A stretch of DNA of 64,000 bases from Utricularia gibba (Eukaryota; Plantae; Magnoliophyta). The stretch's first letter is position 1. Every line of letters begins with the position of its first letter. Location of the stretch: contig CM007989.1 of assembly GCA_002189035.1 (NCBI GenBank), positions 868,001 through 932,000 of the forward strand, in the 5' to 3' direction. The translations under genes and the position numbers were made by a program. The notes beneath the pieces were generated by a model. The model had not been told where the DNA came from and did no database searches. It saw only the letters and a list, made by a program, of their open reading frames with translations. Below are positions 1 to 64,000 of this stretch, piece after piece.

Positions 1-839
1 CACTCCTGGGAAGGTGTGCACTTTGACACAATGCTGAATCATATTCTCGTTCTTCTACTGAGTTTGTGATAAGTTTTGTGCTTTTCATTCGCTCGCAGGT
101 GCATAAAGCTGTTGATGCTTGCAAGAATGTTCTTCGAGGTCTACACAGTAACCGAATTGCCCCTAGGGAATTGGACAGGGTGAGCTGTTCAGATTCTTTT
201 GCACCACTACCAACATAACAACTGCATGTTTCATGGATTCAACACCAAGGATAAACACATTTTAAAGCCAGATGCATATGCTCTCTTTGGCTCATATAAT
301 TACTGCTATTTGTGCGTTTGTTCCAGGCTAGGCGTACGCTCCTAATGCGACATGAGGCTGAAATCAAGTCAAACACATATTGGCTAGGCTTGATGTCTCA
401 CTTGCAGGCAGCATCCGTCCCAAAAAAGGTAGTGTCCGGTCCAGTTATAGCTAAACATGCAGCCGCCCGCATTTCATTTCCACAAATATAACATGTCCTT
501 GTACTCGCACCAGGATATTTCATGCATCAAAGATTTAACCTCTTTATACGAGGAAGCCACCATTGAAGACGTATACATTGCGTATGAGCATTTGAAGATA
601 GATGAAAATTCCTTGTTCTCCTGCATTGGAGTTGCAGGGACCCAACAGTGGATGTCAGCACAGGTGAACCCAAAATATAAGTTTTAACGTGACTGCATTA
701 TCCTTTGAGTAGTAACCCTGAAAAACGTTTTGGCATTTGTTCTGTAGCTTCTGTGATAGATGATGAAGTTGTTGACAGCCTCCAGAACACGGTTCCTTCT
801 GGTCGGGGCTCATCCACCATGACTCGGCCAACGACATGA
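1..839 (+). CDS. SPP: Chloroplast stromal processing peptidase (M16 zinc metallopeptidase), last exons only; 5' part lies outside the window
   Basis: Spliced exons (..13, 99-179, 327-~422, ~514-663, 748-839) read TPGK|VHKAVDACKNVLRGLHSNRIAPRELDR|ARRTLLMRHEAEIKSNTYWLGLMSHLQAASVPKK|DISCIKDLTSLYEEATIEDVY...|SVIDDEVVDSLQNTVPSGRGSSTMTRPTT*, matching the SPP C-terminus. One base appears to be missing near 637-648. Confidence 0.92.
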
Positions 840-2110
840 ATTACATAGGTCAATACAGAGCATGCTCATTTACTTATGCATATTCTTACGGATTTTCCCT
901 GCATCAAGAAATGGTAAAGTGCCCAATGCAGCAGCATGATGAGCAGCTCCTTGGAAGGTAGATTCTATAGGTCGATGCTTCATATCAGCAGCCATTGTCT
1001 TGATGATATGAGGTTGCCTTCACTTGATTTTTTGTTCTCATTAAGGCATCGCAGTATACATTTAGTACTTCGTATACAATATGGTTTCTTGTTCATGCTG
1101 GTTACCCTTAGGAAACTTTTTAGACCTTGTAATATGAAAATCTTGCAAGTAAACTAACTGCTCCCTTGTTGATGTTTGCTTTAAAGTATTTGGTTTCCTA
1201 TTTGATGGTTAGAGCATTATCCCCTTGGATCTAGAGGTAATCGCTTGTCCTCCAGAACAACACACCGACATTTATTCTCCAAGGAGCTGTTGAATTGTTA
1301 CGTGATGATAAATTTTAACAAAAGCTGCAGCAGGACACACGGTGTGCAAAGCCAGATATTCTTCTAAGTGTTTGCGCTTGTTTGAACCATGTTTAAGTGG
1401 CAAGTGAAACTTATAGTCATCTCCTAGCTGCTGATGTTCCGCGCAAGATCGTAAGTCAATGATGAAAGTTAGCAAATCCACAGGAGCAAGCTGAAGCAAC
1501 AGCGTTTTCAGGTCGATTTGCTGCCTGTCGAACCGGATTTGGAGTTGGATCCCTCTGCGTTTCATGACACCTTGTACTTCTCAACTTCAGCTCTTTCTTG
1601 GTCTGCAGATAGACTCATTTCCTTGATGCATTTTATCTGGTGAAGTGGGAGTTGCACGGGTTACATTCATTGAAATAGTCTATAAAGTAGCAGAGCATCC
1701 AAGGAAAAGTTTGTAGTGTTCCATGCTGTTGATCACCTGTCGAATTGGGAATACTTGCTTCAACTCCACGGTTGCCATGGTACACAAGCCCTTATCTTCT
1801 CCAACCTCACAGATGAGCCAAGCGCAAGAGAACACTTCTCTTACAGAGCTCCTGAGGCTGAGTTGAATACAATGAGAAAATGAAAAAACAGAAGCAATCC
1901 TTTTGACTCCCATGAAATCATCAACTTACCTGGAGAGTAATCAATGCGACGTTTTCTGGCAAGCCGTATGAAGAACCCATACCGCAAACTATTCTCAACT
2001 CCTGCTTCAAGAACCGAAGCCCTAAAGTTGTCCGTGTATCATGTCTGTGTAATCCGATGTTGCTCCATCTTGCATCAGTATTGCCGCCTTTCTGTAAAAT
2101 CATAGAATAA

Positions 2111-2296
2111 TAGAATGTTTAATGATTTTCGAAAATATTGACATGATTTTCTAAAAATTACTTTTATTTTTACGGAAATAATTTATTTAAATAAATTTTA
2201 TGCTACGAAAATCATTTTTAATAAATTCCATTTCCTCATGAAAACTCAATAAATTAAATCACATCATCATTTTCGAAAATCATTAAATATACTCTA
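2111..2296. mobile_element. Small AT-rich MITE-like element
   Basis: Imperfect terminal inverted repeats of ~25 bp (TAGAATGTTTAATGATTTTCGAAAAT ... ATTTTCGAAAATCATTAAATATACTCTA) around a non-coding AT-rich core. No clear target-site duplication. Confidence 0.55.
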
Positions 2297-2682
2297 ACAA
2301 CAAGATCGTGCATCATGACTCGAGTTGCCAGGAGTATCCCGCCATCCGAGCGGTGCACATAGGCCTTGTTCTTCGACATCGACACGGATCCACAATGAAT
2401 CCAGGCCCAGATATGAAAATATCTATGCAATTGGGCTTTTATTTATGCAAATACAAGCGTTAAAGAAAAGCCTCCAAAAAACAATTGAATTAGGGATCCG
2501 TTTTTACTTTCTTATATTGAGATATTTTCTGGTTACGGTTGGCTGTCTCTCTCCTCGTTCTTCCACGCGCAAGATTTCACGGAGCTGTGGGGCCCATGTA
2601 ATGCACCGAACACGTCTCCGTTCCCTCAACAGCTCGACGCTAGATTGATCATCCGGTTCCCCTTTCGCAGCTCGCGCCACCA

Positions 2683-6503
<3,821 letters not shown>

Positions 6504-7388
6504 TCTTCATTTCTGCAAGTGTAGATATACATCAACAGAAATGAAGTGGGTAATGTCTTGTGGCGTCTGTTTTTTTTTTTTTTTTCTTCTTTTTCAAATT
6601 GCTTTGTTCATTGAACAAAGACTATCGCTATTGCTGTGTTCCCATTGGTTCTCTCTATTTCCTGGACCTGTTCCTTTGGGAGAACTGCTACTCCGACTCG
6701 GTCCCGATACGTTGGTTTCTTTATTTTATTTTAAAACTATATTATACCCTTTTAGATATTTCAGGAATTTGTTTGAGTTACTTTGGTAAAGTATTTTGAT
6801 TATTATAATTAAAACTATTTTTTTCCAAAAGTATGCATGTGTGTTTTTCAGTATACGTATGTTTGAATATGCAAACAAATTGATTTTAGATAATATTTTT
6901 CATAACTAAAACGTGGGAAATATGTACGTGGAAGAAGGAAAAACGTACGTGGCTATTGGTGTATCCAGGTTTTGAAGCGTTGAAAATCAAACGTGAATTG
7001 AGTGCAAGATGTGACTTAATGCATGAGCGGTCATCGGTCAATATTGCGTGTGTTGAATCAAACGCTCGAGTTTTGAATAATGATTTCGAAATATCAATAA
7101 ATTTCATTAAAAAAAGTCACTGTTGTACACCTATTATAATGATGATTCTTTGGATGCCTAGAAATAAAATCGGCATGATACCTGATTTGTGTTCTGAAAG
7201 AATTGGTTCTGTGGACTGGGCGTTGACTTCTCCTCGGCGGAAAGTGATCAAATTTAAAGTGCATTAACTCTAGGGTTAGGTCAGCCGTCGAGAGTCGAAT
7301 CTAATTCTCAGGCCACTCACACCGCCGCTTCACCTTCACCGCGTGTGTGTAAATATGCCCGGATTCTAAAGCTGTGAGGTTCAGAGAA

Positions 7389-8100
7389 ATGGAGAAAACT
7401 ACCGCTATAGTGGAAGAAACCTACGTCTACGACCGTGAAATCCTCCTCACGGTTCACAAAACCTCCGTTTTCTTCCCTGGCGACGGCTTCATCGCCTACG
7501 ATTCCGCCGGGAAAGTAGTCTTCCGTGTCGAGTCCTACACTCCTGATGGCGGCGACGCAGGCGAAATCGTACTCATGGACGGTGCCGGGAGATGCATCCT
7601 CACGGTTCATCGCAAGGTAAGGAGATCTGGAGTTCGATGTCACCGTAACCTACGCTTCCTGATTTCGAATCATGATCCAGAGACCTAGCCTGCACCACCG
7701 GTGGAATGGATTCATAGGCGAGGGTGCGGAGGGGAAGAATCCGATCTTCAGCGTGCACCGATCCTCCATAATCGGGCGGTCGACGATCACGGTGGAGGTG
7801 TACACGGATCCGAGCGAGGAGTACCAGATTGAGGGGTCATTTGCATGCCGGAAATGCTCGCTTCTTAACAGGGACAAGGAGGCGGTGGCGGAAATCCGAC
7901 GCAAAGTGGATCCGACGACGAACGTGGTCCTCGGGAAGGATGTATTCGTGTTGCTTTTACACCCTGGATTCAACGGCGCTTTCGCCATGGGTGTGATTCT
8001 GGCGCTGGATCAGATTCACGGCGCCCCCGACGAATTGGCGCCCGCGGAGGAGCTCCTCGATACGAGTACCCTTGATCACAATCACAACCGCTGCTGCTGA
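7389..8100 (+). CDS. LURP-one-related (Tub_2 / LOR family) protein
   Basis: Exons 7389-7616 and 7681-8100: LTVHKTSVFFPGDGFIAYD...RK|RPSLHHRWNGF...VAEIRRKVD...GKDVFVL...GAFAMGVILALDQI, a typical LOR pattern. Confidence 0.93.
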
Positions 8101-8469
8101 TTTCTCTCTTTTCCCTATAATTAAAGAAAAGTAGTATTATACTTGAAACAAGCATAGATAGAATACTTACCATAATAATAAATTATTACTTAATTCTAGA
8201 CGCATATCATAAAAATAATAGTAGTCAATATTTTAAATAGTCAAACAAGACAAATCGTTTACATAGCCATCATTAGTTTTTCTTAAAACAAATTGATATT
8301 TTATTCATAAATAAATGTAGTTGAACGATTCGAATTTAAATTTATTATAATTAGTACGATTTTTTAAACATTGATATTGATATTAATATTAATATTTGCC
8401 TTTCCCTTTGTACAGAAAAGGAAATTCATGCAAATCTCGACCGTTACACAGTCAAGAAACAACAAGGGA

Positions 8470-9650
8470 TTAGGCATCGTGAGCAGAAACCAGTTCCATT
8501 CTCCCTCCACAAAACTTTGGAAGCTGATCTTCGTCTACCTCTTCACGCAGCGTCGCCTCGACGCTCTTCTCCTCGACAAAAAAAATCTGCAACGAAGAGC
8601 ATGTTGCTCTCTTCACTGTGTTTCACCACCAAAAGTACTAACTAACACACCATATTTCGGAAACCAGGAGTAAATGATCTTGCCTTGCGCGCGGTGTTTT
8701 GGTCTATAAACGGGGAAACGAGTTTCCATATGACCATGAAGATGTAGGGCGCATGGATGATGAAGCATTTCCTCAGACTCTCTGGATAGTAGTTCTGCAA
8801 GACAGGATCCAAACGGCTTATCTAGTTGTCTGTTAAGTGGAGGTGGGCAGCAACTTGGGAGGGAAACTGCTTGCCTGTAGGATTGAGAGGCAGGAAATGT
8901 ATCCTCTCGCATCGCCATTCCTGTAGGCAAACCCTTGGAGATCGACAATTACTGTGAACTTCTCCTGGCCCTCCAGAATCCTTCTGAAAAAGTTGTCAAC
9001 TCGCACTTCTATTCAAGGGTGAAAATGGCGTTTTAAGCAGGCTTACCTGGAGGACGCTTTGTCGAGAACGTAGACCACCAACTCTGAGAAAATTGATCAA
9101 ACGTTTGGTGAGCAGAAACATCTTCATTCCCATGAAAAAAAGAAAGAAAAACACTTGAACCAGACTTTTGAATTCCACAAAGGCGTCTCCTTTGCAGGGA
9201 AAATGCTTGGCCCCGAGGATCACTGCAATAGGGCAACCTAATTTGTCTCTTCCCTGAATGAATACCTTCCCCTGGGCGATCTGGTTCATGATCTCTGCTT
9301 CTGAAATGAAGCCACTGGGAACGAATTCCCGTCTCCATTTCAAGTAATCGACGAACATGGCCGCAGCCTTCGGCACATCCATATCTCGCGCTCTAAGAAA
9401 TCTTCCAAGAGTAGCGTCGTCCACCCCTGCCGCGTGCTCAGAAACAGTAGCGATGAGGACCAGGACAATCATAAACTGAAACGATACACTCAACAAGCGT
9501 TCCACTTACCTCGGAGTCGGGGTCTTTGTCGCGAACGATGCCTCGCATCAGCACAAGCTTTCTGGTCACTTCCTCTAGAAACGCAGAAGAAGAAGCAAAC
9601 ACACATTTCTCCTGCTCCGCATTTTGGGAGTGTGATGCCAGACCAAACAT
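8470..9650 (-). CDS. Small Sec14/CRAL-TRIO lipid-binding protein
   Basis: Six exons: ...LMRGIVRDKDPDSE|GVDDATLGRFLRARDMDVPKAAAMFVDYLKWR...|KLVVYVLDK...|GQEKFTVIVDLQG...CLSILQ|NYYPESLRKCFIIHAPYIF...FIDQNTARK|IFFVEEK...DQLPKFCGG...HDA*. The last two introns need GC donors. The exact start ATG is uncertain. Confidence 0.93.
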
Positions 9651-9674
9651 GGTGTTTCGATATCCTCTTGATTT

Positions 9675-9793
9675 AAGCATGTGACAAAAGGCGTAGGCTT
9701 AGTAACTCGTGGTGGACGTTGCGGCACAACATCCAACAGTTAATGCAGCGGTCGTTTGGTATCCAAGGCCAGTCGTACTCACTGGTTGAGCTT
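9675..9793 (-). ncRNA. Candidate unannotated structured ncRNA downstream of the USE-TATA promoter (alternatively the 5' UTR of the Sec14 gene)
   Basis: Predicted start ~30 nt from the TATA. Hairpins CCAGU/ACUGG (loop contains UGAG) and UGGAUGUUG/CAACGUCCA. ANANNA-like AUACCA and a terminal ACA. No resemblance to the U1/U2/U4/U5/U6 sequences I can recall. Confidence 0.3.
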
Positions 9794-9816
9794 CAATTAA
9801 TACCACATGCTTCCTC

Positions 9817-9900
9817 ATATATAAAAGAAACATCTCAGTCAAATATTATCATAATCCGATGTGGGATAAACCAAACAGCTATCATCATGCGATGTGGGAT
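9817..9900 (-). promoter_or_regulatory. Plant snRNA-type promoter: two USE elements plus TATA box at Pol II spacing
   Basis: ATCCCACATCG (consensus RTCCCACATCG) occurs on the minus strand at 9890-9900 and 9857-9867. TATATAT at 9823-9817 lies 33 nt after the proximal USE. Confidence 0.65.
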
Positions 9901-10149
9901 AAAACCATTGAACCCACTTTTACCTCCATGCTCCAAACTCTTCATTTCTTCTAGTTTTCACTGAGATACCAAAAAGAATCCCACCCATGTTTCGTAACGC
10001 ACGTATTCAAATGATAATGTTCAACAATACTGTGCTAACTTTCTAGAGTTACCAAAAGGCCCAACTCCAGTCCCATAAAGGAGATGGGCCAATTTCCCTG
10101 TAAAGGCGTACGGAACTCAGATTGGGGACATTTTGAGTGAGAGTTAATT

Positions 10150-10801
10150 GGGGAACTAGCCCTCTGCAAAAAACAAGTTTGCTGAATGATCCTATCTGTA
10201 AATTCTTGATTATTTAGCCCTACTTTTTGTAGGTATTAGCTAAATAGTCCAACTTTTAGTATAAATAAAACTATTTAATTATTGATTACAAAAAATAATA
10301 ATAGAAAATCAAATATACATTTTATATATATTTATTTATTCATTAAGTTGTATATAACTAATATATAGCTAAAAATATATATATTTAATTATATAATTTT
10401 AAAAATATAACATAATTAATTATTTAGGGAGATATTAATATATGTAATTAATTCATTATTTAAAGAAATATAAATATGTACAAATAATATAGGTGTAATT
10501 GATTAATTTTTTACATAAATATATCAATGTTATGAATATATTTGTAAATGTAGTATAATTGTAATTAATGTATTATTTAAAGAAATATATAACATATATA
10601 AATAATATAAGAGCAATTAATTTATTATTTAATAAAATATATAAACATAATGAAGATTTTATAAATAATGAACTATGCTATATAATACATAATTATATTT
10701 ACAGGTATGTATTATTAAATAATTAATTATGTTATATTTTTAAATTTATGTTTTTAACTATATATTAATTATATACAATTTAATGAATAAATAAATAAAT
10801 A

Positions 10802-10843
<42 letters not shown>

Positions 10844-11006
10844 TTGATTTTCTATTATTATTTTTCGTAATCAATAATTAATTATTTTTATTTATACTAG
10901 AAGTTGGACTATTTAACTAATAACTACAAAAAATATGACTAAATAACCAAGAATTTCTAGATAGGGTCATTCAGCAAACTTTTTTTTTGCAGAGGTCTAG
11001 TTCCCC
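10150..11006. mobile_element. Non-autonomous foldback / Mutator-like element with long terminal inverted repeats
   Basis: GGGGAACTAGCCCTCTGCAAAAAACAAGTTTGCTGAATGA... at 10150 is mirrored by ...TCATTCAGCAAACTTTTTTTTTGCAGAGGTCTAGTTCCCC ending at 11006. Inverted similarity extends over 200 bp inward. The core is AT-rich with no ORF. Confidence 0.85.
10806..10837. repeat. (TA)n microsatellite inside the right arm of the foldback element
   Basis: Direct TA run visible in the sequence. Confidence 0.9.
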
Positions 11007-11453
11007 AATTGACCCCGACTTTTGACACATTCATTCACTCATGTCTGCCTTCTCTCTTAACTCTGGATTTGGTCGGTTTTTCTTCTTCTCAATGTTGTTG
11101 TCTAATGCAAGTAGGCCATCTTAACAAACCTTGTTGGAATTTGGGCCTTTAGTCTTTACATTTTCTCTTTTTAGATTAACAAAATTAATCCAATTAAATA
11201 AAAAGAAAATATTTATTTTTTCTCCTTGAAAATCGTGAATACCCTTCAAATAATCTTATAAAAAGCAAATTAAATCTAAATAATATTATATCTTCATGTG
11301 TGTATATATCTTTATCTTCAAGATCATGTAATGGATGTTGGACTCAGCTATCACGTCATTAAGACTTTTTTAAAATAAATCAAATTAATGTAAAATATAT
11401 AAAAAGTAATGAGAAATTAAATTATTAAAATAACTGGGACAGGGTAGAAGGAG

Positions 11454-11481
11454 ACGTGTCCTTTCTGTGTGTAGACGTGTC
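11454..11481 (+). promoter_or_regulatory. Pair of ABRE-like ACGTGTC motifs ~250 bp upstream of the ATP-Mg/Pi carrier
   Basis: AGACGTGTCC occurs twice, 21 bp apart. Function is untested. Confidence 0.35.
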
Positions 11482-11730
11482 CGGAACTAAGGGCCTGCGT
11501 ATATGTAACTAATGCGGCAGTAATTTATAATATTTTATTTATAAAAATAATCGTATAAATAATTAGGTAATTTTTTTCAAAAGCCATATTTATTACCAAA
11601 AAAGAGGAAGAAATTCCGGGTACGCACCAGAATGTATAAATAATCCCGATTCCCGTGATTGTCGTGTGAGTCCAAGTTTGATTTTTTTCCCCCCTCTGTG
11701 TTTTATGTGATTTTGTTTCATGATCGCTTG

Positions 11731-13769
11731 ATGTCTACTGGAGTCGAGGCGCGTGGGAATTTCTCGGCGCCGGCGGCCGTGGCAAGGGCAGCGGAGGGGG
11801 ATGTGCAGGCTGCGGGGCCCACCGGGGGTTATGCTCCGGCGAAGAAAGCGGGGGTGCCGTATCGCTGGAACACGTCCTCTGCGCCTTGCGAGAGACGAAG
11901 GAGGTTAGGGAAACGAGGATTCGGGGTTTATTCAGTTTTTTCGATTCCAACAACGGGGGGTATTTAGATTCAGTTCAGATCGAGGAGGGGCTTTCGGCGA
12001 TGGAGATTCCGGCGGATTATAAGTTTGCGAAGGAGTTGTTGAGAGTGTGCGATGCGAATCGAGATGGGAAGGTTGATTATCAGGAGTTTAGGAAGTACAT
12101 GGATGATAAGGAGCTTGAACTGTATAGAATTTTTCAGGCTATTGATGTGGAGCACAATGGGTGCATTTTGCCTGAAGAGTTGATGGCTGCGCTTGTCAAA
12201 GCTGGTATTGTTCTTTATTTATGGATTTAATGCCCTGTTCCTTTATTGGATTCAATGGTATCAGCAATTTGGCGATCATAATAGCTCTGAGGATTTTAAG
12301 TGGAGGACTTTGATGTTTATTTGTGCTTGTTTTTAACTGCAAGAGATAAATATGCTTTCTTTATCTTATAAGTCATGCAGTTCACTTCTCCAGGGATTGA
12401 AATTGATGATACGGAGCTCGCCAGCTTTGTTGAGTATGTTGATAAGGACAAGAACGGGATCATTACTTTCGAGGACTGGAGAGATTTTCTACTGTTCTAT
12501 CCACACGAGGTCACAATAGAAAACATATATCGATATTGGGAGAGGGTGTATCTTGTAGATATTGGTGAGCAGGCCGTCATTCCTGATGGTGTCAGCAAGC
12601 ATGTTCATGCATCAAGATATCTAATTGCAGGTGGAGTTGCCGGAGCTGCATCTCGTACTGCTACTGCACCCCTTGATCGTTTGAAGGTGATCTTACAAGT
12701 TCAGACCTCTCGAGCTCACATTGGTGGAGCAGTAAAACGCATTTGGATGGAAGGTGGTGCTTTAGGTTTCTTTAGAGGTAATGGGATAAATGTGCTCAAG
12801 GTTGCACCTGAAAGTGCCATTAAGTTTTATACATATGAAAAGTTGAAAGGTATCATCGGAGATGATAAAGGAGACATTGGAACATCAGGGAGACTTGTGG
12901 CAGGTGGACTTGCCGGAGCAGTTGCACAGGCTTCCATTTATCCTATGGATCTTGTGAAAACGCGGTTGCAAACATTTGGGTGTGAACAAGGGAATGTTCC
13001 TCCAAGTATTTTTAAATTGTCCAAAGACATAATGCTTCAGGAGGGGCCTCGGGCCTTTTACCGAGGGCTAGTGCCCTCACTTCTAGGCATTATACCATAT
13101 GCAGGGATCGACTTAGCTGCATATGAGACATTGAAGGATATGACGAAGAAGTACCTTATTCATGATGGTGGTATGATTCTCGACAATTGCATATACAGTT
13201 GTCAATGAATTTTGGAACATGCTATATGTGATGTGTATACGTTATGCAGAACCTGGCCCTCTTGTGCAACTGAGCTGTGGTACAGTCTCTGGAGCCCTCG
13301 GAGCAACATGTGTTTACCCTCTTCAGTTGGTTAGAACAAGGTAACTAATTCCTGGTCTTTGAGAAAAGGAATGCTGCTCACAGGATTTGTGCATGATATT
13401 TCTCTCTTGTCTGATGTTATTATTGGAAATCAAGTCATCGCCTCTGCGATACCCTGATGTCTCTACTAGTTTTTTTTTTTTTTTAAGTAACCTAAGTGTT
13501 CTGGACTTTATTTCTAACTTTCAAAAAGAAAAATAAGCTACTAGAAGCCCGGAATACCTACTAATGGAACAACGTTTTTCAGAATGCAAGCTGAGAGTGG
13601 TGCTGCATCTTACAGTAGCATGTCTGATGTATTTCTGAGAACTTACAAAGTTGAAGGCCTACGTGGATTCTACAAGGGACTCTTCCCAAATCTTCTTAAA
13701 GTAGTCCCGGCCGCGAGTATCACATATCTAGTTTATGAGACGATGAAAAAGAGTCTGGATCTCAGTTAG
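11731..13769 (+). CDS. APC: Ca2+-regulated mitochondrial ATP-Mg/Pi carrier (EF-hands plus three mitochondrial carrier repeats)
   Basis: [28 protein letters not shown]; EF-hands [13 protein letters not shown] and [13 protein letters not shown]; carrier motifs [33 protein letters not shown]; ends [11 protein letters not shown]. One base appears to be missing at ~11859. Confidence 0.95.
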
Positions 13770-14140
13770 ACCCTGATCACAATGCAAGCCATTCACATGA
13801 AGCGGGTGATGATGATATTTCTATTTTTCCTAGTAATTATTTATCTGGTTTTCTCATCACTTGTGTGATGATGCATCAGATTTTGATCATCTCTGTGCAG
13901 GAGATGAACTGACCTATTGGTTTTAGTACACTTGATTGAAATAGTGACGAATACTTAAGTTTTGGAGTCTGTAGAGAGAGCATTTTTGAACTTAGCCGGA
14001 CTGTTAATATGTTTCAGTTCCAGCATTTCTGGATACTTGAGAATCATAGTAAACTAGAACCATTCTCGAAATTTTTTCAACATTTTTGAAAAGAGAAGTT
14101 ACAGAGAAAGAGTGTACACATTGTGTTCCATATAAGTGAC

Positions 14141-14225
14141 ATTTGATATTTCATAGGGCATTCAAAGAATTTGGAGAGCATTGAACTATGTATTGGATTT
14201 GATATTTCATAGGGTATTCAAAGAA
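14141..14225. repeat. 29-bp direct repeat (1 mismatch, 56-bp period) between the convergent APC and CER3 3' ends
   Basis: ATTTGATATTTCATAGGG(C/T)ATTCAAAGAA at 14141-14169 and 14197-14225. Confidence 0.8.
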
Positions 14226-14288
14226 ATACAGTCGAAATCGTGTACTAAAGAAACCACTTGTTCAGGAAAAAAATCAAGGTAATGGATT

Positions 14289-17144
14289 TCATCCTACAGG
14301 TCTAAGGCCATGGCTGAGTGCAGCCTCCCACACAACATCAATTTGGTCAACATCAATGGCTCCAACTTCATGGTGTTTCCACCCTTCAAGGGAATGCACC
14401 AGTCCCCCGGCATGGCAAGCATGGACGATTCCCCGCCCCAGCATATACTGATCAAATTCAACATACAGGTTAAACAGTTTCCACTTGGTGTGTGCTGTAT
14501 CTGTCTTTTGCATAAAGAAGAGAAAGGGTAGTGCAGGAGTGCATACCTCACAAGAGCCAAGCCCTTCAACATCATCCGGCAACCTCATCGCAGCCAGGTT
14601 TCCATACGTGCAGTCACGTCTGAACGCAAGCACAGGTGGAACAACGAACTGGTGGAAGTGTGTTCCTGAAGGAGCAGAGTACTGCTCTTGTGGTGTCGCC
14701 CATTTTCCAAGGATCCATGTCTGGAAAACACGTTCCAGCAGTCTCAGGTAGTGTTTTGTGATGCATGGAGCCTGGAAACTAAACATAAACATGGTGTTAC
14801 CTTGCAGTGCTTGGCTGCTTGATACTTGGTGACTTGTACCAGATACATTTGGAACTCGGGTGGAGCTTCCTTTTGGATCTTGGTGAATCTCTCAGCTGAC
14901 AGGGTTAGCATCTGCAACCAAAGAACTCGTTAAAACACAGGTTTCCCAGGATGGTAACAGGCTTGCCTGAAGAATGTCGAATTGGCCGGATTGGAAATCC
15001 CACAGTTGCTTCTGTTCATACCATAACTTTAACCTTTCTACGAGCAAGATAGAGAGCAATCGCCCTTCCCAGCTTAGAAGTGGCCCCGGTTAAGAACACT
15101 TCGTCCACTTCCTTGGGGATGTCGTTCAAGATAACAGCAGCTGTGAGTGTGTTTCCATGGCAGATTCTCACTTTAAGCTCTGGGTGCTTGTTTGTGAAGA
15201 GCACCCCACCTCCATTCAGAGCTTCATTCTGCAATAGACAAGGATTCTACCATTCGAACAAGCAGATTTCAGGACAACTACAGCATGAGAAACAAGGCTT
15301 CACCTTATTTAGTGCAGCAAGACTGATGACCTTCACTCCAAGTCTATCTGCTCTAAGAATGGCATCCTCTATCTGCTTGTTTATCCCTTCTTTAGCAAAA
15401 GGAAGGAAGTACTGGAGACAGGACACAATATTGTTAACTGATTCTGATTTGTTTTGCAGAGGCACCACAGGGTCAAAGCCTTTACCTGGAAACCGTATCT
15501 AGGAACAACCCATGTGTGGCACAACTTCCCACGGAGATGGTAGAAGGAGAACAGAAATGTCTTCGACTTTGCCCACATCAAAAGCATTGTAACATAAGAA
15601 CCAGGCCAGAGGGTGAGCAGGTATGGTTTAACACTAAAGGGTGTCGAGTTGAAGGACCGGAACACAAACGAAGCATGTATGGATGACATAACATCGACGA
15701 CATGGGCGAGAAACACGAAATCTGGGACTCTGGAAGCTGCAATTTTTGGATTTGGGGATCATTAGATTTATCAAGATAAGCTATGGAGGCTGTGCTTGCT
15801 AGTGATTCACCTTCAAGGTTGCCTTATAAAGTGTATTCTGTACACATTCCACATAGACAGAAAAAAGGAGGGGAAAAAAACTCACTTTTTCTTGAACTAA
15901 CTGCTCTCTGAAGCTCCCATGACTTGGGATTCTGTGTCTTCCACAGCTTGTCAAATAATGGCATGAACAGGCAAAAGTTGGTGTTCATCTCCGAGTGGTG
16001 AAGGCTGTGGTATCTGCAAAATGAAACAAGCCATCAAGCATCTGTGTGTGCAGACAAGTTTCAGAAAAAATGAGATTTGTGGATCCTTACGTTGGCGTGC
16101 GGATAAGATGCTTCAGGACAGGAAGGGCATCAAATATCTGATATGGGAAAATCTCAACGTTCGAGTAACCCAAACACTGGAGGAAGTCGAAGACCAGAAG
16201 ATATCCATACATCAGTCTTCTTGATCCATAACCAATCGCAGTAGTTCCCAGCAATGGAATACCAACAACGACGCAAAGCAATAGGTGTTCAAAGAAGGTT
16301 AGATGCTCAGCTGCAATCACAAGCACACAGGAAAGCACCAATAAACAACCCTTTTGTTCCAGAACCGAAATGGTGAAAAAAAATGACAACTCTTTAATCT
16401 TTACCTGTGAAGGGATGAAGAACTTTGGAGCTATGGTGAAGCCAGTGATATTTATGAAACAAATCAGAAGTATGCAGCAATCTGTGGAGCCAGTAATAGA
16501 GAGGCTCTGAGATTACTGTGTGGAGGATGAAGCAGCAAAGAAACCCCCTGAAATCCCATATGGGGATCTTTTCCAAGGAAGGGAAACTGAAGACAAGGAA
16601 TGAAGCAATTGCAGTTTGAAGGATGAAGAAATTATCCCTGTTCAATTGAGAAAACAATCATTGAGTATGTAACACAGAAATGAGTATCAAACTTTTTCTA
16701 AAAAGGGGAAAAAGTTGATCATGAGTCCAAGCAATATACCAATGCCATTCTGAGTCAATTTGGTTGTATTCAATTCCACTCTGGTTGACTCTTCGTGTTC
16801 GATTTAGGAAATACATACAAGAATATGAACTCCATAGCTGATGGACAAAAGCTCTGAGACAAAGCAAGTTGAGGACATGGAAACACCAGTCTTCATCATT
16901 GGCTTCTCCTTTGTAATACCCATACCCAACTTTCGCAACCAAAGGTGCATACAGCAGATACTGCTTCAACGAAACACAATGAAATTAAACGGATAAAACA
17001 AAAAAAGAGAGCAAATATATAACCAGAAGAAAGGAGCAGAAAATGGGGTTTCCCTCCCTCTCTTGCCTTGAAGTTACCCAAATTCTCCCATGGCCAAGAA
17101 AACAAAGGAGCTTCTTTTGTCCCACAAATTTCCCTTTTCTCCAT
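14289..17144 (-). CDS. CER3: ECERIFERUM3/WAX2, very-long-chain acyl reduction / alkane biosynthesis
   Basis: [11 protein letters not shown]|YLLYAP...IDSEWHW|DNF; His clusters HRLLH, YHWLHH, YHSLHH; QNEALNGGG; [18 protein letters not shown]; WAX2 C-terminus [21 protein letters not shown]...HGLRPVG*. Confidence 0.96.
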
Positions 17145-19235
17145 ATCCCCTCTCTGATCTCTAGGTAACGAGTACAGTAACAGCAACAGAAACAACCTGA
17201 AGACGAAGAACCAAGAAAACAAAAGGGGAAAGCCAACTAATCCTCAGAATAAAGAATGAAGATTCACAGAAGATCAAAATGCCTCCTTTTTGGACTTCGG
17301 AACAAGTTTTCCTAAGGTGGGTGGGAAGCGAGCAGCGAGCATTTAAAGACGAGAAAGCGACATGAAACAAGCAGATTCGGCCGAGTAACAGCGCGACGTT
17401 GCAAACCCAAACCTCCCAATCCCTGTTACTTACTGGGAGTAATAATGATTGTGGCAGAAATTCGTGCAGTTTTCAGTTGAGCATGTGGATATTATTTTAA
17501 AATCCGTGTTGGAATTCCCAGATTTCTTCTGGGTCTCCATGTCCAACCTTCACCAGCCCTGCCCCGTCCCGGGACAGCTACTATCAGTTCAAGTGTATAT
17601 TTTTTTAATCACTCCCACAAAGAAAGAAAACCTCGTACTATTTTACTCTCAAGCTTGTACAAGATCCAGCGGCCAGAACCAAGCGCAAGTCAGGGGTCAC
17701 AGAGGGAGATCTTGAAAACCTTATCATCATCATCATCACAACTCCAATTCGTTTCAGTTGCCCAGATGTCATCTGCATTTAAACCATACGCGTGGCAGTT
17801 GGGAGTTGTTAAAACTACCTTTCCCCAACATACGGCCACGTGTAGATTACAAACTAGACCATGCTGCACAATATTATGAATCAAAACTACCACAAAAATT
17901 ATACTTCCATTTGCTTTCTCCCCTACATTAGTAATTACAAGAAAATAATGTCTGGAAATTATTTGTTTATTTTGTTTAAGGATGACGTGGGATGCGATTA
18001 TTGTCTTGCCGACCACAGTACCTGTATTCTCATTCATAGTACCTACCAACTACCTGATTTCCTTTTTTTTTTTGTAAAATAAAATGCATTTTAACACTAG
18101 TTATAAGTATTAATTGGGATATTTGGAAGATAGATAGACAAATGAAACCACGTTTTCGAATCAAATTCTTATATTTCAATTGAATCCATGTGCAGTTTGT
18201 AAAACATGAAATATATATTATCATTAGATATCCAATCTTCATAATTTTACATTTTCATTCTTTCGAAGTAAATATCTCATACAAAATTATACGAATTCTT
18301 ATATTTAATCACATACCATCATCTACCCATAATCAATATAGAATAGAATCATCAAACGTTACCCTTACATTCTTATTTATTTAGATACTCAACATATTCA
18401 TTGAAGATTGAATACACAAAATGTATAAGGGGAATAAAACGTATTGAGTGTCCAATATGAGAGGGTACGTATTCATAAATCAAATTCATGTTTTTCCTTG
18501 GATCCTTAAATTCATCTTCTTTAGGAGATGGTAGTCAAATGAAGTGAATAAAAGTAATTGCGATTTATTGCCCATTGATGTAAATTAGATACTGTAATAA
18601 ATTTTTAACCCCTCGTGTGTTTAATCTTGTGATGACTTCAGCACCATCAGTTTAATTCATCCCAACCCATTTTCTTGAGCGATTAATTACCCCCAAAGTG
18701 CGCTTACACGCATCATTTGCAACATCACACTTTTACACTGTAATTTAATTTAAATAATTAATCAATTATAATTTATTTATTTAAAAAACTCAGAGCCAAA
18801 TACACATTAGCTACTGACAGGTTTTCGATAAAATGTTTTAAAAGCATTTCAATTTCAATTTTTTTTAACTTGATTTTTAATGGAGAGAAGGCGTTGGATT
18901 AATGCTAGTGGATGAGGTCTAAAGAAAACGTGTGACGTCGGATGCCAAAATCAAAAGCTAAGGCTCGGGGCTTAATTAAGCTAATGCTTAGGGTATAATT
19001 CCATTGCCACCACTCGCCACTGGGGCAACAACAAACCGGTTTAACTGAACCCGATATCCGATTCTGTTCGAGTAGTATGAACCGGTCAAACCGATTTAAT
19101 TAGACTTAGGGTACATAATCTTGCAAACTGTACTTTTTTTTTTTATATTGAAGAAACAATCACATGAGTGGTAGTAAAATTCACCAACTTCACTTTGTCG
19201 GATTAGTCGATTTTTATGTAAGTGATTTCAGAATT

Positions 19236-19278
19236 GAAACCGAAACCGAAACCGAAACCGAAACCGAAATCGAAATCA
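19236..19278. repeat. (GAAACC)n hexamer tandem repeat degenerating to GAAATC
   Basis: About five GAAACC units followed by two GAAATC units. Confidence 0.85.
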
Positions 19279-20306
19279 ACAACTTAGTCCATTGAATTTG
19301 CGGATGTTGTTCTTGTTGGATTGGTTTCAGGGAGGACAGCAACGCCTCATGTGGCTTGTCCATGCACATACGCCTTTTGTGAAGGCGACGGTTATCGAAC
19401 CCGTGCGTGTTGTTACCATCCAACACCACCCTTTTCCCATTCCCTTCTTCACACCCGTCATTACTCCGTACGGTCCTCCGATTCTTTTTTTTTTTTATTA
19501 GTTATATGATTGAAAATAAAACATAATTTATGAATTTAAGTTTAAAATACTTTCGATCAACATATTTGAATAAATTAATTTTTTTCATTTATTTTCAATA
19601 AACAAGTGTAGTAAGTTTAAATCTGTATAAAATAAATTTTGAATTGAAATATTGATTTAATTTGAAATTTTTTTATCAAATAAAAATAATTATATTACAT
19701 AAAATAGTACTAAAACCAATTTAATATTATCTATCACAACTGTTTCCCCACTTGACTGCATTGACGTGAAAGGAGACGACTTGACAACAGACGTAGTATG
19801 CCACATCATCCTCCATGCTAAATAAATTAATAAAAGTCTACCCAATAATAATAATAATAATAATAAAACAAAGTCGCGGATCTCAGTATCATATTTTTTC
19901 AAAAGTGAATATTTATTGTTTTTATATATTAAATTAAAAAAGTAATACATAACATTGACTACTTTTCTAATTAAGCCTATGATATATACTTATAATATGC
20001 ATGACAAAATATCGATCATTTTTTTACTTTAATGTGTGAAATAAAAAGTATGAATGATCAGATTTGTAAATAATATCCGTTGTCGTAATGACTCGATCAC
20101 AAATTATCCCGATTTTATTGCAATTCACGTAAATTATTGTGTTTCTAGGGAGGAAATAGAAATGAATGGTTTTGGGAATTTTTGAAAAGAACGGGACGAG
20201 GTGTATGTTTGTGTGCATATCACAAGTTGGCCGACACAATCATCATGCATCGATGGTACTTGACATTTGTCCCTTGTCCTTATAGTATAATGTTTTGTAC
20301 AAGTGG

Positions 20307-20327
20307 GCCCATTAGGCCCTAATGGGC
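20307..20327. promoter_or_regulatory. Perfect 10-bp inverted repeat built from site II-like (TGGGCY) motifs
   Basis: GCCCATTAGG-C-CCTAATGGGC, within a cluster of GGCCCA/TGGGCY motifs ~450 bp upstream of the ASG1-like ATG. Confidence 0.4.
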
Positions 20328-20669
20328 TTTTGTCACGGCCCAGTAGTCATTCAATAAGCTGAAAGAAATTTTTATTTTAGAAAAAAAAAAGATGAATGAT
20401 ATTGTCTTTAGAATTTTAGAATTAATTAAATTTACATAAGAAAATAAGAATATGTTTAATTATGATTCAAGTTTTACTAAAAAAATCATCCAAATATCTA
20501 GTTCTTCTAAATGTCAATTATAATGATTAAATATGTATTATTTAATATAAAATAATATTTCATTCATCTTAAAGAATTTGGATTTGTGATCTTTAAAAGT
20601 TTTTTTTTCATTGTCAAATTTTCTGAACTTTAAAAGGTAGAAAAGTCACTAATTATCCACTTAGAATTT

Positions 20670-20704
20670 GACACGTGTGACATCCGGTTTGCGGCACGCG
20701 TGGC
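20670..20704. promoter_or_regulatory. ABRE plus CE3-like coupling element
   Basis: GACACGTGT (ACGTGTC on the minus strand) at 20670-20678 and ACGCGTGGC at 20696-20704, ~80-110 bp upstream of the ATG. Confidence 0.4.
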
Positions 20705-20779
20705 AGTCGCCACATACGAGAGTTGGGCGACGACGACTCCATTACTGGCCCTAGTTTGGGAATTTTATTTGCGGAATAG

Positions 20780-22793
20780 ATGGATATCGGAAGAATCGGA
20801 GGCGGGTTGCGAAGCGAGGAGGCGCCGGCGGTGAAGCTGGAGATGGAGGATACTCTTCAAGAGGAGTACGCTCCGCTGAGTAAGCGGCCCAGAGTACGTC
20901 CTTTCCGTGTTCTTATTATTCACATTGCTGTTTTGGAGATTAAGTGTTTTGTTCGGTGGGAATCGCGCGATTTGGCGTGAGGATGGGCCGAAGTTGATTG
21001 CATTATACGAATAGAGTGGCTTTGATTCTTAAATTAGGTTGTTCCTGCTTATTTGCAGCAAAGTGTGGGAATGGGTGGATTCTCCATTCCTCCGGGTGAA
21101 TACAACCCTCTTGATGAGCCAAGCCCGTTGGGTTTACGTCTTAAGAAAAGTCCGTCGCTTTTGGAGCTAATTCAAATGAAGCTTTCCAAGGAAACCCGTA
21201 GGGATGAAGCAAATGAGATCCATGATAAACAGGAACTGAAAGCTGGTGGAGACAAGTTGAAGGCCTCTAACTTCCCTGCTTCAGTTCTCAGAATTGGAAG
21301 CTGGGAGGTTAATCATTCCCAATGTTATTTCCTATTTCATGTTGAGAAGTTTTTCTGATCAAACTGATGATTTTTGCAGTATAAATCAAGATACGAAGGT
21401 GACTTGGTGGCCAAGTGTTATTTTGCAAAGCATAAACTGGTTTGGGAAGTTCTTGATGGCGGCCTGAAGAATAAGATAGAAATTCAGTGGTCTGATATCA
21501 TGGCTTTGAAGACTAGCTACCCTGTTGACGGCCCAGGGACTCTAGATGTGGTGGTAATATGTCATCACAGGATGCCTCTTAAACTCATTTCCAAGTTATA
21601 GCGTATTCGTCTTTTCAAGTCCATTCATTTCTTCGGCAGTTGTTACGACAGCCCCTTTTCTTTAGAGAGACGAATCCGCAACCTAGGAAGCACACCCTTT
21701 GGCAGCCAACGCCTGACTTTACCGGTGGACAAGCTAGTATGCATAGGTCATAGTTCTTCTTCATGCATTTTAAAGTTTCCTGGAGCATTGGTTTTCATGA
21801 TCCTTTTGTCACAGGCGTCACTATTTAGAGTGCCCACAAGGTTTGTTGGGGAAACATTTCGAGAAACTTGTGCAGTCTGATCCCCACATGAAATTTCTCA
21901 GCCAGCAAGGGGAGATAACGCTGGATTCTCCATACTTTCAGCCCAAAACGCAAGTCCTTGATGAACAAAATGTTTCCAATGATGAGATTGATTCCAGTAG
22001 GGAATGTAGTCCATCCCTGTTTAGTTTACCAGACTGTGCTGCACCTAAGCAAGCTCAGTCCTCTTTGAAGAACGATGTCAGAACCGTAGTCTGCAGTGCT
22101 GAATCTTTAGTTCATGAAATATCTTCACCGATCAGAGGTAGTGATTCGAATGAGTTCCACCCCATATGCTGCTTAATCTGATCATTTTTGAATGCGTTCA
22201 TGGCACCAAGTTGTCTTACAGGTGAGCAAGCGCCAACTCTAAGAGACACGAATGGAGAAGATGGGTTTGGCCAGCTGAAGGAGATGGATGCCTGGGACCA
22301 GCTCTTGGCCCCTGGTCTCCGTTCTTCCATGTCAATAACCGATTTGGTGAGCCATCTCGAAAATCGGGTTTCCGAGCAGGGAGCTTCCTTGAACCCAAAC
22401 CTCTCCAGTGAGGAGTGCGACAGCCTGAAAATCTTGGATGACATCAAACGCTGTCTGTTCGCTGATTTCCATAACATGCAAGACTTGGACAGCAAGTCCC
22501 TCATGTCGAGGGTGAATTCTCTATGCTGCCTCCTGCAGAAAGATACAGCTCCAGGCTCCCCAAATCCTTCAGCAAGCAGGGAAGATGAGCTGAACAATAT
22601 TGACGTGCCTGCTGATGACAAGAAGATCCCTGTTTTCGAGTTTACATCCGACATTGGTTTTGATCCGCCGCCACCATCGGCTCCGATGTCACGGCTGGAT
22701 TCCGATGGAGAGTTGCTGCTCAACCTGCCCGGAGTAGGTTCTTTACCCCAATTCTTTTTCAACATTTCAGAAGACTTCGAAAGCCAGGCATGA
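20780..22793 (+). CDS. ASG1-like plant protein with TRF2/HOY1 PH-like domain
   Basis: AVKLEMEDTLQEEYAPLSKR; PLDEPSPLGLRLKKSPSLLELIQMKL; KLKASNFPASVLRIGSWE|YKSRYEGDLVAKCYFAKHKLVWEVLDGGLKNKIEIQWSDI; QPLFFRETNPQPRKHTLWQ; LMSRVNSLCCLLQKD; LPQFFFNISED. Confidence 0.9.
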
Positions 22794-23083
22794 TGAGCTG
22801 GGTTGTTTTTATTTATTGATTTATTTATTTATCGGGTTCAGAAGTTCACGATGATTATGAATCCTGTATTTCCCAAGAGAATAAAGAGCTGCTTCTGAAG
22901 AGAGTTTATGCAAAATTCAAAAAAAAAAAAAAAAAGGATGAATGGAAAAGCTGTAGATAAGGCAGACCAAGTGTAATCTCCATTCTGTTAGGGTTGTTCA
23001 TCATGAAATACTATCATACGGAGAAGATGATGACAGAATCCTGCTTGTGGTGTGAAGGATTTTAAACGTGAGTGCTTGCAATT

Positions 23084-26082
<2,999 letters not shown>

Positions 26083-26752
26083 CTCTAAACTTCACTGCCT
26101 GGTAAAAAAGTCAAGCGCTCTCTTTTTAATTCTTTTTTACATTTAAATAATAATCTTTTCCCCCTTGATAATCAATGGGCCGAACCAATATTCAGCCCAA
26201 CACGCAATGGAAACATTTAAATAATATCGGATATATTTGATAACGCGTAATTTGCGGGCAGTTACAACAATCCAGATGTAATTAATTAAATATACGTATA
26301 TTTTTTTATTAAAAAAATATATGCATCTTTTTTAAATATAATTTTAAAAATATATTTATTTTCTGAAAAATATTATAATATACATATAATTCAATAACTG
26401 GAATTTTTTTAAATTATTTTAATATTAATTTTAAAAATTTATATCGCGAAGTCTTAATTTTTTGGATGGATATTTAAAGGATTTTTATTTCATATAATCT
26501 TGGATTAAATTTAATAATTTTTATAAAATTTTAAATTAAAAGTAACACGATAAATTATTCGTGATCAAAAGTGGAGTGCGCCTCTCTATTTATTTTCAAT
26601 TAGATCATTAATAAATGCGTGTAAATTATGAAAATGTTTTTAAAAATGAATATTTTTTTATTTTTAAACAAGTATATAAGGAAAATTGGGCCCAAAAACC
26701 CATGTGAAGCCTCAGAAATTCACGATCTCTCTCTCACCAATCACCGCCACCA

Positions 26753-27322
26753 ATGTCTCCCACCGCCATCGCCAGCGCGCTCCTCCTCCTATTCCTTTAC
26801 TCCGCTGCCGCAACGGACCACATCGTCGGCGCCAACCGAGGCTGGAACCCTGGGATTAACTACACTCTCTGGGCCAACAACCACACATTCTACGTCAACG
26901 ACCTCATATGTAAGTAATTCTCTAAAACCAGATTCACTGCACTATAAATCTAGCTTGGGCTCTTCTTTCTTATAAATGATTTTGGTTCTGAATCTTGCGC
27001 AGCATTTAGGTACCAGAAAACGCAGTACAATGTATTCCAGGTGAACGAAACCGGGTACGACAACTGTACGACGGAGGGAGCGATTGGGAACTGGAGTAGC
27101 GGAAAGGATTTCATTCTTCTGGACAAAGCTAAGAAATATTACTTCATTTGTGGAAACGGCGGCTGTTTCTCTGGGATGAAAGTTTCTGTTCTGGTTCACC
27201 CACTTCCCTCGCCGCCTGCTTCCAAATCCGCGGTACTAAATTCTGGCTCACCCCTGGTTCGCTGCCGGAGTGCTGTGGGTGCAATCCTGGGTTTTGCCCT
27301 GCTCGGATCTATGTGGATCTAG
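26753..27322 (+). CDS. Early nodulin-like phytocyanin (plastocyanin-like domain; signal peptide and hydrophobic C-terminus)
   Basis: MSPTAIASALLLLFLYSAAATDHIVGANRGWNPGINYTLWANNHTFYVNDLI|SFRYQKTQYNVFQVNETGYDNC...YYFICGNGGCFSGMKVSVLV...GSMWI*, with one intron. Confidence 0.92.
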
Positions 27323-27781
27323 TTCTTTCTGCTGGTCCCCTGTTCCACTTCAACCGTTGCGTTTCTGCACTAAATTGGAATTGTGTGGTTTTGTCTCTTA
27401 ATTGTCATTAAACCTCATTTTCGTGTTGGTGTCAAATTATTGTTCTATTATTAACAGGTATTCATTCTCAACTGTGACAGGGGATTTGTGGGATGATTAA
27501 TGTTAACCATCATACTAAACTGTTTATCAAGAAAAAGAAAGATTCATTCTTTGTGGAACAAAAATGTTACAGACTAAAAGGGCAAATGAGTTTCACAAGA
27601 AGAAGATAACCATCACATCGCCAGGAGTAAAAACACCTCCTCGTGGATGGTGTTATTTCCTTGGACTTCCAAATTGCACTAGAAAAAACAGCCCCAGGAT
27701 AAAGACTTCATCTTTCCAAGTCCCTGTCATTCTTCTCTTGTTTATTTCATTTTTTCCAAATGGATTCACGGTTCCCCTCCT

Positions 27782-30700
27782 CTAAACCGTGTAGTTTTGC
27801 TGAATCGTGTCGATGTCCAGCCCCTTGAGCTTCACCACAGACTCCACATGCCCTTTCAGAGTATGAAGCTCTCTCAACCTGGGATAAAGAGAAGAAGTGC
27901 ATAAGCTTTTTGTTGAAAATGACTTTTGGCACAAGGGGAGTCTCAGTTGAAATTAAACCTTGCAACTTCGGCACGCTTCATTGCTTGTTCCGCGATCACA
28001 GATAATTCCCTGTAGTTGTTCTTGTCATTCATGAGTTGGGAGGCATCTGGTGTTTGAAGCCCGTGTAGGGTTCGTTGAGCCATGGCCCATTGCGCCTCCC
28101 TTTCGCCTCGACCGTAGTCCTTCTTTGAAGTGAAAGCAGTCTAGCAACACAGAGCGATGGTGGAGTTACGAACTGGATGCTGCCAATGAAATAACAGGGA
28201 AATTCTTACCTTGTTTTCAATCATGTGTTTCCAAGCCCTGCCACTTAGTGCATATCTGATGATGAACTTGAAAATGTCCAAAGGAATGTAGAATATGATA
28301 TTGTAGAGCCATATCACCCCGCACCAGCCCCAACCTATTGCCTGGATTCGTGCAAATCCCCAGTTCGCATAGGCAGCTATAATAGTTGCAATCTGCGTAT
28401 GAGAGAAAATGTAGCATTATACCTACGATCAGAGATTGAAAATCTCTGTTCTTGTAGGTAGGTATCCCTTACCAGTTGTGCTACCAAAAAGGCGGCTATG
28501 AGCAGAAGACCGGGCCTTTCCACGTAAGACCAGCTCCTAGATCGAGTCACAAAGATGAGAGCCTGGCTTATGATGCTAACTTGTAGATACACAGCTGAGT
28601 TGAGCTCTTTAGGGTGGTCGTTGATGGGTCTTACCCCAAAATGTTTCTGAATGTAAGAAGTAGCTTCTGTCATATTGATTCCTCGAAGAAGTTGAAAAAG
28701 AAGAGTCTTTTGGTCTGTACTTACAGTGAAGAAGTTGGATTCCTGAGCTGCCCAAAAGAAAACCACGGTCATCACAGCAAGGTAAGCCCCCAGAACGATC
28801 CCCGTGGCGAAGATCTCCTTGAGCTTCCATGAATCGGGCATCGGGGACGGCTTTACCTTGTCTTTGGAGATCGTCATGATGGTTCCATCGTTGAGGATGG
28901 CGATGATCAGCACCATGAAAGGCGAGAAGTCGAACTTCCAAATGAGGGCAAGAAGCATGAAGCCCAGCACGATACGAATGGTGATGGAAACCGCATAGAT
29001 TGTGTAGTTCTTCATCCTTTGGAAGATGGCTCTGCTGGTCAGCACAGCACTGATTATGACACTCAGACCAGGCTCAGTTAGTACTATGTCCGAGGCACCT
29101 CGTGCCGCATCAGTTGCATCCGCTACTGCAATCCCAATGTCTGCTTTCTTGAGAGCTGGTGCATCGTTCACTCCATCTCCAGTCATTCCGCAAATATGCT
29201 TCATTTCTTGAAGCTTCTTGACAATCTCATACTTGTGTTCTGTGATACGAGGATTCTTGTAAGTTATGGCGGGCGGGAAGAAGATGAAAAGGAGTAGGGT
29301 GATTGTCTACCAGGGAAGACGCCAGCAAAACCATCTGCCTTTTCAATCAACTCTTCAATAGGGATATGGGCAATGCTTTCATCCTTGTGTTGTCCAAGGA
29401 GTGAAGAAGAGGGGTACATGTTCGTCCCATGCCGAGCCGACGAGCTGTTTCCTTTCCAATTGCGAGTTGATCTCCTGTGATCATCTTCACATTGACACCA
29501 AGGTTGAGAGCACGTTTGATCGTCTCCCCGCTATCATGCCTTGGAGGATCAAACAGCGGCAATAACCCAACGAAACTCCATGGACCTCCGGCACTCTCCT
29601 TCGTCTTCTCAGGTACAACCTTTCACATGACAGCAACATGGAACTTAAAGCTTGATTAGTTCATGAAATTTGAAGTCCACACTGGAAACTTTTTTACCTG
29701 CTGAGCAACAGCAAGGGACCGGAGGCCTCGATCGGCAAACTTGTCGATGATCGCATGAACTCTCCTCTTGACGTCCTCCTTTAGTTCGCAGAGTTCAATG
29801 ATCTGGAAGAATAAACAAAAAGATTAGCAACCGAAAGTTAAGGATTTTGAGTTAAAAAGAGACCTGAATACCCCACCTGTTCTGGTGCACCTTTACTGAT
29901 TCTATGCCAGTCCCCATTGTTGTCGATATAAGTAATAGCTGTTCGCTTTCCAACCGGGTTGAAAGGAAGGAAATGAACCTCTGTGATTCCTGCTCTGGCC
30001 TCCTTTGGATCAGCCAACATCCCAACAATGCAAGCATCAATGGCATCCTGATTTTCGACTCTCGAAGCTCGAGCCCCAAGAAGTATCAGTAGTTCCTTGT
30101 CTATATCCTTTGCAAAAACCTGAAAAACAGCTTTTTGATCATATCAGAAAATTCATTGTTGTAATAAATCTCATTCGAATAAGCACCACATTTGTTTACC
30201 TCAATCAAATTTTTATCCACTGTGAGCTTATTGAGAGTAAGTGTGCCAGTTTTGTCACTGCACAGCACATCCATTCCAGCCATTTCTTCAATGGCTGTCA
30301 TTCTTTTCGTGATGGCACCCTGTTGAGATAAACGGTGCGAGCCGATCGCCATGGTCACCGATAAAACGGTAGGCATAGCAATAGGAATCCCTCCAATAAG
30401 CAAAACCAGGAGATTATCAATTCCATCTCTGTAGCTTCTATGTTGAATCGGGTACATGACTATCAACTCAATGACAATCCCAATAGCAATGGAGCATATG
30501 CAGAAGTTACCAATAGCAGTGAGCACCTAAAGTCCATTCTCATGTTAAAATGATTATACAGAACATCAAGATGGCCACCAAGAGATAAGTCTACCTGTTG
30601 GAAATGACCAACATTCTGAGTACTGTCGACAAGATGAGCTGCTTTGCCAAAGAAAGTGTTGATACCAGTGGCTATGACAACCGCCTCGATTTCTCCTTGT

Positions 30701-31650
30701 TTGCAGGTCGATCCCGAAAAAACTTCGCTACCTGGATGCTTGGTCACAGGCAAGGACTCGCCTGTGAGAGCAGATTGATCAATCTTGAGAGGATCGCCTT
30801 CGAGTAGACGAGCATCAGCCGGGATAATGTCACCAAGTTTGATGCTGACAATATCTCCGGGGACCAAAATTGCCGCCTCTTGCTCGCTCCATCTCCCATC
30901 TCTCAGAACCTTTCAACAAAAACACGAGCGTGATCACTCAACAGAATAAGAGAAATCACCTTTACTTCTGTTAGGTTGTCTCAATACTACCTTAGTTTTG
31001 GGAGCAAGTCCAGCCATCAAAGCAGCTGCAGCATTACCAGCACTGTTCTCTTCCATGAAACTTATCGTCGAATTGAGAAACAGCAAAGCCACGATTCCAA
31101 CGAAATCTTGCCAATCTGGAGGCCTCCCCTGAAGTTGCATGCTCTCAAATGATTCACATAGTCTCACCAGAAAAACCTCAAAACATCTAATTCAACAAAA
31201 ACCTGTCCATTTGCCAGAACAATGGCGATAATCGCTGCCGCCTCCATCACCCAAGACAGTGGATTCCACATGAAACCCAGGAATTTCAGAAACTTGCTCT
31301 CCTGCCATTAACCAAAAGCAAAATATCACGCTAGTCGCTTCTGATACCCAATAAGTAAAATAAATGCAACCCGATTTATGTTTCTTGCCTCATTCTCCTC
31401 AAGCTTGTTGGGTCCAAAAACCTGAAGCCTCTTCTCAGCTTCAGAGTTAGTCAGCCCTTCCCTCGAACACTGAAGTTGCGTGAAAACTTCCTCCAATGGT
31501 ATACGCTCCTGACCGATTTCCCAAAAAAAGAATAAAAACTTTCATCCAAACAAAAAAAAAAAAAAGGAAATCGTAAATCGATTTCCATACCAGATCAACA
31601 TTCTCCTTTCTAATCTCCTCCAGACTGATACTACTTGTTCCCTCCGCCAT
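27782..31650 (-). CDS. AHA: Plasma-membrane H+-ATPase (P3A)
   Basis: FGPNKLEE; [12 protein letters not shown]; [12 protein letters not shown]; phosphorylation motif [13 protein letters not shown]; FDPPRHDS; [19 protein letters not shown]; C-terminal 14-3-3 site QNYTV*. One base appears to be missing at 29426-29428. Confidence 0.97.
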
Positions 31651-31789
31651 CACACTCACCCAAAAGGAAATAAATCAAACACTCAAAAAATCCGAGAATC
31701 AGAATACCGATCGCAACAAAGGAACAGACAGTAGTTTAGAGTGAAGAGATGTAAACACAGTATGAGATGTAACAGCGTCGTTGGAGTGG

Positions 31790-31797
31790 TTTTTATA
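31790..31797 (-). promoter_or_regulatory. Probable TATA box of the H+-ATPase gene
   Basis: TATAAAAA on the minus strand ~140 bp upstream of the ATG, with no intervening ATG. Confidence 0.45.
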
Positions 31798-32523
31798 CGG
31801 TGAGAAGCGAAACGAACTGTACATGAAGAGCTTCAATAATAGTAAACTGCAAAAATGGGGATCCCCAATCTTCAATGGAAGCCCAATCGCCACGTACAGC
31901 TTTCAGTAGCAGAAGCGGAGAAGAGAGAAAACAGAGTGATGCATGAATGGAAAGACCGTTACTCTTGAACGCCTTGCCCCGGGTCAATGGCTTACACGTG
32001 CTAACCCCTCATTGGCTAGCGTTTCTTTTCTCATTTCTCATTTTTATTATTTCATAATTAGCTTTTAATAATTCAAATTTGGTAATAAAATTAAAAAAAA
32101 ACTGTTCTAAATAATTTTGATAGTTAAAAATAAAATTTTAATTAAATAATTTATTTTAATGCATAATAAAAAATGAATTTAAAATATTTTTGACGCAATT
32201 TTTGCGTCATTAATACATCAAAACATTTTTACTACGAATAAAAATAATATGTTAATATTGTTTTCTCTTATAAAATTAGGGGAAATTTATTTATTGTGAC
32301 TTCGGGAAGACCCACTTGTGTCAGTCGTACCGGTAGCCATTTTTCTTTTACCTTTATTTTTTTTCTTTTAAAGAAATATATATTTTTCATATAGGGTATA
32401 TATAGAAAGCTCCACTCTCAGATTTTCTCTGTCACCATATTCCATTTTCAACCCCCTGCTATCTCTCTTTTCTCTCTCTATCTCTAGCTCGGAAAATAGG
32501 CGAAAACAACGTGTCCGCCGTCT

Positions 32524-34815
32524 ATGACCATCGCCGACGATTGGGTGGCGGCCGCCATGGGCGACGATACGCTCGTGGTTGAGCTACTCGTGCGGCTCCA
32601 AGGCGCTACTCTTCCGGCGCCGAGGAAGGGCACAGCGGCGCTGCCTTTGCCGCTGGAGTGGAGCGTACGTCAGCGGCGATCCAGGTCTTTGAAGAAGGCG
32701 CAGAGGGCTAGCCCTTCCACGCCGTTGACGTGGAGCGGCGCGACGTCGTTTAGCGGATCTGGCGGTGGCGGTTATGACGAAGAGTCCTGCGATGTGCCAC
32801 CGGAAAAACTCCTCTCCGCCGCGAGATCTAAGGTTTGTGAAACACGAAAATATATTTCTCTGATTTTCATTTATCGGTCGCCGCCGCTAGATCGGAGACG
32901 GAACGTATTTTCGTCGATTTCACGGCGGTGTGCGTCCCTATGAACTGTTCGCATTCAGAGGCGCTCGTGTCAGCTGTTAACTTTGGGGTCACCTAACGTG
33001 TCAATGACTCTTGTACCCCCAGGAAATGTGGATATTTACTTCCGCGCGCGTGTGTTGGAAGCCAGATTCCAGCCATTCACATAACTCCTTGTGTTGCGTT
33101 GTGTCCCCCCCTCCTCCTCCACCGGCTGCCGGTGTGTCTGTCAACGAATGACACTTTTAGCCCTACACGCGAAACCCGTGGCTCGTCCTTTGGTGAAATT
33201 ACACCATTACCCTGGTCCTCTGACAGGTAGTCTGGTGATTAATGGCCTTTGGGGATCATAATCCGCACCAGAAGGGGTGTCGTGGTTTATGGTGAAAAGG
33301 GTGATTACCAGGGAAAATCGACTCAATTGTTGGCGTGTCCTTAGTGGCAATTAGGTCTGCTGTTTACGTTTGGGGGGTTATCTGGTACGGTGTGGATCAC
33401 CATTATTAACGTATGACGTCGTGTATCCGTTTTGGACTGGATGGGCATATTTGACCCATGTCCCTGAAACGCGACGTCGTTTGGAGTCTGATGCGCCGCA
33501 AGGCTCTCTCCCACGTCGTTCTCCTCTGCGATGGCCCCTTTCCTGGGTGATCACGAAGGTGAAGTGTGTGTGATCCGTGAAGCTTCTGGGTTTTGCTGAC
33601 AAAACTCCAAAAGCTTCCGTTTGACACCAAAACAGGTCATGTTTGGTAGAGCTTTTAGAGATGTGTACGAGGGAGCGTCGGTTACGTTGCCATGTATAAG
33701 GTTCTTCCTGATAAGCGGGGCAGTTCAATGCAGTCCTACCTCCAACTAGTTGGTTATTTGGTTTGCTTCTGAATTCCATTTTTTATTACTTGAAGACGGC
33801 TGCATTTAATGGCTCATAAATGAAGGGCAGATGATTTGGGTGCCCCCCCCCCCCCCCAAAAAAACCCTTCCTTTGGATTGTTCTCTGTGTTTTTGTTTGA
33901 GTGGTCAAGCCTGTGTGCGTGACTTTTATTTATGAGACCAAACTTATCTTGGTGTGGTATTTATGACTACATTCAAGTATTGATTGTGTGCATGTATCAA
34001 GGGTTCTTGCACTGTAGTGGCTGGTCTCTGTTGTGCATTTATTCGTATGATTCCGCTGCGATTATCCATGCTTATGAGTGGTTTATGTGATAGATCAATG
34101 GGGAGTGTGAAAAAAGGAGCTCTAAGAGGCTAAAAAGGAAGAAGGTAAATGAATACCTCTCATATTTTGCTCTTGCTCTGTGTTCTAATTGGTGAAAACT
34201 GTTGGCTAACTTGTCTTTGTGTTTCTTTTCTAATGATTCGTAGACATTATCAGAACTAAGGGTAGAAGAGAGCTCACTGCTCAAGGAAAGAATAGAGCTG
34301 AAAAAGGTAACCCACTTGTTTTCCTTCTCCCACTCGTGATGCAAAATTCAGACACTATATAATCTGTTTGTTAATTTAGGAAATAACCAAGTTGCGGTTG
34401 CATCTGGAAGAACAAACAGCAAAGAATGACAAGTTCAAGAGGATGAAGGTAAATGCCACAACTTTCTTCACTTATGCAGTTCCTTCCTTTTTTGCAGACA
34501 AACACACGACTCACTCACAAGTAGAATTGGAATACTATCTGCATACACAAACCTCGGCTACTTACTCTTGCTTTGTGAATGTTGCCTTGCTGTGTGCTCA
34601 TGTTCCTTGCCTTTGAACAGACAGAGTTGCAGCCTGTCATGGCTCAAGAATCTTCATCAACAGCATTACCATGCGCCAACTCCAACAAGCTACAACAAAA
34701 GATACCCTCCGCACCTGATGAACCGTCACCACTTTCAAAATTCATGCTTCCAGATCTAAACATCCCATTTGAAGAAGAATCACATTGCCCCGAACTCGTT
34801 CCTGCAATCAGCTGA
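32524..34815 (+). CDS. Uncharacterised plant protein with basic/coiled-coil region and C-terminal EAR-like motif (LPDLN)
   Basis: DDWVAAAMGDDTLVVELLVRL...LPLEWSVRQRRS...ASPSTPLTWSG|...KRKK|TLSELRVEESSLLKERIELKK|EITKLR...KRMK|...FMLPDLNIPFEE, joined by GT-AG introns. Confidence 0.85.
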
Positions 34816-35797
34816 CAGCTGCAGCAGAGGAAGCTAACAGGTGACCGACAAACATAACACACTAGAAAAATCACTAACACCGGTTCAAATCTGGAACTGT
34901 CTCATAGAAATCATTTGACAGCTCTGTTAACCAAGCAGCAGAAATTGTGGTTTCTTCACTGCCCTTGCACGTTGTTATACAGGAACTCTTTCATTCTTAT
35001 TATACACGAGTGTGGATCATTTAGCTTTGGATCTCGTTCATCATCCATGCGTTGATAAATTCAGATTTTACACATTTTTTGGGCTAAAAAATGTCGAGTA
35101 GGCAAGACAAATGTATTTTGTTGTATGATCCATCGTAAGCTAACCCGTCCAATGCATGATCAATGGGCTTTATTCATGAAGAGCCCGGCTTAATATAAGA
35201 ATTCTGGCCCAAGTTGTTTTGGAGGATGTAAGAGAATATTTTCAAGTTACCAATATAAGATTCAGGATTTTGTGATGATATCTTATATTGATTACGAATA
35301 AAATAAGATATGTAATTAAATAAAGTAAATCTTCTAATATTGTATAATGTATTTTCTTCAAAATGAAAGAATGTAAAATCATGAATGTTGAATATAAAAA
35401 ATAAACAATATAGTGTAATAAAAAAGTAAGTAATTACATTTGATATATATTATATTTTTTATTTAATTAATATATATTATTTTTATTAAATATTATTTTA
35501 TAAATATATATTTAAAGAAAATTAAATAAACTAAAATTTATTTCATCAAGAAAACTAATATAGTTTTCAAAAGTATTATTAAATTAATCTAAAGATATTT
35601 CCTAAATCACATATATATTAAAAACCAAATAAATTATGTTTGATATTTTGGGTTTGTAGGTAAGATGGAAGTGATAAGGTGCATTTATTACATTCATAGT
35701 CTCCCAAAGAAGAATAATTACTTGTGTGTTATAAGAAAATAGATTTAAGAGTGATGAGGAACACACACTAGAGAGTGGGGAGGGGACAAGCACACAC

Positions 35798-36438
35798 TCA
35801 GGTAGGCTTCAAGTCCTGAAACAGAGAGTCCCACTTGACCTGTTCAAAGCCACCACTCCAGCGCTCCCTTTCTGGGGACTGAACCAACTTGCTGCTTGAG
35901 ATGCTGCTATCTGGATGGCTGGTTGGCGCTTCTCCTGCCTCGATCACCTCCGATTCCGGTAACGTCGACCCGTGACTCGAACCCGAACCCGAATCACCAT
36001 CCTTGTGCGCTGGTTTCGCCATGATGAGCATTCTTGGAGCAGAGCAAACCATAGCGCTCTCGTTTCTGCACCAGCTCCTCTGTTTCCTCTGCATCATCGT
36101 CAGCCTCCATCTCAAGCTGTGGTTCCTCATTGGCACCGCCACCGGCAACGCCGAGCCGCCGCGCCGCCCGAGAATCCCCGAACTCGACTCATCAGGAAGC
36201 TCTTGGTTCGCGCCGCCGCAGTGAGCATCCACAGGAAGCTCTTGCTCCTCTGCCTTCTCGCCAATTTGAGGATCTCCAGCCGGTGCTTGGCCTTCGTAAT
36301 CCCCATGCTCTGGAGGAAATCGTGGCTGAAGTAGGCGATATCCTCCTGGTCCAGCTCGTTGTCCACGAAGACGTAGGCGTATTCCGGGACGAGGGAAGGA
36401 TCAAGATCGGTTTTTGAGAGCCAGGACAGCCAGTCCAT
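35798..36438 (-). CDS. Plant SAM (sterile alpha motif) domain protein, copy 1
   Basis: MDWLSWLSKTDLDPSLVPEYAYVFVDNELDQEDIAYFSHDFLQSMGITKAKHRLEILKLA...; ends VKWDSLFQDLKPT* after a one-base repair near 36160. Confidence 0.88.
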
Positions 36439-37910
36439 AGGTTGCAGGATGAGGAAAAAATGGCCGCAGACACCACACCACAGCACACCACACACAGGTT
36501 TCTTTCAGTCTCTGGAGGCTTAATGGCACCTCGCTGACAGTAAGATGGTAGTTGAACATGAAAGTGACCAAGGTTTACTCCTTGTCTTTTTTTAACCAGA
36601 AATTATTGTATCATAATTTTATATCATAAAAAAACAAAAAAAAATAATGTGAAAATATCAACGCAATTTATTAATAAATTAATACTCTAATAACGAAAAA
36701 CCATGATTACATCACACAAACAATGCCATCTCAACTTACATTATTAAAATACTAATTTAAAATTTAAAAAACAATAACCCCAAAGTGGAAAAAACCATGA
36801 TCGTTCATTTATTGGATATTTTATATAAATGATGCAAAAATAATCATTATTGGATATTTATTGGATATTTTTCAAAATGACCCTCCATCCATTTGTCTAA
36901 AATTCTCAAAAGATGAATCTTCCAGAAGGTTTTGGTACACTGAGGAGGAGCGCAAGGATGTTGTTCATTTTTTACTGCGGTTTTGTTAGAATTTTCTTGT
37001 GTCCGATGGGGCAAAATGGTCCTGGAACGAGGTGGGCACGTGGGTTGGTTCCCCCGCCCCGCAGAACATCACGTGAACGTCAAGAGCTTGTACTCCAAGG
37101 AATCCATCCATCCCTTCAGACTCCCTAATCACAGGAATTAATTAGGCTAATAATTTATTATAATTAATTCATAATAGTGGAGAAATTAATTATCACTGCT
37201 TATGTAAATATTTTTATCATACATAATTTTTACTGTTTGAAATAATTGTCTAGTTAATAGTGGATGATTAAAAAATATTTAAAATATAATATTTTGAGAA
37301 CTAACTATATTCTTTACCTCAAAATTTGAAAATTAATTGATATATAAAATTTCATGGTTTAATTATGCTCGATAAACAAAAATTTAGGAATTGATTTTAC
37401 CAAAACGTTAAATATTGAGATTTTTTTAGAGGATTTACTTATTTTATTTATTGAATTATCATATATATATTTTTTAATTAAAATGTGCACTTTTATAATT
37501 GACGTCCCATTCTCATTTATGATAAGAAAATGGTGAACCCGGCTCTAGAATCATTATTTGCATTTTGCAGGGACCATCCCTCCATTCTTATTTCTTACAC
37601 TCATAACGACCCCCTAATTTCTTTATTTATTACAATTCAGTTTCTTTTTTCCCAAATAACTAACTCACTATTTTTGGAAAGGATGATATGTAATTTTAGA
37701 AACCTAGTTAAAAGTAACAAAGTGAATAATAATTAGTAATTTTATTATTGATATATATTATAAAAGAAATTAAAATCATAAAAAGTTGCAGAGATCCAAC
37801 CGGGGAATCACGTAGGGTTTGTGGTGGAGGGACAAGAGTGTTCGACATCACACCATGATGAAGAAGTAGCACGCAGGCAGAAGGAAGGAAGGAGACACAG
37901 CGTTTTTTAT

Positions 37911-38450
37911 TCAAGTTGGCTTCAGGTTCTGAAACATCGAATCCCATCGGACCCCCTCGTCGCACGCGCCGCCGCTGGGTATAAGATCATCGTCATCGTC
38001 GTAGTAGTAGTAGTAGCGGGGAGCGGGAGCCCGCTTCAACCGGGAGCTCGCGGAGAATTGCATAGAGTTGCAGCCATTGGTGATCAACAAGGGGGTGGCA
38101 TTGTTTACCATCCGGGCGCTCATGCTTCTCCCCACCTTGCTCCTCTTCAGGCGCCGGATCGGGGTGTAGCTCTGCACGGAGTCGCTGGAGCAGCTGATCA
38201 GTCGTCGGAGATAGCATCTGATGGCGATGGAGAGCTTGGAGCTCTGGGCGTGACTGCATTTCTTCCTCCTGACGAGCTTCAGGATTTCGAGGCGGTGCTT
38301 GGCGATGCCAATCCCCATGCTCTGCAGGAACTCGTGGTCCAAGTACGGCAGGTCCTCCTCTTCCAGCTGGTTCTGTGAGAATACAAGGGCGTACTCATAG
38401 GCCAGAGAAGGATCAAGACTGGTTTTAGAGAGCCAGGAGCACCAGTCCAT
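37911..38450 (-). CDS. Plant SAM domain protein, copy 2 (tandem paralogue)
   Basis: Intact single-exon ORF MDWCSWLSKTSLDPSLAYEYALVFSQNQLEEEDLPYLDHEFLQSMGIGIAKHRLEILKL...VRWDSMFQNLKPT*. Confidence 0.92.
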   Translation of the reverse strand: MDWCSWLSKTSLDPSLAYEYALVFSQNQLEEEDLPYLDHEFLQSMGIGIAKHRLEILKLVRRKKCSHAQSSKLSIAIRCYLRRLISCSSDSVQSYTPIRRLKRSKVGRSMSARMVNNATPLLITNGCNSMQFSASSRLKRAPAPRYYYYYDDDDDLIPSGGACDEGVRWDSMFQNLKPT

Positions 38451-40408
38451 CTCTGTGAAGTCAGGAAGTTTGCCTTGTAGCCGGAGATGCATACTTATCT
38501 TCTTATAGCACCACATACGCCTGCACTCTTTTATTATTACTTTGTTTCTTTTCTCTCTGTATCATAATGGGATCCATGAAAGGGACTGGAAGAGGAAATC
38601 AATACGTATCTGCAACAACCATTCGACATGAGCTGCCTGCTTGCTGCACATCAGGGCTTCTGAGCACCGGGGAACATTCTTTTCAAACCCCAAAACCGGG
38701 GAACATTCTTCGTTTTTCTGATCACTAATTCCACAGTGTCTTAACCCTTTGTTTTTTGTTACCAGAAGCCCTGATCTTCATAAACAGGATGGGGGAACTG
38801 GGGCATTGACTAGTCAAATTCTAGATCACAATAATTTAGAGCATTTCCACCGAAAAGGAGAAGTGGGGTAGGGAAGGGCTCACAGATGGTGGCATTTCTT
38901 CATCTCAGTCTTAAATATGTGACGCTGACAAGCCATCATATTAACTTATGTGTAAAGTGCTTTCAGCCACCACTCTCTTCCCGGTCCGGGCCGCCGTGGA
39001 TCCAGAATTGGTTCAAAATTGATTTTTCAGGATCCCGACAGACAACCACTGCAGCCACAAGATCTTCAATCCAGACATTTGTGACCATCAGCAGAGAGAC
39101 ATCCAGGTCTCCAGTCAGCAACAGAGAAAGAGCAGAGGTATCAGAAGGAATGCCGGTGGTTATGTTAGTGAAGAAGGGATAATTGTGCAAAGATTGTTTC
39201 AGTCAAACACCAACAAGTACGATGATTTTGTGCAAGAAATGGGGTGTGCTTGCACACAAAACAATCATGCGCGAGAAGAAAGAAGAAACTGTGCAACATA
39301 TAGAAAATAAGTTGTATGGGTAATTTTAAGGTTAATCATATGATCACCATTGTTGAAAACCAGATGTTAGTTCACAGAAATGCAATAAAAAGAACAAACA
39401 CAAAGACGTTTTAACTTGGTAAAACACAAATTGAGAAACATTCAGCATCTCAATTACCCTCGAGAATACATGAAAAATCCACTAGAATAATTCTTAATTA
39501 TACATACGGTGAAATCAAGTTATATATTGTAAGATATGAACAAATCAGACTTCACGTTTATTTCCACGTGATCTTACTATATGTTCATCTCAACTCCCGC
39601 AGCTTGATCATGCTCTACCCCAATCATCTATCAAGCATATGGAGATCAGCATGTTTGTAAGTAGTGGGTGAATCAGGTAATAAATAATTTTTTTAAACAA
39701 CATTGTCGACAAAACATACTCATGTTATTCAAATCACTCATTTTTGTGTTAATTAATCTTACTTATTTTTAATCTCAAACAAATTAAAACATTTCATTAA
39801 ATGAGCTCTAACTCGCTAATGATTCATTAAACAGAGAGGGACAGGAGAATAGGGATTTCAAATTCTGGCTCAATAATGGATCCTGTTGGTGCAGCGGCTC
39901 AAGGGTACAACAAAAAGGCTTACTCTGCTCAATTACTTCAGTTCGTGCTCGCGACATTTAAACTCCCAGTAAATAATTCCACAGTACTAAACTCAATTTC
40001 GCACGGAGAATATTACTACCTTCTTACAAAGCTGTGTGCCACGGACACAATAATTGTATTCATGGGACATGATTGTAACAACTGAGAATGTCTCCCATCG
40101 AACAAAACTGTTTTATTGGTGATCCATTTGAGCGGTAAGAGGGGCACTTGGATGAGTTTTTTCCATGGATTCGAGAATGGTAGGAATAGCATTATGGGTT
40201 GGGTGGATGGAGCATTGCCGGTTGCTAGAAATGGCACGACATGGGAGCTCTCGTTACGTAGCCGACACCAGCTCCATGCCGAATTCCTTTTAGCAACTTC
40301 AACAGTTTCATAAATGCGACTTTAAAACCCTCCCGTATGTGTAATAACGAAGCCCCGCCTTCATATACCATGCTTCCGGTTCGCAGTGGCCAACTCGCCA
40401 CCAGCTAC

Positions 40409-41034
40409 ATGGTTCCTCAGAGGCGAAAGTTCCGAGGGGTGAGGCAGCGCTACTGGGGCTCCTGGGTGTCTGAAATCCGCCACCCCTTGTTGTGAGTATC
40501 TCTAGTTTCGTGTGTTTGTGAGGAAACAGAGAACCAGGATGGGTGGATCATTTTGGGTGTTTTTGTTTGGATATCGTGAGCAGGAAGCGGAGGGTGTGGT
40601 TGGGGACGTTCGACACGGCGGAGAAGGCGGCGCGAGCTTACGACGAGGCGGCGGTGATCATGAGAGGGCGAAATGCGAAGACCAATTTCCCCATTCCGGC
40701 GGAGGTCTTTCCGTCTTCCGCTTACACGTCCCTGGCGGCCATCCTAAACGCGAAGCTTCAGAAATGCGGCAAGTCACCGCCCTCTCCTTCTCTGACGTGT
40801 CTGAGGCTGGACACGGAGAACTCCCACATCGGCGTTTGGCAGAAACGGGCCGGCCCAAGATCCGGGTCCAGGTGGGTTATGACCGTGGAGCTCGGAAACA
40901 AGGGCCGGATTGCCGCCGAGGCGGAGCTCCCGGCGGCGGAGGTAGAGGGTGAGGCTGCACACGTGGCAGGGGACGTTGCGAGCGACGAGGAGGAAAGGAT
41001 TGCGCTACAGATGATTGAGGAACTTTTGACTTGA
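40409..41034 (+). CDS. SHN: AP2/ERF transcription factor, SHINE/WIN1 clade
   Basis: [27 protein letters not shown]|[24 protein letters not shown]; middle motif [22 protein letters not shown]; C-terminal motif [14 protein letters not shown]. Intron 40492-40583. Confidence 0.95.
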
Positions 41035-41479
41035 GCTCAAATAACCATAAAAAAAACAAAAAAATTCAAATGCTTTCATTTTCGTGTGGCTCTTTACATT
41101 TTATTTTCCGTTTTTAAAAATAAAAATAGTTACTTAATGTTCCATCAGGTAGGCTACAAATATTCACAATGGGCATGATGGGGACACGAATATTTTTGGA
41201 CCATGTGTCGTGTAAGAACATACATGATACAAAAACGTTATGTCCATACCATATATACCATGACATCGCATTATAAACAGAAGTGCAATAACAAGGGAAG
41301 ATGAAGTTAACGCTACACTTCATTTATTCAAAAAAAAAAAAAAAACAGGACAAACTTCACACATGGTTAATTCCGATCATGCCCCGGTGTCACTTTTATC
41401 TTTTTCGAACTTTGAGATCTGTGTTCTATGCTTTTCGTGATGACCAAACCTAAACCTAATTAACAAATCGAAGCGGCGG

Positions 41480-41860
41480 TCACATCACGCGCTTACCGGA
41501 TTTCGGCGGCCGGCGGCCATCGCCTTTCCCGAACGCACTGCAGAATCCGCAAACGGATACCTTCGGCGACGGCGGTTCAATCGCTGCAGGGACAGCACCC
41601 GTCCGGAATCCCCTTCCTCCTCCGCCAGATCTGCTTCTTTTGATCTCGATTTGCAACCCTGGCGCCGCCGCGTTGGAAGAGCTCTTCTCCGCGACGGCAC
41701 AAGTTTTCTCCACTGCCGGAGTCTCTTCGCGTGAGGACGTGGCCGCTTTCTCCTCCTGTTGGCGATTTATCTCCGCAGCGAGGAACTTGTCGTCCCAAAC
41801 GAATCCCGAAGAGCCTTGTCTCCTGAAGGAAATCGACGATCTCTGTAGACCGGACGTCAT
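41480..41860 (-). CDS. MASS-like small MAPK-substrate protein (At1g80180 family)
   Basis: GLQRSSISFRRQGSSGFVWDD ... IKRSRSGG ... FRTG...IEPPSPKVSVCGFCSAFGK, single exon. Confidence 0.88.
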   Translation of the reverse strand: MTSGLQRSSISFRRQGSSGFVWDDKFLAAEINRQQEEKAATSSREETPAVEKTCAVAEKSSSNAAAPGLQIEIKRSRSGGGGRGFRTGAVPAAIEPPSPKVSVCGFCSAFGKGDGRRPPKSGKRVM

Positions 41861-42730
41861 CGGACCTCGATGCGATTACGCTGCGGCGGCGATCGGATTT
41901 GGTACAAGGCTGTTTTTGATCGGGAATTGACTCCGAGGAGTTCAAACGTGGAAGGTGGAACTAGTCATCTCCACCAATAGATCACTCCCTAAGGTTCGAT
42001 TTCACAAATGTCGAAAATTTTATCTCTAACCCCCCACAATTTATATCCCTCTAGGCGCTAAATTATTATCTATTTATAAATTAGCCCCACATCTCCTTAA
42101 TATTATATCTAAGAAGCAAATATTAAATTATTTGATGCAATTGGCATCCCAGCCCTTAATTTGATTGGTGTATAAGCAAAAAACAATTATTTTAATATTC
42201 TTAATTGGCAAGTTGGTAAATGTAATTTACAAGTTTACCTTTTCGGGGGTTCGGAACCTTTTGTTTTTTTCAATTAGGACAAAACGACCAGCCAATTGCA
42301 TTGTTTTGACTTGTTACAATAATTAGTTATCATTACAATTTATTATATTCTTGAAATTACTTTATGGTCACTTGCTATGCAGCTACATCAAGTATTAAAG
42401 TTGTTTGGAGATACGATCAGGCACATTGATTTTCAGGGAACGTCGAATCCCCCCACAGTATTTGCAACCAGGCCTATTCAATTAAGCAATATTTTTATTA
42501 TTAGAAAAACATATTAACGGGAAAATTATCGGTTTGCTAGGTGGCGGTTTCCGCGGGATGTGGTCCCCCCGATCTGTCTCGGCGGCGACATTGGAAACGA
42601 CGCTGTGATCGTGCCATCATACCGAATGCGACATTCGATTCGCGTGACACGCCATGGAAGAGAGCAATGAAGATGAAAACTATCGGCGTTTAAATGACGG
42701 CCTTGAACCGTACTCATTCACCGATCGCGG

Positions 42731-43078
42731 CTAGGCGGACACGTCCGACGCCAGCCTCGCGGCGATCGCTGAGTGATTCCACCTGTCGTGAAAATTCGAG
42801 GTCTCAATCGTCTTCTTACGCAGCGCCTTGGCCTTCTCCTGCGTGAAGCATCCCATGAATAATTTCTTCTCTGGCCGGACGACGTTTGAAGCCGGATCCG
42901 ATTCCTCAACCGCCGAATCGTGCTTAGATCCTCCGCCGATTAGGTAATCCGGCTTCGAGCCCCATCCGACGATCGGAGTCCACCAATTGCTGTTTCTAAG
43001 GCCGGATTCCGAAGATGCGGTGGAGGAAGCAACTGGGACCCGAGATGCGGAGAAGAAGAGAGTTGCCGATGACACCAT
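42731..43078 (-). CDS. Small plant-specific uncharacterised protein (WW-P..GW..PDY / FT-EKA..LR..T / HSAIA-RLASD family)
   Basis: MVSSATLFFSASRVP...WWTPIVGWGSKPDY...FTQEKAKALRKKTIETSNFHD...HSAIAARLASDVSA*. Confidence 0.8.
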   Translation of the reverse strand: MVSSATLFFSASRVPVASSTASSESGLRNSNWWTPIVGWGSKPDYLIGGGSKHDSAVEESDPASNVVRPEKKLFMGCFTQEKAKALRKKTIETSNFHDRWNHSAIAARLASDVSA

Positions 43079-43407
43079 AGAAGCCCTTTCTTTTTGCAGT
43101 ATGGGGAGAGATGGAAGATGGAGAAGATACTTGTGCACTTTTGCGTTTATGCGGGAGGAAAAGAATTTCAATTTAACGGAAAAACGGAGGTGAAATGGAT
43201 AAGATTTGTTTGTACTTGTGGAGACACGCAGGCAAAACAACGGACACGCGCGTCCTCCCAATCCATTTAATTAAATTGGATAAGAATGGGAAATGAAATC
43301 TTGATTTTTAAAATATAATTGTTAAATAGATTCTTCATAAAACAATAAATAGAAATTTGTTTTTTCCTTGCGCAAATGAAGTACTATAAAATGTTACAAT
43401 CATCCAT

Positions 43408-43470
43408 TGGGCCCGTGCTAGATATTAAAGGAAAGAAAATAGGGTGTGATTAGGCCCAATACAAGGCCCA
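43408..43470. promoter_or_regulatory. Site II (TGGGCY/GGCCCA) cluster upstream of the SCL gene
   Basis: TGGGCC at 43408-43413 and GGCCCA at 43453-43458 and 43465-43470, just upstream of the probable 5' UTR exon. Confidence 0.45.
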
Positions 43471-44292
43471 ATATTGAAAGATAAAATGGCGTGATGACCG
43501 CCTCACCGGTCCCATACTCTGTGACTGCGCATTCAACCCTACCCTTCGAGTCCGCGGAGTCCTTTCGTGTTTGAATTTGAAGGTAAATCTCTAGTTTCCA
43601 TGACGTCGATATTTTTGAAATCTGCGCATTTTGTGTTTCGATCTCTGTTCGGCTTTCTAGATTTTAAGTTTCTGTGTGGGTAATTTTTCAGATCTGTTGC
43701 AGTTGGTTCGAGTTATAGTGCTTGTTGTTAAAATTCAATTCAGTGTTGAGACCTTGTTCTTGATAAGGAGTTTTTCACCTTTATGGGTTTTCGGTGTCGC
43801 TTCTCTAACGGAGAATTGTCGTGTTTTGTAGTCGATAAAAAAGCACTGACCTTTAGTGTTCAATAACGCATTCTATTCATGTTGCGCTGTTGTCAAGTCT
43901 AACCCGGAGTTTCCTGTTGCCTTTTTCTTCCGTTTTTCTTGTGTGCGTAGCCGAATCGCACGTCAATTCAAAAGAATTTCCGTGTTAAAGATTTGCCTCA
44001 AAAACTTTTATATATGGTTTTCTATGAAGCTCTAGTTTAGGTTAGCTTTGGGTTGATGCAATTTTTTGAACAAAGTAATGTAGTTAATGCCAAAAAGGAG
44101 ATTTGTTAACGAGTTTGAAAATGGTTTTTATTCCAGTTCTGAATTTTGTAAATGCCACTGTTTTTAATAAGCCTTGGGAAGTGTTTGTTTTGTCTCGTTG
44201 CGTTGTCTTTGCATTGTACTTCTTGTTTTGATTGATGCAAGCTGTCCTTTGTCTCAGGTCATTGCATTATTAGGTGATACTTGTCTGCCAAA

Positions 44293-46117
44293 ATGCGAGG
44301 AAGGAGCTACACCCCCTCACCTCCAAGAGGTTATGGTAGAAGAGGTAGGAGCCCTGAGCCAAGGGGAAGATACGGTAGAGGTGATGCCCCAACCAGCCTT
44401 TTAGTTCGCAATCTCCGACGTGACTGCAGGTAAATCTTTATAAAGTTTTGCACTTTTTATTACTGACGCACGACGGCTAATAAAATTTTGTAATGAGAAA
44501 TACAATAATGTTTTTTGTGTGTAGGCCTGAAGACTTGAGGAGGCCCTTTGGGCAATTTGGCCCTCTGAAGGACATCTATCTCCCACGGGATTACTACACT
44601 GGGTGAGTACGTCAGTTGCAGTGTTGTTGGTATTTCTGGTTTTTTTTGTGCAGTATATCCATGCTCTCTCCAAGTGTGTGGTTTACCCGTAACAGTTGCT
44701 GCCAGCATTCACAAATCATTTACGCTTGATACTTGATTGGTGACTATGTGTCTTTTAGATTTAGCAGTGAAGTAAGAGTTTTCAAGGCTTCAATGAAGTA
44801 GTAAAGGTTCAGTTGACACATATTAGTTGTAAAGAGGTCGCTTGTCGACAAGTAGTAAAGAATTGAAGATGGTTTAAATCGTAATGAAGATTTCAAGGGA
44901 GTCTATTTTGACTACTAGTGAAGATTTCAAGATGTCAAGTTTTCAAGAATATGATGTCACTTTAATACAATATGAAGATTCCAAGTCATGAAGAATATTG
45001 TTAAATTCTCGAGAAGGTCAGCTACAAAATGCCTTGGCATGTATTTATTCACCCGTGTGTTATGTGAAATCTTGGTGGAATTAAATGCTGCCTTGCACTA
45101 GTTTAATCGTGTTTCTTAGCTTTTGTTATTTTGGGGAGATGGGTCAGGTGGTTGGGTACTGAGTACTCTGTTTTTGATGGTTGATGAATTTCAGAAGCAA
45201 TAGCAGTCAATCGTGGACACATCTGGAAATGAAGTGACATTCAGGACAATTCTCAATGCTTTTTTTCAGTGATTCTTAACCTTTTTTTTTCATTCTCAGC
45301 GAGCCTAGAGGGTTTGGTTTTGTCCAGTATGTGGACCCGGCCGATGCTGCTGAAGCGAAATATCAAATGGATGGACAGATTCTTCAGGGTCGGGAGGTCA
45401 CTGTTGTTTTTGCTGAGGAAAACAGGAAGAAACCATCGGAGATGAGACAACGAGAGCGTGGTGGTGGTGGTGGTGGAAGGTAAGCCAGCTTTCATCTTCC
45501 TTTGGAACGCGTTAATAACAGATTTGGCAAGCCATATACACTCGTGTTATTCATATACATTTTCTTTGTTTCTTGGTTTGTTCAGGAGCCGCGGTTATGA
45601 ACCAAGACGCTCTCCTCCGCGTTATTCTCGCTCCCCGAATTATTCCCGCTCCCCTCCACCCCGTGGCAGGTCTCATAGTCGTGAATACTATTCTCGTAAG
45701 AGAAGATACTCAAGGTGCCATCTTTACTCTCCGTTTATTCTGATAATTTTTTTTTAAAGTTTGCCTATTTTGTTCACGGATTTAGAAGCATATCCCCAAA
45801 AGAAAGAATGGGATCTTTCAGCCCTATGTAGGTGATTGAGAACTCTAGTAGCAATGCAACCTCGTCACTGAAAAACTTTACCCATTTGCAGGTCTGTTTC
45901 TCCACATGAGAGAAGGTACAGCAGAGAAAGGTCATTCACACCGCCGCCTCATCCCAAAGAGCAGTCCCCAGCATACAATGGCCAAAGGCACCGCAGCCCC
46001 AACGGCCCAAGAGAACGCTCTCCTTACGGCTCCAGAAGCCGTAGCCAGAGTCCCGGTGGTGCCCTGCAGCGCTCCCCTGCCGGAGCTCGCAGCAGCCGCA
46101 GCCCTTATCCACCCTAA
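44293..46117 (+). CDS. SCL33: Serine/arginine-rich SC35-like splicing factor (SCL30A/SCL33 type)
   Basis: MRGRSYTPSPPRGYGRRGRSP...PTSLLVRNLRRDCR|PEDLRRPFGQFGPLKDIYLPRDYYTG|EPRGFGFVQYVDPADAAEAK...VVFAEENRKKP, followed by an RS/SP-rich tail. SCL30A versus SCL33 cannot be resolved by eye. Confidence 0.93.
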
Positions 46118-46437
46118 TTCTGATTCGAATCCGCCTCTCGGCATTCTCATTCAGACCTGTTGAAGTTTGTGTTTCACCTTGGCTTGAAGAGTTGGGAACT
46201 CCCTTTAGTTGTCCTGTTGTGTTTTTAGTAACTCCTACTGTCTTGGTTAGTTCGAGGCCATGGGCCCGTCGCACTACTGTGTCTAGGAAGCGCACTGTGT
46301 ATCGAACGCGTTAAATTGTTTTGTGCCAAGGCTCTGTTTTCCCAATTTTTTATTCATGAAATGAGAGAGGATGGGGTACGGGTTAACAGACATGAGGTAA
46401 ATCGACGAATGGCTGGATTTCCCTGCTCCTTCGAGCT

Positions 46438-47144
46438 TCAAGCTACAGCAGCCATGGCTACCGACGCAAGCACCCCCAACCAGAAAGCTCTCTTCTTTTC
46501 TCCTCCATCGTTCGTGGGATGGGTTTCGATGACTGGTTTTGGGACGGGCACCGGTCCCCCTGCAGGAGCTGGAAGAAAAATGAGGGTGTCATTTGAATGA
46601 ATTCAAGTAAGACTTGGTTCGGGTTTCTTCATTTGTTTTCTCACCGCTGGGCGATGGAGAAGCCGCCGTGAATTGGTTCGATTTACCCCCCAACTGCTCA
46701 AACATCTGCGCTTCTGGCGAACCCGGAGCTAGGTGGAGGAGATCTACGGAACCCAATGTAAGTGATTACAAACTGTTCGATGAATTGCGTCTTAGAAGGT
46801 AAGCAGAACTTACGTATGCAATCGTATGCCGTTATTGCTGTGGTGGACTTGCAGCGTTGGGGGAGCGACAAAGCAAGTGTGACGTTGATATGCAGATCGA
46901 GGCTGGGGTCATCCCTGTCCTTGATGAGTATACAGACGCAGTCAGGGCTCTCCTGCGCCGCCTTGTTGAACCCTGTGCAGCAGTCCATTGTTGGAGTCTT
47001 AGATCCACCGCTGACGAACGGCAGACAAGTAGCAACGGCCAGAAGCGGAGTAGTGCACTTGGCCTTGTCTGCCTCAATATCACACCTACCCAAATCACCC
47101 AACAGCAAGAAACAGAGAGCAGGGAGCATGAAAGTGATCTTCAT
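46438..47144 (-). CDS. GPI-anchored non-specific lipid transfer protein (LTPG, YLS3-like)
   Basis: Signal peptide, 8-Cys pattern (C..C..CC..CVC..C..C), Pro/Ser linker and hydrophobic tail AFWLGVLASVAMAAVA*. The three exons splice in frame. Confidence 0.92.
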
Positions 47145-48981
47145 GATGCTGCGCTAAAATGGGCGACTCTCAGCTTATCTCCTACACTATGATGATTGGT
47201 ATTGATTGCCCTTTGAGTATTTTATGATAAAGGGTGAGCTGTGGCTTGGCTGCTGATGAGCAGGCACGTTGTAGACAATGACCTTGTATGCTCTACAACT
47301 ACCCCAGGGGAACCATCCCTTACAGAAACTTGGCAAGCTGCTTATTTGCTTTGAACACCCAATGATTGGATTCCGGGGGGATGAAGTTAGTCTGAATGAT
47401 TTATGGTTTGGCTTTAAGAATGTAATGTACGTGAGGTCGAGACGATGATCTGGAGCTGGATAATGAAAGGCGGTTAGCCCTTCTTTTTCAGTAGGTGGCG
47501 AGCAGGGTGATGTGGTCTGTACGGTGACCACATAGCATCAGATCTATAGATAGGGACCGGAAAACCAACCGGTTTAAGGGAAACCGGACTAAACCGGTGG
47601 ATAATGTAATTTTATTTAAGAATTTTATATAATATCACTTACCTTTGGGCCCCATGTGGTGGAGAGTTTGGTGATATAAATTATTTAGGTATATTTAAAC
47701 CCATATTCATGGATTTTATGTAGAAACTTATTTAGTTAGTGTGTTAAAATTATTTGAATTTATCATTACATGCGTTTGGTATATTAGTTTAGAAAAAGGT
47801 ATTGTATAATTAACATAGATATACTTAATCCACCCCCTATGTGGGTTTATATAAATCCATATCTATAGGTTATTGACAGATTTATTTAAATCTGTGAGGT
47901 AAATTTAAATCCAACAATAAACTATATACCAAATATTATAAAATATTAAATCTATGTATAAATCTAGTTAAATCCACAAACCAAACGAGGTCTTAATGTT
48001 TTATAAAATCATTTAATTATAAAAAATTTTGAAAGAATTGATAACTAATTTTTTGGATAAATTAAAATACCTTTTCGTGATGTGTCAGATGAATATAATT
48101 ATTTATAATTTTTCAAAATTGCCTGGGAAAATGCATTTATTCAGATATTAAAAGCCTTATCGTTTTGGGTTGCTGTCTCAGATTTCTGAGACATTAAGAA
48201 GAGTGGCAACTTTTCTAAATCACCCCTACTTTTCGTGGGGTACAATAGACGCCCGCGCAGAATCCTATGGTCATAAATAGACATTATTCCCCAATTTAAT
48301 GAACCTTCAATTATATATTTTTATTGAAAACATTATTATAAAACCCTTCCGCTTTATTAAATATTATTGACTAATTATATTCGGTGTTCAAAAAATAAGT
48401 TTAAAATTATGATCCACAAATATGGGTTCATGGTTTTGGGGATATGCGTACCTTGAGTATGGGGTTTATGAAACTTAGAAATATCTATATTCAAAATAAC
48501 AAACTATTTAGTAAAAACTAATTTTTTTAAAAAAATTAAATTACATAATAAAAATTAATGAATGTAATATAAAATTTAATGATCAATAATAAAATGAATA
48601 ATAAATATTAAATATTTAAACATAAAATAAAAAATGAATAATAAATATCTTTTGCTTATTGACATTAGCAAAAGAGAAAATTGCATGAATAATAAGTTTT
48701 GGATATTATAAATAATTTGATTATCAAGTTTTAAAATTAAAAAAAAAAACCTAAGATTGTCAAAATAGTGTAACGAAAATTTAAAAATGATTCACATTTA
48801 TTAGTTTCAAAACTAACAAAATTTCATTTTCATCTGAATTTTGGATGAACCGTTGATATCCCTGGTTTGTTTGTTATAACCTAGGTGGGAGTTATGGCAA
48901 ATATGGATGGTGCATCAGCATGTAAAGAGGCAACAAAAAAGAATGTAGAGAGCCTATGGGTAATCCCTTCATCCATCCAAT

Positions 48982-49536
48982 TGTTGGCACACAAGGGATC
49001 GATCGAAACCGAACATGACATGTAACTCTTGGTGGAGATGTCTCAAGCTCTTGAGGGAATCTTGGGAGTGATTGCAGGAGAGACCTACTTGAGTGGATGG
49101 GAGTTGGATGCGATTGAGCAAGCATGCGCGTACAAAGCGACGGTGAGCGATGTGCTAGATGTTGGGTGAAGTGTGGTCACAGGCCCAATGATGTTGGGTC
49201 CAGTGTGTCAATGGAGAAGGATCGAGGCACCGAGAAGCGCAGGAAGAAGGATCTCTCATGTGTTAGCCCCATCAGACATGGGCCCAAAAAGAAGAAATGG
49301 GCTTAGAAGCCCAGAAGTCATAGAAAGTATATAGAAGTAAGGTATGGTGGCTGTGGCAGGTTGAGAGTTGGCAAATCACAAAAGTAGTGCCACCATGCCA
49401 AGATATAAAAGTCATATATCATGGTTTGGGTGAAGTACAAGAAGTCAAATGAAGGTGAGGAGAAATGTAGGAGAAACTTGTGAGAGGAAATGTGAAAGGG
49501 TTGAAGTAGTCCCAAAGTACGACATCTCCTATGACA
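48982..49536. mobile_element. Possible degenerate solo-LTR-like fragment
   Basis: Purine-rich, higher-GC non-coding block bounded by TGT...ACA in an AT-rich intergenic region. No matching TSD, PBS or PPT was found. Confidence 0.25.
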
Positions 49537-50049
49537 ATTCAATATGAGTTTGAGATGAGATCTCGCCAGTGGGAAGTATGCTCAAATGATCAATGTATCA
49601 ATACGATGCACAAATTTACATTTTTATGATGTTATATTATAATATTATATTTATGATTGATAGTGTATTTTTATCGAATAATTAAAATTGTATAAAATAA
49701 AAATATATGTTCATTATATTAAATTAAAATATAAAATTTTAAAATTAACTATTTAATATGTAATTAAATAAATAATTATTTAATTAATTTGGACTCTCAA
49801 CTCAATGAACCCTAAAAGCTTCAAAAAGACCGATAAAATTTGGAGCAATGTATCTACAAGTCCAAGACCTATATTTTTAGGGCGGGGGTGGGGTCGGGAT
49901 TGGGCTTAGATTTTCATGCGTTACTGAATGGGGAGGAAGATCTCCCCATTAGCCGTGAAAGTCATAAAGGCAACCGGCGTGGTGAGTTTTTACAACCGGA
50001 AATAATGGATTTTGAATAGATGAGACCGTGTGTGTTGTTTTGTGGCAGA

Positions 50050-50314
50050 ATGTGGTCTTGGGAGGATTCGACACGACATCGGTGTTCATCGTGTGGATGC
50101 TGACTCTTCCGGCGAGAAACAGACAGGTTCTACGGAAGGCACGAGAAGAGATCGACGGGGCGATCGGGAATCAGACGGTCAACGACGGGAAGTTGCCGTA
50201 TCTTCAGGCCATCCTTAAAGAAGTCCGTCGCTATCCGCCGCTGCCGTTGGAGTGGCGGGAATCACCATGCCCAGGGCGAATCCTTGGGGATGGAGCTCCC
50301 GAACTGTACGCCTA
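50050..50314 (+). pseudogene. Truncated, internally deleted copy of the last exon of the CYP82 gene
   Basis: Splice acceptor, then NVVLGGFDTTSVFIVW...KLPYLQAILKEVRRYPPLP jumps directly to GITMPRANP...ELYA*. The PERF and heme-Cys region is absent, and the downstream sequence resembles the CYP82 3' UTR. Confidence 0.88.
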
Positions 50315-51548
50315 GCTTGGGACCAGATGCGTCGGAACTTTCGATGTTGGCAATCGCCTTCAAGTACCATACCATACTTACTTTGACTGTGCCCATCAAT
50401 AAATGCATAGCCAAGTTGCTGCAGATTTGATAGAAGCATTAACTGTGGTAGATGATATCGATATCTTATATATGCATGAGTTAATGGCCACACTCAAGTA
50501 AGGGTGTAAGTCAAATACCATATACATTATGGATGAAACATAGAAATAAATTATATAAACAGATTCTATGTAATCTTACATGAGTTTTTTTTTTAAAACA
50601 AAAAAAATTTAAAATTATAAGAATTGAATATTCGAAGAAAACAATATTATGTAAGAATTATATATGTGTGTATGTAAAATGATGATATTGCTATTGAACC
50701 AAATATATGATAAATGTTCTACCACGCGTCAGGGGAACCACCATCCCCTTGACTATGCTGCCAATGAATGGAATCTGAATAATCCTATGTGTTTTTTCAA
50801 CGATTTGGAGTTTAGGGTCTAGGGATGTGATATGGTTGATAATGAGAGCAAGATATTGAAAGATGATCAGCAATTCCTTTTCATTAGGTGGTAACGTGGT
50901 CTCTACTGCCATCAAATATGATCAGAAATTAATTATTTTTTGTCAACTGATTTATGTAAGCATTAGAAATTAATGATTAGAATTTCAATTTTTGAAATAA
51001 TAATGATTTTTCTGATTTTTAAATAATAATATTTTAGAAAAACAGATATGTACTTTAGATAAACATGGGTATTTACGTCATTTGAATAGTGTAATAAATA
51101 TATGTAAATAATCGATTCTTGGATCGGTGATTTTGGGTGCGAATGTAGGAGGTGGTCTCCTTTTTTAAAAATTTTAATATTTTTATTTATTAATTTAAAT
51201 AATAAATATTTATTAATTAAAAATTAATTAATCAAAATTCTAATTCTTCCTTTTAATTTTTCTATATTTTCGTCTATTTCCATCATCTACCCATGTTGTC
51301 ACATTTCATCATTCATCAATTAAAATTTTAATTTTCATGAATATTTTACTTTGTATTAAAAATTATTTTATTTTAGTATTTTAATTACCACAAATACCAA
51401 TTATTTTTTCCCGACATGGGAATTGCAGGTGGGCTGGGCTAGCTGACTGTTAGTTGTATTGGAGGTAGTTGTGAAGCGACCTCCTGGACGAGGGAGTGTA
51501 TTTAGTAGACCTCTTTCCAACGGATGGGAGCATTGAATTTTTGATGAT

Positions 51549-53285
51549 ATGACGGTGTCGGAATACCTTGGGCTCTTTGGCTGCTTAGTCTTCCTGTTTC
51601 TTTTCCGGAGGCTGTCCAGTAAAAGGGGAGGCGAGTTGCCGCCGGAGCCGCCGGGGCGTGGCCGATAGTCGGCCATCTTCCCCTGATTGGCAACAAGAAA
51701 CACATTGCTCATTCGATGACGGAACTCGCCGCGAAATACGGCGACCTTTTCGGCCTGCGGATGGGGATGATGCGCGTGGTGGTGGTGGGCAGCCGTGAGA
51801 TTGCGGAGGAGTTTTACACCGCCGTGGATAAGGTGCTTGTGGACCGGCCGCAGACGAGCAGCGGGAAACACCTCGCTTACGACTTCGCGGCCTTCGGGTT
51901 CGCAAACGGGCCGTACTGGAGAGAGATGAGGAAAATCGTCACTGTGGAGGTCCTCTCCTCCCGCTCCTTGGACTCCATGCGGAACCTCCGGGTCTCCGAG
52001 ATAACGCAGAGCATCCACGAACTGTACCGGGAAGCAACCAAGCGCCTAGAAGCTACAAAGATAGCCATCAGCTCCTGGGTGGAACAAGTCACCCTCAACA
52101 TAATCGTCAGAACGCTAGCCGGAAAACGCTATGCCCAAGGCTCGCCTCCCTCCCTCGGATCTCAATTTTCCGATCACTCGTATTGTAAAACGAACCAGGA
52201 ATGAGTTGCCTCTTTCTTTTTCTTTTCTTGTTGCGGGGAACAGGTAGTGATGAAGTGAAGACTTTCAGAAAGCAGATGAGTGAGTTCACGTTGCTGGCCG
52301 GCGAGTTCGTGCTGTATGATGTGATCCCACTTCCGCTATTGCGATGGATTGATCCTCAGAAGCATCTCAAGAGGATGAAGACCGTCTCGAAGGAGCTGGA
52401 CGCCATCGTGGAGACGTGGATACAGGAACACATTCTTGCGAAAGCCAGGAAGGAAGAAGGCGGAGGTGATCACGACTTCATAGATGCGATGCTCTCCGTC
52501 ATGGAACGCAACGGTAAATTAAACCTCACCGGAGCAGGGATCTCCCCATCGGCGATGAAAGTCATCAAGGCGACAGTCGTGGTGAGTTTTCGGACGACCG
52601 AAAATAACGGGTGTTGAATGGGATAAGATTGTGGAGACTGTGTGTACGTGCTTTTGTTGCAGAACGTGATCTTGGGAGGATTCGACACCACATCGCTGTT
52701 CATCGTGTGGACGCTCTCTCTCCTGGCGAAAAACAGACACGTGCTAAAGAAGGCACAAGAGGAGATCGACGGCGAGATCGGGAAGGAAGCATGGGTGCAG
52801 GAATCAGACATCTCAGAGGGGAAATTGCCGTACCTTCAGGCCATCCTTAAAGAAGTCCTCCGCCTCTATCCCCGCTGCCGTTATCACTCCCCCGGGTGGC
52901 GACGGAGGACTGCCGTCTCGCAGGATACCGGATTCTGAAGGGGACACAACTGTTCGTGAATTTGAGGAAGATCCAGCGAGACCCGGAGCTCTGGGAAGAC
53001 CCGCACCGGTTCATGCCGGAGAGGTTTCTGGGAAAGAAGGCACATGTTGAGTTCATGAGTAGGGATTTCGAGTACGCCCCCTTCGGAGCGGGGAGGCGAT
53101 CGTGCCCTGGAACCTCCTTCGCTATGCACGTAACCGGCTTGTTGATCGGACGGCTGGTGCAGGGGTTCGATTTCGACGGCGGAGACGGCGTGGACATGGA
53201 AGAAGGGCTGGGGATCACCATGCCCAGGGCGAATCCTTTGGAGATGTTTCTCACTCCCCGTCTAGCTCCACAACTATACGCCTAG
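51549..53285 (+). CDS. CYP82: Cytochrome P450, CYP82 family
   Basis: PPEPPGAWPIVGHL; GPYWREMRKIVTVEVLS; I-helix LGGFDTT; K-helix KEVLR; FMPERF; heme motif PFGAGRRSCPG. Two apparent one-base losses (51653-51656, 52870-52873). Introns 52140-52243 and ~52583-52661. Confidence 0.92.
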
Positions 53286-53412
53286 CCGGGGACCATAGAA
53301 CTGTTGTTGGAGTGGTCCTTTTTCTTTTTGCTGTGGCCATGAATAAATGCATAACCAAGTTGGTTGCAGATCTGATAGATAGAAGCAAAGTATTGTCGTT
53401 GACAGCAACATC

Positions 53413-56400
53413 TCATAGTTGTTTAGCTTTCGCCGCTTTCGCCGCTTTCTCCTGCTTCAACCTTTTCCATTCTTTGAGAGCAGCTAGAAGGACGTGCAGC
53501 GAAACCGGCAGGAAGAAGGGCTGCGCAAACAGGATGGGAGGAACCCAAGTTCAAAAGCATGCATCTTTCTTGGAATGTAAGTTCATGTGCAGGAAGAAGG
53601 GCACCCACCGAGTAGACAGCGAAGCAGTGTTCGAATGAGAAGTAGCTCACAGACATCATGGAGGGATGGTAGAAAGCATCCTCCGCGAAGGATCTTGCAT
53701 ATCTCGAGGACACTGGGATGAGGGGCAGGGAATCGAAATGAACATACATTTTACTGAGGTGAAGAGAGGATTGAATCACGAAAGCATACCCGCAGCAGAA
53801 TCATGAACTCCTGCGGATGCGTTGCTCAGGGCCATTCTAGCGGCTTCAAGGAATACTTCACCTGTGTGTCAGTGTACTGCATGTTAGGACGTCTTCATAG
53901 CGACAACCATGACTACCCTACCTGTCTCAGTATTGACAACTAGATTGTCAGCAAAGAGACACAGGCATCAATAAATATGGGCCCATTTGACAAAGAATAT
54001 AGAAATGGGGATTACCTGTTTACCTATTTCATCCTTGATGATCATCCTTGGGAGGGATTGAACCTGCTTGAAACGTCTTCATTAAAGAGTTGAAAATCGA
54101 CTTGCAGGATTAATATCATTAGCTGGGAAACCTCAACTAGCATCCTTTGATTTGATTTAAGATGCAGGGAACTAATATTGAATTTTTTAGCCAAAGGAAA
54201 ACATTTCAACCATGTTGAGGTAAAAAATAACTTGAAACTGATAATGTACCAGACGAGAAATAAATCCACATTGGATTTTTTTAGCTAAAGGAAAACATTG
54301 CAACGTTTGGACTAAAAAAGAACTTGAAACTGATAACGTACCAGACGAGAAATAGATCCGAGCGTTGTCATGCACTGATGAATGTTGAAATACGTATGCT
54401 GCCGTGACAAGACATCGAGTTCCCTTTCACAAACATAACCACATAAGGCTTGAAGTACTAATAAGTGCTGTTCAGAAAGACTATAAACGCATTATGTCAG
54501 CGCTAAAGCGAAGAAAGATGCATCGCATCCATCAATCATTTATCCAAAAAAATGTTTTCTGATTTGTCAGAATTCTGACAGATCCTAAGCCCTTGTTCAC
54601 AAACCATTCAACCTATAATCTTACCATTGTGCAAACCCTCTTTCAACTGCCAGTATCTGTAACGAGTCTGATGGATTACCAAAATGAAGAGGAGAGTTCA
54701 GCCCAAAGAGCTTCCGAATCTGAGCAAGGAAAACTTCAAAAATTTTCCTTGTGGCCTGTTCAGAATTTGGAAGTTAAGAAAAGCTGGCAGTTGTACACAA
54801 AAGATAAGTCTTGACCCATAAAACAAGACATTCTGGAATAGCTTCACCATGTAAAATTTTGTTACCAAACCAAGAACACTCTCCGTGCATGTGTATCAAT
54901 TTTATTTGCCAATATTCACACATTTAGTCAGTTTGTTCTAGTTGCAGCTTACGTCAGGAGAAATCTTCTGCCTGGAACGAGACCTTGGTTGCAGGCAATC
55001 TGGAGGGTTCCAGACAACTACCCCTCCCCACATCTGAAAGTTTGTGGACAAAGATGCATTAGATTTGACAAAAAACTCAAAGTGTACGGTATGGGAAAAT
55101 AAAACTCACTGGTGAAATGAACCCATTTGCAGAAGAAATTTCTCCATTTGGGAGCTGAAACTGGAGTGGACACTCCATGGCTGATGGCACATATCTATAC
55201 ACGAGGAGGAAATGCAAGGTCAAAGGAAAAAAATCTGCTCAAGTGTAAGACACGGAGCAACAAGAATGTGATTGGCTAGACATTTTAAGTAGTAATGTAA
55301 TAGCCAGATAAAGATTATACACCACAAAATGTAGGATCTTTGATTGTCCTCCAGCGTCAACTGATGTATCCAAATGCCACTCATTGGAGTTCACCTATAA
55401 GACTTCAGCAGATGAGAAATTTCAGGGGAAAAGGCCAGATATGACAGGTAATCATTAGTTAACCCTTCCACGGTTAAAACTCAGAATATGAAGGGAAAAA
55501 AATCATTAATTTACTTGGAAAAAGGAATGTTGATAAAAGTTAGCACGTGAAACAAAGAACGGACATAATCTTACAAAGAAAGGAAGATCTTCCTTAGTGT
55601 ATATGTAGCTGCCGAGCTTGTCATCCCAACGCGGAAATGAAGACCTTGGAGTATGATATAGCACCTGTGCACACCAGGAAACATCCCATGTGAATTCTAA
55701 AAAAACAGAACCTCAACACCTGGTCAGTTGGATGCAGAAACAGACTGTTGGTAAGAAAATTGACCAAATGAAAAACAAGAGGCGCAACCTGGCTCTCAAT
55801 TTTAATATCTGCCACAGGCTGCAAACCCTTGGTTACTGGCATCAAGATATTCTCATCGATATCTTGGAAATCCCTGCAGGTAGTGAATAAATTCAAAGAC
55901 ACAAAACATTTACTACAAAATAGGTGCTAGATATTACCAAAAAAAAAGACTTTTTTTCAGCCCTGCTGATTTCAGTCACTAGGATCCAAAGATTATAAAA
56001 AGGAAAAATCAAAAGATGTGGGAGAGCATTCAATCACTAAAAATAATACTTATAAGGAAACGCATACCAGCCGTATGTCCAATCACTCGGATTTGCATTC
56101 AGCAAACTGAAGGAAAATACAGTCCTTCCGTCCGCCCCTACAGGCATGAACTCTCCACTGATTGATGATTCTTCCCTCCAACCATTCACAAACACCTTCA
56201 CGAAAGTGTCAGCCACCTTCTTCACCGCTCCATTCACTGAAAAATTACCCACTGTCCATGCATGCCTATACTTGCCAATCACTGTCTTGATCTTCACTAA
56301 GTTCTCCCTCCGAGCAACAATCACAGTATAGACATTTTCCAAAGTTCCCTGACTGTTAACACTATCGAATAAAACATGTAACTTCTCATCAAAAGTGTCA

Positions 56401-57016
56401 ACATCGAGTTTTCCCAACTCTTTAAGCCTAATCAGCTCAATCAACGATTCGCACTCCCATTCCGGACGATGGCCACTATGAGAGCAATCAGAACCAGAAT
56501 ACAGGGTAACATATACCGCAGAGTCATAGCTACAAGAGCCGCCGGGAAGTGCACCGTTCCCCGCTAGGCTCCGCATTTGAGACCGAGTCAAAACCGACAA
56601 CTCCTCGGGTGTTGAATTCAACCCCTCGAAGCCAACAAAAACTGCTCGGAACTTGCAAGGGAAATGCAACGGAGAAGAAAAGAATGTGGCCGACAATTCC
56701 TCGATTTCTCTGAAGGGCAGCGGTGATCTGTAAATCTCCACAGATTTAAACAGAAATGGAAGACCTGGGTAACGATATACACCATCAACAAGGGCAATAA
56801 AGTTCGATTTAAGGATTTTCAGAAGTTGAAATAGTGAGAACAGTGACCTAAGAGAAAAGACAGAAGAACAGAGAAGGTGAGAGTGAAGCGCTTGAGTCCT
56901 GGTTTCTTTTTACGTATAGTTTCCTTGTCGAGTTCCGGCTCTGCATCTCGTCCCTCGGAAGATGAAGGCGGCGCTGAATCATCGATTTCCGTCATCGCTG
57001 AATCGTCGATTGCCAT
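53413..57016 (-). CDS. PIGS: GPI transamidase subunit PIG-S
   Basis: RKKKPGLKRFTLTFSVLLSFLLG|LPFLFKSVEIYRSPLPF; GKYRHAW; FMPVGADGRTVFSFSLLNANP; IESQ|VLYHTP; SFEHCFAVYS|PFFLPVSLHVLLAALKEWKR...*. Confidence 0.93.
54182..54359. repeat. Diverged ~90-bp tandem duplication inside a PIG-S intron
   Basis: TTTTTAGC(C/T)AAAGGAAAACATT...AACTTGAAACTGATAA(T/C)GTACCAGACGAGAAATA occurs twice (54182-54267 and 54276-54359). Confidence 0.8.
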
Positions 57017-57159
57017 CTACAGTCCGCCGGTTCACTTGTATTTATACCGGAGTTGGAGCAATTAGGTGGCATTAGCTACTTAAAAAAAAGAGCTTTTAAT
57101 ATTCCTTCTGGGGTTTTCGTTTCCCCCAAATTGGAAGATCGAAGCCCTAATTCGCAACA

Positions 57160-58421
57160 ATGGGGAGCGATGTGGAAGCAGGCTTCGCCAAGCTACAAGG
57201 TGAAGACTTCGAATACTACATGCAGACATACTCCATCGTGCTCGGCCGCAACTCTAAGAAGTCCTCCGTAGACGTGGATCTCTCCTCCCTCGGCGGGGGA
57301 TGAACATCAGCCGCCATCACGCCCGCATTTTCTACGATTTTCAGCGTCGTCGTTTTGCCCTGGAGGTTCTGGGGAAGAATGGCTGTCTCGTTGAGGGTGT
57401 TCTTCATCTCCCTGGCAATCCTCCGGTGAAGCTCGATTCGCAGGACCTATTGCAAATTGGGGACAAGGAATTTTACTTTTTGTTGCCCGTGAGGAGTATT
57501 CTCGGCGGCCCTGTCGGGTCCAGGCACCAGCCAAGCAATTACGCCATGGGGTCTACGCCGCATCACTATCATTCTCCTGCTCAGGGTCTAATGAATCACA
57601 TGGTGCTGCCTCCTGGTTCTGGAGGCGGAGTTTCTGGCTATGGGAAAAAGGGAAGAGGGAGGGGAGAGTACTATGAGGATGAGCGTAATGAGGCGGATGG
57701 TCTAGCTGGTGGGGATGATGGGTCTTCTGGAAGCAAGAGAATCAGGCGGGGCGATATAGTTGATGGTTCTGGTAATTCCGGCTATGGTTTTGGTTCCGGT
57801 GGTAAATCTGGGAGTTCTGGGCAGTTGGGTAAGTTCCAAAATCTTCATTTTTTTGGGAAATTTAAGCTTAAAATTTCAATTTTTTCTCGATCTTAATCCA
57901 TTTTGTTGATACCTGATATGTGAAGACTTCCCCCATCTGGCGCTCTGAAACGTGAGTTCTTCTGCAGATAAAAAGGTGGATGGACGGTCTCATGTCATTA
58001 GGGAAGCCGACGAGGAGCAACTCCTTCAATTAGAAGAGAAAGATGTTGTGTCATCGGTGGCAACAGTGCTTTCTGATTTATGTGGCCCTGGAGAATGGAT
58101 GCCCATGGAGAAACTCCACTTTGAGGTACTCTTTTCATGCTTCAAGTGAAATGGACATCTTACAACAAGCAGCAACATGTTCATTGAGACTGAGGTGAAT
58201 GAATGAATCATGTTGTGCAGTTGGTGGAGAAATTCAGCCATGTGTGGCACCATGCTCGTGTGCGGAGATACTTGAGATGGGATGATGACTCGAGCCCAGA
58301 AGCAAAGGGAAAGCCCTGGTATGGTCTGCTCAAGTTACTGAGAAAGTATCCGGAGCATTTTGTCATAAACACCAGATCAACTGGTTCACAGTTCGTCTCC
58401 CTCGTCTCACTATTGTCATGA
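57160..58421 (+). CDS. FHA2: FHA-domain protein (FHA2 type)
   Basis: MGSDVEAGFAKLQGEDFEYYMQTYSIVLGRNSKKSSVDVDLSSLGGG-MNISRHHARIFYDF...; LSDLCGPGEWMPMEKLH; PWYGLLKLLRKYPEHFVINTR...VSLVSLLS*. One G appears to be missing at 57295-57299. Confidence 0.94.
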
Positions 58422-58806
58422 CACATTCATGCTCATCTACTCTCTTGTATCCTTGTAACATTAATGCTTATCCTCACCTTTCGCATATGTTTTATGTATC
58501 AAACATTGTGAAAAGGGCTTTTCTCCAACTCGCATCAGGTGTTCGGATGGGGATAAGGATAACTATGAGAAAAATGTCCAGTTTGTGGGTTGTTTTGGCT
58601 GTATCCAAGCTCGCCCAGAACTGATCAAAGTTCAAGTGGAAACATTTACCTCGCGTGTAAGACCTTAACCTTTGAGTAAAATCAAAAACCGAAATGTTAA
58701 GCAAGTACTTGCTCATTCTGAAAAATACAATAGCAACATCACAGCAGCCAGTTTTGAGTGCATGGCATGAGATCTATCTTGTTGTACATAAGAAGTTGTA
58801 AAGGCA

Positions 58807-59890
58807 TCAGGATTTGCCTTTGTGCAGGGTATGGCCTTGCTGTTCCCTTGCTTGCTTTGCAGCAAGAGCTTCCTCGTCAAGAACTTGGATGGGAGACCAT
58901 TCGGGCATTCTCAACCAACTATCCTTTTTCTCCATGAACTCCTTCAAAGTTGGCATCAGCTTCAAAGCTGCATAATCAAAGGTTGTTCCAGCGACAGCGA
59001 ACGCAACGGAATAACGAGCAGCTCCGACAGGGCCTCCTATTGTACAAACATAACAAAAATCGCAGGCTCCTTTAATATGTTTCATAGAAACAAACGGGAG
59101 AACCATTGGAGAATATGAAAATGGTCTGCATTCAGTGTCAGGATAAGATGACTAGAAGATAATGCAGGAAGGGATGGAATCCCAGCGAACCTTGAAGACG
59201 TCCGAGGACAGCACCACTGCAAAAGCCTCCTACAGCAGAATTCAGCAGGTCATCAGGTTTTCCGGCTCTACTCACCCGGATTAACTCACGTGCACCTGCC
59301 ATTCTAAAGCGTTCAATAGTTGCAGCTTAAAAGCAATAAGTATGTGAGAAGAGATGGACCGCAATGAGCCTAGATCAAATCCATCACGATTCCAGAAATA
59401 AACAAATCATCCAGTAGTTATCTCTTGGTTCAACCAATTCACATCCAAAATAGGCTGCTAGAGTTCAGTATGTGTGCAGGTAATGTGCACTAGAAAGACT
59501 GGACATCTCAAGACAAATATCTAACCCAGAAAACGCAGAACCGAGGAAACATACATACCGCAATAACAGCCCGTAACTATAGCAAAATTGGAAGCATATG
59601 TTGATGACATTTTAGCAAGCCCGTGAATCTTTTTGTGCTTGGAAACGAACCCAAAGGCTCCACCAGCCATCCCTATTCGAAATGAAAAGTTGAAGGTTCG
59701 AGAGCAATATCAATAAAAGAAATTTCCATAAAACCTGGCAAACAAAAGTGAAGAAAAGATGGAGACTAAAAGGAATACCTCCAATGAGTGTAGGGATCAG
59801 TATGCGATCTTTCAGCGTGCCCCATGTAGATGGAATTGGTGAAAGGGGAGGATCATCAGGATGAGATGGCTTCTTGTCATCTGAGGCCAT
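58807..59890 (-). CDS. TIM17/TIM22/TIM23-family organellar membrane protein
   Basis: RILIPTLIG|GMAGGAFG...YASNFAIVTGCYC|GARELIRVSR...DDLLNSAVGGFCSGAVLGRLQG|GPVGAARYS...WLRMPEWSPIQVLDEEALAAK; four exons in frame. Confidence 0.85.
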
Positions 59891-60898
59891 CTCAAAGGAC
59901 AACCACCCTAATAAAAAAGAATCCGCAAGGAGGAAAGGAAACGAAAAAAGTCACTTCACTGCACGTATTCCACTCCCACGGAACCGAAAATCTGAGTGAC
60001 GCAGTCAATCCTTCAATTACTATCGTTAAACCCTAAATCCAGAAGCCAAAACCACATGGTGCTTCAGATACCCAAAAAAAAAAAAAATTTTTTTTCTATA
60101 ACCCATGAACCTATCACCGGAAAACAAGCACCCAGATCAATACATCCACTGCGTCCACAACGCACCGGAGAGAACGAAAAAAAAAAGACAAAGAAGAAGC
60201 TCCTTTCAAAACGAACGACTCGTATTGAAAACACTGATCGAGAGGCTTACTGTTAAGGATTCAATATTTCATCAACGAAGCAAATGAATCCCCGAACTGG
60301 AAAATTCTCTTTGGGATCGTTGGGAAGACGAACCTCCCGCCGAAGGCGACAAGGCATTTTAACCTGTCTTTAATAATATTGAAAAAAAGTGAAATCTAAT
60401 TCATCAATACTAAAACGTGAGCTTTTTGTTTCTTTTCCCGTACAAACACAGACAATTGCTGCAATTTAGCCGTAAATCACATGCTTCCCTCGTAAAGAAA
60501 CAAAAATCTTGTATCTGGAGAAAGTTAATAAAACAGGGCAAAGCAACCGAAATACTGTTCAAATGTTACAACTCGATTACAATGAAGAAACAGTACAGGC
60601 CTTGCCCAAGTCAGCAAGCATCAAGAGTTTCGTGAAGCTCAGGATGCTATTGAACTACTATCTCTATACCTGCTTCGAGTTCTCCCGAACTACCTAAGCA
60701 TATAGGTATCTGTATCACTGGAAACATACCAAAATATTCGTATGTGTAGCCAACAGGGGTGGTATCCAGAAACCAGAAGCATCGACGCAAGGTATAACAT
60801 ATTCCAGGGTGAAAAGATCATCAGTATAGAGAGGTGATCAGAGGAGGAAGAAGAATATGAAAGAGTTTGGTTCATTGATGGTTATGCCTGGCTTGGGG

Positions 60899-63800
60899 TT
60901 ATTGCTGGGCTGGTTTTTTGGATCCAGACGTGCTGCGTCTTTGCCAACAACTAATGGCGGAGCCCTGTCATTGCCCAGAAGGGAAATGGTCATTTCAAGA
61001 GAACAATTTTTGGGCAGTTTGGATGAAGCCCTCACCTTTACGTTGTTCTCCTTAAGGTTCTCCAGAGTCTGCGAAAGCTCCACTTGTCTTGATGCTGTTG
61101 TGAGCAGGGTCTGGAAGAATAAATTCATCTATCAACTGCTAGATCAGGAAAACATTCCAAGAATGAACTGAACAGTGAAATCAAAGCATGCTAACCTTTT
61201 TTGTCTTCTGTAAGTCAAACTCGATGGTCTTTATACGATCAAGAGATTCTTGTATGATGTCTTCTTTATCTGCTGGAATTTTTGGTGGTTTTTGAGAAAG
61301 CTCATTTACCACATTCTCTAAATGCTGCAGTTTCTGGTAGAAAGGTTGCAGAAGTTCATTTGTGGTGAGCTGTGCGTTCGGTTCTACAAAATTGGAATTA
61401 TTTCCAACACCTGGGGTTTGAAACTTGAAAATGTTTCGAACCAGCCATGTTAACAAAAAGCGCACAAATGCAAATAGTTTGAGCCTTGCATTTGCCACTG
61501 CTTCAGGTATAGATCCTGTCAGCCTCCTCGGATGTGGAATGGAACCACGCATACCTGTGGGTGCAACTTGTCGATGTTAACAAAATGAAACTAACAACTT
61601 TGGGATCCACACGCAAAGAAGTGCGCCATCTATGACTCAAGACTAAAACAATAGTGGATAGCTATGCCAAGTCATACGAGTAAAAGACAGCGTGTCACTT
61701 ACTTGATAGTGGTTCCAGTCTCTGCAATACTTCCGAAGTCTGAAATTATATTTGTAAACACAGGTTAGCAGGCTTGAACGAACAGTGGAAATGATATGTA
61801 CCAAGGTTTCTTACACTACTGGAAGGCGGAATCCGGCCCCTCGTGTCATGGGGACTTGAGACAGACGGCTGGACTATTTCACTCGCTGGTACCTACAGAA
61901 AGAAGTGTAACCATGATATCAATAAAACCTCGAAGTCATATATCTACATTTGAAGCACTTCCTCACCACTACATCAACTTTCTTGATCTCAAAATCATCA
62001 GCTTCTGGGAGTCCTACTGGAACTCTTTCACCAATCACGTCATCCTAAAAACACGAGATTACTCAAGATGTTACCACTCATAAAACACAGACAATGACAT
62101 CTAATATTCTACCTCCGTATTGATCAACTTGATCTGCAATTGTTCATCACCTGAACAGTCGGTAAATGTTTTCTGCTGTATTGTACCGCCATTTTGAATA
62201 GCATGAACAAGCTGCATGAAAAAAATACGACAAAATTAAATGCAGCAACCAGAAACACAAGGAAGCATATAAGAGTAAGGGGGTGGTACAAAAAAAACTC
62301 ATGGATGTAATACAGGATGCTAAAGTAGTGGAAATAGGCATCATATTCAGGCGATTCACCTTCATGAGTTGCGAATCCTTCCAAGGACCCTTGTTAGATT
62401 TTAGACAACCACCTTCATTTGCACATGAGCAGGTTCCACCCAAAAAATCTGGCAACTGACTGTAGGAGTTAGAAACATAATGTCATTCAGTCAAAGTTGG
62501 AGAAATGTCACCAGAAACTGAAGTAGCTTATGCGTTCCAAAAAGACCCACCTGGCATCTATACATTCCAGTAGCTTATTCTGAAATTTATTATCTAAAAC
62601 CTGAAGAGCAGTAACTGTTAAATCACGTGTGCATTTGCTCTCAGAAAGATAATGCAGCTGGAAAATAAAGTTTACTTTACATGTATTTTCGAGGTTGTCC
62701 TGGGATCAAGCAACCCTTTCCCCCAATTCCACAAATGTTTAAATCCATTACCAGCATTTACAATAAACATTTGATGCAATGTCTGAAACGATGAATAGAA
62801 ATAACAATGAGCCTTCTGGTTACATTTTGAAGTATAAACTTGTATTCATGAAAAAGGCAGGAATACCTCAGGATAGTTATTGCCATCAATTCTCTGAATG
62901 CGCATCACAAGATCGTGGGCAACCTTTCCAAAGCTCATCCAGTTCTTTATAAGGATTACAAAGAGGATTTTAGAGCAGGTTTTAGTCCTGAAACAATGTT
63001 ATTTGTAATCTAAACTCCAACATACCAGTCCCTGTACATCAAGAATCGTCACTGATGAATTGATATGGCGCTTGGCTATTATTGAGCATGCTGGGAACTT
63101 TTCGGAGAAGAGTTTTTCAAAACCTTGGATGTGATATCTCAAGAACCGATCAACGGTGGTAACGCTCATAAGTTTACTGGGATCAACTTGGCCTATTCTT
63201 TCAATATACACAGGCCGGTTTCCTTTATCTACACCATGAAAGCCATGTGGGTAGTATCTCTGCACTCTCTCATATTCATCATAATGGAAATCCTGAGGCA
63301 TATAGCATCATGACATCAGCATTATCTACCATGCCGAAAAATCACGCATAATTATTCATACACCACCAGAAAAGGAAAGTCACAAAATACTCCAGCAAAA
63401 ATGCACATACCTGAAGGATAGTGTCCACTTGATTTTCTTTCCTCCATTTTAACATATCTACCCACATCTGCAACGTCTTATCAGGATCAAGCTTCCTTGC
63501 CTTCAAATACCTGCAGTCGCTTAAATTTCATTATTGAATTCCTAATGTACGGAAGTAATGACTTGAAAGAATACACTGAATTTCAGATGTGCATGAAGAA
63601 GATGAGAAGATAAAAGACATCTTTTTCGAAAAGACCTCAACAAGTCATGGTAATCATCGTGACTGGGAGGAAGCAAGTCCCTTTCAATCAAAGCCTCACG
63701 GAAGAAATGCACCGCATTCTCTTCCTTCTCATCTATGTGTTCTTCGGTCGAAATCGAGGCAAATCGGCAATGAAGAACCCCCTTTATGTGCTTCTCAGAA

Positions 63801-63922
63801 GAACGACAAGATCTTGATGCATTTGATGTCCTTCTCCTCAAGGATCTCACACGGCGTTTCCTCTTACTATCCCCCAAAATGATCTCAGGGTCAGAAGTTT
63901 TCTCTTTTTCATCATCACACAT
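60899..63922 (-). CDS. SFH-type Sec14/CRAL-TRIO phosphatidylinositol transfer protein with C-terminal coiled coil; may have a further upstream exon beyond the window
   Basis: [15 protein letters not shown]|YLKARK...MLKWRKE...[22 protein letters not shown]...GNNYPE|[11 protein letters not shown]...[28 protein letters not shown]...[20 protein letters not shown]...SCWQRR...*. Confidence 0.93.
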
Positions 63923-64000
63923 CACAGTTCTCTCTGATAATTGAAAAAGGGAAGGAAAAGAAAGCATATAAGACGAATCATGAAAAGATCACCCGATTAG

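Follow-up and report, generated by a model that had tools for sequence, protein, structure and literature searches.

A doubled snRNA-type upstream element and TATA box in front of a Sec14-like gene of Utricularia gibba: a candidate core promoter for a natural plant mRNA

Pol II promoters of plant U-snRNA genes (U1, U2, U4, U5 and U12) were described by Vankan and Filipowicz (1989) and Waibel and Filipowicz (1990), as cited in PMC545797, PMC8287931 and PMC5079582. In plants, a distance of 32–34 bp between the upstream element (USE) and the TATA box marks Pol II genes and a distance of 23–24 bp marks Pol III genes (PMC8287931), a distinction likewise drawn in 10.1101/2022.07.06.498962. USE and TATA box also occur in the Pol II configuration at the capped U13 snoRNA genes snoR105, snoR108 and snoR146, whose products, non-spliceosomal and some 130 nt long, have C and D boxes and are complementary to rRNA (PMC2875012). 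Formation of plant snRNA 3' ends needs a 3' box, for which the consensus is CA(N)3-10AGTNNAA (PMC5079582), and is uncoupled from the promoter, according to the same source, which cites Connelly and Filipowicz (1993). In Cuscuta a 10-nt USE has been recruited to non-snRNA genes, namely microRNA genes; their spacing is of the Pol III (U6-like) kind, and they have microRNA hairpins and end at poly-T terminators. Chimeric U2-promoter/mRNA genes were reportedly studied by Connelly and Filipowicz in Nicotiana protoplasts in 1993, and are said to have shown that an snRNA promoter can be separated from 3'-end formation in plants. Our search of the literature turned up no example of a USE driving a natural mRNA gene in a plant.

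The locus described here lies in a 64-kb stretch of the Utricularia gibba genome (contig CM007989.1, positions 868,001 to 932,000 of the forward strand). This whole stretch is called the window, and positions are counted from its first letter. A sequence-only reading had reported two exact USE copies in a 33-bp tandem duplication on the minus strand, with TATATAT 33 nt past the proximal copy. Strand reading together with pattern, composite and repeat searches recovered each of these elements (Table 1). The direct-repeat units span 9847–9870 and 9880–9903, and the two copies of the region diverge outside these 24 nt. Within the units both USE copies are exact at 11 of 11 positions, while their flanking bases have diverged. 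The distal copy lies 66 nt from the TATA box, i.e. three helical turns farther out than the proximal one.

Table 1. Positions of promoter, leader and gene features within the 64-kb window
Feature	Position	Strand	Description	Basis
Distal USE	9890–9900	-	Exact ATCCCACATCG; matches RTCCCACATCG	Strand reading, pattern search, repeat search
Proximal USE	9857–9867	-	Exact ATCCCACATCG; 33 nt upstream of TATA	Strand reading, pattern and composite search
Tandem duplication	9847–9903	-	Holds both USE copies; 24-nt units, 92% identical, 33-bp period	Repeat search
TATA box	9817–9823	-	TATATAT	Strand reading, composite search
Inferred transcription start zone	9787–9798	-	25–36 nt after first T of TATA	TATA position and USE-to-start distances in 10.1101/2022.07.06.498962
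Candidate RNA of the sequence-only reading	9681–9793	-	Here read as putative 5' leader of the Sec14-like mRNA; reaches 9651 if the second ATG is used	Rfam, folding, motif scan
Hairpin 1	9769–9785	-	CCAGU/ACUGG; 5 bp, 7-nt loop, 17 nt in total	Folding
Hairpin 2	9713–9735	-	UGGAUGUUG/CAACGUCCA; 9 bp, 5-nt loop; encloses ATG of upstream ORF	Folding
Upstream ORF	9673–9732	-	19 codons and stop; overlaps ATG at 9680	Motif scan
Sec14-like exon 1	9510–9680	-	In-frame ATGs at 9680 and 9650; donor GAG/GTAAGT after 9510	Strand reading, splice-aware fit
Sec14-like exons 2–6	8470–9436	-	9436–9166, 9083–9047, 8980–8875, 8794–8684, 8586–8470 (stop included)	Pfam, splice-aware fit

The pattern expected of Pol II snRNA-type promoters consists of RTCCCACATCG, a USE-to-TATA distance of 32–34 (up to 36) bp, binding of SNAPc, and a start about 66–67 bp after the USE. 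The locus contains the USE consensus as two exact 11-mers and a TATA box at 33-nt spacing, and as judged from these motifs the proximal USE and the TATA box have the Pol II geometry of plant snRNA genes. The earlier assignment to an snRNA-type Pol II promoter thus agrees with the published plant rule (PMC8287931). From the TATA box and the USE, transcription can reasonably be expected to start within the zone given in Table 1.

The composite TCCCACATCG-N30-36-TATAWA occurred once in the 64-kb window, compared with a mean of 0.00 in 100 dinucleotide-preserving shuffles. Base composition alone predicts about 0.07 exact 10-mers in a window of this size and roughly one full USE plus TATA composite per 100 Mb. 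A third exact TCCCACATCG is present at 40822–40831 on the plus strand, within an AP2/ERF-like coding ORF (40543–41034); it has no TATA box after it and is most likely a chance match. Three further sites in the window match the USE with one mismatch, and none of them is followed by a TATA box. GGCCCA and TGGGCC motifs resembling site II elements were also seen at 10040–10100 on the minus strand, about 270–300 nt upstream of the inferred start. These motifs also fit RGCCCR, which we take to be the upstream-element pattern of monocot snRNA genes.

Such expectations bear on whether the USE copies do anything at all. They could be non-functional passengers, in which case ordinary factors at the TATA box would drive the Sec14-like mRNA and SNAPc would have no part in it; such passengers could stem from a chance match duplicated by slippage, or be what is left of a decayed mobile element or snRNA-type gene. 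One chance composite per 100 Mb is in keeping with this explanation, as is the origin of both copies in a single duplication event, so that they count as one occurrence. Against it, by our own estimate only some 0.02 chance composites per 100 Mb would lie at promoter distance from a start codon and point towards it, roughly 50-fold fewer. In addition, both USE copies have stayed exact while the flanks of the repeat units diverged, and the block at 9650–10140 has no second copy anywhere in the window, which also answers, within the window, the earlier concern that the block might be a dispersed repeat. We regard the passenger explanation as somewhat unlikely. The expectation of about 0.02 per 100 Mb argues that the arrangement is not accidental; it speaks to the placement of the motifs and not to their use by SNAPc.

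The segment downstream of the inferred start had been described as a structured RNA. Both of its hairpins exist, as do an ANANNA-like AUACCA at 9762 and the terminal ACA at 9682, which is followed directly by the ATG at 9680, but the stability of the fold is ordinary. The sequence from 9793 to 9681 folds at -29.8 kcal/mol compared with -25.2 ± 3.2 for shuffled versions (z = -1.43), and 21 of 200 shuffles were equally good; for 9800–9640, z was -1.32 relative to shuffled sequence. From these data we conclude that the candidate segment is no more stable than chance gives. Within hairpin 1 we also observed GTGAGT, a hexamer resembling a 5' splice site (9782–9777, minus strand), about 12 nt past the inferred start.

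A search of the whole window against Rfam 15 at the gathering score gave no matches. At a permissive E ≤ 10, the search of 9300–10100 assigned the candidate segment to no known family, whether of plant snRNAs or of snoRNAs. The only two matches, SNOR75 upstream of the promoter (E = 3.8) and a human lncRNA model (E = 6.1), were rejected as noise. The motif scan found no Sm site and no C box in the candidate region, and D-box-like CTGA was present only far downstream, with none in range. No 3' box was detected between 9800 and 9300 on the minus strand, even with the consensus relaxed. Two earlier statements, that the segment matches no spliceosomal snRNA and lacks a canonical 3' box, are therefore borne out, whereas the proposal of a new snRNA-, scaRNA- or H/ACA-like RNA found no support in Rfam at E ≤ 10, in the fold, or in Sm, C, D or 3' box motifs.

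Individual RNA classes were considered in turn. H/ACA RNAs, including scaRNAs of this type, were taken to have two hairpins of about 50–65 nt with pseudouridylation pockets, an H box between them, and an ACA 3 nt from the 3' end. This reading fails because hairpin 1, with 5 bp and 17 nt, is too small for such an arm and because the ACA at 9682 directly precedes the in-frame ATG; no H/ACA family was found in Rfam. U13 snoRNA was ruled out for want of a C box, telomerase RNA for want of a template-like repeat, and a microRNA precursor on a longest stem of about 10 bp.

There remains the more general alternative that Pol II makes a separate small RNA here, capped, about 100–130 nt long and snRNA-, snoRNA- or scaRNA-like, with the Sec14-like mRNA starting on its own or arising only by read-through. 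The promoter geometry would suit it, since Pol II snRNA genes and the genes for capped U13 snoRNAs have the same one (PMC2875012), and so would the two hairpins, the AUACCA and the ACA. The segment nevertheless has none of the 3' box, Sm site, C/D box or Rfam match to be looked for in such an RNA, its stability is ordinary, and its first hairpin is far below the size of an H/ACA arm. Moreover, the ACA adjoins the in-frame ATG at 9680, leaving no space for a separate Sec14 promoter. An independent small RNA is in our judgement improbable.

A transcript of Pol III type 3 is more improbable still. It would run for about 105 nt and end at TTTT (9689–9686), in the manner of U6, telomerase RNA or the USE-driven microRNA precursors of Cuscuta. 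USE promoters are able to recruit Pol III, and the only T4 run that the motif scan found in the candidate segment does lie about 105 nt past the predicted start. However, the USE-to-TATA spacing is 33 nt rather than 23–24 nt, the T run has just four bases, and the segment has no telomere-template-like repeat, no microRNA-sized hairpin and no Rfam match. We consider it very unlikely that Pol III transcribes this segment.

The gene directly downstream is a different matter. A splice-aware fit to four homologues gave a six-exon model that encodes 260 aa without stops when the first exon is taken as 9650–9510. Pfam identified CRAL_TRIO_N (PF03765, E = 2.8e-7) in exon 2 and CRAL_TRIO (PF00650, E = 7e-13) in exon 5. 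We conclude that the Sec14/CRAL-TRIO gene is real and intact. Its closest proteins are small Sec14 proteins annotated as PITP3-like or 'random slug protein 5', at 55–60% identity; the best homologues all belong to Lamiales (Paulownia, Handroanthus, Salvia, Sesamum and Erythranthe), and the model is 56% identical to Paulownia P0158. The Lamiales homologues are 70–75% identical to one another, compared with 55–60% to the Utricularia protein, which suggests that the latter belongs to a long-branch lineage or is a divergent paralogue. Introns 4 and 5 have apparent GC donors on the minus strand, CAG/GCAAGC (8875–8873) and AAG/GCAAGA (8684–8682); no GT donor gave an open frame for either intron.

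An RNA run from the same organism contained 24% of the sampled words of 9300–10100, indicating that part of this region is expressed. No TATA box other than that of the USE promoter was found between this promoter and the Sec14 ATG. Upstream, at 10143–11013, lies a foldback or MITE-like element that is AT-rich, with inverted arms (10143–10339 and 11013–10816) 90% identical over 198 bp, and beyond it a divergent gene for an EF-hand mitochondrial carrier. With these neighbours, the USE-TATA block occupies the very place in which a promoter for the Sec14-like gene has to lie. On the other side, an apparent two-exon gene on the plus strand (7374–8100) runs towards the Sec14-like gene and meets it tail to tail; judged from ORF translations alone, it looks LURP-one-related (DUF567-like).

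Six homologous loci were compared, from Ranunculus, two metagenome contigs, Paulownia, Handroanthus and Sesamum alatum; these are distant homologues, so that the comparison has no bearing on conservation in recent time. Even when one mismatch was allowed, the USE was absent from the fetched upstream flanks (about 0.9–3 kb) at six of six, and none of the six showed similarity to the leader or the promoter. The absence of the USE from these distant loci means that the element is no ancient trait of the gene family, and points either to a lineage-specific acquisition or to the loci being paralogues. It weighs against a core-promoter role of the USE, as does the lack of a published precedent, and is also what would be expected if the USE copies were passengers. 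The lack of similarity to the leaders of homologous loci is a further point against an independent small RNA. Searches for closer relatives covered proteins and contigs. A homologous-protein search with Sec14 exon 2 gave no match, and an exhaustive search of representative proteins gave a best identity of about 62–65% in exon 2. Searches seeded with Ranunculus P0012 and Paulownia P0158 returned nothing above 60% identity overall, and an exact look-up of two ORFs of the window found no contig.

Set beside the described systems, the locus shares with the plant U-snRNA promoters (U1, U2, U4, U5 and U12) the exact RTCCCACATCG, the TATA box and the 33-nt spacing of the Pol II class. It differs from the U-snRNA genes in its doubled USE, in having no Rfam match, Sm site or 3' box, and in the ORF that lies 110–140 nt downstream. 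It resembles the capped U13 genes in the Pol II arrangement of its USE and TATA box, and differs from them in having no C box and no D box in range. As in Cuscuta, the USE is found at a non-snRNA gene, but here with Pol II spacing, no microRNA hairpin, and an mRNA downstream. The chimeric U2-promoter/mRNA constructs share the mechanism that we assume for this locus; those were artificial, whereas the Sec14-like gene is a natural one. The encoded protein is like the small angiosperm PITP3-like Sec14 proteins (Paulownia P0158, Ranunculus P0012) in its CRAL_TRIO_N and CRAL_TRIO domains, its length of about 260 aa and its collinear exons, and unlike them in an identity of just 55–60% and in the upstream USE, which the loci of these homologues lack.

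The sequence-only reading had also raised the possibility that a Sec14 mRNA is under snRNA-type promoter control. With an intact gene directly downstream this possibility fits best, and we infer, as the somewhat more probable state of affairs, that the Sec14-like mRNA has the two USE copies and the TATA box as its core promoter and the candidate RNA as its 5' leader. The doubled USE and TATA would act as an snRNA-type (SNAPc-type) Pol II core promoter serving this gene, with initiation at about 9787–9798. Without an snRNA 3' box the polymerase would not be stopped; because 3' ends form independently of the promoter, read-through into an mRNA is to be expected from a USE promoter that no 3' box follows. 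On its way to the coding exons the polymerase would copy a leader of 110–140 nt, this being the distance between the inferred start and the two ATGs; the leader holds the 19-codon upstream ORF and a single hairpin of 9 bp. Splicing would follow at GAG/GTAAGT, a strong consensus donor, and the transcript would become a normal polyadenylated mRNA.

For the Sec14-like gene itself this is an ordinary finding, and the case concerns one promoter at the level of its sequence: the motifs with their spacing, the missing small-RNA features and the intact gene are seen in the DNA, and the start site, SNAPc as the factor acting on the USE and the nature of the transcript are inferred. The most probable reading is that a natural mRNA gene here carries a doubled upstream element of the snRNA type, which makes its promoter a mild variant of a kind already known. 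We suggest only tentatively, and with more doubt than confidence, that ordinary protein-coding genes have acquired the USE in this plant lineage, such that a small set of mRNAs is initiated via SNAPc and may be regulated together with snRNA-type transcription; the microRNA genes of Cuscuta, to which the USE was likewise recruited, would be a parallel. In plants the USE counts as a hallmark of snRNA-type genes, and searches for new non-coding RNAs such as telomerase RNA and U13 have relied on it, as have searches for microRNA genes in Cuscuta. If a doubled USE at Pol II spacing does drive a natural mRNA gene, USE-based searches for small RNAs would return such genes as false positives. If true, it would also mean that plants do not restrict SNAPc-dependent initiation to small RNAs, which would agree with the old protoplast result.
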